A stretch of 64,000 nucleotides of DNA from Lingula anatina. Taxonomy: Eukaryota > Animalia > Brachiopoda. A program made the translations under genes and the position numbers. Shown here in pieces: positions 1 through 64,000 of the stretch. Within the stretch, counting starts at the first letter, position 1. Each line of letters begins with the position of its first letter. Below the pieces are notes generated by a model, which was not told the origin of the DNA, ran no database searches, and saw nothing but the letters and a program-made list of their open reading frames with translations. The stretch spans positions 3,906,001 through 3,970,000 of the forward strand of contig CM120641.1 of assembly GCA_051362555.1 (NCBI GenBank), written 5' to 3'.

Positions 1-219
1 TGTACAGACTATTCTAATTAACTCCCGTAAATCTAAACTGTCTGTATCTTTTTCTGAGATATTTTCGGCCCAGCCCTTTTAGTATGGGCAATATGTCTAG
101 AATAACGCGTACGGAAAGTATGTTGAGTATGAATATATAGGATAAGTCACATTGTATTATTACAGGTAGAATGACATTATCAATTCTTTTTGATCCAGGC
201 CTCCGTTGTGGTTTGCTCC

Positions 220-221
<2 letters not shown>

Positions 222-275
<54 letters not shown>
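222..275. repeat. (AT)n microsatellite
   Basis: Uninterrupted alternating AT run; it produces the spurious YIYIYI ORF 190-471. Confidence 0.98.
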
Positions 276-277
<2 letters not shown>

Positions 278-3200
278 CGTTACTTGGATCGCCTTATACA
301 ACACTCAATCCACCTTGTTTCGAATTAATCGCTGATTCCTTCACTTCCAAAAATGACATGAAAGGGTGGTCGTATAGTGTAAAGATTGGGTATTCGAAAA
401 CTTACAAGTTTTATACATATTTTACTTCTTTTACATACACCCAGAGAACATCCAAGAGGGGTCCTCAATAATTTATTTCATCACTCTGGATAATGAACTG
501 GGCCTTACTCCGCCCAACTGAAGGTAGTTAACTGGCGAGGATGAACTTGTTTTCGCACAAATATTTCCGGCGCACAAGAGTTTGAGCCAACGTAAACACG
601 CCACACCCTTGATATATGTGTCTTCTCAGAGGAACGGAGGATTATATACAGAACAAGTTAAGAACCATTTCCTAACACATGAAATCAACCTGTATATTCC
701 TGTAAAATCATTCACAGTTTGCAAATGTTTCAAATCCTTTAACAAAAGTAAAATGTTCGTTTGCTGGATAAATGTAGAAAGAGAATATCACGCAAAACGT
801 AACAGACATACAATAAATTTTTTGCTTACCTTTTGGATGTAAAGTGGTAACCCAAACTCCACTCCCCCTTGCATCCGGAATCCCCAGGGGTGGTGGGTCT
901 GTTTGCGGCGGAGACGGACCTCTGAAACTCCCGGTGGGTACTGTACATGTGACATGGCGACTAAAAAACCACTTTCTTCTGGTTACGAATACCAAATTGA
1001 AAATACTTTGTTCCTAGATGTTCAGTAGAGTTATTTGAATCCTCCTAGCTTGAAGAGCCGGAGACGGAGAGGAATTTAACAATCTTCTCAAAGTTGATGC
1101 CCTCTGAAATGTAGGCTATGCACCTCTTGGTTCTCAGCACAAAGACGAAGACTCCGTATTAAATGCCGGGAGAGATCAGGCACCTTTACCTGGATTAAAG
1201 ATAATTTAAAAGCTGCGATCACCCGTCTTTTCCTATTTCAGCTCAGGTCAGCTAAAGTAACATTTAACAGCGGAGTGAAACAAAAATTTACGAAAGTGAC
1301 GAAGGTACTTGGAGCAGAAAGAACATGTGTTGGTCGAAACTTAAATGCCAACTTTTGTAAATGTTTACTATATGTGATTAAAAGCAGCAATGACATATAA
1401 TTGAGTTGGAGGCCGCAAAATGCACCAACCACAGTAAACCAGTAAGTAACGCTTCATATCCGACCTGAATAAAACGGCTATACTTCAAATATCACAAGTA
1501 AACAACCGAAATCAGTTTTGCCAATTATTTTCATTTACGTCTTGTGTATTATTTTATGTATTTCGTTTGTTATCAGGTATTTTTCCATTAATTGTTAGAA
1601 ACAAGATAAATTGAGTAAGTCAGAAGGTGATAGAAAACAGAATATGGCTCTACCTGTACAAGTCCGCTTCTATCCACAGCTTCTCTCCGAAGACTTCTTA
1701 TTAGTTTCCGAAAATTAAATCAGATCGGCGCATGGGTGGAAAGTCTTTTGGCAAAGAGTTTGAAAATGTTAGCTATCGCAAGCAGGTGAACGGAGAAGAG
1801 GAACTGTTATTAGTCACTTGGAATGAGTTAGACCTCGTTATCCCGCTGATGAATGTTCGGGAAAAATAAATTAACCACCGGGAAGGATTCAGGAGAATTT
1901 TCTAGTGATTTTCTAGCTTGTTTTTTGTGACTAGTATGGTCAAGGAACTTTGCAAAACAGATTCTAAAGAGCCCCATTCGGTAAACTTAGATTTTGTTTA
2001 TTATATTATTTTATCTATTACTGGTTTATAAAGGTATAACAATAGGATAGGGCATTTCACCTGAATTTTCCATAGCGTGGTATTAGTAGACATGAGCTCC
2101 AATACCTTTTTGTGTAGGGGATAACATAAAAACTGGCATTTATATACTCATTGAAATATATATCGATTTTTTTTAAAATCTGCAACGCAGTACTATAGGT
2201 CGTAGAATTATCTCCTAACATTTTGCAAGCCGAGGCCAAGTTTCGCCGCAGGTTCTACATGTATGGGGTCCATTCTTTAGTTTGTTTTAATGGAATCATC
2301 CGAATTAGCCCAAAGTCTCGAGACTTCTACCGAGATTTCGCGGGATTTTGGAGGAGAGTAGTGTCAGAAATATGAATGACAGACAGCGAGTGCGTTGACG
2401 AATAAAAGCTGACGGAACTTATCCATGGATATATTTCTGGGTTGTTTACTCATAAGTTGTGTCAAATTACAGTCTACTGCACAACAGTACAAACCGTCAA
2501 GTCTGGATGTCACTTTTGTATTGCTTTCTAAAGAGGCATACCCGGCACATAGAATTCCACCCTTATCTCTAAAATCAAAAAAGCTTACCCCACCAAACAT
2601 TTTCTTATTTCCTATAACGTCACGCATTGCTTAAGGTCTCTCGTTTTAGATTGACATAGTTGCAATAGTGCGGGGCACAATCCAAAACATAACCCAGCGA
2701 TTAAAACATTTTAAAACATCAGGTATACAATCTACAATTATATTATGTAATCCAAAGGTATCTTTAGCAGTAAACTTATTTGCAACGTTTCGTCATTACA
2801 GGATATAGTTGAATGCACACAACAGGGTCGATGTTCGTATGGAGTTGGCAGATATACCTGTACTGGTCTGTCACAGACAGAGACGACATTTTTTTATCAT
2901 ATTTATTATATTATATTATTTATTGAGGGTTAAAATAACAACAACAACAACAACAACAAAGCAATCGGACTGAACAATTCACCCGAGTTGCCCTTACCGA
3001 AATTTACACGACTACATCGCTTACTGAAACAAACGATCTGCGATGTATATATATCATAGCTATCGAGGCCATTTAATCTTAGAATAAATTTGAGAAAATT
3101 GGTCTCATATATAACCATTGGAATATTCTTGTCATCATTACATTGAATTGATTATATTTTAACCTCACAAAGCATTGCAGGGACAGGATAAAAGAAAAAT

Positions 3201-3604
3201 AGTGACCTCGAAGTGAGACCAGATATTTATTTTTTTGAAAATAGTTGTGGTTTTTACTTAAAGGGGCGTTTTTAAATTGGTACAGTTATTCAAATCAACA
3301 AATTTGGTTTATCATTTTTAATTTTTATCTGAAAAAATGTAGTGCTTGGTCTTATCATGAAAGTACACTATACAAATGACACTGCAAAACGAATAAAATT
3401 GCCTCCCAAAAACGGACTTGGGGGATATTACTTTCATCTTTTCGCTTGACTAATGAATACATTAGGCCTTTAGTATGGGCGATCATGGTTTCGTGGTTTC
3501 AAAATGACGCAAATTTATCTGAATTGTCGGACACAGATTACCAACATATCATTTTTAACATATCATCTCCGTTCCCTCTCGCTGGGAAATGTTCTCGTCG
3601 AGCC

Positions 3605-3612
3605 TATATAAG
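3605..3612 (+). promoter_or_regulatory. Candidate TATA box of the chitinase gene
   Basis: TATATAAG about 90 nt upstream of the inferred ATG (3698); an Inr-like TCAGTT lies at 3649-3654. Confidence 0.45.
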
Positions 3613-3697
3613 TCGGCTCCTCGGTACGGTTGGAAACTATTGCCCACTTCAGTTTAATGCTATTTAAAAAGTTCCAAAACAAAACAGAAGATAAAAG

Positions 3698-6600
3698 ATG
3701 AAGATTGGTGTACGGGAGGTGAGTTTTTAAAGTTTTTTTAAACGCCTGGGTAGTAAAACTTAAACGTGTAAATAATGTTATTTTGTTCCCGTTAGAATAT
3801 ATAATGCAATAAAGAAAGAAAGACAGAAAAAAAGTTTTTCCCGCTATAAGACACATTAGATAGAAATATGAATACGTCTAAAAATTCGATTCGTATTTGA
3901 AAGAAATTGAATTTTGATCCTCAGCTGTCATTTTTGAACTGTTTGAGAAATCTGCTTACGTTAAGCTCATTATTATTTCACCAGGTTTGCTTGTTCTTGC
4001 TGATCATAATATGCTCATGGGATCTAGTCAATGCAGGTAAAACTACCCCTTAATTATGATTAATTTGCAAACTATTATTTCGCAAACTTTATTTTCAAAT
4101 TATGTCGTCAAATTTTACTTTTCCTTTGGAAAGTTGACCTCTCAGTAAAAATAAGTAAATAAAAGGAAGATACGTGAAAAAGAAGTAGGAGCGGTTCAAA
4201 TCCCCGACGTCTTGAGAGATTAAGATGCCTAGATGAAACCCTGCAATACCGTTGCAAATGTGAAGAATAGAAACCGTTTCCATAAGAACATTTTCAATTT
4301 AAATTCATAGATATATAAGCGTAATTATGGCCATACACTCGTCGTCAAATATGACGATTTTGTTTTTCACGGTCAGCTCCAAAAAAGATCGTCTGCTACT
4401 ACACCAACTGGGCCCAGTATCGTACAGGCATTGGCCGGTACACTCCGGATGACATTCAGCCCGGTCTGTGTACACACATCATCTTTGCCTTCGCCAAGGT
4501 GGCCCAGGACCCGGAGACCAAAGAGTATACTCAACTCCTTAACTTTGAGTGGAACGACCTGGGTAAGTAAATCTTCCAATTAATGCTATTGCTTCCATAA
4601 AGGAGATAGGGCCTACGTTTAACGAGAATCATCATCACAAAAAAATTACATGAAAATAAATATAGCTGATTCATACAACTGGTTTCTATACATAAGCTTG
4701 ACAATAACAAGGTTGAGTTTCCAAATCTCTATTTCTAGCATTTTTTATATCAAACCAGTTCAAGTGAATTTAAACTGCTTGGTGTTGTTCGAAATACTCT
4801 TTTTTTTTAATCAAGTTATGCTAATTTTTCCTGTTTGTCGTAGCCATGTACAAGAGGGTGACAGCTCTTAAGTCCCCCGGGGTCAAAGTTCTCCTTGCCG
4901 TAGGGGGGTGGACCCACGGAGTGTGGTTATTTAATCAAATGGCAAGCAAGAAATCAACCAGAAAAACATTTATCAAAAACGCAATCGCTTTTCTCCGTAA
5001 GCACAATTTTGATGGTCTCGATTACGACTGGGAGTATCCGAAAGGTGACTCGAAAGAGAAATTTGCGGCGTTAGTTCAGGTAAAAATTATGTTATGGGTA
5101 ACTTAGAGAAAAAAGATTAAAGTAAAATCTGGTTTCAAAATGTATTGGCCGGTAAACGCTCTGACAATATAGTTTAAGGTTGATGGATATCGATTAACGG
5201 TGAATTTAAGTGAAAAAGCTTATTTGAGATATATGTAACATGGATAAAAATAATTATGTTGATATCTTGTTACTGCGTAATGCATGGAAAAAACGGACAA
5301 CAAATATAGTAAGTGACAGTTCTGAGAAAACCGTAGAAATATAAGTCGTTTTCATCCAATTTGTCGAAATACCAAGATGATTTTTTCTGCAGGAAACTCG
5401 CAAGTTCTTCGAAGAGGAAGGCCAAGACCAGAATAAAGAGCGACTTTTAGTCAGCGCTGCCATGGCGCCATTGTTGGATGTAATAGATGACGGATACGAT
5501 ATACCACTTTTGGCAGAGTAAGAATCCCCCCTTTTTTATTTTGCAATTGTTATTAAAAAAAAGTATGATCCAATAACGATTCAATGATGCAAAAAAATAT
5601 GAAAATGGAAAAATGTAATCACGCCCGAACAGGGACTCGAACCCTGGACCCTCAGATAACTTGATCATCCGTAAAAGTCTGATGCTCTACCGACTGAGCT
5701 ATCCGGGCGACATGCAGGGTATTGGGTTAAAGGTTTGATATAAATAAAACTACTGCCGGCCTCCTTTTAAAAGGGTTTAACTTTAATTTCGGTCATTATA
5801 AACATAATAATTTATAAGATTTTTTTGTCCATTGAGCTCAAGCCTTTTATCAACTAATTAGACGCACACAAAAGCCTAAATTTCGATTTTACACTGTGTG
5901 TACGAGATCTCGTTAAAGAAACGTGACTTACACCCGGATTATCGTTCTCTTAGTTTCCACATGATAATAAAGATAACGTTTCATTCATTATTCAATAATA
6001 TTATAATGTATTACGCCATGTTCATTCATGACTTGACACGGTTCCTCTCAACTCGTGCATTGATATCTGTTTGATATTTTGTGACACACTGAAATAAGTT
6101 GTCATAACGGGCACCTTGTGCAGATCTGTAGGCCTACGTAGGCCCTACATGTAGTACGTAGGCAACATGTACAGTGTAGGCCTATTGCAGGTAGGCCTAC
6201 TGTAGATGAACATTTCGAAAATCTGTCCACCTACGGTGTAGGCCTATATGTATATGCCACAAGGTCCTATATAGGGCCTCCTGGGGTGCCTAGGTCTACT
6301 ACATCTCCTTTGCCTCTTTTTATTTATTTTCATATTGTAGGCCTATGCCTAATTAATTTAGGCTACTGATATTCAACATCTCCTACATCTGCGTAGGATC
6401 ATTTCCATGGCCTACGAATAATAAGATGACAGTTTATTCAGCCTTTGATAGATAAATGAAATTCACATATAACAGAAATTGGATTGTTATTCGGGTAAAG
6501 TGAATAAAGTTAGTATAAGAAAACAATATAGGGCCTAGTTTCTAAGATATAGTTGCTAATTATTATTATTTTTTTTTTGTTATTGAAATGAGCACCAGCA

Positions 6601-8603
6601 GATGGATAGGGCATAAAAACTCTTTAAAAACCTTTTGGGTTTTTTAAAACTTAAAAGTCTACAGTTACTCGGAAAGACAAGAATGTCCGACCACTAGGTA
6701 GGCTAAAATTCAGCCGTAAATCCCGTAAATCATCCTAAAATATACATGTAGGCGATACCTGTAACCTATTCTTCGGGTACTTGAAGGCAAGCAGTAGGCT
6801 ACCGAGGTAGGCCTATGCCAAGCCTTCCTGTGCCTCGAACACAATTGTCATCCATTACATTTAATTAACTAATTCCATTTTTATTTCCATAAGATAACAT
6901 TTTAAACGAAAGTTGAAATGTAGCGAAACACGAAAAACGTTCTTTTTTCTATTTTTTTTTTCTTTTTTGCAATGCTCTTTTCCCAAAAGGAAAGGACAAA
7001 AGGGTGAAGATGCACAATACGCCCATCTTTTCAAATTGTTTTATGGCTTTATTGCAATTGGTTTTGACTTTCTTCTTTTTTTGAACAGGAACCTCGACTT
7101 CATCAATGTCATGGCGTACGACTTGCATAGCCATCGTCATTTGAGCCATCACAGTCCAATGGACAAACAGGTAGGTCTATGCTTCTGGCAGTATCGTAGC
7201 CTAATTAGTGATTATACAACGCCCGTCAGCCTCTTTAAGACACTGATAACTTGTTATTAAAATTCGGCAACTCTGACATAATTCATTTTTATTTTTGATT
7301 TTAAATTTATTTCTGCTAACCACCCCTCCTCTCTCACTCTTTTTACTTGTCTTAGTAGTTAGGCCTACTTTACAATAAAAAAACTTAAAAAATAAACCGC
7401 AGCTTCATTTTGCAGAGAGAAACGATCAAACATCTCCAATCCCTCGGGGCACCTGCAAGCAAGTTGATCCTCGGAATCGCGACATATGGCCGCTCATACA
7501 CTATGTCAGGCAGCAGCCTCCACGGCATGGGGGATGTGGTCACAGGCGCGGGCAAACCAGGCGTCTTCACCAAGCAGGGCGGCATACTGGCCTTTTACGA
7601 GGTAAACTTCGTACATGATTTATTTTTCTGTTCGTTTAAGTGAACTATAGTTTTCCTTTGTTTGATTAAATTTCAGAAAAATTTTACTTTGATTTGATTT
7701 GTAAATACGGTCATTGACAGCTGGCAAAAGCATTATGTGCGTAGACCTGTGCACGGGCACGAGCACTTTTCACAGCCCATTGAAAAACCAAACTGCACTT
7801 TGCCTACTGGTATACGTCTTATCATTAAATACATACTTCCATATAAGGTTTGTACCTATCGTAAAGACAGTGACTGGCAAGAGGAGGTCCATCCCACGCA
7901 GCAGGTGCCCTATGGTTGGCTTGGGTACCAATGGGTGGGGTTTGATGACGTCACAAGTGTGGGAGGAAAGGTAAGAGTTACCTGATAGGGCCTAAATCAC
8001 GGCAGTGATTATTGTACGTGGTGATGTAAGTTTCCATTAATCTGTAACTATGATAACTTGTATCACTCAATCAAAATATGTTTTTGTTTGTTTAAAAGGT
8101 CATTGTTTTAGCATGTTAGTGGTGACTTCCATGTCATCATCAAATTACAAGTATTTTCATATACTGAAACGGATACCAAACTGGCAAGGTTTGGCTTCTT
8201 TTTGTTAACACCATTGATTTAATTCCCACAAGCTTATGGGACTTCTCTTAAGAGCTTTTTGTAATTGCTTTATGTTTATACCCTAACCTGTAATTTTATT
8301 AATCTTTTAATGACTCAGTAAATTAATGAATGAATTTATAAATCAAATCATATTCTACTAAAAGTTACATTTGTCTTTAAAAAAAAAACAAAAAACAGAA
8401 ACGTAAAGTAGTGTTTCGTCTTGTTCCAGGCAAATTATATATGCACAGAGCAGCTTGGCGGGGTCATGATTTGGACACTGGACTTCGACGACTTTACTGG
8501 GGGATCTTGTGGTGAGGGAAAGTACCCTCTGGTTCGCGCGGCCAAGGATGTCCTCAGTAAGCCAAGCTGCTCTGAAGAGACCGAGGACGGCGAAAAATTG
8601 TGA
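3698..8603 (+). CDS. Secreted glycoside hydrolase family 18 chitinase (chitotriosidase/AMCase-like catalytic domain, no chitin-binding domain), 9 exons, 394 aa
   Basis: Exons 3698-3718, 3985-4036, 4377-4562, 4844-5079, 5393-5517, 7089-7170, 7416-7601, 7848-7970, 8430-8603; all GT-AG with compatible phases (1185 nt). Signal peptide MKIGVREVCLFLLIIICSWDLVNA, then GH18 motifs KIVCYYTNWAQYR, CTHIIFAFA, KVLLAVGGW, FDGLDYDWEYP (intact DxDxE), LDFINVMAYDLH, KLILGIATYGR, WVGFDD, LGGVMIWTLDFDDF. The first exon is the least certain. Confidence 0.93.
5622..5708 (-). tRNA. tRNA-Lys(UUU) with 14-nt intron (5658-5671), antisense inside chitinase intron 5
   Basis: Minus strand reads GCCCGGATAGCTCAGTCGGTAGAGCATCAGACTTTTA[CGGATGATCAAGTT]ATCTGAGGGTCCAGGGTTCGAGTCCCTGTTCGGGCG. 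This gives a 73-nt mature tRNA with intact A/B boxes, intron after position 37 and T-runs just downstream. Confidence 0.95.
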
Positions 8604-10427
8604 TGTAACGTTTTGAAAAGTTGCACAAAACCATGAGTGAGACTAAAAAGGCGCTATGTAAAACTTGGAAAAACATAAGAAAAAGACAGAGAAGTGTTGA
8701 ACGCCATATCTGAATCGTTACTATTACTCGACATTGATTTAGATTGTAATTATCTCTCGATATGAATTTAAAAAGCGCGGTCACATACCACAGCTTTAAC
8801 GTTGGAAAAAAGGAAAGAAAAGAATTGTGTTTGGTGAGAGGCACAGCCAGATAAATACAACCACCCCGTACTAGCGTAGTTTCTTGCGCCCTAGCTGGTT
8901 TCAACGATGCGTTTTCTAAATAAGAAATCTTCAGTCTTTTTACGCGTGCAAAAGTAAAAATTTCAAGATTTGCGAAAAGTAAACAAAAGTTTTCTTAAAT
9001 TGAAACATGTAATTATGATGTTTCATGCCTCTGTTTTTAATGTGCAATTTTTATGTGAAGTTAAACAAAAATTAAATTATCATTACCTTTTTTTATGTCT
9101 TCATGCGCCTTAGAAAGATGTGAACTGAGTTTTCACTAGATATTAATAAATATGTCTCTGTCTAATTCTATGCACTTTTCTTAATTATGTCCGGCGAGAA
9201 TTTTTGCACAGAAGGACGTCATCACTCAAAAGAAAGATATTTTATTGATTTTATCAGTTTAAAATAAAGTTCATTATTCTATTCTTTTTTCTAATAAGGA
9301 AAACGCGTGAAGGTATATCTGCCTTCGTACGGGCGCCCACCAGACCGGTTTGCTAAAAGTAATTGGTTCAATACATTTCCAAATTATGCTTTTTGTTGCC
9401 AAAGTTTATCGAAGCGTGTTTTGAAAATGTTTTCTCAAAAGATAAAGAAAGGCTGTCTTGTTTACGCCGTTAAAAACATATGCTATCTTTCAGTTGAGTT
9501 TGCCGTACAAATTAGTGGCACGCTGTATCATTGATCGCGTTTGGAAGCTTGGAAACACAAACAGTCCTAGGTTAACAATGTTGTCATTGTCCTCCGCTTA
9601 AATCAGCAAACCGATTGAAAACCAAAACGAAATGGGCGCTTTTGTTATACACTTGGTTGAACTGAACTAAACCTTAAGCATTGAACAATATCAGTTTGGA
9701 ATCTGAGAAGAAAAGGGAACACAGATTGTAACTTTATCGCACCAACAGAGACGCAGCAAGAGTGACACATGGCGTTAAGGTAGGCCACCGTCGCGAGCAG
9801 GTAATACCTGCACTGAATGGATTATCATCACTCGTTTTACAACAGATTTATATTCTCCGAAGGTGTTAGATACCATAGTCTCCATAGCGCACATTAGGCC
9901 TATCGTAATTCGTTATCCTTCGAATCCTTTACAGCCACCGTTTGATGTAGTCTGACCGGGAGACACTTATTTTTAAATGAAGGTATGGCCAAAATCTTTT
10001 CACTTTTTTTGAAAATCCTATGAATCTATAGATAACTCCTTTAAAACATCCACTTCAAAATTCTTGAGTGCCAACCTAGCGACCTATGCAATTTGATCTG
10101 TCCTTGGTGTGTTTGTCAATGTATTAGCCCCCAAACGAAACTGATGGCACTGTGGATTATTGCGTTTGTTTTGGCCGTGTATTAGCTTGGTAACTATTTA
10201 ACATGCCACTGGTAGAAATAGGTGCTGTCTTTCTGTAGAGCTTATTAATGCTTTATTCATGGTTAGACAGAAACTGGGGTGGTAACTAGGGGGTTTGTCT
10301 ATTAAAGCTGGTATTACTGCCAGCTTCATTATCATAAGGTGAACGAGAGCAGTGGGACGGATGGTTTTAACGGGAAGATCACAATTTGAAGGTACTTATA
10401 GTTATCCTTCTCGTGACACGAGTCTTA

Positions 10428-10734
10428 AGGCTCTGCCGCACACCTAGCGTAAAGAAACATAGGAGTATCCTAAGTGACATCCAACTTTGATCGTATGAAA
10501 TCACCGCTTCCATCATATTAAAAAGGATATGTAATTAGCTAGTCTAAGCGTAAAAAGTTGTTTTTGAACATGCTCAAAACATTTTATCTCCCTCTGGTTT
10601 TATATCCACCAACGTTTGCCTGCGTACTCAGGACGTATACGGCGTAAGTCTATCGAACCTCTCACTTTTGTCTGCTTATAGTATGGGTGATTTTTCTCAT
10701 ACGTAAGAGCTATATGCTAGGTGTGACAGTACCT
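10428..10734. mobile_element. MITE with imperfect TIRs and TTA target duplication (PIF/Harbinger-like)
   Basis: Left end AGGCTCTGCCGCACACCTAGCGTA versus reverse complement of right end AGGTACTGTCACACCTAGCATA; TTA on both sides (10425-10427, 10735-10737). No empty site is available in this window. Confidence 0.6.
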
Positions 10735-11794
10735 TTACAGGGGGTTTACATAACGACAGGCGAAGGAACAGAAGAAGAGGGTAGCTATTCTCTGCCGACT
10801 GCAGCCCTAGGACTTTAAAGTGGACCCATTTAGACTTTTTTAAAAATGGTGTCTGCAACTGTGCTTTTTGAGAGTAAAAGTTTTAAGGAATGATATCATT
10901 TACTTCAAAAGGATATACTTTGTTTTTAATTTCAAGTTTATCCAATGCATTCAGGTCTGACACATAGAAACCAAAATGAAGTACAGACATGTATTTCATA
11001 TCTGCTGTAAGCCCTTTATACGCTTTGTAGTAATAATAATAACAGCGATGATAATTAGAATAATATTAATATTTTATTATTATCATAATTTTTATATAGC
11101 ACATTCCATTTTCACTTAATTCAATGCACTTTACAATTAAGATATAAAAAATCCTCAAAGCTTATAGGAATAAAATACAGACTTAATATAAAAAAGAATA
11201 ATAAATTCTAGCCTACAGGCTGGTTATGGTGAAAAGGGTACGACTACTGCTTGATTTATATATTGGTGGGCTGTGAGTACCACATGCATTGTATGTACAG
11301 AAAATGCTCCAGAAGAAAATCGTTGCAGTGAAATCTCATTTTGCTTTCATTGTTGACATACGCTAAATGGCGGGGATTAATATTGATTAAATAGCAATTT
11401 TTCATTAGAAGTATGGCATTTAATATGGCCTAAAGTTGTAAAGGACGTGCTTTAGATACAAAACATATGAATGATTAATTTGGTTTCCTTGCGTACAAGC
11501 AGGGGTATTAACTCCTCATTCCAGACAGAGTGTAATGAAAAGCTCTTCAATAAAACTTCACGACTTATTTTACCTTAATCGGGTTATTGAGATAAGAATG
11601 TCTTGAATACTCTATCACAGTATTTTTTGTATTTTATGGACTTCTTTAATGTCTCTCCTGTAAAAAAATTATATAGAAATGCCACTCAAAACAATGCAAT
11701 AATGCATTAATCTATATTTTTTATTTGCAGATAGCCTTATGACCTCTCACTTGGAAAATCCAGGCGCCAAAACAAGCCTTATGATGTGAGGGCC

Positions 11795-11818
11795 AAAAAA
11801 AAAAAAAAAAAAAAAAAA
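11795..11818 (+). repeat. A24 homopolymer in the inferred 5' UTR of the RING gene
   Basis: Lies between a strong acceptor (ttttttatttgcag, ends 11730) and ATG 11830. Confidence 0.85.
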
Positions 11819-11829
11819 GACATCCAAAA

Positions 11830-13417
11830 ATGGGACTAGACAAAGCATTATTTCACGAAAATGTCCCAGGGGACCTCATTTGCGGTATTTGTCGGCAGGT
11901 TTTTGACGACCCAGTGTCTAATGTATGTCCACACGTTTTTTGTTTGAAATGTATTTCCCAACGTCTGCGCCATAATTCGTCTCGCGTCTGTCCAGTGTGC
12001 CATAAGCGCTTAAAGGCTGCTCCAGCATCGCCGCCGAAAGAATTAGTTGACAGAATTCTTACTATGAAAATTAACTGCACGAGCAAATGTGGAGAAGTGT
12101 TTGAGTTACGCGAGCTTAAAGGCCATTTGAATTCCATTTGTCTAAATGCCTTGGTTGATTGTGACTATGAGGAGAAAGGATGTAAAGAAAAAATGTTACG
12201 TAAAAATCTCCCGGAACACCTGAAACAATGTCTTTATAGAAAAACGACCTGCGAAGCCTGTGGTTATAAGTGCCTGGTCAAGGATTTGGCAACACATCAA
12301 CATAAGAAGAAATGCTTGCAGATTAAACTGAAACAGGACATAATTTCTAGCGTTCGGAATGCGAACAAAGAAATAAAACATCACTGTAAATCACTACGAG
12401 ACGCCCGTTATCATTTAAAGCAAGAGGAGCGCAAGGAGAGACAAGCGCGGCGACAATCTCGATTGAATTCTGCCGCTTCCTACAGATCAGCAACAGGTTC
12501 TCTCATGAGCAGCCGTAAAAACTACGCAAACGGTAGGGGAAATTACGACGACGTTACGTCCTCGACATCAAGAGTGACCAGTGGCTATAGCGTGCGCTCA
12601 TACGCCAGCTCTAAACCTCCACTTCTTGGTCCTAGGGGGTCCATCTCCGGAGGGTCAAAGTTTTTGCCTGCTGGCACAGGTGATACAAGCGTAGTGGACG
12701 TAGAAAGGGGCGCGGCCCGTCAAATGACGCCACGCGCACCTCACCCTTCCCGAAATGAAGACTTGTCCCCTAGAGAAAGGCTGTGGTGTCTACGGTGCGA
12801 CAAGCCGTTCTTAATGAAGAGCAACCATAGTTCGGCCTGTTCTTTTCACAGAGGGGTAAGTTAACACGAAAATTTACCGCGAATAATTTTTATTACGACT
12901 TAATGTTTCACCTATAAGAATCTCATTGTCATACTGTTATTTCCAACCAAACTCCTCATTGTGTATATAAATTATTTTAAGAGTTGTAAAACCCGATTAA
13001 AAGTCAGTCGTTCATCAAGGTAAAATTAATTCATGAGGCAGCTGTTTTCGAACTTTCTTCAATGATATCTGATGTGGAAATTTTGACCTTTTATTTCATT
13101 TTCCAATTCCTTTGATTCTACCGAACAGCCGGTAAGTACTCCTTATTCCAAATGAATTTTGTAATTTTTAATCGTAGAAGATTGCGAGATTGTTATCAGC
13201 ATATCCTCGTGACTCGATTATAACTTTATCTTTTAAAATGTTAGAACTGCCATATGAAAATACTGGTAACGGGATGGGATTTGGCAAAAATTCTGTAATC
13301 AGATTGTCTGTCCACATGTATTGAATTAATTTGCAAAATGAACAGTGCCGCGAGCCGGGATTGAACCAGCGACCTTCAGATAACTGGTGATATCTTATCT
13401 TATGCTACATAAGCCGA

Positions 13418-13455
<38 letters not shown>

Positions 13456-15182
13456 GTCCTTCCTCTACTTTGTTAGTATTTATTTATTATATATTTTACA
13501 AGTATAATTAACATTAAAATTGAATCAAAATTGGTCACGTTTAAAACTTCAAATACTCCGTTGTTATTTCATTATATTTTATTGTAACTATATATGTCAT
13601 TCTTTATAGATGGTTTTTGTAATATAATTCTCACTCTTATTTTCATCCCATTGCTATTGTCGGCTGATTAATTTTACAGATGGTGAGTGAAGTCTTTGAA
13701 CTGCTTAAACGATAAAGCAATTAAGCTCTTAAATATTGTTCACTTTTTTGTTTATAGTTTGCTTAGTATACTCTCTCTAAACGCGTTAATGAAGAATACT
13801 TAAAATTTCAGATGCATAGATCAAGGAAGGGCCTATTTATTACCCTGCAAAGAATAATATGAAACTAATTTTTTGAAAATGGCAAATGCACCTATAAATT
13901 TTTGTTTAACACGGGTGATAGATAATCATTCAATGAAATTGTTAAACGAGATGATAAATATCGTACATTTAATACTCTTTTATTATTTCTTTTCATTGCA
14001 ATGTCTCACTGTGCGCAGCTGGAGGTAAGCTTTTTTTAATAAATACCCCTGAAATCTAGTGAATAAGCAGTAATTTTGTTTTCGGAGCCATATTTCTTAA
14101 GCTTACAGAGTTATCTCAGTCCAAAGGTTTTAAAAATTAGTTTTACACTACAAAGATGTTTCTCAATAATATAGAAAAAAATGTTATTTTGGTTATTGCT
14201 ATTTGATTTGTTATAGCTTCTTTCATGTATAATGATGTATATTACCTTTTCTTTTATTTCCTGCACGGTTCCATCCACTTGCTAATTTAGTTATTTGTAA
14301 GTATGTGTTCAATCGACATCGTAACCACTTTTTTCTCAAAGAATCCTTTGCTAAGTTTTAAAAGAATATTTACCTTTAAATAGTAATAACAAATTTAGTA
14401 ATCCCTTATATGTTCATTGTTACGATCATAACTATTTTTGCACAATTATTCTGAAAGATGTGCATAAATTTACCTCATTTCTTTTTTCTTTCATTTGCCG
14501 TTTACTCCTCCTTTAGGGTGTAAGTATTCCATTTCTTTCCCAGACTGAAAAATAAGCAATTAAAGTTATCTTTTTGGATATCGTGTACATTCTAGTTATG
14601 TACATAAAATAATTGACATCAAATAGTATAAACCTAAAATGTATCTTTAACTTTATTCAATATGTTATATATTCACCTCAATTGATATTAATAAGGATTA
14701 TATTTTATTTCCATGTTTGGTCCTTGCCCATTTGACACTGATCAACTTTCATTTAAACAGGGAGTAAGTATGGACATACAATATGTCTGACATCATTTGC
14801 ATTAAGCCTACGTTTATAATACAAAACGTTTTTTCTATAATGAAATTTATACTCCAGCTCAAATATTAATCACTAGAAAAAATCATATATTGCTTTTTTT
14901 GTCAGAAGCCTATATGACGTTCACTTTACTCGATAGATTGCAATTCACATTAACATCACCAGAAGTAAGCAATTTGAATAAACTGAAACTACAGCGATAT
15001 ATCTCCGATTTTTTAAGATGTCCCTCATGTTTTAATGTTCATATAATATATATATTTCACAGATGTGTGAAAGCTGTGGAAGGCTCGACATTCATAAGGG
15101 ATGCCTAACTGGATACCACATATCAAACGAAGACAGTGAAGACGACTACATAGAGCGACAGGGAGGGGTTGAGACATTTTGA
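11830..15182 (+). CDS. RING-finger (C3HC4) E3 ligase-like protein with TRAF-type zinc fingers, coiled coil, Ser/Arg-rich region and C-terminal CHORD/Btk-like Cys/His domain (RNF151/RNF41/PDZRN-like N terminus), ~389 aa
   Basis: Coding exon 11830-12855 (CGIC..CPHVFCLKC..CPVC; three C..C..H..C fingers; ends CLRCDKPF..N..ACSFHRG|gtaagt), micro-exons 13129-13131, 13680-13682, 14019-14024, 14291-14296, 14517-14519, 14761-14763, and terminal exon 15063-15182 (MCESCGRLDIHKGCLTGYH...ETF stop). All junctions are phase 0. Candidate AATAAA at 15635. Confidence 0.85.
13129..13131 (+). CDS. Micro-exon 1 (3 nt, CCG, Pro) of the RING gene
   Basis: Long pyrimidine tract...gaacAG|CCG|GTAAGT; about 85 nt free of AG upstream. 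Confidence 0.75.
13346..13454 (-). tRNA. tRNA-Phe(GAA) with 36-nt intron (13382-13417), antisense inside a RING-gene intron
   Basis: Minus strand reads GCCGCGATAGCTCAGTTGGGAGAGCGTCAGACTGAAG[TCGGCTTATGTAGCATAAGATAAGATATCACCAGTT]ATCTGAAGGTCGCTGGTTCAATCCCGGCTCGCGGCA. This gives a 73-nt mature tRNA with a fully paired acceptor stem and TTTT downstream. Confidence 0.95.
13680..13682 (+). CDS. Micro-exon 2 (3 nt, ATG, Met)
   Basis: ttttacAG|ATG|GTGAGT; about 70 nt AG-free upstream; the same signals are kept in the duplicate at 56070-56072. Confidence 0.75.
14019..14024 (+). CDS. Micro-exon 3 (6 nt, CTGGAG, Leu-Glu)
   Basis: ctgtgcgcAG|CTGGAG|GTAAGC; about 65 nt AG-free upstream; duplicate at 56408-56413. 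Confidence 0.75.
14291..14296 (+). CDS. Micro-exon 4 (6 nt, TTATTT, Leu-Phe)
   Basis: ttgctaatttAG|TTATTT|GTAAGT; about 70 nt AG-free upstream; duplicate at 56687-56692. Confidence 0.72.
14517..14519 (+). CDS. Micro-exon 5 (3 nt, GGT, Gly)
   Basis: ctcctcctttAG|GGT|GTAAGT; about 55 nt AG-free pyrimidine tract. Confidence 0.75.
14761..14763 (+). CDS. Micro-exon 6 (3 nt, GGA, Gly)
   Basis: catttaaacAG|GGA|GTAAGT; about 60 nt AG-free upstream. Confidence 0.75.
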
Positions 15183-16860
15183 TTTTTGATGGAAGTCAGA
15201 AATTTACAATTGGATTTCTCGGAGGACAATTTTTAAATGTTCTTGGGCATTTTGGGCTCTGAATTGACTCTGTGCATCGCTAAGAAAGATAGAATAACCT
15301 TCCAATACCTCAAAGTCTGATACCTCGAGAAATTGTGCCATTACAAGGAAAACTGATAAGAAACAGTATCGCAGACAGCATTCTGTATACATTAAAGACG
15401 AAATAGTATCATGCATCTAGTTTTAAATAGAATCATGCATCTTTAATTTTCTCCACAGAGTAATACTGGAGGAAGTTGTGAGAGAGGGACAATGTAACCC
15501 GTGTCGATGATACAAATGTTGATTTGTTCAAGAAAAACAATGGTAGAACAGTAAACCAAGTGTTCTTATGTGCATGTTGATCACAGCAGCATCATTAATC
15601 TGCACAGAAGTGAAAAAGATTACACAGCTTTGCCAATAAACAAACATAAAGGTAACTGATAGACAAATGTATGAGGGTTTTGGCTTAGCAAAAAAATATG
15701 CCAAGACCTGCATGTTTTTCAATGTTAAAAAGGTCATTTTAAAATGGCTTCTATACCAGATGATTTATGCTTCTATACCAGATGATTTAGTTCAATGAAT
15801 ACATCATTTTACAAGCAAGTTTGTAATAAAAAATATCATAATGCCTCCAACCTGTCTTGTTCTTTTCAAAGAACTTCAATGCCCACAGAAACATTTACGA
15901 TCGTACTATTTCATTAAGTTTTAAAAGATCTTGATGATTGTAGTCTTGATTTTCAACACATCTAAGTTCAGTTTTCAGTATATTATCATGATCTATAGAC
16001 TTAAAAATTTGTAAAAATGTTTCTCCTTTCAAGAAGATTGGGAACCAATATTTGTCATCTGGTCATACATGTATGTTATTGATTAGGATACTGTGAATAT
16101 TGTGCCAGTGGGGCCTCATTTCTGAATAAGAAAAAAGAGTGAGGTCAGCCTCATATATAATCAAGGTTTAAAAAGGCAATGGCATTCAGGAAGTCGTACT
16201 TACCGTTACTTGGTAATATGTAAAATTGCTTACATTATAACTTAAAAAACCGATAAGATAGTATAGTCTTTCAAAGGAGTTAGTAAAAGTTTCGATTTAT
16301 TTAGTTGTATTAAACTAAGATAAATGGAATTGACTCTCACGTTGGACCTTAAACTTTGATACGTTTCAGCCTTATCACAAGGTCCTCTGCAAATTTAAAT
16401 GGCCCTCACCGAGTCACCCAAGTAGCCAGACACACAGTCGCTAACAACACCCTGTACTGTACTATTCATTGAGGCGCGACGATATCTTGTGTCGGTAGAT
16501 AAGTGAGTTCATCAGAAAAAGGTGATAAAAATTTTAAAAGACTTAAGTCATATTTCTTGCCCTTAGAGCTGGCTGGGGTGACGTTTATATGTCTGTTAAA
16601 ATGTCACAATTTATTAAATACAAATGTTGTAAATTAATGTGATCTGACGCTAAATCCCAAGCTACTTTGGAAGTGAAGAATTTGAATAAAATGTAAACCT
16701 CTGATAAATCAAGATCAGATAGAAATGATCAGAATTCCATAACCTTGCATAGTAGTACGTGGAATTGATGGCATTTGAATGTTATTGCGTCCGGATGCAT
16801 ATATTTAACATTACGATGTCAGTTTGATGCAATTGCTCGGTCATCTAGCGTAGGACTTAA

Positions 16861-17176
16861 AGGGATAATAACCCTTCGTATGAGATCTATATTTCACAAT
16901 AAAAACATTGTGAATAACCCATAGAAATTTAATATATTCTGTTTTACCACAAAAAACGGCAGTTATGGCTATTTTTCTGATATCTGAGCTTGCCTTCAGA
17001 CCACCTGACCTCCATTGATGGGCTTGGCTATACAAAAAACCAAACTTTTTAGAAAGAAAACCAGGGACTAACTTTGAATGTAAAAATGGATTCATTAACC
17101 ATTGGTAAGTATGGGAAAATTGTTGTTTACTCCAGGAAAATTCATTTTTTGGCCAAAACAAGGAGTTATTATCCCT
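16861..17176. mobile_element. 316-bp MITE with TTAA target duplication and AGG termini (Kolobok-like)
   Basis: TTAA|AGGGATAATAAC...GTTATTATCCCT|TTAA with perfect 12-bp TIRs. Paralogous copies 2-5 show the empty site gcgtaggacTTAAgcag. Confidence 0.88.
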
Positions 17177-17378
17177 TTAAGAAGTATTTTCGAATAAATG
17201 TGCGTCACGCAAATGCTGAAACATTGGCATTTGTCATTTGTCGCATCACTCAAGCCGTCTATTTTTGTCTGCAGGATATAAAAACCGTTTCAATCAGCTA
17301 CGACTGTCATTTGATTTGCAGCCTACTGTGTACGAACATCTTTGTTAACAGAAGGTATCGGCTCAAGTCCTACACAAA

Positions 17379-20300
17379 ATGTCTGCGTTGCCTCTACTCT
17401 TTCTCTTGGTATTGGGATCAATCTGTTGTAGTCAACATCCCATACTGAATGTTCTTCAGAACGGCATATTTGCAGATACAATAGCTTCTTCCAACAGATT
17501 TTTACAAAATCGAGTGAGCTCCAGTCCGAATTTGTGTAGCCCTGCGGGAAGTCCAAAAGACTGTTTAGGGGAGAAGAAGTCACTCAGAAAAGCAACTCAA
17601 ACTATACCAAAACGTTCGTTTTCCAGACCACGTAGAAAGGCAATTGGAATCGGAAAAACAACATTCAACAGTAGTGAACTCACGGGAAGAATGAATTTGC
17701 AGCAAAACAACACAGAATCGAGTCCAATTCCAATTTCCGAAACATTTCAAGCCACGCCTAACACCAGCTCCATGGACGATTCCTCCGAAATTACGCCTTT
17801 TTCGTGGATTTGGAGTGGATCGCAGTTGGTTTTCCCTACCAATGAAAACTTTTGTTTTGTAAAGAACGGGTTGATTTCACAGCAACACATAACGTGTTAC
17901 TGTGACGCATTCTGTAATCTGTTTCACGATTGCTGTCTGCCGTATCTATCTTGCAACGAAATCTCCAGTGCGACGACGACCACAGCATTCAATATTACAG
18001 CAAGCCAAGTTGAATGCAGATCCCAGGGTTCGAAATTGAACCAGTTTAATAGGTCAGACTTTACCCGTAGAAATCCTGGTTACCGGTTTTTCTGGATGGT
18101 CTCATCTTGTTCGAGTAGAACACACAGCTCAACTCTCCGTCAAAAATGCGAGTTTTCTGGGCTCACAACTGACCTTGACCTTTTAAGTCCTGTGTCAGAC
18201 CCAGTAACACAACTTACTTTTAAAAACAAATTCTGTGCTGCTTGTAACGATGTAGTTGACACTTCAGTATGGGAGACGACATTCAAATGTGCATATTCAA
18301 CTAGCACCTACGAGTTAAGTGTCAACGTTACGTCATTACAAGATCTTGTTGAACGCATCGATTTAAAGAGCGACTGCTCGCTTTATTTTAAGCCACCGAA
18401 AGAAATTCCAGGAAGACCGTGTGCCCCTATTGGTTATCGCCACTACAATGGACTTTTATGGTATAACGCATGTGGTCCGGAAAACATTTTCCTTGAGGAA
18501 AGATGCAAAAATGCTCCATTTACATTGCTACAATATGTTACAGCTGGCAGAGACCTCATTTACAGCAGAAACGTTTTCTGCTGGTTGTGTCGCCTATACG
18601 AGTTCCCAGAAAGGTTCACAGATTGTTCAGAGCTGAGTAAGTCATTCATTAATTCAATTAAATCTCATTCACTAAATGTATTTTAAATCGCTCGACTTTC
18701 TTTCCATTGATCATTTGATGATGAACACTTCGCAATCTGGTATCAACGGCTGACAAGAAGTCAGTCCTTTATTTTTGTTAATTTGGATAAAACAAACTAT
18801 GTCTTTTGGTAAGTTGAGACGTTAACCCCCCTCCCCCCCCTACACACACACACATTTTGAGAAACTGCTCAAAAGTCTGCCACTTAATTTGCCCACGTGT
18901 GAGTTTGCGCTTGGCTTTAAAAGATTTATCGGCAACTTCATGGGATTTACCCGTCAAAATGGATCTATCCGGGGAAGTAAGCAATTTTCGTATACTCACG
19001 AATCGTTTTTTCTATCCCTCTCTAAACCTGGATTCGACCTTCAATTGAATTTGTAAAGGATGGCTTAGTTTAAAATGACTAGGCAGTCATTACAACCAGC
19101 AACCATCTTCCTAATCTCCGATGGAAATATGGACATCAGGTACGCTTCAGAAAATAAAATCATTATTTTAGGGGTTTTGGAAGTGAATGTAGATTTTTAT
19201 GAGAATCTGTTGATGGCAAAAATAAGTATTTGGAAGATTTCAAACCCGTGAGGTGTACCTTAAACATTCTGTTAAGCTTAAAGTCTGGCGCAAACTCATA
19301 TACGTGTGTGTCGAGGATTTATTAGAAATATGTGAAATTTCGAAAGTATTCATTGTTTCCTTATAGCCACAATTTTAAATGCGTTTTCTTATTGACAAAC
19401 CCTTCAGGTGACATAAGAGTTAAAGCCAACCGCGAGTATGATCCTGTCGGGTTTGGAGCAGTAATTGATATGTCACACGAAAAGGGCTGGTGTAAACCTC
19501 AGACAGGCACAGTAAGTATCTGATCATCACAATTGACATTGCACTTACCGCTGTCTTTTCTTAATTAAGCCTCTTTTTTATGACAGCGGTTATTTTTAGG
19601 ACAATAATATCTCAAATGGGCCATGTGACGCCCCATGCATACATTGTCTTGAGTAATATCTGGACCCCAATTTAACCCAAATTGTTATTATTTGCTATTT
19701 CCGCCCAATATTTTATTCAAAAATGTATACTTCAAACTCAGTTATTTAATTGTACTATATCAGTGGTAAAATGATTATTAACAGTCCGTTAATACTTGCC
19801 TTCCCCTTTTCATCAAATTATAATAAAACAAACGATGCCTATGAACATAATTCAGAAGAAAAAATATAACAATAATTAGAAAACACCCAGAGAGTATATT
19901 ATTAAAATATATAATAATATAATGTATACGATATATTATTAAAATATATAATGTAAAGGAAAAGTCTGAGGCAAAATATCAACCATATAATTGCATCAGA
20001 TTGTTTTTGATTATTTATACTAATCTCGCTGAAACTGAGCTGATTAAAAACCTACTGCTCAATAAATAAAATAAGGAAACGAACAACACTATTTATCCGC
20101 GTTCTGATGCTCAACGAAAGTACGGTAAATAAATAAGAGCACAATAAATTCTCTCGTGCTTTCGACCATTCACGAAGCTCAAGAGATAAAGTAACATGGC
20201 CAGAGAATTTAGCTCACAAGTGAGTCTCAATTTTCGACTTTAATTTGTATGTAAACATCGATTTCGACTTGATTTGTAAGTATATATTTGACATAATAGC

Positions 20301-21884
20301 GTTTACGGACCACAGCCAGGTTCCATAAAAGGTATTAGCGCGTATAATGGTCGAATTTTCTTTGCAAAGGCGAAGTCGTGGGAAGAAACTAGGCCTATAG
20401 TTTTGATTCCTCACCTCACCCGTTACATTTTGTCAACATTTCTTGAGCTGTTACCAACGGCCCACCTCACTGTCAAGTTATTTGATAGATGCCCCGTCTG
20501 GCCACTCAGGAATATTTACAACGTACATAATTTAAACATATCCCATTTACAGTATGCCCACCACTGCAGCACAATCAATGACAGGGTGACCTGTATTCGG
20601 TTTGCCAATAACGGTGGAGGCGTATATGTGACAGGACGGATAGAGATGATAGACGCAAACGAAGTCTTTACTGTTAAAATATGTATAAATGGTATTCCGG
20701 ATCACCACCAAACTCGAATCATTTGTTCCTTGGCCCATTTCTGACTTGCTCTGATCATTTCATCAACTTTTTGCATAATGTTACTAAAAGACAAACAAAG
20801 CCAAAAAACAAACACTAACTTATTAACTAACAGACTTATTAACTAACTTACTACCGGAGCCAGAAACAGAACCTTCTTAGCAGATTTAATTATCTAGTAC
20901 ATTTTAATATCATATAGGGGCGGATCCATGATTAATTGAAGGGGGTGGGGGATGTTTTTTTTTTAGGATTTTTTTTTCAGCGGGCCCCTTGGCTGAAGGG
21001 CCCGGAAATTTGTAGTGTTTTTGAGAGCGAACGGTGCCATTTGGTACGGTTTAGAACTATGATTCAGCTAATCAAAAATATATTTTCAAGTTTATATGTG
21101 TGATTTTTTCTTTAATTGAAGGAGGGTCAGACCCCCCCCTGACACCCCACCTAAATCGGTTACTGTTATATGTAAACATTTTTGGCTGTCTTATATTAAA
21201 AAGACTTAGTAGTAATTTAAATTTAGTTCTATGTTGTCAATATTTATACTAGTATTTATATTGTTTATATCATTTCAGGCACAGTGCTTTGCCTCAAAAA
21301 CTATGGAACAAGACCAGTGTTTTTCGCCTGTAGTTGGTGTCTTTAATGGTTATTACGACTTGAAGCTATTGATTGCCCCCCAAAATGAACCGAACGTTTC
21401 AAGGGATCATACCGACTGGACTGACTGTAAATCAATCGGGTACGATATATTTTCGTATCAATTTTACTTATCCATACGGGATGAATGGGAATTTTTGAAA
21501 GGGAAGATAACATGTACTGCTATGACAGTTGATGTGAACGACACGAGTGGCAAGACCTTCGCGAGAGCAGCATATGTCTACAATATCCCAGTGGCTTTAA
21601 AAAGAAAAATCAACAGTTTCATTGATGGCATTCCTTTCTTTGAACATTTGCAAGGCGCGGTTGCCAAGTACCTACAATGGAATAGTATTGTTATCCATAA
21701 CGGGGTTGATTACAAAGTAAGCCTCATCCGGGAAGAGCCGAAACTTTGTGAAGACGTAGAACGTGAGACAAGGGTTAATACGGTGCCGACACATTCCCAT
21801 GGGACTGACCGGCATGTCCCTCATTTTGTTGTATTACTGTGCTCCATTGGAGCTGGTATGTTTTCAATACTCAACGAGTTTTGA
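17379..21884 (+). CDS. Array copy 1: secreted somatomedin-B-like Cys-rich protein, predicted GPI anchor, 655 aa
   Basis: Exons 17379-18636, 19408-19511, 21279-21884 (phases 1, 0). Signal peptide MSALPLLFLLVLGSICCS, RPRRK site, CYCDAFCNLFHDCC, two C..C..(K/R)NxFCxxC modules, C-terminal small residues plus hydrophobic tail. Confidence 0.88.
20915..21166. mobile_element. Decayed TIR element (GGCGGATCC..GGATCCGCC family) in intron 2 of copy 1
   Basis: Homologous to the better preserved element at 61585-61844; only the right part survives in copies 2-5. Confidence 0.6.
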
Positions 21885-22572
21885 ATCAAATCCTTATTCT
21901 ATAATAATTCGTCAAAAATGTAAATCCAAAAGTGGGACAATAAGCAGTACATTCCCAAGTGGAAGTATCCAGCTACACTCGAACGGCACATGCGTAAGTC
22001 AGACAGTAATAGACAGTTACAGACAGTAAAAGTAAGAGAGAGAGCTCTAATATACGCTTATTTGTTTACATCATCAAACTTTGTTAAGGTATGGACGCTT
22101 ATAGTAGTTTTTTTTCTGATTTCCATGATCTAGAAGATTCTATAAACATCTTCAATACAATTGGCTAAATAAATTTCACCATATCGAATTCTAGAACGTT
22201 CTTGAAAATCTCTTTGATCATCACAACAGCCGCCCAGGTGTACTTTCTGTACATTCCCTAAAACTCATCACAAAAAAAAAAAGAAAAAAAATATCCCCTA
22301 AAACTCATGTCAAAAGCCAATTTTCTCAGTTAGGTATTTTTAGTTATAAATGATAGAAGTGCACTTTTAAAATGAAAATAATTCCAACTCTGGCAATTAC
22401 CAGTATGAAGCATTTAGTTTCAGTACTAGTTAAACCAGTAGTGATCAGAAAGGGAGATCACAAGATAGGGCCCAAACAAAAGGAAAAGAAATGGTGGATG
22501 ATCTGAAATGACATGTGATATTTGAATTTAATTTGAATAAATGAATGAAGCCACAAGAAAAATTTCATGTTG

Positions 22573-23417
22573 TATGATTCGCTCCTGCGAGAAAATTTTT
22601 GTTTTTGATCTTAGAAATTACTAAGGATGATTATACCACTTGCAGAGGGTCATGCATCTGATTCGACAGTTATCATGAACAGAAGTCAGTTACAACTACG
22701 TCTCGATAAATACACTCTTTTATATCGCATACATGGAGGACTCGTGTCGTAAATAGCACAAAATGGCCTCGTAAAGCTTCGCGACGGGGCGCTGTCCTGT
22801 TCGTATAATTTGGTACCATTTTTAGATGTCCCATCAGGATTTAATAACTTCCTGAACATATTATAGTTTCCTTCCGACCCCAGACATCAGTCAAACAGTC
22901 CCCGTTTGCACAAGGCGTGACGTAAATGACAAAAAGTCGCTTTAAGCAGATACCTCACCACCCTACCTAGAGCATTGTAAAGACAGAAGTGGACAATGCC
23001 GCCCAGATGTACTTTCTGTTATCTATGATTCGCTCCTGCGAGAAAAATTTTGATCTTAGAAATTACTAAGAATGATTATACCACTTAGAGAAAGTCATGC
23101 CTCTGATTCGCCAGTTGTCATGAACAAGTTAAAACTGCGCCTCGGTAATCACACTCTTTACTCATGTCGTAAATAGCACCAAATGGCCTTGTAAAGCTTC
23201 GCGTCGGAGCGCCGTCCTGTTTCGTATGATTTGGTACAAATTTTAGAAGTCCCATCAGAAATTAACAACTTCCTGGACATATTATAGTTTCCCTCCGACC
23301 CTAGGCATCAGTCAAACAGTCCCCGTTTGCACAAGGCGTGACGTGAATGACAAAAAGTCGCTTTAAGCAGATACCTAACCACCCTACCTAGAGCATTGTA
23401 TAGACAGAAGTGGACAA
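22573..23417 (+). repeat. Diverged local tandem duplication (~400 bp x2) downstream of copy 1
   Basis: 22573-22996 and 23024-23417 both run tatgattcgctcctgcgag...gacagaagtggacaa; the other spacers carry one copy. Confidence 0.85.
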
Positions 23418-23434
23418 GGCTGTAAGCTAAAAAT

Positions 23435-23493
23435 ATCCTGTCGGATTTGAAGCGTTAATTGATGTGTCGCACGAAAGGCACAGTAAGTATCTG
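23435..23493 (+). pseudogene. Relic of array exon 2 in the intergenic spacer (also 30428-30487, 38516-38575, 46607-46666)
   Basis: atcctgtcggatttgaagcgttaattgatgtgtcgcacgaaaggcacagtaagtatctg aligns with exon 2 plus its donor, with an internal deletion and no acceptor. Confidence 0.8.
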
Positions 23494-24503
23494 TCCAAAT
23501 TATTATTAAAACATTTGTGTGCAAGGCTTAATACATTTGGAGAAACATCTTTTTTACGCGGTCCAAGTTGGTTCTTTACGCATGTATCGGCGACAGACCG
23601 GAATGTGTGTGTGAGGGTGTGGTGGGGGTGGGGGGAGGTCTACCCACCTGTTTGTAAATTAGCCTATCACTTTAACAGTGATCTCCGTAAATTGGTCACA
23701 CTTGGTGGTAGTTGGTGGTGTAAATTTTAAATTTTACAACGACACATTTCGCATCACTTTTTATGCCCACACTAGCCAACAAGATGATGCATTGCGTGAT
23801 TCATCCCGTGGAAAACAGGTAAAGACACATCACGATGTTAGAAAACACTGTGCGTGTAAAACAAGGTGGCAGCTGTTATAACGTCTCTTGGGGCAAGACC
23901 TTTCTCGTCTTTGCAGTATAATTGATATGTAATAATGAGGAGTGTCAGGCAATTATAGTTGTAGTATGTCATTTTATGTCGAACTAGAAAGGAACAATTT
24001 CCTATCAATTATTTATTCATTAACTAATCACTGATATATTCTAATAATTAATAAATTAAGCAAATAATTAATATTTAAAAAGCTAAATCAGTCATTTATT
24101 AACTTACCAACTAATCACTATCAAAATCACACCCAATTATAAACCTCAGATATATAAATTAAAATAGAAATGACAAATTCCATAACCGTGCATGACAAGG
24201 TTTTGGTGTTTGTTACGACGAAAAGGACATTTGAATGTTATTGCGTTAGGATGCATTCCAACATGACGACGTTTGAAGCGTTGCTCGGTCACCTAGCGTA
24301 GGACTTAAGCAGTAAAATGTGCATCACGCAAATGCTGAAACATTGGCATTTGCCAATACGATGCCCATCACTCAAGCCATCTATTTTTGTCTGCAGTATA
24401 TAAGAGCCATTGCAATCAGCTACGGCTGTCATTTGATTTGCAGCTTACTGTCCAAGAACTTCTTCTTTGTTAACAGACGGTATCGGCTCAAGTCCTACAC
24501 AAA

Positions 24504-25866
24504 ATGTCTGCGTTGCCTCTACTTTTCCTCTTGGTATTGGGATCAATCTGTTGTAGTCAACATCCCATACTGGATGTTCTTCAGAACGGCATATTTGCAG
24601 ATACAATAATTTCATCCAACCGATTTTTACAAAATCGAGTGAGCTACAGTCCGACTTTGTCAACCCTCGGTGGAAGTATGGGTACAAAAGACCGTTTACG
24701 GGAAAATAACTCGCTCAAAAAACCAACTCAAACTATACCAACACGTTCGTTTTCCAGACCACGTAGAAAGGCAATAGGAGTCGGATTAACAGCATTCAAC
24801 AGTAGTGAACTCACGGGAAGAATGAATTTGCAGCAAAACAACACAGAATCAAGTTCAATTCCAATTCCCGAAACATTTCAAGCCACGCCTAACACCAGCT
24901 CCTTGGACGATTCCTCCGAAATTAAGCCTTTTCCGTGGATTTGGAGTGGATCGCAGTTGGTATTGCCTGCGAATGAAAACTTTTGTTTTGCAAAGAACGG
25001 GGTGATTTCACAGCAACACATAACGTGTTACTGTGACGTTTTCTGTAATCTGTTTCACGATTGCTGTCTGCCGTATCTATCTTGCAACGAAATCCCCACT
25101 GCTACGACGACCACAGCATTAAATATTACAGCAAACCAACTTGAATGCAGATCTCAGGGCTCAAAATTGAACCAGTTTAATAGGTCAGACTTTACCCGTA
25201 GAAATCCTGGTTACCGGTTTTTCTGGATGGTCTCATCTTGCTCGAGTAGAACACACAGTTCAGCTCTCCGTCAAAAATGCGAGTTTTCTGGGCTCACAAC
25301 TGACCTTGACCTTCTCAGTCCAGTTTCAGACCCAGTAACAAAACTTACATTTAAAAACAAATTCTGTGCTATTTGTAACGATGTAGTTAACACATCAATA
25401 TGGGAGACGATGTTTAAGTGTGCATATACAACTAGCTCCTACGAGTTAAGTGTCAACGTTACGTCAATACAAGATCTTGTTGAACGCATCGATATAAAGA
25501 GCGACTGCTCGCTTTTTTTTAAGCCACCGAAAGAAATTCCAGGAAGACCGTGTGCCCTTAATGGTGATCGCCACTACAATGGACTTCGTTGGTTTCACAC
25601 GTGTGGCCCAAAAAACAGTTTCCTTCAGGAACGGTGTACAAATGCTCCATTTACACTTGTACAAACTATAGCTGGCAGAGACCTAATTTACAGCAGAAAC
25701 GTTTTCTGCTGGCTGTGTCGCCAACACCAGTTACCAGACAGGTTCACAGATTGTTCAGAAATGGGTAAGTCATTTTTCAATTAATTAATGATGTTGGCTA
25801 GTGAAATGTATTTTAAATCGCTCGACTTTCATTCCATTGAACATTTAGAGATTTTAATATTTTTAC

Positions 25867-25897
<31 letters not shown>

Positions 25898-28800
25898 TGT
25901 TAAATTTGGATTAAACATAAACTATGTCTTTTGTTTAGTTAAGACGTAAAAAACTTCTCGCTCATTTTGAGAAACTGCCCAAAAGTCAGTCACTTATTTT
26001 GCCCACGTGTGAGTTTGCGCTTGGCTTTAAAAGTTTTAAGGGCAACTCCATGGGGTTTACATGTACCTGGCAAAATGAATTTTCCCGAGAAAATAAGCAA
26101 TTTTCTTGTACTGCCGAATACCCCTCTCTTAACTTGGATTCGACCTTTTTAATTTAAAATGACTGGCCAGTACGCTTCAGAAAGAAATATCTAAGGGGGT
26201 TAAATAGTGTTAAAGATATAAGCTTTATAAGAAGCTGTGGATGGCAGAACTAAGAATTCGGGGGATTATCAAACCCATGGGATATACCTTTTACGTTATG
26301 TTAAGCCTAATGCTCGAGGTAACGAAACTGAGGGTCTGTGTAAAAAAGTTCGCCCTTCATTTAATTATAATGGTTACGATCAAAATCTAGGGCGAGGCTT
26401 ACCTGTATAAATGAATGGGAAGCGGCCTCTCTATGATGAGTTACTCTCTGTCACGTTACACCGGCGCAAACCCATATGTGTGTCTGTATGTGTTTGTGAG
26501 TGTTTGTCGAAGATTTATATGGAATGTGTGAAGTTTCGAAAGTGTCAATTGATACATTGTTTCAGAAAAGGTACACTATTAAATGCTTTTTCATATTGAT
26601 AAACCTTCAGGTGACTCACAAGTTAACGCTAATCGCGGCTATGATCCTGTCGGGTTTGGAGCATTAATTGATATGTCGCACAAAAAGGACTGGTGTGAAC
26701 CACAGACAGGCACAGTAAGTATCTGACCATCACTATTGGTATTACACTTACCACTGTCTTTTCTTAGCATTTAATGACAATGAAAAGTTAAAATTTCGTT
26801 TGCAAAATAGCCAGATACAATTTAAACCAACAAAAAGTACACACAATTATGTGAAGAAGTAAATCTAATAACGACGAGAGGGTTTGAAAAGTTTTTATAT
26901 AGAATATCCTTTTTTCATGTGCTTTATTGATTGGTAATTATTTAAAGAACTTTTCTGAATTTAACTGAACGCACTTTCGTTGAGCATCTATCACAGGTTT
27001 TAGTCTCTCAAAACCCTTAGTACGGTGGGTTTTCCTTTTATTTACTGAGACGGAAATAAAATTATTATTATTATTATTATTATTTCTTAGATAAGGCTCT
27101 TTCTCATGTCAGTTGTTTATTTTTAGGACAATCTTTTCTCAAAAGGGCCATGTGAACCCCCGCCAAGCATATTTTCTCTTGAATAATATATGGACTCCAA
27201 CATGGACATAATGAGAGTCTCTCATTATGTCCATGACTCCAATTTTACCCAAACTGTTATCATTAACTATCTATTATCCAATATTTTATTTTCTAAGATA
27301 TATTTCACTCTTACTACCTCTTTTATTTACTGGTACATAAGTGATAAAATGTATATTTGAAAGGTAATATTCTGAAGCAATTAACAGAATGTTAACTCTT
27401 GCATTTCCTTTTTCATCAATTTTTTATAAAACAAATGGTGCACAGGAATGTAATTCAGAAGAAAATATTATGAAAATAATTAGAAAAGCACCCAGAGAGC
27501 GCAAACCTCCGCCAAGACAAATCAATTCTCATTATCATTAATTAACATTAAAGATATATTACTAAAATACACATGTATAATGTATAGGAATAGGTTTGAG
27601 GCTAATTCGCATCAGATTGTCTTTGCTTATTCATACTAATGCTGTTTTAACCTACAGATGCTGCTCTTTTAACCTACAGATACTGTTTAATGAATAAAAT
27701 TAGGAGAAAAATACACTGTATATCTGCATTTCCACCTCACTGCCAAGTTATTTGATAGATGCATTATTGGCATATCGAATAATGAATACAGATCACCCTG
27801 TTATTGATTGTGCTGCAGTGGATGGACACACTATAATGGAATATATTTTTTTCAATTACGCACGTTGCATCAGTCTCGGCTGAGAATGATATATTCTTCA
27901 GAAGCCCGATGAGTGGATGTATTTGGCGTATGCGTGATAAGACGGATGGAGAAGATGGACGCAAAGAAGTTTTTTTACCGTAAAAAATGTATAAATGGTA
28001 GTCGAGTTCAACACCAAAAACGAATCATTTTATCCTCGTTTCATTTCTGACCTGTCCTAAACATTATATCTAAAGCCACCCATAACTTTTTGCATATTAT
28101 TGTTAAAAGAGAGACAAACAAACATTCTAACTAGGTAAAAAACAGACTAACGTCCTAATGGAACGAACGGTACCATTTGGACGGTGTTGAACTATAATTC
28201 AGCCATTCAAAATTCTTATTTCAAAAAGTGACTCAGGTTGGGATCAGGACCCCCTGACACCCCCCTAAATCCACCACTGTTGCATGTAAACATTTTTGAC
28301 TGTCTTTTATTAGTGGACTAAGTAGTAGTTAAAACAAAGGTCTTTGTTGTCAAACTTTATACTAGTATTTATATTGATTATATCTTTTCAGGCACAATGC
28401 TTTGTCTCAAAGTTCATGGAACAAGACCAGTGTTTTTCGCCTGTAGTTGGTGTCTTCAATGGTTATTACGACTTAAAGCTATTGATTGCCCCCCAAAATG
28501 AACCGAACGTTTCTAAGAATCATACCGACTGGACTGACTGTAAATCAATTGGGTACGATATATTTTCGATTAGATTTTACTTATCCATACGGGATGAATG
28601 GGAACTTTTGAAAGGGAAGATAACATGTACTGCCATCACAGTTGATGTGAACGACACGAGTGGCAAGACCTTCGCGCGAGCAGCATCTGTCTATAATATC
28701 CCAGTGGCTTTAAAAAGAAAAATCAACAGGTTCATTGATGGCATTCCTTTCTTTGAACATTTGCAAGGCGCGGTTGCCGAGTACCTACAATGGAATAGTA

Positions 28801-28991
28801 TTGTTATCCATAACGGGGTTGATTACAAAGTAAGCCTCATCCGGGAAGAGCCGAAACTTTGTGAAGACGTAGAACGTGAGACAAGGGTTAATACGGTACC
28901 GACACATTCCCTTGGAACTGACCAGCATGTCCCTCATTTTGTTGTATTACTGTGCTCCATTGGAGCTGGTATGTTTTCAATACTCAACTAG
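24504..28991 (+). CDS. Array copy 2: SMB-like Cys-rich predicted GPI-anchored protein, 654 aa
   Basis: Exons 24504-25764, 26611-26714, 28392-28991; TATATAAG about 105 nt upstream; GAG>TAG shortens the tail by 2 aa. Confidence 0.88.
27201..27235. mobile_element. 35-bp perfect palindrome with 7-bp target duplication; putative DNA-transposon footprint (also 35288-35322, 43379-43413; left arm deleted at 51507-51529)
   Basis: ACTCCAA|CATGGACATAATGAGAG-T-CTCTCATTATGTCCATG|ACTCCAA; empty site ggactccaatttt in copy 6 (~61273) and copy 1 (~19662). Confidence 0.8.
27483..28150 (+). mobile_element. Decayed interspersed repeat in intron 2, possibly a non-autonomous Helentron/HINE-like element (approximate ends; related pieces near 19880-20885, 31000-31375, 54780-55180)
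   Basis: Starts aaaagcacccagagagcgcaaacctccgccaag; related pieces end (caaa)n...acctacttg(t/g)cgg(a/g)ggtaa, an inverted match to CTCCGCCAAG that also forms a short hairpin. The family call comes from recalled structure only. Confidence 0.35.
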
Positions 28992-29165
28992 TTTAGAATC
29001 AAATCCTTATTCTATAATAATGCGTCAAAATGTAAATCCAAAAGTGGGACAATAAGCAGTACATTCCCAAGTGGAAGTATCCAGCAACACTCGAACGGCA
29101 CATGAGTAAGTCAGACGATAACAGACAGTTACAGACAGTAACAGTAAGAGAGAGGGAGAGAGCTC

Positions 29166-29361
29166 ATTTCCATAGATTTTTAGATCGATCTATCCCTGTG
29201 GGGAGTCTCACTTAAGCGTCTGTCCCGCCTACTAAAAGCTGTAAGGGGGTAATTAACTATGGTGCCCGCTCGGCTGACTGCAATTTAGCGTGAACCCCCA
29301 GGGAGTTAGGTCGATCTAAAACTTAATCTTTAGATCGATCTAAATCTCTGTGAAAGCACCC
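29166..29361. mobile_element. ~196-bp Harbinger-like MITE at a TTA site downstream of the stop of copy 2 (also 37253-37448, 45344-45539)
   Basis: Inverted repeats containing TTTAGATCGATCTA at both ends; right end ...GAAAGCACCC|TTA; absent from copies 1, 5 and 6 (ctctaatatacgcTTAgtcg); left end eroded. Confidence 0.75.
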
Positions 29362-29576
29362 TTAGTCGTTTACACCATCAAACGTTTTTAAGGTATGGAC
29401 GCTTATAGAAGTTTCTACTGATTCCCATGATCTAGAAGATTCTATAAACATCTTCAATACAATTGGCTAAATAAATTTCACCATATCGAATTCTAGACCG
29501 TTCTTGAAAATCTCTTTGATCATCACAACAGCCGCCCAAATGTACTTTCTGTTAACTAAAAAAAAAACATTCCCTA

Positions 29577-29790
29577 AAACTCATCACAAAAAAAAAAGAA
29601 AAAAAATGTCCCCTAAAACTCATGTCAAAAGCCAATTTTCTCAGTGAGGTATTTTTAGTTATAATTGATAGAAGTGCACTTTTAAACTCATCACAAAAAA
29701 AAAAGAAAAAAATATCCCCTAAAACTCATGTCAAAAGCCAATTTTCTCAGTGAGGTATTTTTAGTTATAATTGATAGAAGTGCACTTTTA
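29577..29790 (+). repeat. ~105-bp tandem duplication in each 8.09-kb unit
   Basis: aactcatcacaaaa...gatagaagtgcactttta occurs twice here but once in copy 1; it generates the spurious repeated ORFs at 37591 and 45682. Confidence 0.85.
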
Positions 29791-32586
29791 AAATGAAAAT
29801 AATTCCAACTCTGGCAATTACCAGTATGAAGCATTTAGTTTCAGTACTAGTTAAACCAGTAGTGATCAGAACTGGAGATCACATGATAGGGCCCAAACAA
29901 AAGGAAAAGAAATGGTGGATGATCTGAAATGACATGTGATATTTGAATTTGATTTGAATAAATGAATGAAGCCACAGGAAAAGTTTCATGTTGTATGATT
30001 AGCTCCTGCGAGAAAATTTTTTATCTTAGAAATTACTAAGGATGATTATACCACTTGCAGAGAGTCATGCCTCTGATTCGACAGTTATCATGAACAGAAG
30101 TCAGTTACAACTGCGTCTCGATAATTACACTCTTTTATATCGCATACATGGACAACTCATGTCGTAAATAGCACAAAATGGCCTCGTAAAGCTTCGCGTC
30201 GGGGCGCCGTCCTGTTCGAATAATTTGGTACCATTTTTAGAAGTCCCATCAGGATTTAATAACTTCCTGGACATATTATAGTTTCCTTCCGACCCCAGGC
30301 ATCAGTCAAACAGTCCCCGTTTGCACAAGGCGTGACGTGAATGACAAAAAGTCGCTTTAAGCACATACCTCACCACCCTACCTAGAGCATTGTATAGACA
30401 GAAGTGGACAATGCTGTAAGCTAAAAAGATCCTGTCGGATTTGCAGCATTAATTGATGTGTCGCACGAAAGGCACAGTAAGTATCTGGCAAAATTATTAT
30501 TAAAACCTCATGTGCAAGACTTAATACATTTGGAGAAACATCATTTTTACGCGGTCCAAGTTGGTTCTTTACGCATGTATCGGCGACAGACCGGAATGTG
30601 TGTGTGTGGGTGTGGTGGGGGTGTGGGGAGGTCTACCCACCTGTTTGTAAATTAGCCTTTCACCTTAACAGTGATCTCCGTAAATTGGTCACACTTGGTG
30701 GTAGTTGGTGGTGTAAATTTTACTCCTTCAACGACACATTTCGCATAACTTTTTATGCCCACACTAGCCAACAAGATGATGCTTTGCGTGATTCATCCCT
30801 AGGAAAACAGGTAAAGATACATCACGATGTTAGAAAACACTGTGCGTGTAAAACAAGGTGGCAGCTGTTATAACGTATCTTGGGGCAAGTCCTTTCTCGT
30901 CTTTGCAGTATAATTGACATGTAATAATGAGGAGTGTCACGCAATTACAGTTGTAGTATGTCATTTTATGTCGAACTAGAAAGTAACAATTTCTTATCAA
31001 TCATTTATTCATTGACTAATCACTGATGTATTCTAATAATTAATAAATTAAGCAAATAATTAATATTTAAAAAGCTAAATCAGTCATTTATTTACTTAGC
31101 AACTAATCACTATCAAAATCAAACCCACACTGACCTATCTTCAAAATTTCATTGAAATCCATCAAAACATTTTTGCATTATGTTACTAACAGATGAAGTT
31201 TTAAACAAAAACTTATTATTTAATTGATATTCACCGAAATGGTGCCATTTACTTGACCCTCCAGACATTTCCCGAAAATTTTCAGCAAAATCAATTTACA
31301 ACTTTTTGAAAAAAGTTCTTAACAGACAAACAAATAAACGGAACCAAAAACACTACCTACTTGTCGGAGGTAATAAGGCGCGACGCAGATGAATAATACT
31401 CTCTCTTTTAAGAAAGGTTATCAAAAGCATAATCATCTATGTTGTGTGCTTCGTTTTGTTTCAGTGGTACGCAAAGCTTCTGAACACGTGAATCCCGCAA
31501 GCACACACGCATTAATCATTTATGGGCATTTTATAAGTTGAAATTTAGAAACAAATTTAGAAACAGGCTCGAAATACGGACACCGTTGAATACTTTTAGG
31601 TTGGATAACGCCTTAATGCATGTACTACTTTCCAGATTAGTGGTCAAATAGTTACGTGTAAATCACTATGAGGAAATCCAACCCTGACAACAATGATCGG
31701 TTTAATTTCAATCATTTAATGTTCACTCGTTGCTTGCTCAGGTACATTCTAACGATATGTGGTGAATCACACTCTTAAGTAGCAAACCAAGACAATGGCT
31801 TCATGAACTTAACTTCTTAATCATAAGGAATTACGTAGTGCAACAAAACGTAAAGTTACTCAAATTGCCTGTGAATTATTAAATGTCTCCAACAAGTAGT
31901 GTATCCGTGGCAAATGGCCTTCACCGAGTCACCCACGTATCCAGTAGCTAACAACACCCTGTACTAGTCATTGAGGCGCGACGATAAATCTTGAGTCGGT
32001 TAGTTTGTAAAAATGATTGGGTTCACCGAAAAAGGTGAAGGAGTATTAAAAGATTTAAGGCATGTTTCTTACCATCCTGGCTGGGATGACATTTATAAAA
32101 AGAGTATCAATAAAGTCTTAATGTCTGTTCAAATATATCACATTAAATACAAATGTTGCTAATTAACATGGTCTGACACTAAATCAAAAGCTCCTTTGGA
32201 CGTGAAGAATTGGTGTAAATTATAAACCTCAGATATATAAATTAAAATAGAAATTACAAATTCCATAACCGTGCATGACAAGGTTTTGGTGTTTGTTACG
32301 ACGAAAAGGACATTTGAATGTTATTGAGTTTGGATGCATTCCAACATGACGAAGTTTGAAGCGTTGCTCGGTCACCTAGCGTAGGACTTAAGCAGTGAAA
32401 TGTGCATCACGCAAATACTGAAACATTGGCATTTGCCAATACGATGCCCATCACTCAAGCCGTCTATTTTTGTCTGCAGTATATAAGAGCCATTGCAATC
32501 AGCTACGGCTGTCATTTGATTTGCAGCTTACTGTCCACGAACTTCTTCTTTGTTAACAGAAGGTATCGGCTCAAGTCCTACACAAA

Positions 32587-33949
32587 ATGTCTGCGTTGCC
32601 TCTACTTTTCCTCTTGGTATTGGGATCAATCTGTTGTAGTCAACATCCCATACTGGATGTTCTTCAGAACGGCATATTTGCAGATACAATAATTTCATCC
32701 AACAGATTTTCACAAAATCGAGTGAGCTACAGTCCGACTTTGTCAACCCTCGGTGGAAGTATGAGTACAAAAGACCGTTTACGGGAAAATAACTCGCTCA
32801 AAAAACCAACTCAAACTATACCAAAACGTTCGTTTTCCAGACCACGTAGAAAGGCAATAGGAGTCGGATTAACAGCATTCAACAGTAGTGAATTTATGGA
32901 GCTAATGAATTTACAGCAAAACAACACAGAACCGAGTCTAATTCCAATTTCCGAAACATTTCAAGCCACGCCTAACACCAGCTCCTTGGACGATTCCTCC
33001 GAAATTAAGCCTTTTCCGTGGATTTGGAGTGGATCGCAGTTGGTATTGCCTGTGAATGAAAACTTTTGTTTTGCAAAGTACGGGTTGGTTTTACAGCAAC
33101 ACATAACGTGTTACTGTGACGCATTCTGTAATCTGTTTCACGATTGCTGTCTGCCGTATCTATCTTGCAACGAAATCCCCACTGCGACGACAACCACAGC
33201 ATTAAATATTACAGCAAACCAAGTTGAATGCAGATCCCAGGGTACGAAATTGAACCAGTTTAATAGGTCAGACTTTACCCGTAGAAATCCTGGTTACCGG
33301 TTTTTCTGGATGGTCTCATCTTGTTCGAGTAGAACACACAGCTCAACTCTCCGTCAAAAATGCGAGTTTTCAGGGTTCACAACTGACCTTGACCTTCTCA
33401 GTCCAGTTTCAGACCCAGCAACAAAACTAACTTTTAAAAACAAATTCTGTGCTAATTGTAATGATGTTTTTGACACTTCAGCATGGCAGACGATGTTCAA
33501 ATGTACATTTTCAACTAGCATCTACGAGTTAAGTGTCAACGTTACGTCATTACAAGATCTTGTTGAACGCATCGATAAAAATAGCGACTGCTCGCTTTAT
33601 TTTAAGCCACCGAAAGAAATTCCAGGAAGACCGTGTGCCCTTAATAGTTATGGCCACTACAATGGACTTCGTTGGTATCACACGTGTGGCCCAAAATACA
33701 GTTTCCTTCAGGAACGGTGTGCAAATGCTCCATTTTCACTTGTACAAGTTACAGCTGGCAGAGACCTAATTTATTGCAGGAACGTTTTCTGCTGGCTGTG
33801 TAGCCAACACCAGTTACCAGACAGGTTCACAGATTGTTCAGAATTGGGTAAGTCATTTTTCAATTAATTAATGATATTGGCTAGTGAAATGTATTTTAAA
33901 TCGCTCGACTTTCATTCCATTGAACATTTAGAGATTTTAATATTTTTAC

Positions 33950-33980
<31 letters not shown>

Positions 33981-36900
33981 TGTTAAATTTGGATTAAACA
34001 TAAACTATGTCTTTTGTTTAGTTAAGACGTAAAAAACTTCTCGCTCATTTTGAGAAACTGCCCAAAAGTCAGTCACTTATTTTGCCCACGTGTGAGTTTG
34101 CGCTTGGCTTTAAAAGTTTTAAGGGCAACTCCATGGGGTTTACATGTACCTGGCAAAATGAATTTTCCCGAGAAAATAAGCAATTTTCTTGTACTGCCGA
34201 ATACCCCTCTCTTAACTTGGATTCGACCTTTTTAATTTAAAATGACTGGCCAGTACGCTTCAGAAAGAAATATCTAAGGGGGTTAAATAGTGTTAAAGAT
34301 AAATGTTATAAGCTTTATAAGAAGCTGTGGATGGCAGAACTAAGAATTCGGGGGATTATCAAACCCATGGGATATACCTTTTACGTTATGTTAAGCCTAA
34401 TGCTCGAGGTAACGAAACTGAGGGTCTGTGTAAAAAAGTTCGCCCTTCATTTAATTATAATGGTTACGATCAAAATCTAGGGCGAGGCTTACCTGTATAA
34501 ATGAATGGGAAGCGGCCTCTCTATGATGAGTTACTCTCTGTCACGTTACACCGGCGCAAACCCATATGTGTGTCTGTATGTGTTTGTGAGTGTTTGTCGA
34601 AGATTTATATGGAATGTGTGAAGTTTCGAAAGTGTCAATTGATACATTGTTTCAGAAAAGGTACACTATTAAATGCTTTTTCATATTGATAAACCTTCAG
34701 GTGACTCACAAGTTAACGCTAATCGCGGCTATGATCCTGTCGGGTTTGGAGCATTAATTGATATGTCGCACAAAAAGGACTGGTGTGAACCACAGACAGG
34801 CACAGTAAGTATCTGACCATCACTATTGGTATTACACTTACCACTGTCTTTTCTTAGCATTTAATGACAATGAAAAGTTAAAATTTCGTTTGCAAAATAG
34901 CCAGATACAATTTAAACCAACAAAAAGTACACACAATTATGTGAAGAAGTAAATCTAATAACGACGAGAGGGTTTGAAAAGTTTTTATATAGAATATCCT
35001 TTTTTCATGTGCTTTATTGATTGGTAATTATTTAAAGAACTTTTCTGAATTTAACTGAACGCACTTTCGTTGAGCATCTATCACAGGTTTTAGTCTCTCA
35101 AAACCCTTAGTACGGTGGGTTTTCCTTTTATTTACTGAGACGGAAATAAAATTATTATTATTATTATTATTTCTTAGATAAGGCTCTTTCTCATGTCAGT
35201 TGTTTATTTTTAGGACAATCTTTTCTCAAAAGGGCCATGTGAACCCCCGCCAAGCATATTTTCTCTTGAATAATATATGGACTCCAACATGGACATAATG
35301 AGAGTCTCTCATTATGTCCATGACTCCAATTTTACCCAAACTGTTATCATTAACTATCTATTATCCAATATTTTATTTTCTAAGATATATTTCACTCTTA
35401 CTACCTCTTTTATTTACTGGTACATAAGTGATAAAATGTATATTTGAAAGGTAATATTCTGAAGCAATTAACAGAATGTTAACTCTTGCATTTCCTTTTT
35501 CATCAATTTTTTATAAAACAAATGGTGCACAGGAATGTAATTCAGAAGAAAATATTATGAAAATAATTAGAAAAGCACCCAGAGAGCGCAAACCTCCGCC
35601 AAGACAAATCAATTCTCATTATCATTAATTAACATTAAAGATATATTACTAAAATACACATGTATAATGTATAGGAATAGGTTTGAGGCTAATTCGCATC
35701 AGATTGTCTTTGCTTATTCATACTAATGCTGTTTTAACCTACAGATGCTGCTCTTTTAACCTACAGATACTGTTTAATGAATAAAATTAGGAGAAAAATA
35801 CACTGTATATCTGCATTTCCACCTCACTGCCAAGTTATTTGATAGATGCATTATTGGCATATCGAATAATGAATACAGATCACCCTGTTATTGATTGTGC
35901 TGCAGTGGATGGACACACTATAATGGAATATATTTTTTTCAATTACGCACGTTGCATCAGTCTCGGCTGAGAATGATATATTCTTCAGAAGCCCGATGAG
36001 TGGATGTATTTGGCGTATGCGTGATAAGACGGATGGAGAAGATGGACGCAAAGAAGTTTTTTTACCGTAAAAAATGTATAAATGGTAGTCGAGTTCAACA
36101 CCAAAAACGAATCATTTTATCCTCGTTTCATTTCTGACCTGTCCTAAACATTATATCTAAAGCCACCCATAACTTTTTGCATATTATTGTTAAAAGAGAG
36201 ACAAACAAACATTCTAACTAGGTAAAAAACAGACTAACGTCCTAATGGAACGAACGGTACCATTTGGACGGTGTTGAACTATAATTCAGCCATTCAAAAT
36301 TCTTATTTCAAAAAGTGACTCAGGTTGGGATCAGGACCCCCTGACACCCCCCTAAATCCACCACTGTTGCATGTAAACATTTTTGACTGTCTTTTATTAG
36401 TGGACTAAGTAGTAGTTAAAACAAAGGTCTTTGTTGTCAAACTTTATACTAGTATTTATATTGATTATATCTTTTCAGGCACAATGCTTTGTCTCAAAGT
36501 TCATGGAACAAGACCAGTGTTTTTCGCCTGTAGTTGGTGTCTTCAATGGTTATTACGACTTAAAGCTATTGATTGCCCCCCAAAATGAACCGAACGTTTC
36601 TAAGAATCATACCGACTGGACTGACTGTAAATCAATTGGGTACGATATATTTTCGATTAGATTTTACTTATCCATACGGGATGAATGGGAACTTTTGAAA
36701 GGGAAGATAACATGTACTGCCATCACAGTTGATGTGAACGACACGAGTGGCAAGACCTTCGCGCGAGCAGCATCTGTCTATAATATCCCAGTGGCTTTAA
36801 AAAGAAAAATCAACAGGTTCATTGATGGCATTCCTTTCTTTGAACATTTGCAAGGCGCGGTTGCCGAGTACCTACAATGGAATAGTATTGTTATCCATAA

Positions 36901-37078
36901 CGGGGTTGATTACAAAGTAAGCCTCATCCGGGAAGAGCCGAAACTTTGTGAAGACGTAGAACGTGAGACAAGGGTTAATACGGTACCGACACATTCCCTT
37001 GGAACTGACCAGCATGTCCCTCATTTTGTTGTATTACTGTGCTCCATTGGAGCTGGTATGTTTTCAATACTCAACTAG
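32587..37078 (+). CDS. Array copy 3 (chimeric), 654 aa
   Basis: Exons 32587-33847, 34701-34804, 36479-37078. Confidence 0.88.
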
Positions 37079-40000
37079 TTTAGAATCAAATCCTTATTCT
37101 ATAATAATGCGTCAAAATGTAAATCCAAAAGTGGGACAATAAGCAGTACATTCCCAAGTGGAAGTATCCAGCAACACTCGAACGGCACATGAGTAAGTCA
37201 GACGATAACAGACAGTTACAGACAGTAACAGTAAGAGAGAGGGAGAGAGCTCATTTCCATAGATTTTTAGATCGATCTATCCCTGTGGGGAGTCTCACTT
37301 AAGCGTCTGTCCCGCCTACTAAAAGCTGTAAGGGGGTAATTAACTATGGTGCCCGCTCGGCTGACTGCAATTTAGCGTGAACCCCCAGGGAGTTAGGTCG
37401 ATCTAAAACTTAATCTTTAGATCGATCTAAATCTCTGTGAAAGCACCCTTAGTCGTTTACACCATCAAACGTTTTTAAGGTATGGACGCTTATAGAAGTT
37501 TCTACTGATTCCCATGATCTAGAAGATTCTATAAACATCTTCAATACAATTGGCTAAATAAATTTCACCATATCGAATTCTAGACCGTTCTTGAAAATCT
37601 CTTTGATCATCACAACAGCCGCCCAAATGTACTTTCTGTTAACTAAAAAAAAAACATTCCCTAAAACTCATCACAAAAAAAAAAAAGAAAAAAAATGTCC
37701 CCTAAAACTCATGTCAAAAGCCAATTTTCTCAGTGAGGTATTTTTAGTTATAATTGATAGAAGTGCACTTTTAAACTCATCACAAAAAAAAAGAAAAAAA
37801 TATCCCCTAAAACTCATGTCAAAAGCCAATTTTCTCAGTGAGGTATTTTTAGTTATAATTGATAGAAGTGCACTTTTAAAATGAAAATAATTCCAACTCT
37901 GGCAATTACCAGTATGAAGCATTTAGTTTCAGTACTAGTTAAACCAGTAGTGATCAGAACTGGAGATCACATGATAGGGCCCAAACAAAAGGAAAAGAAA
38001 TGGTGGATGATCTGAAATGACATGTGATATTTGAATTTGATTTGAATAAATGAATGAAGCCACAGGAAAAGTTTCATGTTGTATGATTAGCTCCTGCGAG
38101 AAAATTTTTTATCTTAGAAATTACTAAGGATGATTATACCACTTGCAGAGAGTCATGCCTCTGATTCGACAGTTATCATGAACAGAAGTCAGTTACAACT
38201 GCGTCTCGATAATTACACTCTTTTATATCGCATACATGGACAACTCATGTCGTAAATAGCACAAAATGGCCTCGTAAAGCTTCGCGTCGGGGCGCCGTCC
38301 TGTTCGAATAATTTGGTACCATTTTTAGAAGTCCCATCAGGATTTAATAACTTCCTGGACATATTATAGTTTCCTTCCGACCCCAGGCATCAGTCAAACA
38401 GTCCCCGTTTGCACAAGGCGTGACGTGAATGACAAAAAGTCGCTTTAAGCACATACCTCACCACCCTACCTAGAGCATTGTATAGACAGAAGTGGACAAT
38501 GCTGTAAGCTAAAAAGATCCTGTCGGATTTGCAGCATTAATTGATGTGTCGCACGAAAGGCACAGTAAGTATCTGGCAAAATTATTATTAAAACCTCATG
38601 TGCAAGACTTAATACATTTGGAGAAACATCATTTTTACGCGGTCCAAGTTGGTTCTTTACGCATGTATCGGCGACAGACCGGAATGTGTGTGTGTGGGTG
38701 GGGTGGGGGTGTGGGGAGGTCTACCCACCTGTTTGTAAATTAGCCTTTCACCTTAACAGTGATCTCCGTAAATTGGTCACACTTGGTGGTAGTTGGTGGT
38801 GTAAATTTTACTCCTTCAACGACACATTTCGCATAACTTTTTATGCCCACACTAGCCAACAAGATGATGCTTTGCGTGATTCATCCCTAGGAAAACAGGT
38901 AAAGATACATCACGATGTTAGAAAACACTGTGCGTGTAAAACAAGGTGGCAGCTGTTATAACGTATCTTGGGGCAAGTCCTTTCTCGTCTTTGCAGTATA
39001 ATTGACATGTAATAATGAGGAGTGTCACGCAATTACAGTTGTAGTATGTCATTTTATGTCGAACTAGAAAGTAACAATTTCTTATCAATCATTTATTCAT
39101 TGACTAATCACTGATGTATTCTAATAATTAATAAATTAAGCAAATAATTAATATTTAAAAAGCTAAATCAGTCATTTATTTACTTAGCAACTAATCACTA
39201 TCAAAATCAAACCCACACTGACCTATCTTCAAAATTTCATTGAAATCCATCAAAACATTTTTGCATTATGTTACTAACAGATGAAGTTTTAAACAAAAAC
39301 TTATTATTTAATTGATATTCACCGAAATGGTGCCATTTACTTGACCCTCCAGACATTTCCCGAAAATTTTCAGCAAAATCAATTTACAACTTTTTGAAAA
39401 AAGTTCTTAACAGACAAACAAATAAACGGAACCAAAAACACTACCTACTTGTCGGAGGTAATAAGGCGCGACGCAGATGAATAATACTCTCTCTTTTAAG
39501 AAAGGTTATCAAAAGCATAATCATCTATGTTGTGTGCTTCGTTTTGTTTCAGTGGTACGCAAAGCTTCTGAACACGTGAATCCCGCAAGCACACACGCAT
39601 TAATCATTTATGGGCATTTTATAAGTTGAAATTTAGAAACAAATTTAGAAACAGGCTCGAAATACGGACACCGTTGAATACTTTTAGGTTGGATAACGCC
39701 TTAATGCATGTACTACTTTCCAGATTAGTGGTCAAATAGTTACGTGTAAATCACTATGAGGAAATCCAACCCTGACAACAATGATCGGTTTAATTTCAAT
39801 CATTTAATGTTCACTCGTTGCTTGCTCAGGTACATTCTAACGATATGTGGTGAATCACACTCTTAAGTAGCAAACCAAGACAATGGCTTCATGAACTTAA
39901 CTTCTTAATCATAAGGAATTACGTAGTGCAACAAAACGTAAAGTTACTCAAATTGCCTGTGAATTATTAAATGTCTCCAACAAGTAGTGTATCCGTGGCA

Positions 40001-40674
40001 AATGGCCTTCACCGAGTCACCCACGTATCCAGTAGCTAACAACACCCTGTACTAGTCATTGAGGCGCGACGATAAATCTTGAGTCGGTTAGTTTGTAAAA
40101 ATGATTGGGTTCACCGAAAAAGGTGAAGGAGTATTAAAAGATTTAAGGCATGTTTCTTACCATCCTGGCTGGGATGACATTTATAAAAAGAGTATCAATA
40201 AAGTCTTAATGTCTGTTCAAATATATCACATTAAATACAAATGTTGCTAATTAACATGGTCTGACACTAAATCAAAAGCTCCTTTGGACGTGAAGAATTG
40301 GTGTAAATTATAAACCTCAGATATATAAATTAAAATAGAAATTACAAATTCCATAACCGTGCATGACAAGGTTTTGGTGTTTGTTACGACGAAAAGGACA
40401 TTTGAATGTTATTGAGTTTGGATGCATTCCAACATGACGAAGTTTGAAGCGTTGCTCGGTCACCTAGCGTAGGACTTAAGCAGTGAAATGTGCATCACGC
40501 AAATACTGAAACATTGGCATTTGCCAATACGATGCCCATCACTCAAGCCGTCTATTTTTGTCTGCAGTATATAAGAGCCATTGCAATCAGCTACGGCTGT
40601 CATTTGATTTGCAGCTTACTGTCCACGAACTTCTTCTTTGTTAACAGAAGGTATCGGCTCAAGTCCTACACAAA

Positions 40675-42037
40675 ATGTCTGCGTTGCCTCTACTTTTCCT
40701 CTTGGTATTGGGATCAATCTGTTGTAGTCAACATCCCATACTGGATGTTCTTCAGAACGGCATATTTGCAGATACAATAATTTCATCCAACAGATTTTCA
40801 CAAAATCGAGTGAGCTACAGTCCGACTTTGTCAACCCTCGGTGGAAGTATGAGTACAAAAGACCGTTTACGGGAAAATAACTCGCTCAAAAAACCAACTC
40901 AAACTATACCAAAACGTTCGTTTTCCAGACCACGTAGAAAGGCAATAGGAGTCGGATTAACAGCATTCAACAGTAGTGAATTTATGGAGCTAATGAATTT
41001 ACAGCAAAACAACACAGAACCGAGTCTAATTCCAATTTCCGAAACATTTCAAGCCACGCCTAACACCAGCTCCTTGGACGATTCCTCCGAAATTAAGCCT
41101 TTTCCGTGGATTTGGAGTGGATCGCAGTTGGTATTGCCTGTGAATGAAAACTTTTGTTTTGCAAAGTACGGGTTGGTTTTACAGCAACACATAACGTGTT
41201 ACTGTGACGCATTCTGTAATCTGTTTCACGATTGCTGTCTGCCGTATCTATCTTGCAACGAAATCCCCACTGCGACGACAACCACAGCATTAAATATTAC
41301 AGCAAACCAAGTTGAATGCAGATCCCAGGGTACGAAATTGAACCAGTTTAATAGGTCAGACTTTACCCGTAGAAATCCTGGTTACCGGTTTTTCTGGATG
41401 GTCTCATCTTGTTCGAGTAGAACACACAGCTCAACTCTCCGTCAAAAATGCGAGTTTTCAGGGTTCACAACTGACCTTGACCTTCTCAGTCCAGTTTCAG
41501 ACCCAGCAACAAAACTAACTTTTAAAAACAAATTCTGTGCTAATTGTAATGATGTTTTTGACACTTCAGCATGGCAGACGATGTTCAAATGTACATTTTC
41601 AACTAGCATCTACGAGTTAAGTGTCAACGTTACGTCATTACAAGATCTTGTTGAACGCATCGATAAAAATAGCGACTGCTCGCTTTATTTTAAGCCACCG
41701 AAAGAAATTCCAGGAAGACCGTGTGCCCTTAATAGTTATGGCCACTACAATGGACTTCGTTGGTATCACACGTGTGGCCCAAAATACAGTTTCCTTCAGG
41801 AACGGTGTGCAAATGCTCCATTTTCACTTGTACAAGTTACAGCTGGCAGAGACCTAATTTATTGCAGGAACGTTTTCTGCTGGCTGTGTAGCCAACACCA
41901 GTTACCAGACAGGTTCACAGATTGTTCAGAATTGGGTAAGTCATTTTTCAATTAATTAATGATATTGGCTAGTGAAATGTATTTTAAATCGCTCGACTTT
42001 CATTCCATTGAACATTTAGAGATTTTAATATTTTTAC

Positions 42038-42068
<31 letters not shown>

Positions 42069-45000
42069 TGTTAAATTTGGATTAAACATAAACTATGTCT
42101 TTTGTTTAGTTAAGACGTAAAAAACTTCTCGCTCATTTTGAGAAACTGCCCAAAAGTCAGTCACTTATTTTGCCCACGTGTGAGTTTGCGCTTGGCTTTA
42201 AAAGTTTTAAGGGCAACTCCATGGGGTTTACATGTACCTGGCAAAATGAATTTTCCCGAGAAAATAAGCAATTTTCTTGTACTGCCGAATACCCCTCTCT
42301 TAACTTGGATTCGACCTTTTTAATTTAAAATGACTGGCCAGTACGCTTCAGAAAGAAATATCTAAGGGGGTTAAATAGTGTTAAAGATAAATGTTATAAG
42401 CTTTATAAGAAGCTGTGGATGGCAGAACTAAGAATTCGGGGGATTATCAAACCCATGGGATATACCTTTTACGTTATGTTAAGCCTAATGCTCGAGGTAA
42501 CGAAACTGAGGGTCTGTGTAAAAAAGTTCGCCCTTCATTTAATTATAATGGTTACGATCAAAATCTAGGGCGAGGCTTACCTGTATAAATGAATGGGAAG
42601 CGGCCTCTCTATGATGAGTTACTCTCTGTCACGTTACACCGGCGCAAACCCATATGTGTGTCTGTATGTGTTTGTGAGTGTTTGTCGAAGATTTATATGG
42701 AATGTGTGAAGTTTCGAAAGTGTCAATTGATACATTGTTTCAGAAAAGGTACACTATTAAATGCTTTTTCATATTGATAAACCTTCAGGTGACTCACAAG
42801 TTAACGCTAATCGCGGCTATGATCCTGTCGGGTTTGGAGCATTAATTGATATGTCGCACAAAAAGGACTGGTGTGAACCACAGACAGGCACAGTAAGTAT
42901 CTGACCATCACTATTGGTATTACACTTACCACTGTCTTTTCTTAGCATTTAATGACAATGAAAAGTTAAAATTTCGTTTGCAAAATAGCCAGATACAATT
43001 TAAACCAACAAAAAGTACACACAATTATGTGAAGAAGTAAATCTAATAACGACGAGAGGGTTTGAAAAGTTTTTATATAGAATATCCTTTTTTCATGTGC
43101 TTTATTGATTGGTAATTATTTAAAGAACTTTTCTGAATTTAACTGAACGCACTTTCGTTGAGCATCTATCACAGGTTTTAGTCTCTCAAAACCCTTAGTA
43201 CGGTGGGTTTTCCTTTTATTTACTGAGACGGAAATAAAATTATTATTATTATTATTATTATTTCTTAGATAAGGCTCTTTCTCATGTCAGTTGTTTATTT
43301 TTAGGACAATCTTTTCTCAAAAGGGCCATGTGAACCCCCGCCAAGCATATTTTCTCTTGAATAATATATGGACTCCAACATGGACATAATGAGAGTCTCT
43401 CATTATGTCCATGACTCCAATTTTACCCAAACTGTTATCATTAACTATCTATTATCCAATATTTTATTTTCTAAGATATATTTCACTCTTACTACCTCTT
43501 TTATTTACTGGTACATAAGTGATAAAATGTATATTTGAAAGGTAATATTCTGAAGCAATTAACAGAATGTTAACTCTTGCATTTCCTTTTTCATCAATTT
43601 TTTATAAAACAAATGGTGCACAGGAATGTAATTCAGAAGAAAATATTATGAAAATAATTAGAAAAGCACCCAGAGAGCGCAAACCTCCGCCAAGACAAAT
43701 CAATTCTCATTATCATTAATTAACATTAAAGATATATTACTAAAATACACATGTATAATGTATAGGAATAGGTTTGAGGCTAATTCGCATCAGATTGTCT
43801 TTGCTTATTCATACTAATGCTGTTTTAACCTACAGATGCTGCTCTTTTAACCTACAGATACTGTTTAATGAATAAAATTAGGAGAAAAATACACTGTATA
43901 TCTGCATTTCCACCTCACTGCCAAGTTATTTGATAGATGCATTATTGGCATATCGAATAATGAATACAGATCACCCTGTTATTGATTGTGCTGCAGTGGA
44001 TGGACACACTATAATGGAATATATTTTTTTCAATTACGCACGTTGCATCAGTCTCGGCTGAGAATGATATATTCTTCAGAAGCCCGATGAGTGGATGTAT
44101 TTGGCGTATGCGTGATAAGACGGATGGAGAAGATGGACGCAAAGAAGTTTTTTTACCGTAAAAAATGTATAAATGGTAGTCGAGTTCAACACCAAAAACG
44201 AATCATTTTATCCTCGTTTCATTTCTGACCTGTCCTAAACATTATATCTAAAGCCACCCATAACTTTTTGCATATTATTGTTAAAAGAGAGACAAACAAA
44301 CATTCTAACTAGGTAAAAAACAGACTAACGTCCTAATGGAACGAACGGTACCATTTGGACGGTGTTGAACTATAATTCAGCCATTCAAAATTCTTATTTC
44401 AAAAAGTGACTCAGGTTGGGATCAGGACCCCCTGACACCCCCCTAAATCCACCACTGTTGCATGTAAACATTTTTGACTGTCTTTTATTAGTGGACTAAG
44501 TAGTAGTTAAAACAAAGGTCTTTGTTGTCAAACTTTATACTAGTATTTATATTGATTATATCTTTTCAGGCACAATGCTTTGTCTCAAAGTTCATGGAAC
44601 AAGACCAGTGTTTTTCGCCTGTAGTTGGTGTCTTCAATGGTTATTACGACTTAAAGCTATTGATTGCCCCCCAAAATGAACCGAACGTTTCTAAGAATCA
44701 TACCGACTGGACTGACTGTAAATCAATTGGGTACGATATATTTTCGATTAGATTTTACTTATCCATACGGGATGAATGGGAACTTTTGAAAGGGAAGATA
44801 ACATGTACTGCCATCACAGTTGATGTGAACGACACGAGTGGCAAGACCTTCGCGCGAGCAGCATCTGTCTATAATATCCCAGTGGCTTTAAAAAGAAAAA
44901 TCAACAGGTTCATTGATGGCATTCCTTTCTTTGAACATTTGCAAGGCGCGGTTGCCGAGTACCTACAATGGAATAGTATTGTTATCCATAACGGGGTTGA

Positions 45001-45169
45001 TTACAAAGTAAGCCTCATCCGGGAAGAGCCGAAACTTTGTGAAGACGTAGAACGTGAGACAAGGGTTAATACGGTACCGACACATTCCCTTGGAACTGAC
45101 CAGCATGTCCCTCATTTTGTTGTATTACTGTGCTCCATTGGAGCTGGTATGTTTTCAATACTCAACTAG
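40675..45169 (+). CDS. Array copy 4 (chimeric, protein identical to copy 3), 654 aa
   Basis: Exons 40675-41935, 42789-42892, 44570-45169. Confidence 0.88.
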
Positions 45170-48100
45170 TTTAGAATCAAATCCTTATTCTATAATAATG
45201 CGTCAAAATGTAAATCCAAAAGTGGGACAATAAGCAGTACATTCCCAAGTGGAAGTATCCAGCAACACTCGAACGGCACATGAGTAAGTCAGACGATAAC
45301 AGACAGTTACAGACAGTAACAGTAAGAGAGAGGGAGAGAGCTCATTTCCATAGATTTTTAGATCGATCTATCCCTGTGGGGAGTCTCACTTAAGCGTCTG
45401 TCCCGCCTACTAAAAGCTGTAAGGGGGTAATTAACTATGGTGCCCGCTCGGCTGACTGCAATTTAGCGTGAACCCCCAGGGAGTTAGGTCGATCTAAAAC
45501 TTAATCTTTAGATCGATCTAAATCTCTGTGAAAGCACCCTTAGTCGTTTACACCATCAAACGTTTTTAAGGTATGGACGCTTATAGAAGTTTCTACTGAT
45601 TCCCATGATCTAGAAGATTCTATAAACATCTTCAATACAATTGGCTAAATAAATTTCACCATATCGAATTCTAGACCGTTCTTGAAAATCTCTTTGATCA
45701 TCACAACAGCCGCCCAAATGTACTTTCTGTTAACTAAAAAAAAAACATTCCCTAAAACTCATCACAAAAAAAAAAAAGAAAAAAAATGTCCCCTAAAACT
45801 CATGTCAAAAGCCAATTTTCTCAGTGAGGTATTTTTAGTTATAATTGATAGAAGTGCACTTTTAAACTCATCACAAAAAAAAGAAAAAAAATATCCCCTA
45901 AAACTCATGTCAAAAGCCAATTTTCTCAGTGAGGTATTTTTAGTTATAATTGATAGAAGTGCACTTTTAAAATGAAAATAATTCCAACTCTGGCAATTAC
46001 CAGTATGAAGCATTTAGTTTCAGTACTAGTTAAACCAGTAGTGATCAGAACTGGAGATCACATGATAGGGCCCAAACAAAAGGAAAAGAAATGGTGGATG
46101 ATCTGAAATGACATGTGATATTTGAATTTGATTTGAATAAATGAATGAAGCCACAGGAAAAGTTTCATGTTGTATGATTAGCTCCTGCGAGAAAATTTTT
46201 TATCTTAGAAATTACTAAGGATGATTATACCACTTGCAGAGAGTCATGCCTCTGATTCGACAGTTATCATGAACAGAAGTCAGTTACAACTGCGTCTCGA
46301 TAATTACACTCTTTTATATCGCATACATGGACAACTCATGTCGTAAATAGCACAAAATGGCCTCGTAAAGCTTCGCGTCGGGGCGCCGTCCTGTTCGAAT
46401 AATTTGGTACCATTTTTAGAAGTCCCATCAGGATTTAATAACTTCCTGGACATATTATAGTTTCCTTCCGACCCCAGGCATCAGTCAAACAGTCCCCGTT
46501 TGCACAAGGCGTGACGTGAATGACAAAAAGTCGCTTTAAGCACATACCTCACCACCCTACCTAGAGCATTGTATAGACAGAAGTGGACAATGCTGTAAGC
46601 TAAAAAGATCCTGTCGGATTTGCAGCATTAATTGATGTGTCGCACGAAAGGCACAGTAAGTATCTGGCAAAATTATTATTAAAACCTCATGTGCAAGACT
46701 TAATACATTTGGAGAAACATCATTTTTACGCGGTCCAAGTTGGTTCTTTACGCATGTATCGGCGACAGACCGGAATGTGTGTGTGTGGGTGGGGTGGGGG
46801 TGTGGGGAGGTCTACCCACCTGTTTGTAAATTAGCCTTTCACCTTAACAGTGATCTCCGTAAATTGGTCACACTTGGTGGTAGTTGGTGGTGTAAATTTT
46901 ACTCCTTCAACGACACATTTCGCATAACTTTTTATGCCCACACTAGCCAACAAGATGATGCTTTGCGTGATTCATCCCTAGGAAAACAGGTAAAGATACA
47001 TCACGATGTTAGAAAACACTGTGCGTGTAAAACAAGGTGGCAGCTGTTATAACGTATCTTGGGGCAAGTCCTTTCTCGTCTTTGCAGTATAATTGACATG
47101 TAATAATGAGGAGTGTCACGCAATTACAGTTGTAGTATGTCATTTTATGTCGAACTAGAAAGTAACAATTTCTTATCAATCATTTATTCATTGACTAATC
47201 ACTGATGTATTCTAATAATTAATAAATTAAGCAAATAATTAATATTTAAAAAGCTAAATCAGTCATTTATTTACTTAGCAACTAATCACTATCAAAATCA
47301 AACCCACACTGACCTATCTTCAAAATTTCATTGAAATCCATCAAAACATTTTTGCATTATGTTACTAACAGATGAAGTTTTAAACAAAAACTTATTATTT
47401 AATTGATATTCACCGAAATGGTGCCATTTACTTGACCCTCCAGACATTTCCCGAAAATTTTCAGCAAAATCAATTTACAACTTTTTGAAAAAAGTTCTTA
47501 ACAGACAAACAAATAAACGGAACCAAAAACACTACCTACTTGTCGGAGGTAATAAGGCGCGACGCAGATGAATAATACTCTCTCTTTTAAGAAAGGTTAT
47601 CAAAAGCATAATCATCTATGTTGTGTGCTTCGTTTTGTTTCAGTGGTACGCAAAGCTTCTGAACACGTGAATCCCGCAAGCACACACGCATTAATCATTT
47701 ATGGGCATTTTATAAGTTGAAATTTAGAAACAAATTTAGAAACAGGCTCGAAATACGGACACCGTTGAATACTTTTAGGTTGGATAACGCCTTAATGCAT
47801 GTACTACTTTCCAGATTAGTGGTCAAATAGTTACGTGTAAATCACTATGAGGAAATCCAACCCTGACAACAATGATCGGTTTAATTTCAATCATTTAATG
47901 TTCACTCGTTGCTTGCTCAGGTACATTCTAACGATATGTGGTGAATCACACTCTTAAGTAGCAAACCAAGACAATGGCTTCATGAACTTAACTTCTTAAT
48001 CATAAGGAATTACGTAGTGCAACAAAACGTAAAGTTACTCAAATTGCCTGTGAATTATTAAATGTCTCCAACAAGTAGTGTATCCGTGGCAAATGGCCTT

Positions 48101-48765
48101 CACCGAGTCACCCACGTATCCAGTAGCTAACAACACCCTGTACTAGTCATTGAGGCGCGACGATAAATCTTGAGTCGGTTAGTTTGTAAAAATGATTGGG
48201 TTCACCGAAAAAGGTGAAGGAGTATTAAAAGATTTAAGGCATGTTTCTTACCATCCTGGCTGGGATGACATTTATAAAAAGAGTATCAATAAAGTCTTAA
48301 TGTCTGTTCAAATATATCACATTAAATACAAATGTTGCTAATTAACATGGTCTGACACTAAATCAAAAGCTCCTTTGGACGTGAAGAATTGGTGTAAATT
48401 ATAAACCTCAGATATATAAATTAAAATAGAAATTACAAATTCCATAACCGTGCATGACAAGGTTTTGGTGTTTGTTACGACGAAAAGGACATTTGAATGT
48501 TATTGAGTTTGGATGCATTCCAACATGACGAAGTTTGAAGCGTTGCTCGGTCACCTAGCGTAGGACTTAAGCAGTGAAATGTGCATCACGCAAATACTGA
48601 AACATTGGCATTTGCCAATACGATGCCCATCACTCAAGCCGTCTATTTTTGTCTGCAGTATATAAGAGCCATTGCAATCAGCTACGGCTGTCATTTGATT
48701 TGCAGCTTACTGTCCACGAACTTCTTCTTTGTTAACAGAAGGTATCGGCTCAAGTCCTACACAAA

Positions 48766-50113
48766 ATGTCTGCGTTGCCTCTACTTTTCCTCTTGGTATT
48801 GGGATCAATCTGTTGTAGTCAACATCCCATACTGGATGTTCTTCAGAACGGCATATTTGCAGATACAATAATTTCATCCAACAGATTTTCACAAAATCGA
48901 ATGAGCTACAGTCCGACTTTGTCAACCCTCGGTGGAAGTATGAGTACAAAAGACCGTTTACGGGAAAATAACTCGCTCAAAAAACCAACTCAAACTATAC
49001 CAAAACGTTCGTTTTCCAGACCACGTAGAAAGGCAATAGGAGTCGGATTAACAGCATTCAACAGTAGTGAATTTATGGAGCTAATGAATTTACAGCAAAA
49101 CAACACAGAACCGAGTCTAATTCCAATTTCCGAAACATTTCAAGCCACGCCTAACACCAGCTCCTTGGACGATTCCTCCGAAATTAAGCCTTTTCCGTGG
49201 ATTTGGAGTGGATCGCAGTTGGTATTGCCTGTGAATGAAAACTTTTGTTTTGCAAAGTACGGGTTGGTTTTACAGCAACACATAACGTGTTACTGTGACG
49301 CATTCTGTAATCTGTTTCACGATTGCTGTCTGCCGTATCTATCTTGCAACGAAATCCCCACTGCGACGACAACCACAGCATTAAATATTACAGCAAACCA
49401 AGTTGAATGCAGATCCCAGGGTACGAAATTGAACCAGTTTAATAGGTCAGACTTTACCCGTAGAAATCCTGGTTACCGGTTTTTCTGGATGGTCTCATCT
49501 TGTTCGAGTAGAACACACAGCTCAACTCTCCGTCAAAAATGCGAGTTTTCAGGGTTCACAACTGACCTTGACCTTCTCAGTCCAGTTTCAGACCCAGCAA
49601 CAAAACTAACTTTTAAAAACAAATTCTGTGCTAATTGTAATGATGTTTTTGACACTTCAGCATGGCAGACGATGTTCAAATGTACATTTTCAACTAGCAT
49701 CTACGAGTTAAGTGTCAACGTTACGTCATTACAAGATCTTGTTGAACGCATCGATAAAAATAGCGACTGCTCGCTTTATTTTAAGCCACCGAAAGAAATT
49801 CCAGGAAGACCGTGTGCCCTTAATAGTTATGGCCACTACAATGGACTTCGTTGGTATCACACGTGTGGCCCAAAATACAGTTTCCTTCAGGAACGGTGTG
49901 CAAATGCTCCATTTTCACTTGTACAAGTTACAGCTGGCAGAGACCTAATTTATTGCAGGAACGTTTTCTGCTGGCTGTGTAGCCAACACCAGTTACCAGA
50001 CAGGTTCACAGATTGTTCAGAATTGGGTAAGTCATTTTTCAATTAATTAATGATATTGGCTAGTGAAATGTATTTTAAATCGCTCGACTTTCATTCCACT
50101 GAGCATTTAGAGG

Positions 50114-50159
<46 letters not shown>

Positions 50160-53100
50160 TGTTGTTGTTGTTAAATTTGGATAAAACATAAACATGTCTT
50201 TTGGTTAGTTGAGACGTAAAAACTTCTCGCTCATTTTGAGAAGCTGCCCAAAAGTCAGTCACTTATTTTGCCCCCGTGTGAGTTTGCGATTGGCTCTAGA
50301 AGTTTTAAGGGCAACTCCATGGGGTTTACATGTACCTGCCAAAATGAATTTTCCTGAGAAAATAAGCAGTTTCCTTGTACTCCCGAATAACCCTCTTTTA
50401 ACTTGGATTCGACCTTTTTTAATTTAAAATGACTGTAATTAAATGGAGGACGAACTTTTTTACACGGACCCTCAGTACTACTTCAGAAAGAAATATTTAA
50501 GGGGGTTAAATAGTGTTTAAGATAAATGTTAAGCGTTATAAGAAGCTGTGGATGGCAGAACTAAGAATTCGGGGGATTATCAAACCCATGAGTTATACCT
50601 TTAACGTTATGTTAAGCTTAATGCTCGGGGTAACGAAACTGAGGGTCCGTGTAAAAAAGTTCGTCCTCCATTTAATTACAATGGTTAGGATCAAAATCTA
50701 GGGCGACGCTTACCTGTATTAATGAATGGGAAGCGGCCTCTCTATGATGAGTTACTCTCTATCACGTTACACTGGCGCAAACCCATATGTGTGTCTGTAT
50801 GTGTTTGTGAGTGTGTGTGGAATGTGTGAAGTCGCGAAAGTATCAATTGATACATTGTTTCAGAAAAAGTACACTATTAAATGCTTTTTCATATTGATAA
50901 ACCTTCAGGTGACTCACAAGTTAGCGCTAATCGCGGCTATGATCCTGTCGGGTTTGGAGCATTAATTGATATGTCGCACAAAAAGGACTGGTGTGAACCA
51001 CAGACAGGCAGAGTAAGTATCTGACCATCACTATTGGTATTACACTTACCACTGTCTTTTCTTAGCATTTAATGACAATGAAAAGTTAAAATTTCGCTTG
51101 CAAAATAGCCAGATACAATTTAAACCAACAAAAAGTACACACAATTATGTGGAGAAGTAAATCTAATAACGACGAGAGGGTTTGAAAAGTTTTTATATAG
51201 AATATCCTTTTTCCATGTGTTTTATTGATTGGTAATTATTTTAAAGAACTTTTCTGAATTTAACTGAACGCACTTTCGTTGAGCATCTATCACAGGTTTT
51301 AGTCTCTCAAAACCCTTAGTACGGTGGGTTTTCCTTTTATTTACTGAGACGGAAATAACATTATTATTATTATTATTATTTTTTTTTTTTTTTAGATAAG
51401 GCTCTTTCTCATGTCAGTTGTTTATTTTTAGGACAATCTTTTCTCAAAAGGGCCATGTGAACCCCCCGCCAAGCATATTTTCTCTTGAGTAATATATGGA
51501 CTCCAACAGAGTCTCTCATTATGTCCATGACTCCAATTTTACCCAAACTGTTATCATTAACTATCTATTATCCAATATTTTATTTTCTAAGATATATTTC
51601 ACTCTTACTACCTCTTTTATTTACTGGTACATAAGTGATAAAATGTATATTTGAAAGGTAATATTCTGAAGCAATTAACAGAATGTTAACTCTTGCATTT
51701 CCTTTTTCATCAATTTTTTATAAAACAAATGGTGCACAGGAATGTAATTCAGAAGAAAATATTATGAAAATAATTAGAAAAGCACCCAGAGAGCGCAAAC
51801 CTCCGCCAAGACAAATCAATTCTCATTATCATTAATTAACATTAAAGATATATTACTAAAATACACATGTATAATGTATAGGAATAGGTTTGAGGCTAAT
51901 TCGCATCAGATTGTCTTTGATTATTGATACCAATGCTGTTTCAACCTACAGATGCTGCTCTTTTAACCTACAGATACTGTTTGATTAATAAAATTAGGAG
52001 AAAAATATACTGTATATCTGCATTTCGATGCTCAACGAAAGTAGCCTTTGTCAGCCTTTCTTGACCTGTTTCCAACGGTCCACCTCACTGCCAAGTTATT
52101 TGATAGATGCATTATTGGCATATCGAATAATGAATACAGGCTACCCTGTTATTGATTGTGCTGCAGTGGATGGACACACTATAATGGAATATATTTTTTT
52201 CAATTACGCACGTTGCATCAGTCTCGACTGAGAATGATATATTCTTCAGAAGCCCGATGAGTGGATGTATTTGGCGTATGCGTGATAAGACGGATGGAGA
52301 AGATGGACGCAAAGAAGTTTTTTTACCGTAAAAAATGTATAAATGGTAGTCGAGTTCAACACCAAAAACGAATCATTTTATCCTCGTTTCATTTCTGACC
52401 TGTCCTAAACATTATATCTAAAGCCACCCATAACTTTTTGCATATTATTGTTAAAAGACAGACAAACAAACATTCTAACTAGGTAAAAAACAGACTAATG
52501 TCCCAATGGAACGAACTGTACCATTTGGACGGTGTTGAACTATAATTCAGCCATTCAAAATTCTTATTTCAAAAAGTGACTCAGGTTGTTGCATGTAAAC
52601 ATTTTTGACTGTCTTTTATTAGTGGACTAAGTAGAAGTTAAAATAAAGGTCTTTGTTGTCAAACTTTATACTAGTATTTATATTGATTATATCTTTTCAG
52701 GCACAATGCTTTGTCTCAAAGTTCATGGAACAAGACCAGTGTTTTTCGCCTATAGTTGACGTCTTCAATGGCTATTACGACTTGAAGCTATTGTTTGTCC
52801 CCCAAAATGAACCGAACGTTTCTAAGAATCATGCCGACTGGAATGACTGTAAGTCAGTTGGCTACGATATATTTTCGTATCAATTTTACTATCACAAGGG
52901 GAATGAATGGGAATTTTTGAACCAGAAGATAACATGCACTGCCATGACAGTTGATGTGAACGACACGAGTGGCAAGACCTTCGCGAGAGCAGCATCTGTC
53001 TATAATATCCCAGTGGCTTTAAAAAGAAAAATCAACAAGTTCATTGATGGCATTCCTTTCTTTGAATATTTGCAAGACGCGGTTGCCGAGTACTTACAAG

Positions 53101-53306
53101 AGAAAAGTATTGCTAGACATAACGGGGTAGATTACAAAGTAAGCCTCATCCGGGAAGAGTGGCAAATTTGTGAAGACGTAGAACGTGAGGCAGAGGTTAA
53201 TACGGTGCCACCGCATTCCTTTGGGACTGACCATCGTGTCCCTCATTTTATTGTTTTGCTATGCTGCATTGGCGCTGGTTTGTTTTCAATACTCAACGAG
53301 TTTTGA
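48766..53306 (+). CDS. Array copy 5, 656 aa
   Basis: Exons 48766-50026, 50909-51012, 52701-53306. Exon 1 differs from copies 3/4 by one residue (V>M); exon 3 is clearly diverged. Confidence 0.88.
50434..50680. repeat. Perfect 43-bp inverted repeat (50434-50476 / 50638-50680) private to intron 1 of copy 5
   Basis: tgtaattaaatggaggacgaacttttttacacggaccctcagt is the exact reverse complement of 50638-50680; copies 2-4 have only aatgactggccagtacgc at the first site. Confidence 0.9.
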
Positions 53307-53828
53307 GTCAAGCCCTTATTCTACAATAATGCGTCAAAAATGTAAATCCAAAAGCGTTATAATTGGCAGTACAATCCCAAGCGGTCGCGGTACAGACATC
53401 AACCACACGTATCCAGGAATACTCGAACTGCATAAGTCAGAAAGTAACAGACAATAACAGTAAGTGATGAAAGAGAGAGCTCTAATATACGTTTAGTCGT
53501 TTACATCATCAGACGTTGTTAAGGTAAAGTTTCTACTGATATCCATGATTTAGAAGATTCTATAAACATCTTGAATACAATTGGCAAAATAAGTTTCATC
53601 ATACTGAATTCTAGAACGTTCTTGAAAATCTCTTTGACCATCAGAACAGTCGCCCCGAGTACTTTCCGTTATCTTAACAAAAAAAAAACATTCCGTAAAT
53701 CTCACCATAAACCACGTAAAAAGCCAATTTTCTCAGGTGAGGTATTTTAGTTATAATTGATAGAAGGACACTTAAAATTTAAATAATTCCAACTGTGGCG
53801 ATTACCAGTATGAAGCATTTAGTTTCAG

Positions 53829-53857
53829 CAAGGAGTTATAACTGTTATAACTCCTTG
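53829..53857. mobile_element. 29-bp perfect palindrome with 7-bp target duplication; putative DNA-transposon footprint
   Basis: GTTTCAG|CAAGGAGTTATAAC-T-GTTATAACTCCTTG|GTTTCAG; empty site gcatttaGTTTCAGtact in copies 1-4. Confidence 0.8.
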
Positions 53858-55462
53858 GTTTCAGTACTTGTTTAACTAGTAGTGATCAGAACTGGAGATC
53901 ACATGCTAGAGCCCAATTAAATTGGTAAGAAATGGTGGATAATCTGAAATGACATGTGATCTTTGAATTTAATTTGAATAAATGAAGCCACAAGAAAAGT
54001 TTCATGTTTTATGGTTCGTTCCTGGGAGAGAAGTTTTGATCTGGGAGATTACTGAGTTATTATACTACTTGCAGAAATCTATGCCTCTGATTCGACAGTT
54101 ATTCTGGACAAAAGCCTATTACAACTGCGCCTTGGTAATAACAGTTTTTATATCCCATACATGGGCAACTTATGTTGAAAACAGCACAAAATACCCTTGT
54201 TAAACTTCGCGTCGGAGCCCTTTTTCCTGTGACTGGGTACTATTTCAAAAAGCCCCATCATGAATGTACAGTATTTGCTTAATAATATTCTGGACAAAGA
54301 AGTTTCCTTTAATTTATTTAACTAAACACCAACAAGCTGTTAAATAACAAGTTTGATAAACTGTGTGTTTATAACGGCAATGTAACTTATAACCCGTTTT
54401 TACATTTTAGCATACACTGTAACTCAAAACAAATAAGCAAATATCTTGAGAGAACCCGTGTTGTTTTGGTCACAATATTGAAACGGAACAACATTTTTCG
54501 GTCTTTTTAAAGAAGTAAGTTTAAGTAATAACTCAAGTGATCACGTGTCGTGCTTTGCGTGATTCATCCCTAGGAAAACAGGTAAAGATACATCACGATG
54601 TTAGAAAACACTGTGCGTGTAAAACAAGGTGGCAGCTGTTATAACGTATCTTGGGGCAAGACCTTTCTCGTCTTTGCAGTATAATTGATATGTAATAATG
54701 AGGAGTGTCACGCAATTTCAGATGTAGTATGTCATTTTATGTCGAACTAGAAAGGAACAATTTCCTATCAATTATTTTTTAATTAACTAATAACTAACAT
54801 ATTCTAATAATTAATTATTTAAGCAAGTAATTTATATATTTAAGCAAGTAATTTATATATTTTAAAAAAGCTAAAGTAGTCATTTATTAACGTATCAACT
54901 AATCACTATCAAAATCAAGCCCACTTTGAGCTATCATCAAAATTTCATTGAAATCCCTCAAAATGTTTTTTCGTTATGTTACCAGCATATGACGTTTGAA
55001 ACAGACATTATTCATTAAATAACTAAACAATTGATATTCACCAAAGCAGTATCATTTGTAACTTGGTCCCTCGGACATTTTTCCGAAAATGTTCAGTAAA
55101 ATCCATTCACAACTCTGCAAAATGTTCCTAACAAACAGATAAACGGAACCAAAAACATTATACCTACTTGGCGGGGGTAATTAGGAGAGTGGCAGATGAG
55201 TAATACTCTCTTTCAAGAGGGGTAATAAAAAGCATAACCATTAATGTTGTGTGCTTCGTCTTGTTTCAGTGGTACGCAAAGCTTCTGAACATGTGAATCC
55301 CGCAAGCACACACACATTTATCATTTTTGAGCATTTTATAAGTAAAAATTCTAGAACTATTGTAATGTTTTCATAAAACTCGGCCTGCGCTCTGTGAGTG
55401 CCTTACTAGTGCCTTACGAAATCACAGAAAGGTCTTGATCCAAAATACGCTTTGGCAGTTTT

Positions 55463-55805
55463 CAGCTCTAAACCTTCATTCTTGGTCTTAGGGGTCCATC
55501 GCTGGGGGGTCAATGTGCTAGCGTAGTGCTACCGTAGTGGACGTAGAAAAAAGGGCGCGGTCTGTGAAATGTAGATTGTCAACGTTATCAGCACATTCTC
55601 TTGGCTCGACTATATCTTTATCATTTAAAATGTTAGTAATGCCATGGGAAAACTACTGGTACATGTAACCTGACAGGACTGGGAAAAAATTCTGCACTTA
55701 GATTGCCTGTCGTCTTGTTTTAAATTAACTTGCAAAATGGACAGTGCCACGAGCCGGAGACCTTCAGATAACTGGTGGTATCTTATCTCGTGCTATATAA
55801 AAGGA

Positions 55806-55843
<38 letters not shown>

Positions 55844-58160
55844 GTCGTTTCTTATATGTTTCTTAATTATTTATTTATCTATTTATATATTTTACATGTA
55901 AAATTGACATAAAAATTGATCATGTTTTAACAAAAAGGTTTTTTTAATATGTCATTTCATTATTTCAATTGTAACCAAATATGATGTTCTCCATAGATGT
56001 GTTTTGTTTAATATTTTTTCTCACTTTTATCTTCATCCCATTGCTATTGTCGGCTGATTAGTTTTACAGATGGTGAGTGAAGTCTTTTTACTGCTTTTAC
56101 TGATTAAGCTTTGTAGATTGTCTAACTCTTAAATTTTGTTCACTTTTTGTTGTACTTACAAAACTCTCACTAAACCAATTTATGAACATATATTTAAAAA
56201 TTCAGATGCATAGATCAAGGAAGTTTTTATTTCCTTGCAAAAATAGGAACAAATTAACTTTTTGAAAATGACAAATGCACCTGTACATTTTTTTTTAACA
56301 CGTGCCAGTGATAATCATTCAATGAAATCGGTAAACGAGATGATAAATATCCTACATTTAATAATATTGTATGGCTTCCTTTCACTTCAGTGTCTCAATA
56401 TGCGCAGCTGAAGGTAAGTTTTTTTTTTTTTGTTACAAATAAATACCCCTGAAATCTAGTGAATAAGCACTAACTTTGTTGTCGGAGCCAGGTTTCTTAA
56501 ACTAACAGAGTAATGTCAGACCAAGGGTTTTAAAAAATATTTTAGACTACAAAGACGAGAATAATATGAAAAGACGAATATATTTTTGGGTTATTGGTAT
56601 TTGATTTGTTATAGCATTTTTATGAATAATGATGTATATTGCATTTTCTTCTAATTCCTGTGCGACTCCATCCACTTGCTAAAAAGTTATTTGTAAGTAT
56701 ATGTTAAATAAACATCTTAACCACTTTTTCTCATAGAATCCGTTGGTAAGTTTTAAAATAATATTCACCCATGAATAGTAATATAAAATTAAGCAATCAC
56801 TTATATGTATATAATAATAACTAACTATTGCAGAACTATTGTGAAATATGTGCATAATAAATTATCCTCATTTCTTTCTTTTTTCCTTTCATTTGCCGCT
56901 TACTCCTCCTTTAGGGTGTCAGTATTCCATTTCTTTCGCAAACTGAAAAATAAGCAATTAAAAGTATCTTTAATTTTTGAATATCGTGTACATTCTAGTA
57001 ATGTACAAAAATAACTGACATCAAATAGTATAAACTTAAAATGTATCTTAAACTTTTTTCAATATGCCACGTATTCACCTTGATATTGATAAGGATTATA
57101 TTTTCATTCCATGTATGGTCCTTACCTATTTGACATTGATCAACTTTCATTTAAACATGGAAAGTATTAACTGAATGGACAAACAATATTATATGTCTGT
57201 CATCTTGACATAATTTAAAAGGACGCATCATTTGTATTAAGCCAACGTTTATAACACGACGCTTTTTCTATAAAGAAATTTCAACTCCTGCTCTATTACT
57301 AATCATTTCAGAAATTAAAATACAGTGGATGGCTGATAATAATTCCTTTGGTTCAATGGGGTTTGATATGTTAGGGTTTATTTCCTTATCCCTTTAAATT
57401 AAACATTCTCTTATAATATTCTGTCACATGAAAAATACAACAGGATGAATTTGCTAATTCGAGCTGATGACGTGACAGCAACTTTTTGGGGGTGAAACTT
57501 GTAATATCGATTTCAAAACAGACCTCGCTCACCTTTACAGCTAATATTAAAACCGTTGTAACACTTATCTAATCAAAATATCTAAAAGTTCAATCTGATG
57601 TCACAGAATTTTCTTGAAGGGCTTTACATACTTTTGATTTTATCAGTTAAACGACAATGTAATGTCTTTGTTTAAACTTGTACACCTGTTGTACTTCGTC
57701 AATTTAATGGAACATCGGCATCCGTGGCTTGTATCTCCTACACATAAACACGTAAAACCAATGCACTGGATACATGTAGTAGTAATATCGGAAACAGATC
57801 ACACTCTCACAAAATTGACAAAACAGCCTAATTTACGGTTAACGCTATTTCTATTGCACAATTATTAATTAAGATAAGTATTTTATATTAAAGAAACGGT
57901 AAAAAAGCGATTTTGACAAATGTTGGCTTTCGTAACGTACCGAACGCCTTTAAGTCATATCACGGCGCATTTGCGAGCCTGAAACTTGATGGAACTTGAT
58001 GGCTAATCTAATGGAAAATTATTGAGAACACTAGAAAAAAATCATGTATAGTATTTTTGTTAAAATCCTATATCAAGTTCGCTTTATTCGATAGCTTGCA
58101 ATTTACATTAACATTATCAGAAGTAAACAATTTGATAATATTCAATTTGATGAGGGAAGT
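55463..58160 (+). pseudogene. Decayed partial duplicate of the RING gene 3' region (approx. 12605-15200)
   Basis: Collinear blocks: 55463-55560 ~ 12605-12720, 55575-57305 ~ 13180-14870, 58029-58135 ~ 14871-14975, 58146-58160 ~ 15186. Deletions remove the big-exon donor, micro-exon 1 and the terminal exon; an unrelated ~720-bp insert occupies about 57306-58028. Confidence 0.88.
55745..55842 (-). pseudogene. tRNA-Phe(GAA) pseudogene with intron
   Basis: Copy of 13346-13454 with the 5' half intact, an ~11-nt deletion removing the T-loop/B box and an acceptor-stem change. Confidence 0.9.
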
Positions 58161-58866
58161 CAGAAGTCGTACTAACTCGTGCTAACTACTAACAGTAGTG
58201 TATCGGTCGCAAGTGACCCTCACCGAGTCATCCACGTACCCAGTAGTTTTTATAACAACCTGTACTATTTATTTAGCCGTGACAATAAAACTTGAGTCGG
58301 TAGATAGCGTTAGTTTGAAAAAAATGAGTGAGTTCATCAGAAATGTGATGGAATTTTAAAAGATTTAAGTCATGTTTCTTGCTCTAATAACTGGCTGAGA
58401 AGACGTTTATAAAAATGGCATCAATAAAGTCTTAATGTCCGTTGAAATATCACTATATATCACATAAAATACACATGTTGCTAATTAGCGTGGTCTGAAA
58501 TTAAACCCCAAGCTACTTTGGACGTAAAGAATTTGTGTAAAATTTAAACCTCAAATAAATCAAAATAGAATACAAAATAGAAATTATTACGAATTCCATT
58601 ACCGTGCATGGCAAAGTTTGGTGTTTGTTTCGACGAAAAGGGCATTTAAATAGTATTGAGTTTGGATGCAACATTACGACATCAGTTAGGACTTAGGAAG
58701 TAAAACGTGCGTCACGCAAACGCTGAAAAATTGGCATTTGCCAATACGATGTGCATCACATCATATTTCTGTCTGCAGTATATTAGAGCCATTGCAATCT
58801 GTTACGGCTATCATTTGTTGTTAACTTCTTTGTTAACAGAAAGTATCGGCTCAAGTCCTATTCAAA

Positions 58867-61800
58867 ATGTCTACTTTGCCTCTACTTTTCCTCTTGGTAT
58901 TGGGGTCAATCTGTTGTAGTCAACATCCCATACTGAATGTCCTTCAAAACGGCATAATTACAGATACTACAACTCCTTCCAACAGATTTTTACAAAATCG
59001 GATGAGATACAGCCCGACTTTGTGGACTCCAGCTTGGAGTATAGAGACAAAAGACAGTTTACGAGAACAGAAGTCGCTCAGAAAAGCAACTCAGAGTATT
59101 ACTAAACGTTCGTTTTCCAGATCACGTAGAAAAGCAAATGGAATCGGAACAACAACAGTCAACAATGCTGAACTCACGGAGAGAATGAGTTTACTTCAAA
59201 ACAACTCAGAATCAAGTTTAATTCCAATTTCCAAAACATTTCAGGCCACGCCTAAAACCAGCTCCTTGGACGATTCCTCCGAAATTAAGCCTTTTCCGTG
59301 GATTTGGAGTGGATCGCAGTTGGTGTTCCCTACCAATGAAAACTTTTGTTTTGTAAAGTACGGGCGGATTTCACAGCAGCACATAACGTGTTACTGTGAC
59401 GCATTCTGTAATCTGTTTCACGATTGCTGTCTGCCGTATCTATCTTGCAACGAATTTCCCACTGCGACGACGACCTCAGCATTCAATATTACAGCAAAAC
59501 AAGTTGAATGCAGATCCCAGGGCTCGAAATTGAACCAGTTAAATAGGTCAGACTTTACCCGTAGAAGGCCGGGTTACCGGTTTTACTGGATGGTCTCATC
59601 TTGTTCGAGTAGAACACACAGCTCAACTCTCCGTCAAAAATGTGAGTTTTCAGGGTTCACAACTGACCTTGACATTCTCAGTCCAGTTTCAGATCCAGTG
59701 ACAAAACTTACCTTTAAAAACAAATTCTGTGCTGCTTGTAACAATTTATTTGACACTTCAGTATGGGACACGATGTTTAAGTGTGCAAATACAACTAGCT
59801 CCTACGAGTTAAGTGTCAACGTTACGTCATTACAAGATCTTGTTGAACGCATCGATTTGAAGAGCGACTGCTCGCTTTATTTTAAGCCACCGAAAGAAAT
59901 TCCAGGAAGACCGTGTGCCCCTATTGGTTATCGCCACTACAATGGCCTTCGTTGGTTTAACTCGTGTGGCCCAAAAAACAATTTCCTTCAGGAACGGTGC
60001 ACAAATGCACCATTTACACTTGTACAAGTTACAGCTGGCAGAGACCTAATTTACTGCAGAAACGTTTTCTGCTGGCTGTGTCGCCAACACCAGTTACCAG
60101 ACAGGTTCACAGATTGTTCAGAATTGGGTAAGGCATTAATTAATTCAATTTTATCTCATTCACTAAATTATGTTGGCTACTGAAATGTATTTTAAATCGC
60201 TCGACTTTCATTCCATTGAGCATTTGTTGTTGTTGTTGTTGTTGTTTTAAATTTGGATAAAACATAAACTATGTCTTTTAGTAAGTAGAGACGTAAAAAA
60301 CTTCTCTCTCATTTTGAGAAACTGTCCAAAAGTCACCCTCTTTGCTCACGTGTGACTTTGCGCTTGGCTTTAAAAATTTTAAGGGCAACTCCATGGGGTT
60401 TACATGTACCTGCCAAAATGAAATTTCACGAGAAAATAAGCATGCAGTTTTCTTGAACTCACGAATACCCCTCTCTTAACTTGGATTCGACCTTTTTAAT
60501 TTAAAAGGACTGGCCAGTCATAATAACCAGCCACCAACTTCGATTGTAATTTCAATATCAAGTACGCTTCAGAAAGAAATATTTAAGGAGTTAAATAGTT
60601 TGTAAGAAAAATGTAAAGCTTTACAAGAAGCTCTGGATGGCAAAACTAAGAATTCGGGGGGTTTTCAAACCCATGGGATATACCTTTAACGTTATGTTAA
60701 GCTTAAAGCTCGGGGTAACGAAACTAAGGGTCCGTGTAACAAAAAGTCTGCCCTCCATTTAATTATAATGGTTAGGGTTAGCCTGACCTAAGTGGATCAA
60801 AATATAGGACGAGGCTTACCTGTACAAATGAATGGGAAGCGGACTCTCTATTATGGGGGACCGGCGCAAACCCATATATGTGTATGTGTGCGTGCGTGCG
60901 CGCGCGGTTGTATGTGTGTTTGTGTGTCGAGGATTCATTGGAAATGCGTAAAATTTCGAAAGTATCAATTAATTCTTTGTTTCTTTGTTTCAGTAAAGGT
61001 ACACTTTTAAATACTTTTTCATATTGATAAAATTTCAGGTGACTCACATGTTAACATTAAACGCAGCTATGATCCTGTGGGGTTTGGAGCATTAATTGAT
61101 GTGTCGCACAAAAAGGACTGGTGTGAACCACAGACAGGCACAGTAAGTATCTGACCATCACTATTACACGCACTTCTGGCTTTTCTTAGTTTGTTGTTAT
61201 TTTTGGGACGGACAATCATCTTTAAAAAAATGGTATGCGACCCCCCTGCATATTTTCTCTTGAGTAATATCTGGACTCCAATTTTACCCAAACTGTTATT
61301 ATTAGCTATCCATTATCTAATATTTTATTCTAAGATGTATATTTCACTCTCTGGTACTACCGGTATATCAGTGGTAAAATGTTTATTTCAAAGGTAATAT
61401 TGTAAAGCAATTAACAATCCGTTAATACTTGCATTTCCTTTTTCAAACGAAATACCCGTAATTTTTGCATTATGTTGCAAAAAGACAGACAAACAAATAC
61501 TTACTAGCTAACAAACATACTAACGGGACCAAAAACAAAACCTCCTCAGAGAATTAAATAATTTAGTTTGCTTTAAATGTTATACAAGGGCGGATCCAGG
61601 ATTGTTTGGGGACCGTTTTTTTCAGGATTTTTTAAGCGGGCCCTTTGGCGAAGGTTCGCGGCCCGTTGAAGGGCCCCGGAAATTATTGGCGTTTTGGAGG
61701 GCGAACTGTGCCATTTGGTACGGTTTTGAACTATGATTCAGCTATTCAAACTTCTTATTTCAAAAGGGGATTAATGTTGTGATTTTATTTTCAGAAACTG

Positions 61801-62563
61801 AAGGGTAGGGTCAGGACCCCCTGACCCCCCTGGATCCGCCACTGTTATATATAAACATTGTTGGCTGTCTAATATTTGTTGACTAATAGTAGTTTTAATA
61901 CAGTTTTTGTTGTCAAACGTCATACTAGTATTTATATTGATTATATTTTTTCAGGCACAATGCTTTGTCTCAAAGTTCATGGAACAAGACAAGTGTTTTT
62001 CGCCCATAGTTGGTGTCTTCAATGGTTATTACGACTTGAAGCTATTGATTGCCCCCCAAAATGAACCGAACGTTTCTAAGAATTATACCGACTGGACTGA
62101 CTGTAAGTCAATTGGGTACGATATATTTTCAATTAAATTTTACTATTCCAAGCAGAATTTATGGGAATTTTTTAAACAGAAGATAACATGTACTGCCATG
62201 ACAGTTGATGTGAACGACACGAGTGGCAAAACCTTTGCAAGAGCAGCATATGTCTATAATATCCCAGTGGCTTTAAAAAGAAAAATCAACAGTTATATTG
62301 AGGGCATTCCTTTATTTGAATATTTGCAAGACGCGGTTGCCGAGTACCTACAACAGAATGGTATTGTTAGCCATAATGCGGTTGATTACAAAGTAAGCCT
62401 CATCCGGGAAGAGCCGAAACTTTGTGAAGACGTAGAACGTGAGACAAGGGTTAATACGGTGCCGACACATTCCCATGGGACTAACCAGCATGTCCCTCAT
62501 TTTTTTGTATTTCTATGCTCCTACACTGTTATGTTTTCGATAGGCCTACTCAACGAGTTTTGA
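58867..62563 (+). CDS. Array copy 6, 657 aa
   Basis: Exons 58867-60127, 61039-61142, 61955-62563; most diverged N terminus and tail; shorter intron 2. Confidence 0.88.
61585..61844. mobile_element. 260-bp MITE-like TIR element in intron 2 of copy 6
   Basis: CAAGGGCGGATCCAGG...CCTGGATCCGCCACTG (16-bp imperfect TIR); target duplication not clearly resolved. Confidence 0.7.
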
Positions 62564-63637
62564 ATCAAACTCTTATATAACCGTCGAAAATGTAAATCCA
62601 AAAGTGTAATAATAGACAGTAGTTCTCAAATGGTAGCAGCACAAATATGTACAACAAGAAGTATCCAGCAATACTTAAACAGTCCATGGCTAAGCAGACG
62701 TAAGTCAAACAGTAGCAGGCAGCAACAGTAAGTTATGACAGAGAGAGCTCTAATATACGCTTAGTCGTTTACATCATCAGACATCATCAGGGTATGGACG
62801 CTTCTAGAAGTTTCTACTGATATCCATGATCTAAAAGATTCTAGAAACATATTGAATACAATTGGTTAATTAAAGTTTTAGCATACCAAATTCTAGAAAG
62901 TTCTTGAAAATTGTTTTGAACAACGGGCCCTGACGCAAATACTTTCTGCTATCTAAATGAAAAGTTGTTCCCTAAAGCGCTCACAGAAACCAAGTCATTT
63001 TCTTAGTGAGATACATGTATTTTTAGTTCTAATTGATAGAAGTACACTTTGATTGAAGTACACTAAAACGAAAATTATTTGAGCTTTTGTGATAAGCAGT
63101 ATTAACCATTTAGTGAAGTGTTGTTTAGGTGATCAGAATTGCAGTTCACACACTAAGGCCCAAACAAAATGGCAAGCAATGGTGAATCGTCTTGAAATTT
63201 CATGAGACATTTGATTTGAAAAAATAAATGAAGCAACACGAAAAGATATATGCTGTATGATTCGCTTCTGTGGAAGGTTTGAGCTTAGAAATTACTAAAA
63301 TTAATTTTACCACTTATAAAGTTCTGTGCCTCTGATTGGGCGATATACAAGAGTGTGATTAGCCAGGTGCAGTCGAGGTAAATAGACTCTTGAATGTCGC
63401 ATATTGTAGATGACGAGTTGTTGTAACTGATTTATACCACGACTGACCACCCGAAATAATAACTAAATTTTAATAATGAAAGTTGCGTTGTCAAAATTTT
63501 TGATAAGTACTTTTTTTTATTCCTTCAGAAAGGGAAGTTTGGCGTAGTCAAATTTGCTTGTTGCATTTTTTAAGATGGAGGGTCCAAAGCTGCATCTCCG
63601 ACCGTGGTCAGACACCTTGTAGCCTTGCCCAATCAAG

Positions 63638-63644
<7 letters not shown>

Positions 63645-63677
<33 letters not shown>

Positions 63678-63678
63678 T
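63645..63678. repeat. (TTA)n microsatellite (similar tracts in introns of the array copies)
   Basis: Direct reading of the sequence. Confidence 0.9.
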
Positions 63679-64000
63679 AATTTCTTTTCCGTTTTTTGTT
63701 CGCGTCACAGTGTTTATACAAGTGAGCGCTACTACTCCGCTTCACTCTGCTTTCATGCATACATCTGTAGTTCTCTGTAGCGAATAATATTGTCATCACA
63801 ACTTTATGCTGGTTTTCAATTTTTGATCGTGTTACAATTTTTTGGATTTGGTTGTTACCTTTTGTTGGATTTTTGGTAAAATTTTCGTCTGATTGGCCTT
63901 ACCAGAAGCGGACCTCTAACTTCTGCAGCAACCCTACAAACTGAAATGTGTGCACTTTCGTTTGGAAATTATATTTTGAGTGTAGATATTTCAGGCGTAC

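Follow-up and report, generated by a model that had tools for sequence, protein, structure and literature searches.

Single exons of 3 nt already strain exon-definition models, and a locus of the brachiopod Lingula anatina raises the question of how a whole run of such exons is spliced and what it is for. Between two larger coding exons, six micro-exons of 3, 3, 6, 6, 3, and 3 nt were located in the window, which is the whole 64-kb stretch of DNA analyzed (contig CM120641.1, positions 3,906,001 to 3,970,000); when joined, they encode the residues PMLELFGG. This chain poses the problem of how exons too small for both splice-site complexes get defined.

Layout of the Micro-Exon Chain

The features of the locus are listed in Table 1. 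Each of the six units is preceded by YAG and followed by GTAAGT, GTGAGT, or GTAAGC, and all of them are phase 0 and stop-free. They lie between an upstream exon ending at 12855 and a last exon starting at 15063, and the seven introns of the chain measure 220–548 nt. The interval has seven GTRAG words, of which six are micro-exon donors, and AG-free zones of 85, 68, 66, 72, 57, and 63 nt precede the six units. The micro-exons claimed in the initial annotation, together with their near-consensus donors and AG-free tracts, were all found in place. In 2000 dinucleotide shuffles of the interval, the pattern YAG-(3 or 6 nt)-GTRAG averaged 0.074 occurrences and never exceeded 2, compared with 6 observed; units of 1–30 nt preceded by 50 nt or more without AG averaged 0.15 and likewise never exceeded 2, again compared with 6 observed. 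Long AG-free zones are not peculiar to micro-exons, as those at eight ordinary acceptors nearby span 11–77 nt (one-sided Mann–Whitney p = 0.03 versus the micro-exons). A recent tandem duplication of intron-plus-codon units in Lingula was rejected, since none of the 21 intron pairs beat local shuffles (lowest p 0.07).

Table 1. Coordinates of the features in the window.
Feature	Position	Strand	Content	Evidence
Large coding exon	11731..12855	+	ATG at 11830	ORF, acceptor, Pfam matches
Micro-exon 1	13129..13131	+	CCG (Pro)	same CCG exon in L025, L057, L061, L027, L047
tRNA-Phe(GAA) gene	13345..13454	-	36-nt intron	ARAGORN, introns allowed
Micro-exon 2	13680..13682	+	ATG (Met)	same ATG exon in L025, L057
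Micro-exon 3	14019..14024	+	CTGGAG (Leu-Glu)	residues in RefSeq P0001
Micro-exon 4	14291..14296	+	TTATTT (Leu-Phe)	residues in RefSeq P0001
Micro-exon 5	14517..14519	+	GGT (Gly)	two RNA reads leave genome after it; 3-nt Gly exon in L025
Micro-exon 6	14761..14763	+	GGA (Gly)	read letters between 14520 and 15063 complete GGA; 3-nt Gly exon in L025
Last coding exon	15063..15182	+	second CHORD-like half (CxxC...GCxxGxH), stop codon	RNA depth in run X2
Decayed partial copy of micro-exon region	55573..57322	+	units 2-6	85% identity over aligned columns

Host Gene and RNA Reads

The large exon encodes a RING finger, TRAF zinc fingers, a predicted long helix (taken from the predicted model of homologue P0146), a low-complexity linker, and the first half of a CHORD-like domain, and ends in H-R-G. 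Its Pfam matches to zf-RING_UBOX (34.9 bits) and zf-TRAF (42.1 bits) both exceed the cut-off. An N-terminal RING followed by TRAF zinc fingers is the architecture of the RING-TRAF ubiquitin ligases (labelled RNF151-, RNF41-, or PDZRN3-like), of which this protein is a putative member. Of the 1,170 coding bases, the micro-exons contribute only 24. The gene corresponds to Lingula anatina RefSeq XP_013392436, and translation through the six units is identical with this protein (P0001) apart from the substitution D290G and the loss of 3 residues in the last exon. The joined PMLELFGG put forward in the initial annotation is already present in the RefSeq protein, whose linker the six units spell exactly and in order. 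Four Lingula RefSeq accessions share this one protein sequence, which is complete and not cut at the linker. The automatic database names of the family disagree (TRIM22, PDZRN3, RNF41, RNF151, and TRAF5).

Raw reads were taken from four of nine runs of the same species (X1, X2, X4, and X7); X2 gave 7 reads and X4 gave 0, while in X1 and X7 all matches were intronic or repeat-like. Two X2 reads connect 14520 to 15063 with two letters between, which corresponds to exons 5 and 6 joined to the last exon; these two come from one of the four runs and possibly from one fragment. Since their depth covers 14393–14520, the intron upstream of exon 5 was still unspliced in both. One read stops at 12855 by depth arithmetic. 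The expected joining in RNA was thus seen for exons 5 and 6 and the last exon, and no read spanning all six exons was seen in the four Lingula runs.

Direct reads being confined to exons 5 and 6, and RefSeq support consisting of a protein sequence, one could suppose that only some units are exons or that the eight residues come from elsewhere, such as a contiguous exon in another allele. This is extremely improbable, because the joined 24-mer is nowhere contiguous on either strand of the 64-kb window, the six units reproduce the RefSeq linker, and an independent filter recovered family-matching residues from micro-exons in five further loci (L025, L057, L061, L027, and L047). The default product very probably includes all six exons.

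Identity and Predicted Structure of the Domain

The CHORD domain (PF04968) has a two-zinc Cys/His layout with an adjacent CC in its second half. Eight Cys/His positions are invariant in the present domain, and the RING-TRAF family has CxxC where CHORD has the adjacent CC, which is visible in the alignments. The family profile matched human CHORDC1 (PDB 2yrt) and plant RAR1 CHORD2 (PDB 2xcm) with E-values of 1.9e-6 and 3.7e-6. The same two entries were the top Foldseek hits for the predicted model (probability 1.00, TMq 0.68 and 0.55, E about 8e-3, with 8.7e-3 for 2yrt), and a VIA scan of 48,161 chains gave only 2xcm at Z of at least 2 (Z 5.8, rmsd 5.3, 61 aligned). These modest scores on a predicted model indicate a CHORD fold, and with the profile matches they lead us to describe the domain as CHORD-like. 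For the Lingula domain itself no Pfam family matched at E up to 1; among 14 alignment members, CHORD (PF04968) matched 3 (best E 8.5e-5), and BTK (PF00779) matched only the protist row. The WxCC motif that follows the HxG loop in Btk motifs occurs in kinase loci L008 and L070 and is absent from the RING-TRAF family. The initial designation of a CHORD/Btk-like Cys/His domain is supported. ESM Atlas feature scores were all below 0.9, the value of 0.88 being to a cluster with CHORD in 19% of its members, so that they provide a lead only.

The linker aligns to the CHORD segment after HPG. AlphaFold gave a pLDDT of 89.8 with the linker as strand-turn-strand, and the eight residues are hence predicted to form a hairpin between the two zinc-binding halves. 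A natural linker-less record gave pLDDT values of 75/66/55/49/44 over the last five 10-residue blocks. The two predictions were made at unequal lengths and from different alignments, and pLDDT does not measure folding. In entry 2xcm, Hsp90 is bound by a CHORD; the present CHORD-like domain probably provides the RING ligase with a binding site for a partner or substrate. It differs from CHORD proteins in occurring once, as the final domain of a RING-TRAF protein. Our literature search found no paper that treats a CHORD domain together with a microexon.

Linker Length and Gene Models

A homologue search limited to the domain region alone gave the Lingula protein as the sole match. Among 40 complete homologues of the family, the linker has 8 residues in 33, in agreement with the expected length of about eight; it has 7 or 9 residues in five, 4 in one, and 0 in one. 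Its P, F, and G positions are almost invariant, and it is conserved in molluscs, amphioxus, and corals. In 29 loci of non-animal-like relatives the same loop is encoded without these introns, and the loops of these uninterrupted relatives measure 6–30 residues, none being shorter. Among the 13 listed Logan members of a coral cluster, 8 have the full linker (43 contigs), 1 is without VVDV (1 contig), 1 is without the next Met (2 contigs), and 3 stop at GVSR.

All the exons are phase 0 and without stops, and the initial annotation suggested that in-frame skipping, with up to 64 splice combinations, could tune the loop from 0 to 8 residues. On this view, independently skipped exons would yield a family of loops that adjusts partner binding. 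Some skipping may indeed occur: coral-cluster record P0177 is without exactly VVDV, which is a single exon in coral-like L061 of a different species, and P0176, P0205, and P0184 have 7-residue linkers. Distant relatives also tolerate a wide range of loops, and the 8-residue majority is compatible with frequent skipping because assembled transcripts drop rare variants. The linker is nonetheless conserved rather than variable, as the 33 homologues indicate. Moreover, the 6-residue minimum of the relatives is equivalent by alignment to about 7 residues in Lingula, a length attained by only 5 of the 64 combinations, and the linker-less form models poorly. We consider such combinatorial tuning distinctly improbable.

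The family records stop inside or at the linker in 39 of 83 cases, 26 of them at the first junction, and many gene models therefore lack the conserved CHORD-like domain. The chain explains this systematic annotation error, and the expectation that gene predictors would miss it applies to these records, but not to the complete Lingula RefSeq protein. Where records end at HxG-V, the cause may be ORF calling on DNA rather than intron retention in RNA.

The Chain in Other Loci

Micro-exon chains stand at the equivalent spot in a bivalve-like locus (P-M-IQVF-G-G) and a coral-like locus (P-VVDV-F), and at the equivalent place in a separate kinase gene (K-F-L-H-K or R-FLF-NR). The cuts fall after linker residues 0, 1, 2, 4, 6, 7, and 8 in Lingula, 0, 1, 2, 6, 7, and 8 in L025, and 0, 1, 5, and 6 in L061. 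The chains thus share their position, and the codons at which they are cut are partly different. In L025 the Met exon, with an AG-free zone of 28 nt, did not pass the strict filter; it came to light only under relaxed criteria, applied because that residue was missing. The fifth exon of L008 was accepted only with a GTGGGT donor. The strict filter found no micro-exon in coral-like L004, L033, L039, L066, and L069 (337–2,261 nt downstream) or in L053 (686 nt downstream); these loci are probably too short, because the first coral micro-exon lies 1.2–3.9 kb downstream. L040 gave one weak 6-nt candidate and nothing more. In 58 other loci of the 73, the filter gave 7 scattered matches in 6 loci and no chain. 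Judged by these sequences, the chain is old, kept across animal phyla, and recurrent in a second gene family. That it is kept though cut points differ suggests selection for many tiny exons, not for particular peptides, and the differing cut points within 24 bases make a clean case for intron gain and loss.

The variation of cut points among lineages also fits a constitutive relic, or intron hot spot, in which the hairpin codons gained or kept phase-0 introns long ago, all cells splice everything in, and lineages lose single introns randomly with no regulatory job. The near-uniform length of the spliced homologues and the intron-free loops of the 29 non-animal-like loci agree with it. It would require, however, that six error-prone micro-exons persisted without benefit since before the coral-bilaterian split, and the chain recurs in the kinase-type gene at the same structural position. 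A further point comes from the decayed copy in the window, of which the last exon was not found and the large exon only as a fragment. Among its five units, both core dinucleotides are lost in 1, 2 are weakened, and 2 have gained upstream AGs. This erosion of splice signals indicates that the intact chain is actively maintained, which is equally expected if the residues are simply essential. On balance, we regard a relic as rather unlikely.

A Proposed Splicing Gate

We propose instead that the six-exon chain acts as an all-or-nothing splicing gate for the hairpin of the CHORD-like domain, and give this reading an even chance. Its introns may be removed slowly and from the 3' end backwards, an order suggested by two reads only, which we would accept or doubt in equal measure. 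By such slow 3'-first removal, each tiny exon would be absorbed into a larger one. With every exon required, weak micro-exon splicing would cause a steep drop in the share of full-length protein. If splicing failed, the product would be a RING-TRAF protein that ends HRG-VS-stop or whose domain is collapsed, and in this way the chain might, or equally might not, govern in which cell types, or when, the complete protein is made. The chain could also be constitutive in all cells, without regulation. One study reports downstream-first splicing in 58% of SRRM4-dependent microexons (PMC10250204), and another describes detained introns alongside constitutive microexons of plants (PMC8831610). In neurons, microexon splicing is described as rapid and upstream-first, counter to the gate order, in a preprint (10.64898/2026.05.02.722430). 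A run of four to five 3-nt exons, from coral-like loci to a brachiopod, is a natural substrate for studying spliceosome ordering.

Comparison with Known Systems

A chain of this kind was not found in our literature search, outside which most subscription papers and supplements lay; these exons could already appear in catalogues of microexons from amphioxus or other invertebrates. Fast troponin T is known for its mini-exon cassettes. Very small exons are also reported for RPS24 (3, 18, and 22 bp; PMC12207440), Drosophila hth (3 bp; PMC7392893), MAP4K5 (3 bases; PMC8632122), and plant peptidase M1 (adjacent 5- and 12-nt exons; PMC8831610). Such cases show that 3-nt exons do splice and that microexons can adjoin, but none of the four cited has four or five single-codon exons per run or a chain tied to one structural element across phyla and gene families.

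The initial annotation named schistosome micro-exon genes as the known tandem case; it missed the conservation of the chain across animal phyla and its recurrence in a second gene family. About 80% of the coding region of the schistosome genes is described as symmetric micro-exons of 6–36 bp, and the products as fast-evolving proteins, secreted or exposed at the surface, that have no known orthologues (PMC5825161). Both systems string together short symmetric exons whose skipping leaves the frame intact. The Lingula gene, however, shows neither a coding region 80% micro-exonic nor fast evolution without orthologues: its micro-exonic share is the 24 bases given above, four units being of 3 nt, and its protein is of intracellular RING-TRAF type with a linker conserved from corals to amphioxus. 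Aphid bicycle genes likewise have many small same-phase exons and a gene structure that outlasts sequence similarity, but differ in being phase 2, secreted, and fast-evolving, with microexons along the whole gene (10.1101/2021.09.24.461719).

Neural microexons dependent on SRRM3/4 (eMIC) are described as bilaterian in origin and poorly conserved between phyla (PMC8797185; PMC10250204; 10.64898/2026.01.16.699960). They resemble the Lingula units in being in-frame exons of 3–6 nt with a long stretch before the acceptor and, by the two reads, in downstream-first splicing. A mark of SRRM3/4-dependent microexons is UGC a short way upstream of the acceptor. TGC lies within 45 nt upstream of the acceptor in 5 of 6 Lingula units; within 40 nt, it was found in 0 of 5 units of L025, 1 of 3 of L061, 4 of 5 of L008, and 3 of 3 of L070, all being raw counts. 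The Lingula-type chain differs in occurring also in coral-like loci and as a run of 3–6 exons. With the eMIC domain described as bilaterian (PMC8797185), the chain suggests that microexon splicing arose before that domain. It is conceivable, though unlikely, that an ancient portable module over the CHORD-like hairpin, carried by unrelated signalling proteins (a RING-TRAF ligase and a kinase), serves as a steep on/off readout of micro-exon splicing capacity that predates the bilaterian neural programme and is independent of SRRM3/4.

Nearby Element in the Window

The tRNA-Phe(GAA) gene listed in Table 1 lies antisense within the intron between micro-exons 1 and 2.

Micro-Exon Chain and Transcripts in Lingula anatina

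The large exon (11731–12855, plus strand) encodes a RING and TRAF zinc fingers, and the six units proposed to follow it (CCG, ATG, CTGGAG, TTATTT, GGT, and GGA) were all located at the positions claimed in the initial annotation. Each is preceded by YAG and followed by a near-consensus donor; the AG-free zones measure 57–85 nt, much as described there. Against these six, 2000 dinucleotide shuffles of the interval (12856–15062) gave a mean of 0.074 and a maximum of 2 units of 3 or 6 nt, and all but one of the seven GTRAG words found there are the units' donors. A long AG-free zone taken alone is weaker proof of micro-exons, because AG-free zones span 11–77 nt at eight ordinary nearby acceptors. 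Comparison of the chain introns with one another revealed no similarity. Upstream of the RING exon, a candidate 12-nt unit (10632–10643; AG-free zone 72 nt, GTAAGT donor) is possibly a 5′ UTR micro-exon.

The large-exon product best matched the Lingula anatina RefSeq protein XP_013392436/7/9/40 (one sequence, 386 aa), in which FHRG-PMLELFGG-MCESC corresponds to the six units exactly and in order; one substitution and a 3-residue deletion separate it from the window translation. The 24 linker bases were not found as a contiguous run in the window, and we therefore infer that the RefSeq model drew them from transcripts. Four of nine same-species RNA runs were sampled (approximately 6–25% of each was read), of which only X2 covered the exons. 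The anticipated joined exons were detected in two X2 reads linking 14520 to 15063 through two intervening letters, namely exon 5, exon 6, and the last exon. According to depth arithmetic, their left parts (about 14393–14520 and 14458–14520) fall within the intron upstream of exon 5; the reads are therefore partly spliced, with the last two introns removed and the preceding one retained. Both may stem from a single fragment, as its mates. Another RNA read stops exactly at 12855. No exon-skipping join was listed in the sampled reads, whose depth is much too shallow to rule skipping out. The evidence favors a normal product that includes every micro-exon, and the combinatorial skipping put forward initially, by which the chain would diversify the linker, is improbable.

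Protein Family and Domain Structure

Homologues were found in bivalves, snails, abalone, nemerteans, an annelid, amphioxus, sea urchin, sea cucumber, a hemichordate, an acoel, and corals. Of 210 proteins collected, 83 contain the domain's first half, comprising 40 complete records in the form of the RING-TRAF family, 4 WxCC-type, and 39 truncated records. Close cluster members contribute to these counts, which are not independent. The linker has 8 residues in 33 of the 40 complete records, the others having 7 (n = 3), 9 (n = 2), 4 (n = 1), or 0 (n = 1). Val (GT) directly follows the HxG position in 26 of the 39 truncated records, and in further truncated models the break follows linker residue 1 (nemertean, Solemya, abalone), 2 (abalone), or 6 (sea urchin), in agreement with the Lingula junctions. 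In a coral-cluster sequence (P0176) the Met following GG is absent, as is one Gly in an annelid model (P0205); a further one-codon exon could have been skipped or missed in each. Four TRAF-type proteins (P0062, P0069, P0179, and P0208), of which three belong to Anaeramoeba, terminate in the WxCC-type version of the domain, and the TRAF plus CHORD-like layout therefore reaches beyond animals.

The proposed CHORD/Btk-like identity was supported. The family profile matched the solved CHORD domains 2yrt and 2xcm, and the same two were the structural matches of an AlphaFold model (pLDDT 89.8), in which the linker is predicted as a strand-turn-strand between ligand groups. The domain appears CHORD-like in structure, but it falls below the Pfam cut-off and has CxxC where CHORD has CC. 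A naturally occurring record without the linker, which is a bivalve gene model and possibly an annotation miss, gave pLDDT 44–75 over the domain, a value not strictly comparable with that of the linker-bearing job.

Chains at Other Loci

Among 73 metagenome loci, retrieved with a pattern that ran as far as the first donor, L025 (64–86% identical to a clam-cluster protein) contains the whole chain; L057 has P, then M, up to the contig end. Coral-like loci (61–66% identical to a Montipora-cluster protein) have P in L027 and L047, and P, VVDV, and F in L061. The coral-cluster sequence P0177 (1 contig) is missing exactly VVDV, and the full linker occurs in 8 Logan sequences (43 contigs) among the coral-cluster members listed (15 of 24). 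In another gene, which encodes a protein kinase domain upstream, the WxCC-type domain is split at the same point as in Lingula, by K|F|L|H|K in L008 (near-identical to L021) and R|FLF|NR in L070; the L008 and L070 genes, both eukaryotic, share 46% identity. From their order, we infer that kinase and zinc domain belong to one transcript. No chain was found in the 58 remaining loci, which gave 7 scattered matches. Six family loci were uninformative for micro-exons, one other gave a weak candidate, and the loop is uninterrupted in 29 loci (6–30 residues).

Coordinates of micro-exon chains and other features
Feature	Sequence	Position	Strand	Remark
Micro-exon P	L025	3066–3068		
Micro-exon M	L025	3451–3453		
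Micro-exon IQVF	L025	3951–3962		
Micro-exon G	L025	4457–4459		
Micro-exon G	L025	5206–5208		
Last exon	L025	from 5409		
Kinase gene, terminal WxCC-type zinc domain	L008	10195–10818		five one-codon exons
Kinase gene, terminal WxCC-type zinc domain	L070	4258–4543		three micro-exons
GH18 chitinase-like gene	window	4355–8600	+	multi-exon; just upstream of RING-TRAF gene
tRNA-Lys(TTT)	window	5621–5709	−	14-nt intron; antisense within intron of protein gene
tRNA-Phe(GAA)	window	13345–13454	−	36-nt intron; antisense within intron of protein gene
Tandem array	window	17196–63337		~8.09-kb units
Decayed copy of units 2–6 with tRNA-Phe remnant	window	55573–57322		eroding splice signals

Splicing of the Chain

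The Lingula chain is genuine. Microexons are already known, as are short runs of them and micro-exon genes, troponin T being one microexon case. A single-codon exon chain tied to a CHORD-like hairpin was not found in the open-access papers searched. Neural microexons are said, in PMC8797185, to have arisen in bilaterians together with the eMIC domain, whereas the Lingula-type chain also occurs in coral-like DNA.

The intermediate retaining its upstream intron fits downstream-first splicing, which PMC10250204 gives for 58% of SRRM4-dependent microexons. Other sources describe detained introns flanking plant microexons (PMC8831610) and the opposite splicing order in neurons (2026 preprint, 10.64898/2026.05.02.722430). 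An architecture that endures although its cut points differ suggests selection on the chain itself. The chain as a constitutive relic, with all units always included, is rather unlikely. We propose instead a gate, by which the complete domain would be produced only in places or at times of efficient micro-exon splicing, a reading to which we give an even chance; no regulation was observed here.

Other Features of the Window

Array copies 17349–18686 and 21216–21884 contain ORFs with signal-peptide-like starts, for which a Pfam search gave no family and weak matches only, respectively. Within the array, 24135–53479 shows 91–98% identity, flanked by older copies on both sides. Introns in the tRNA-Phe and tRNA-Lys isotypes are unusual in animals.
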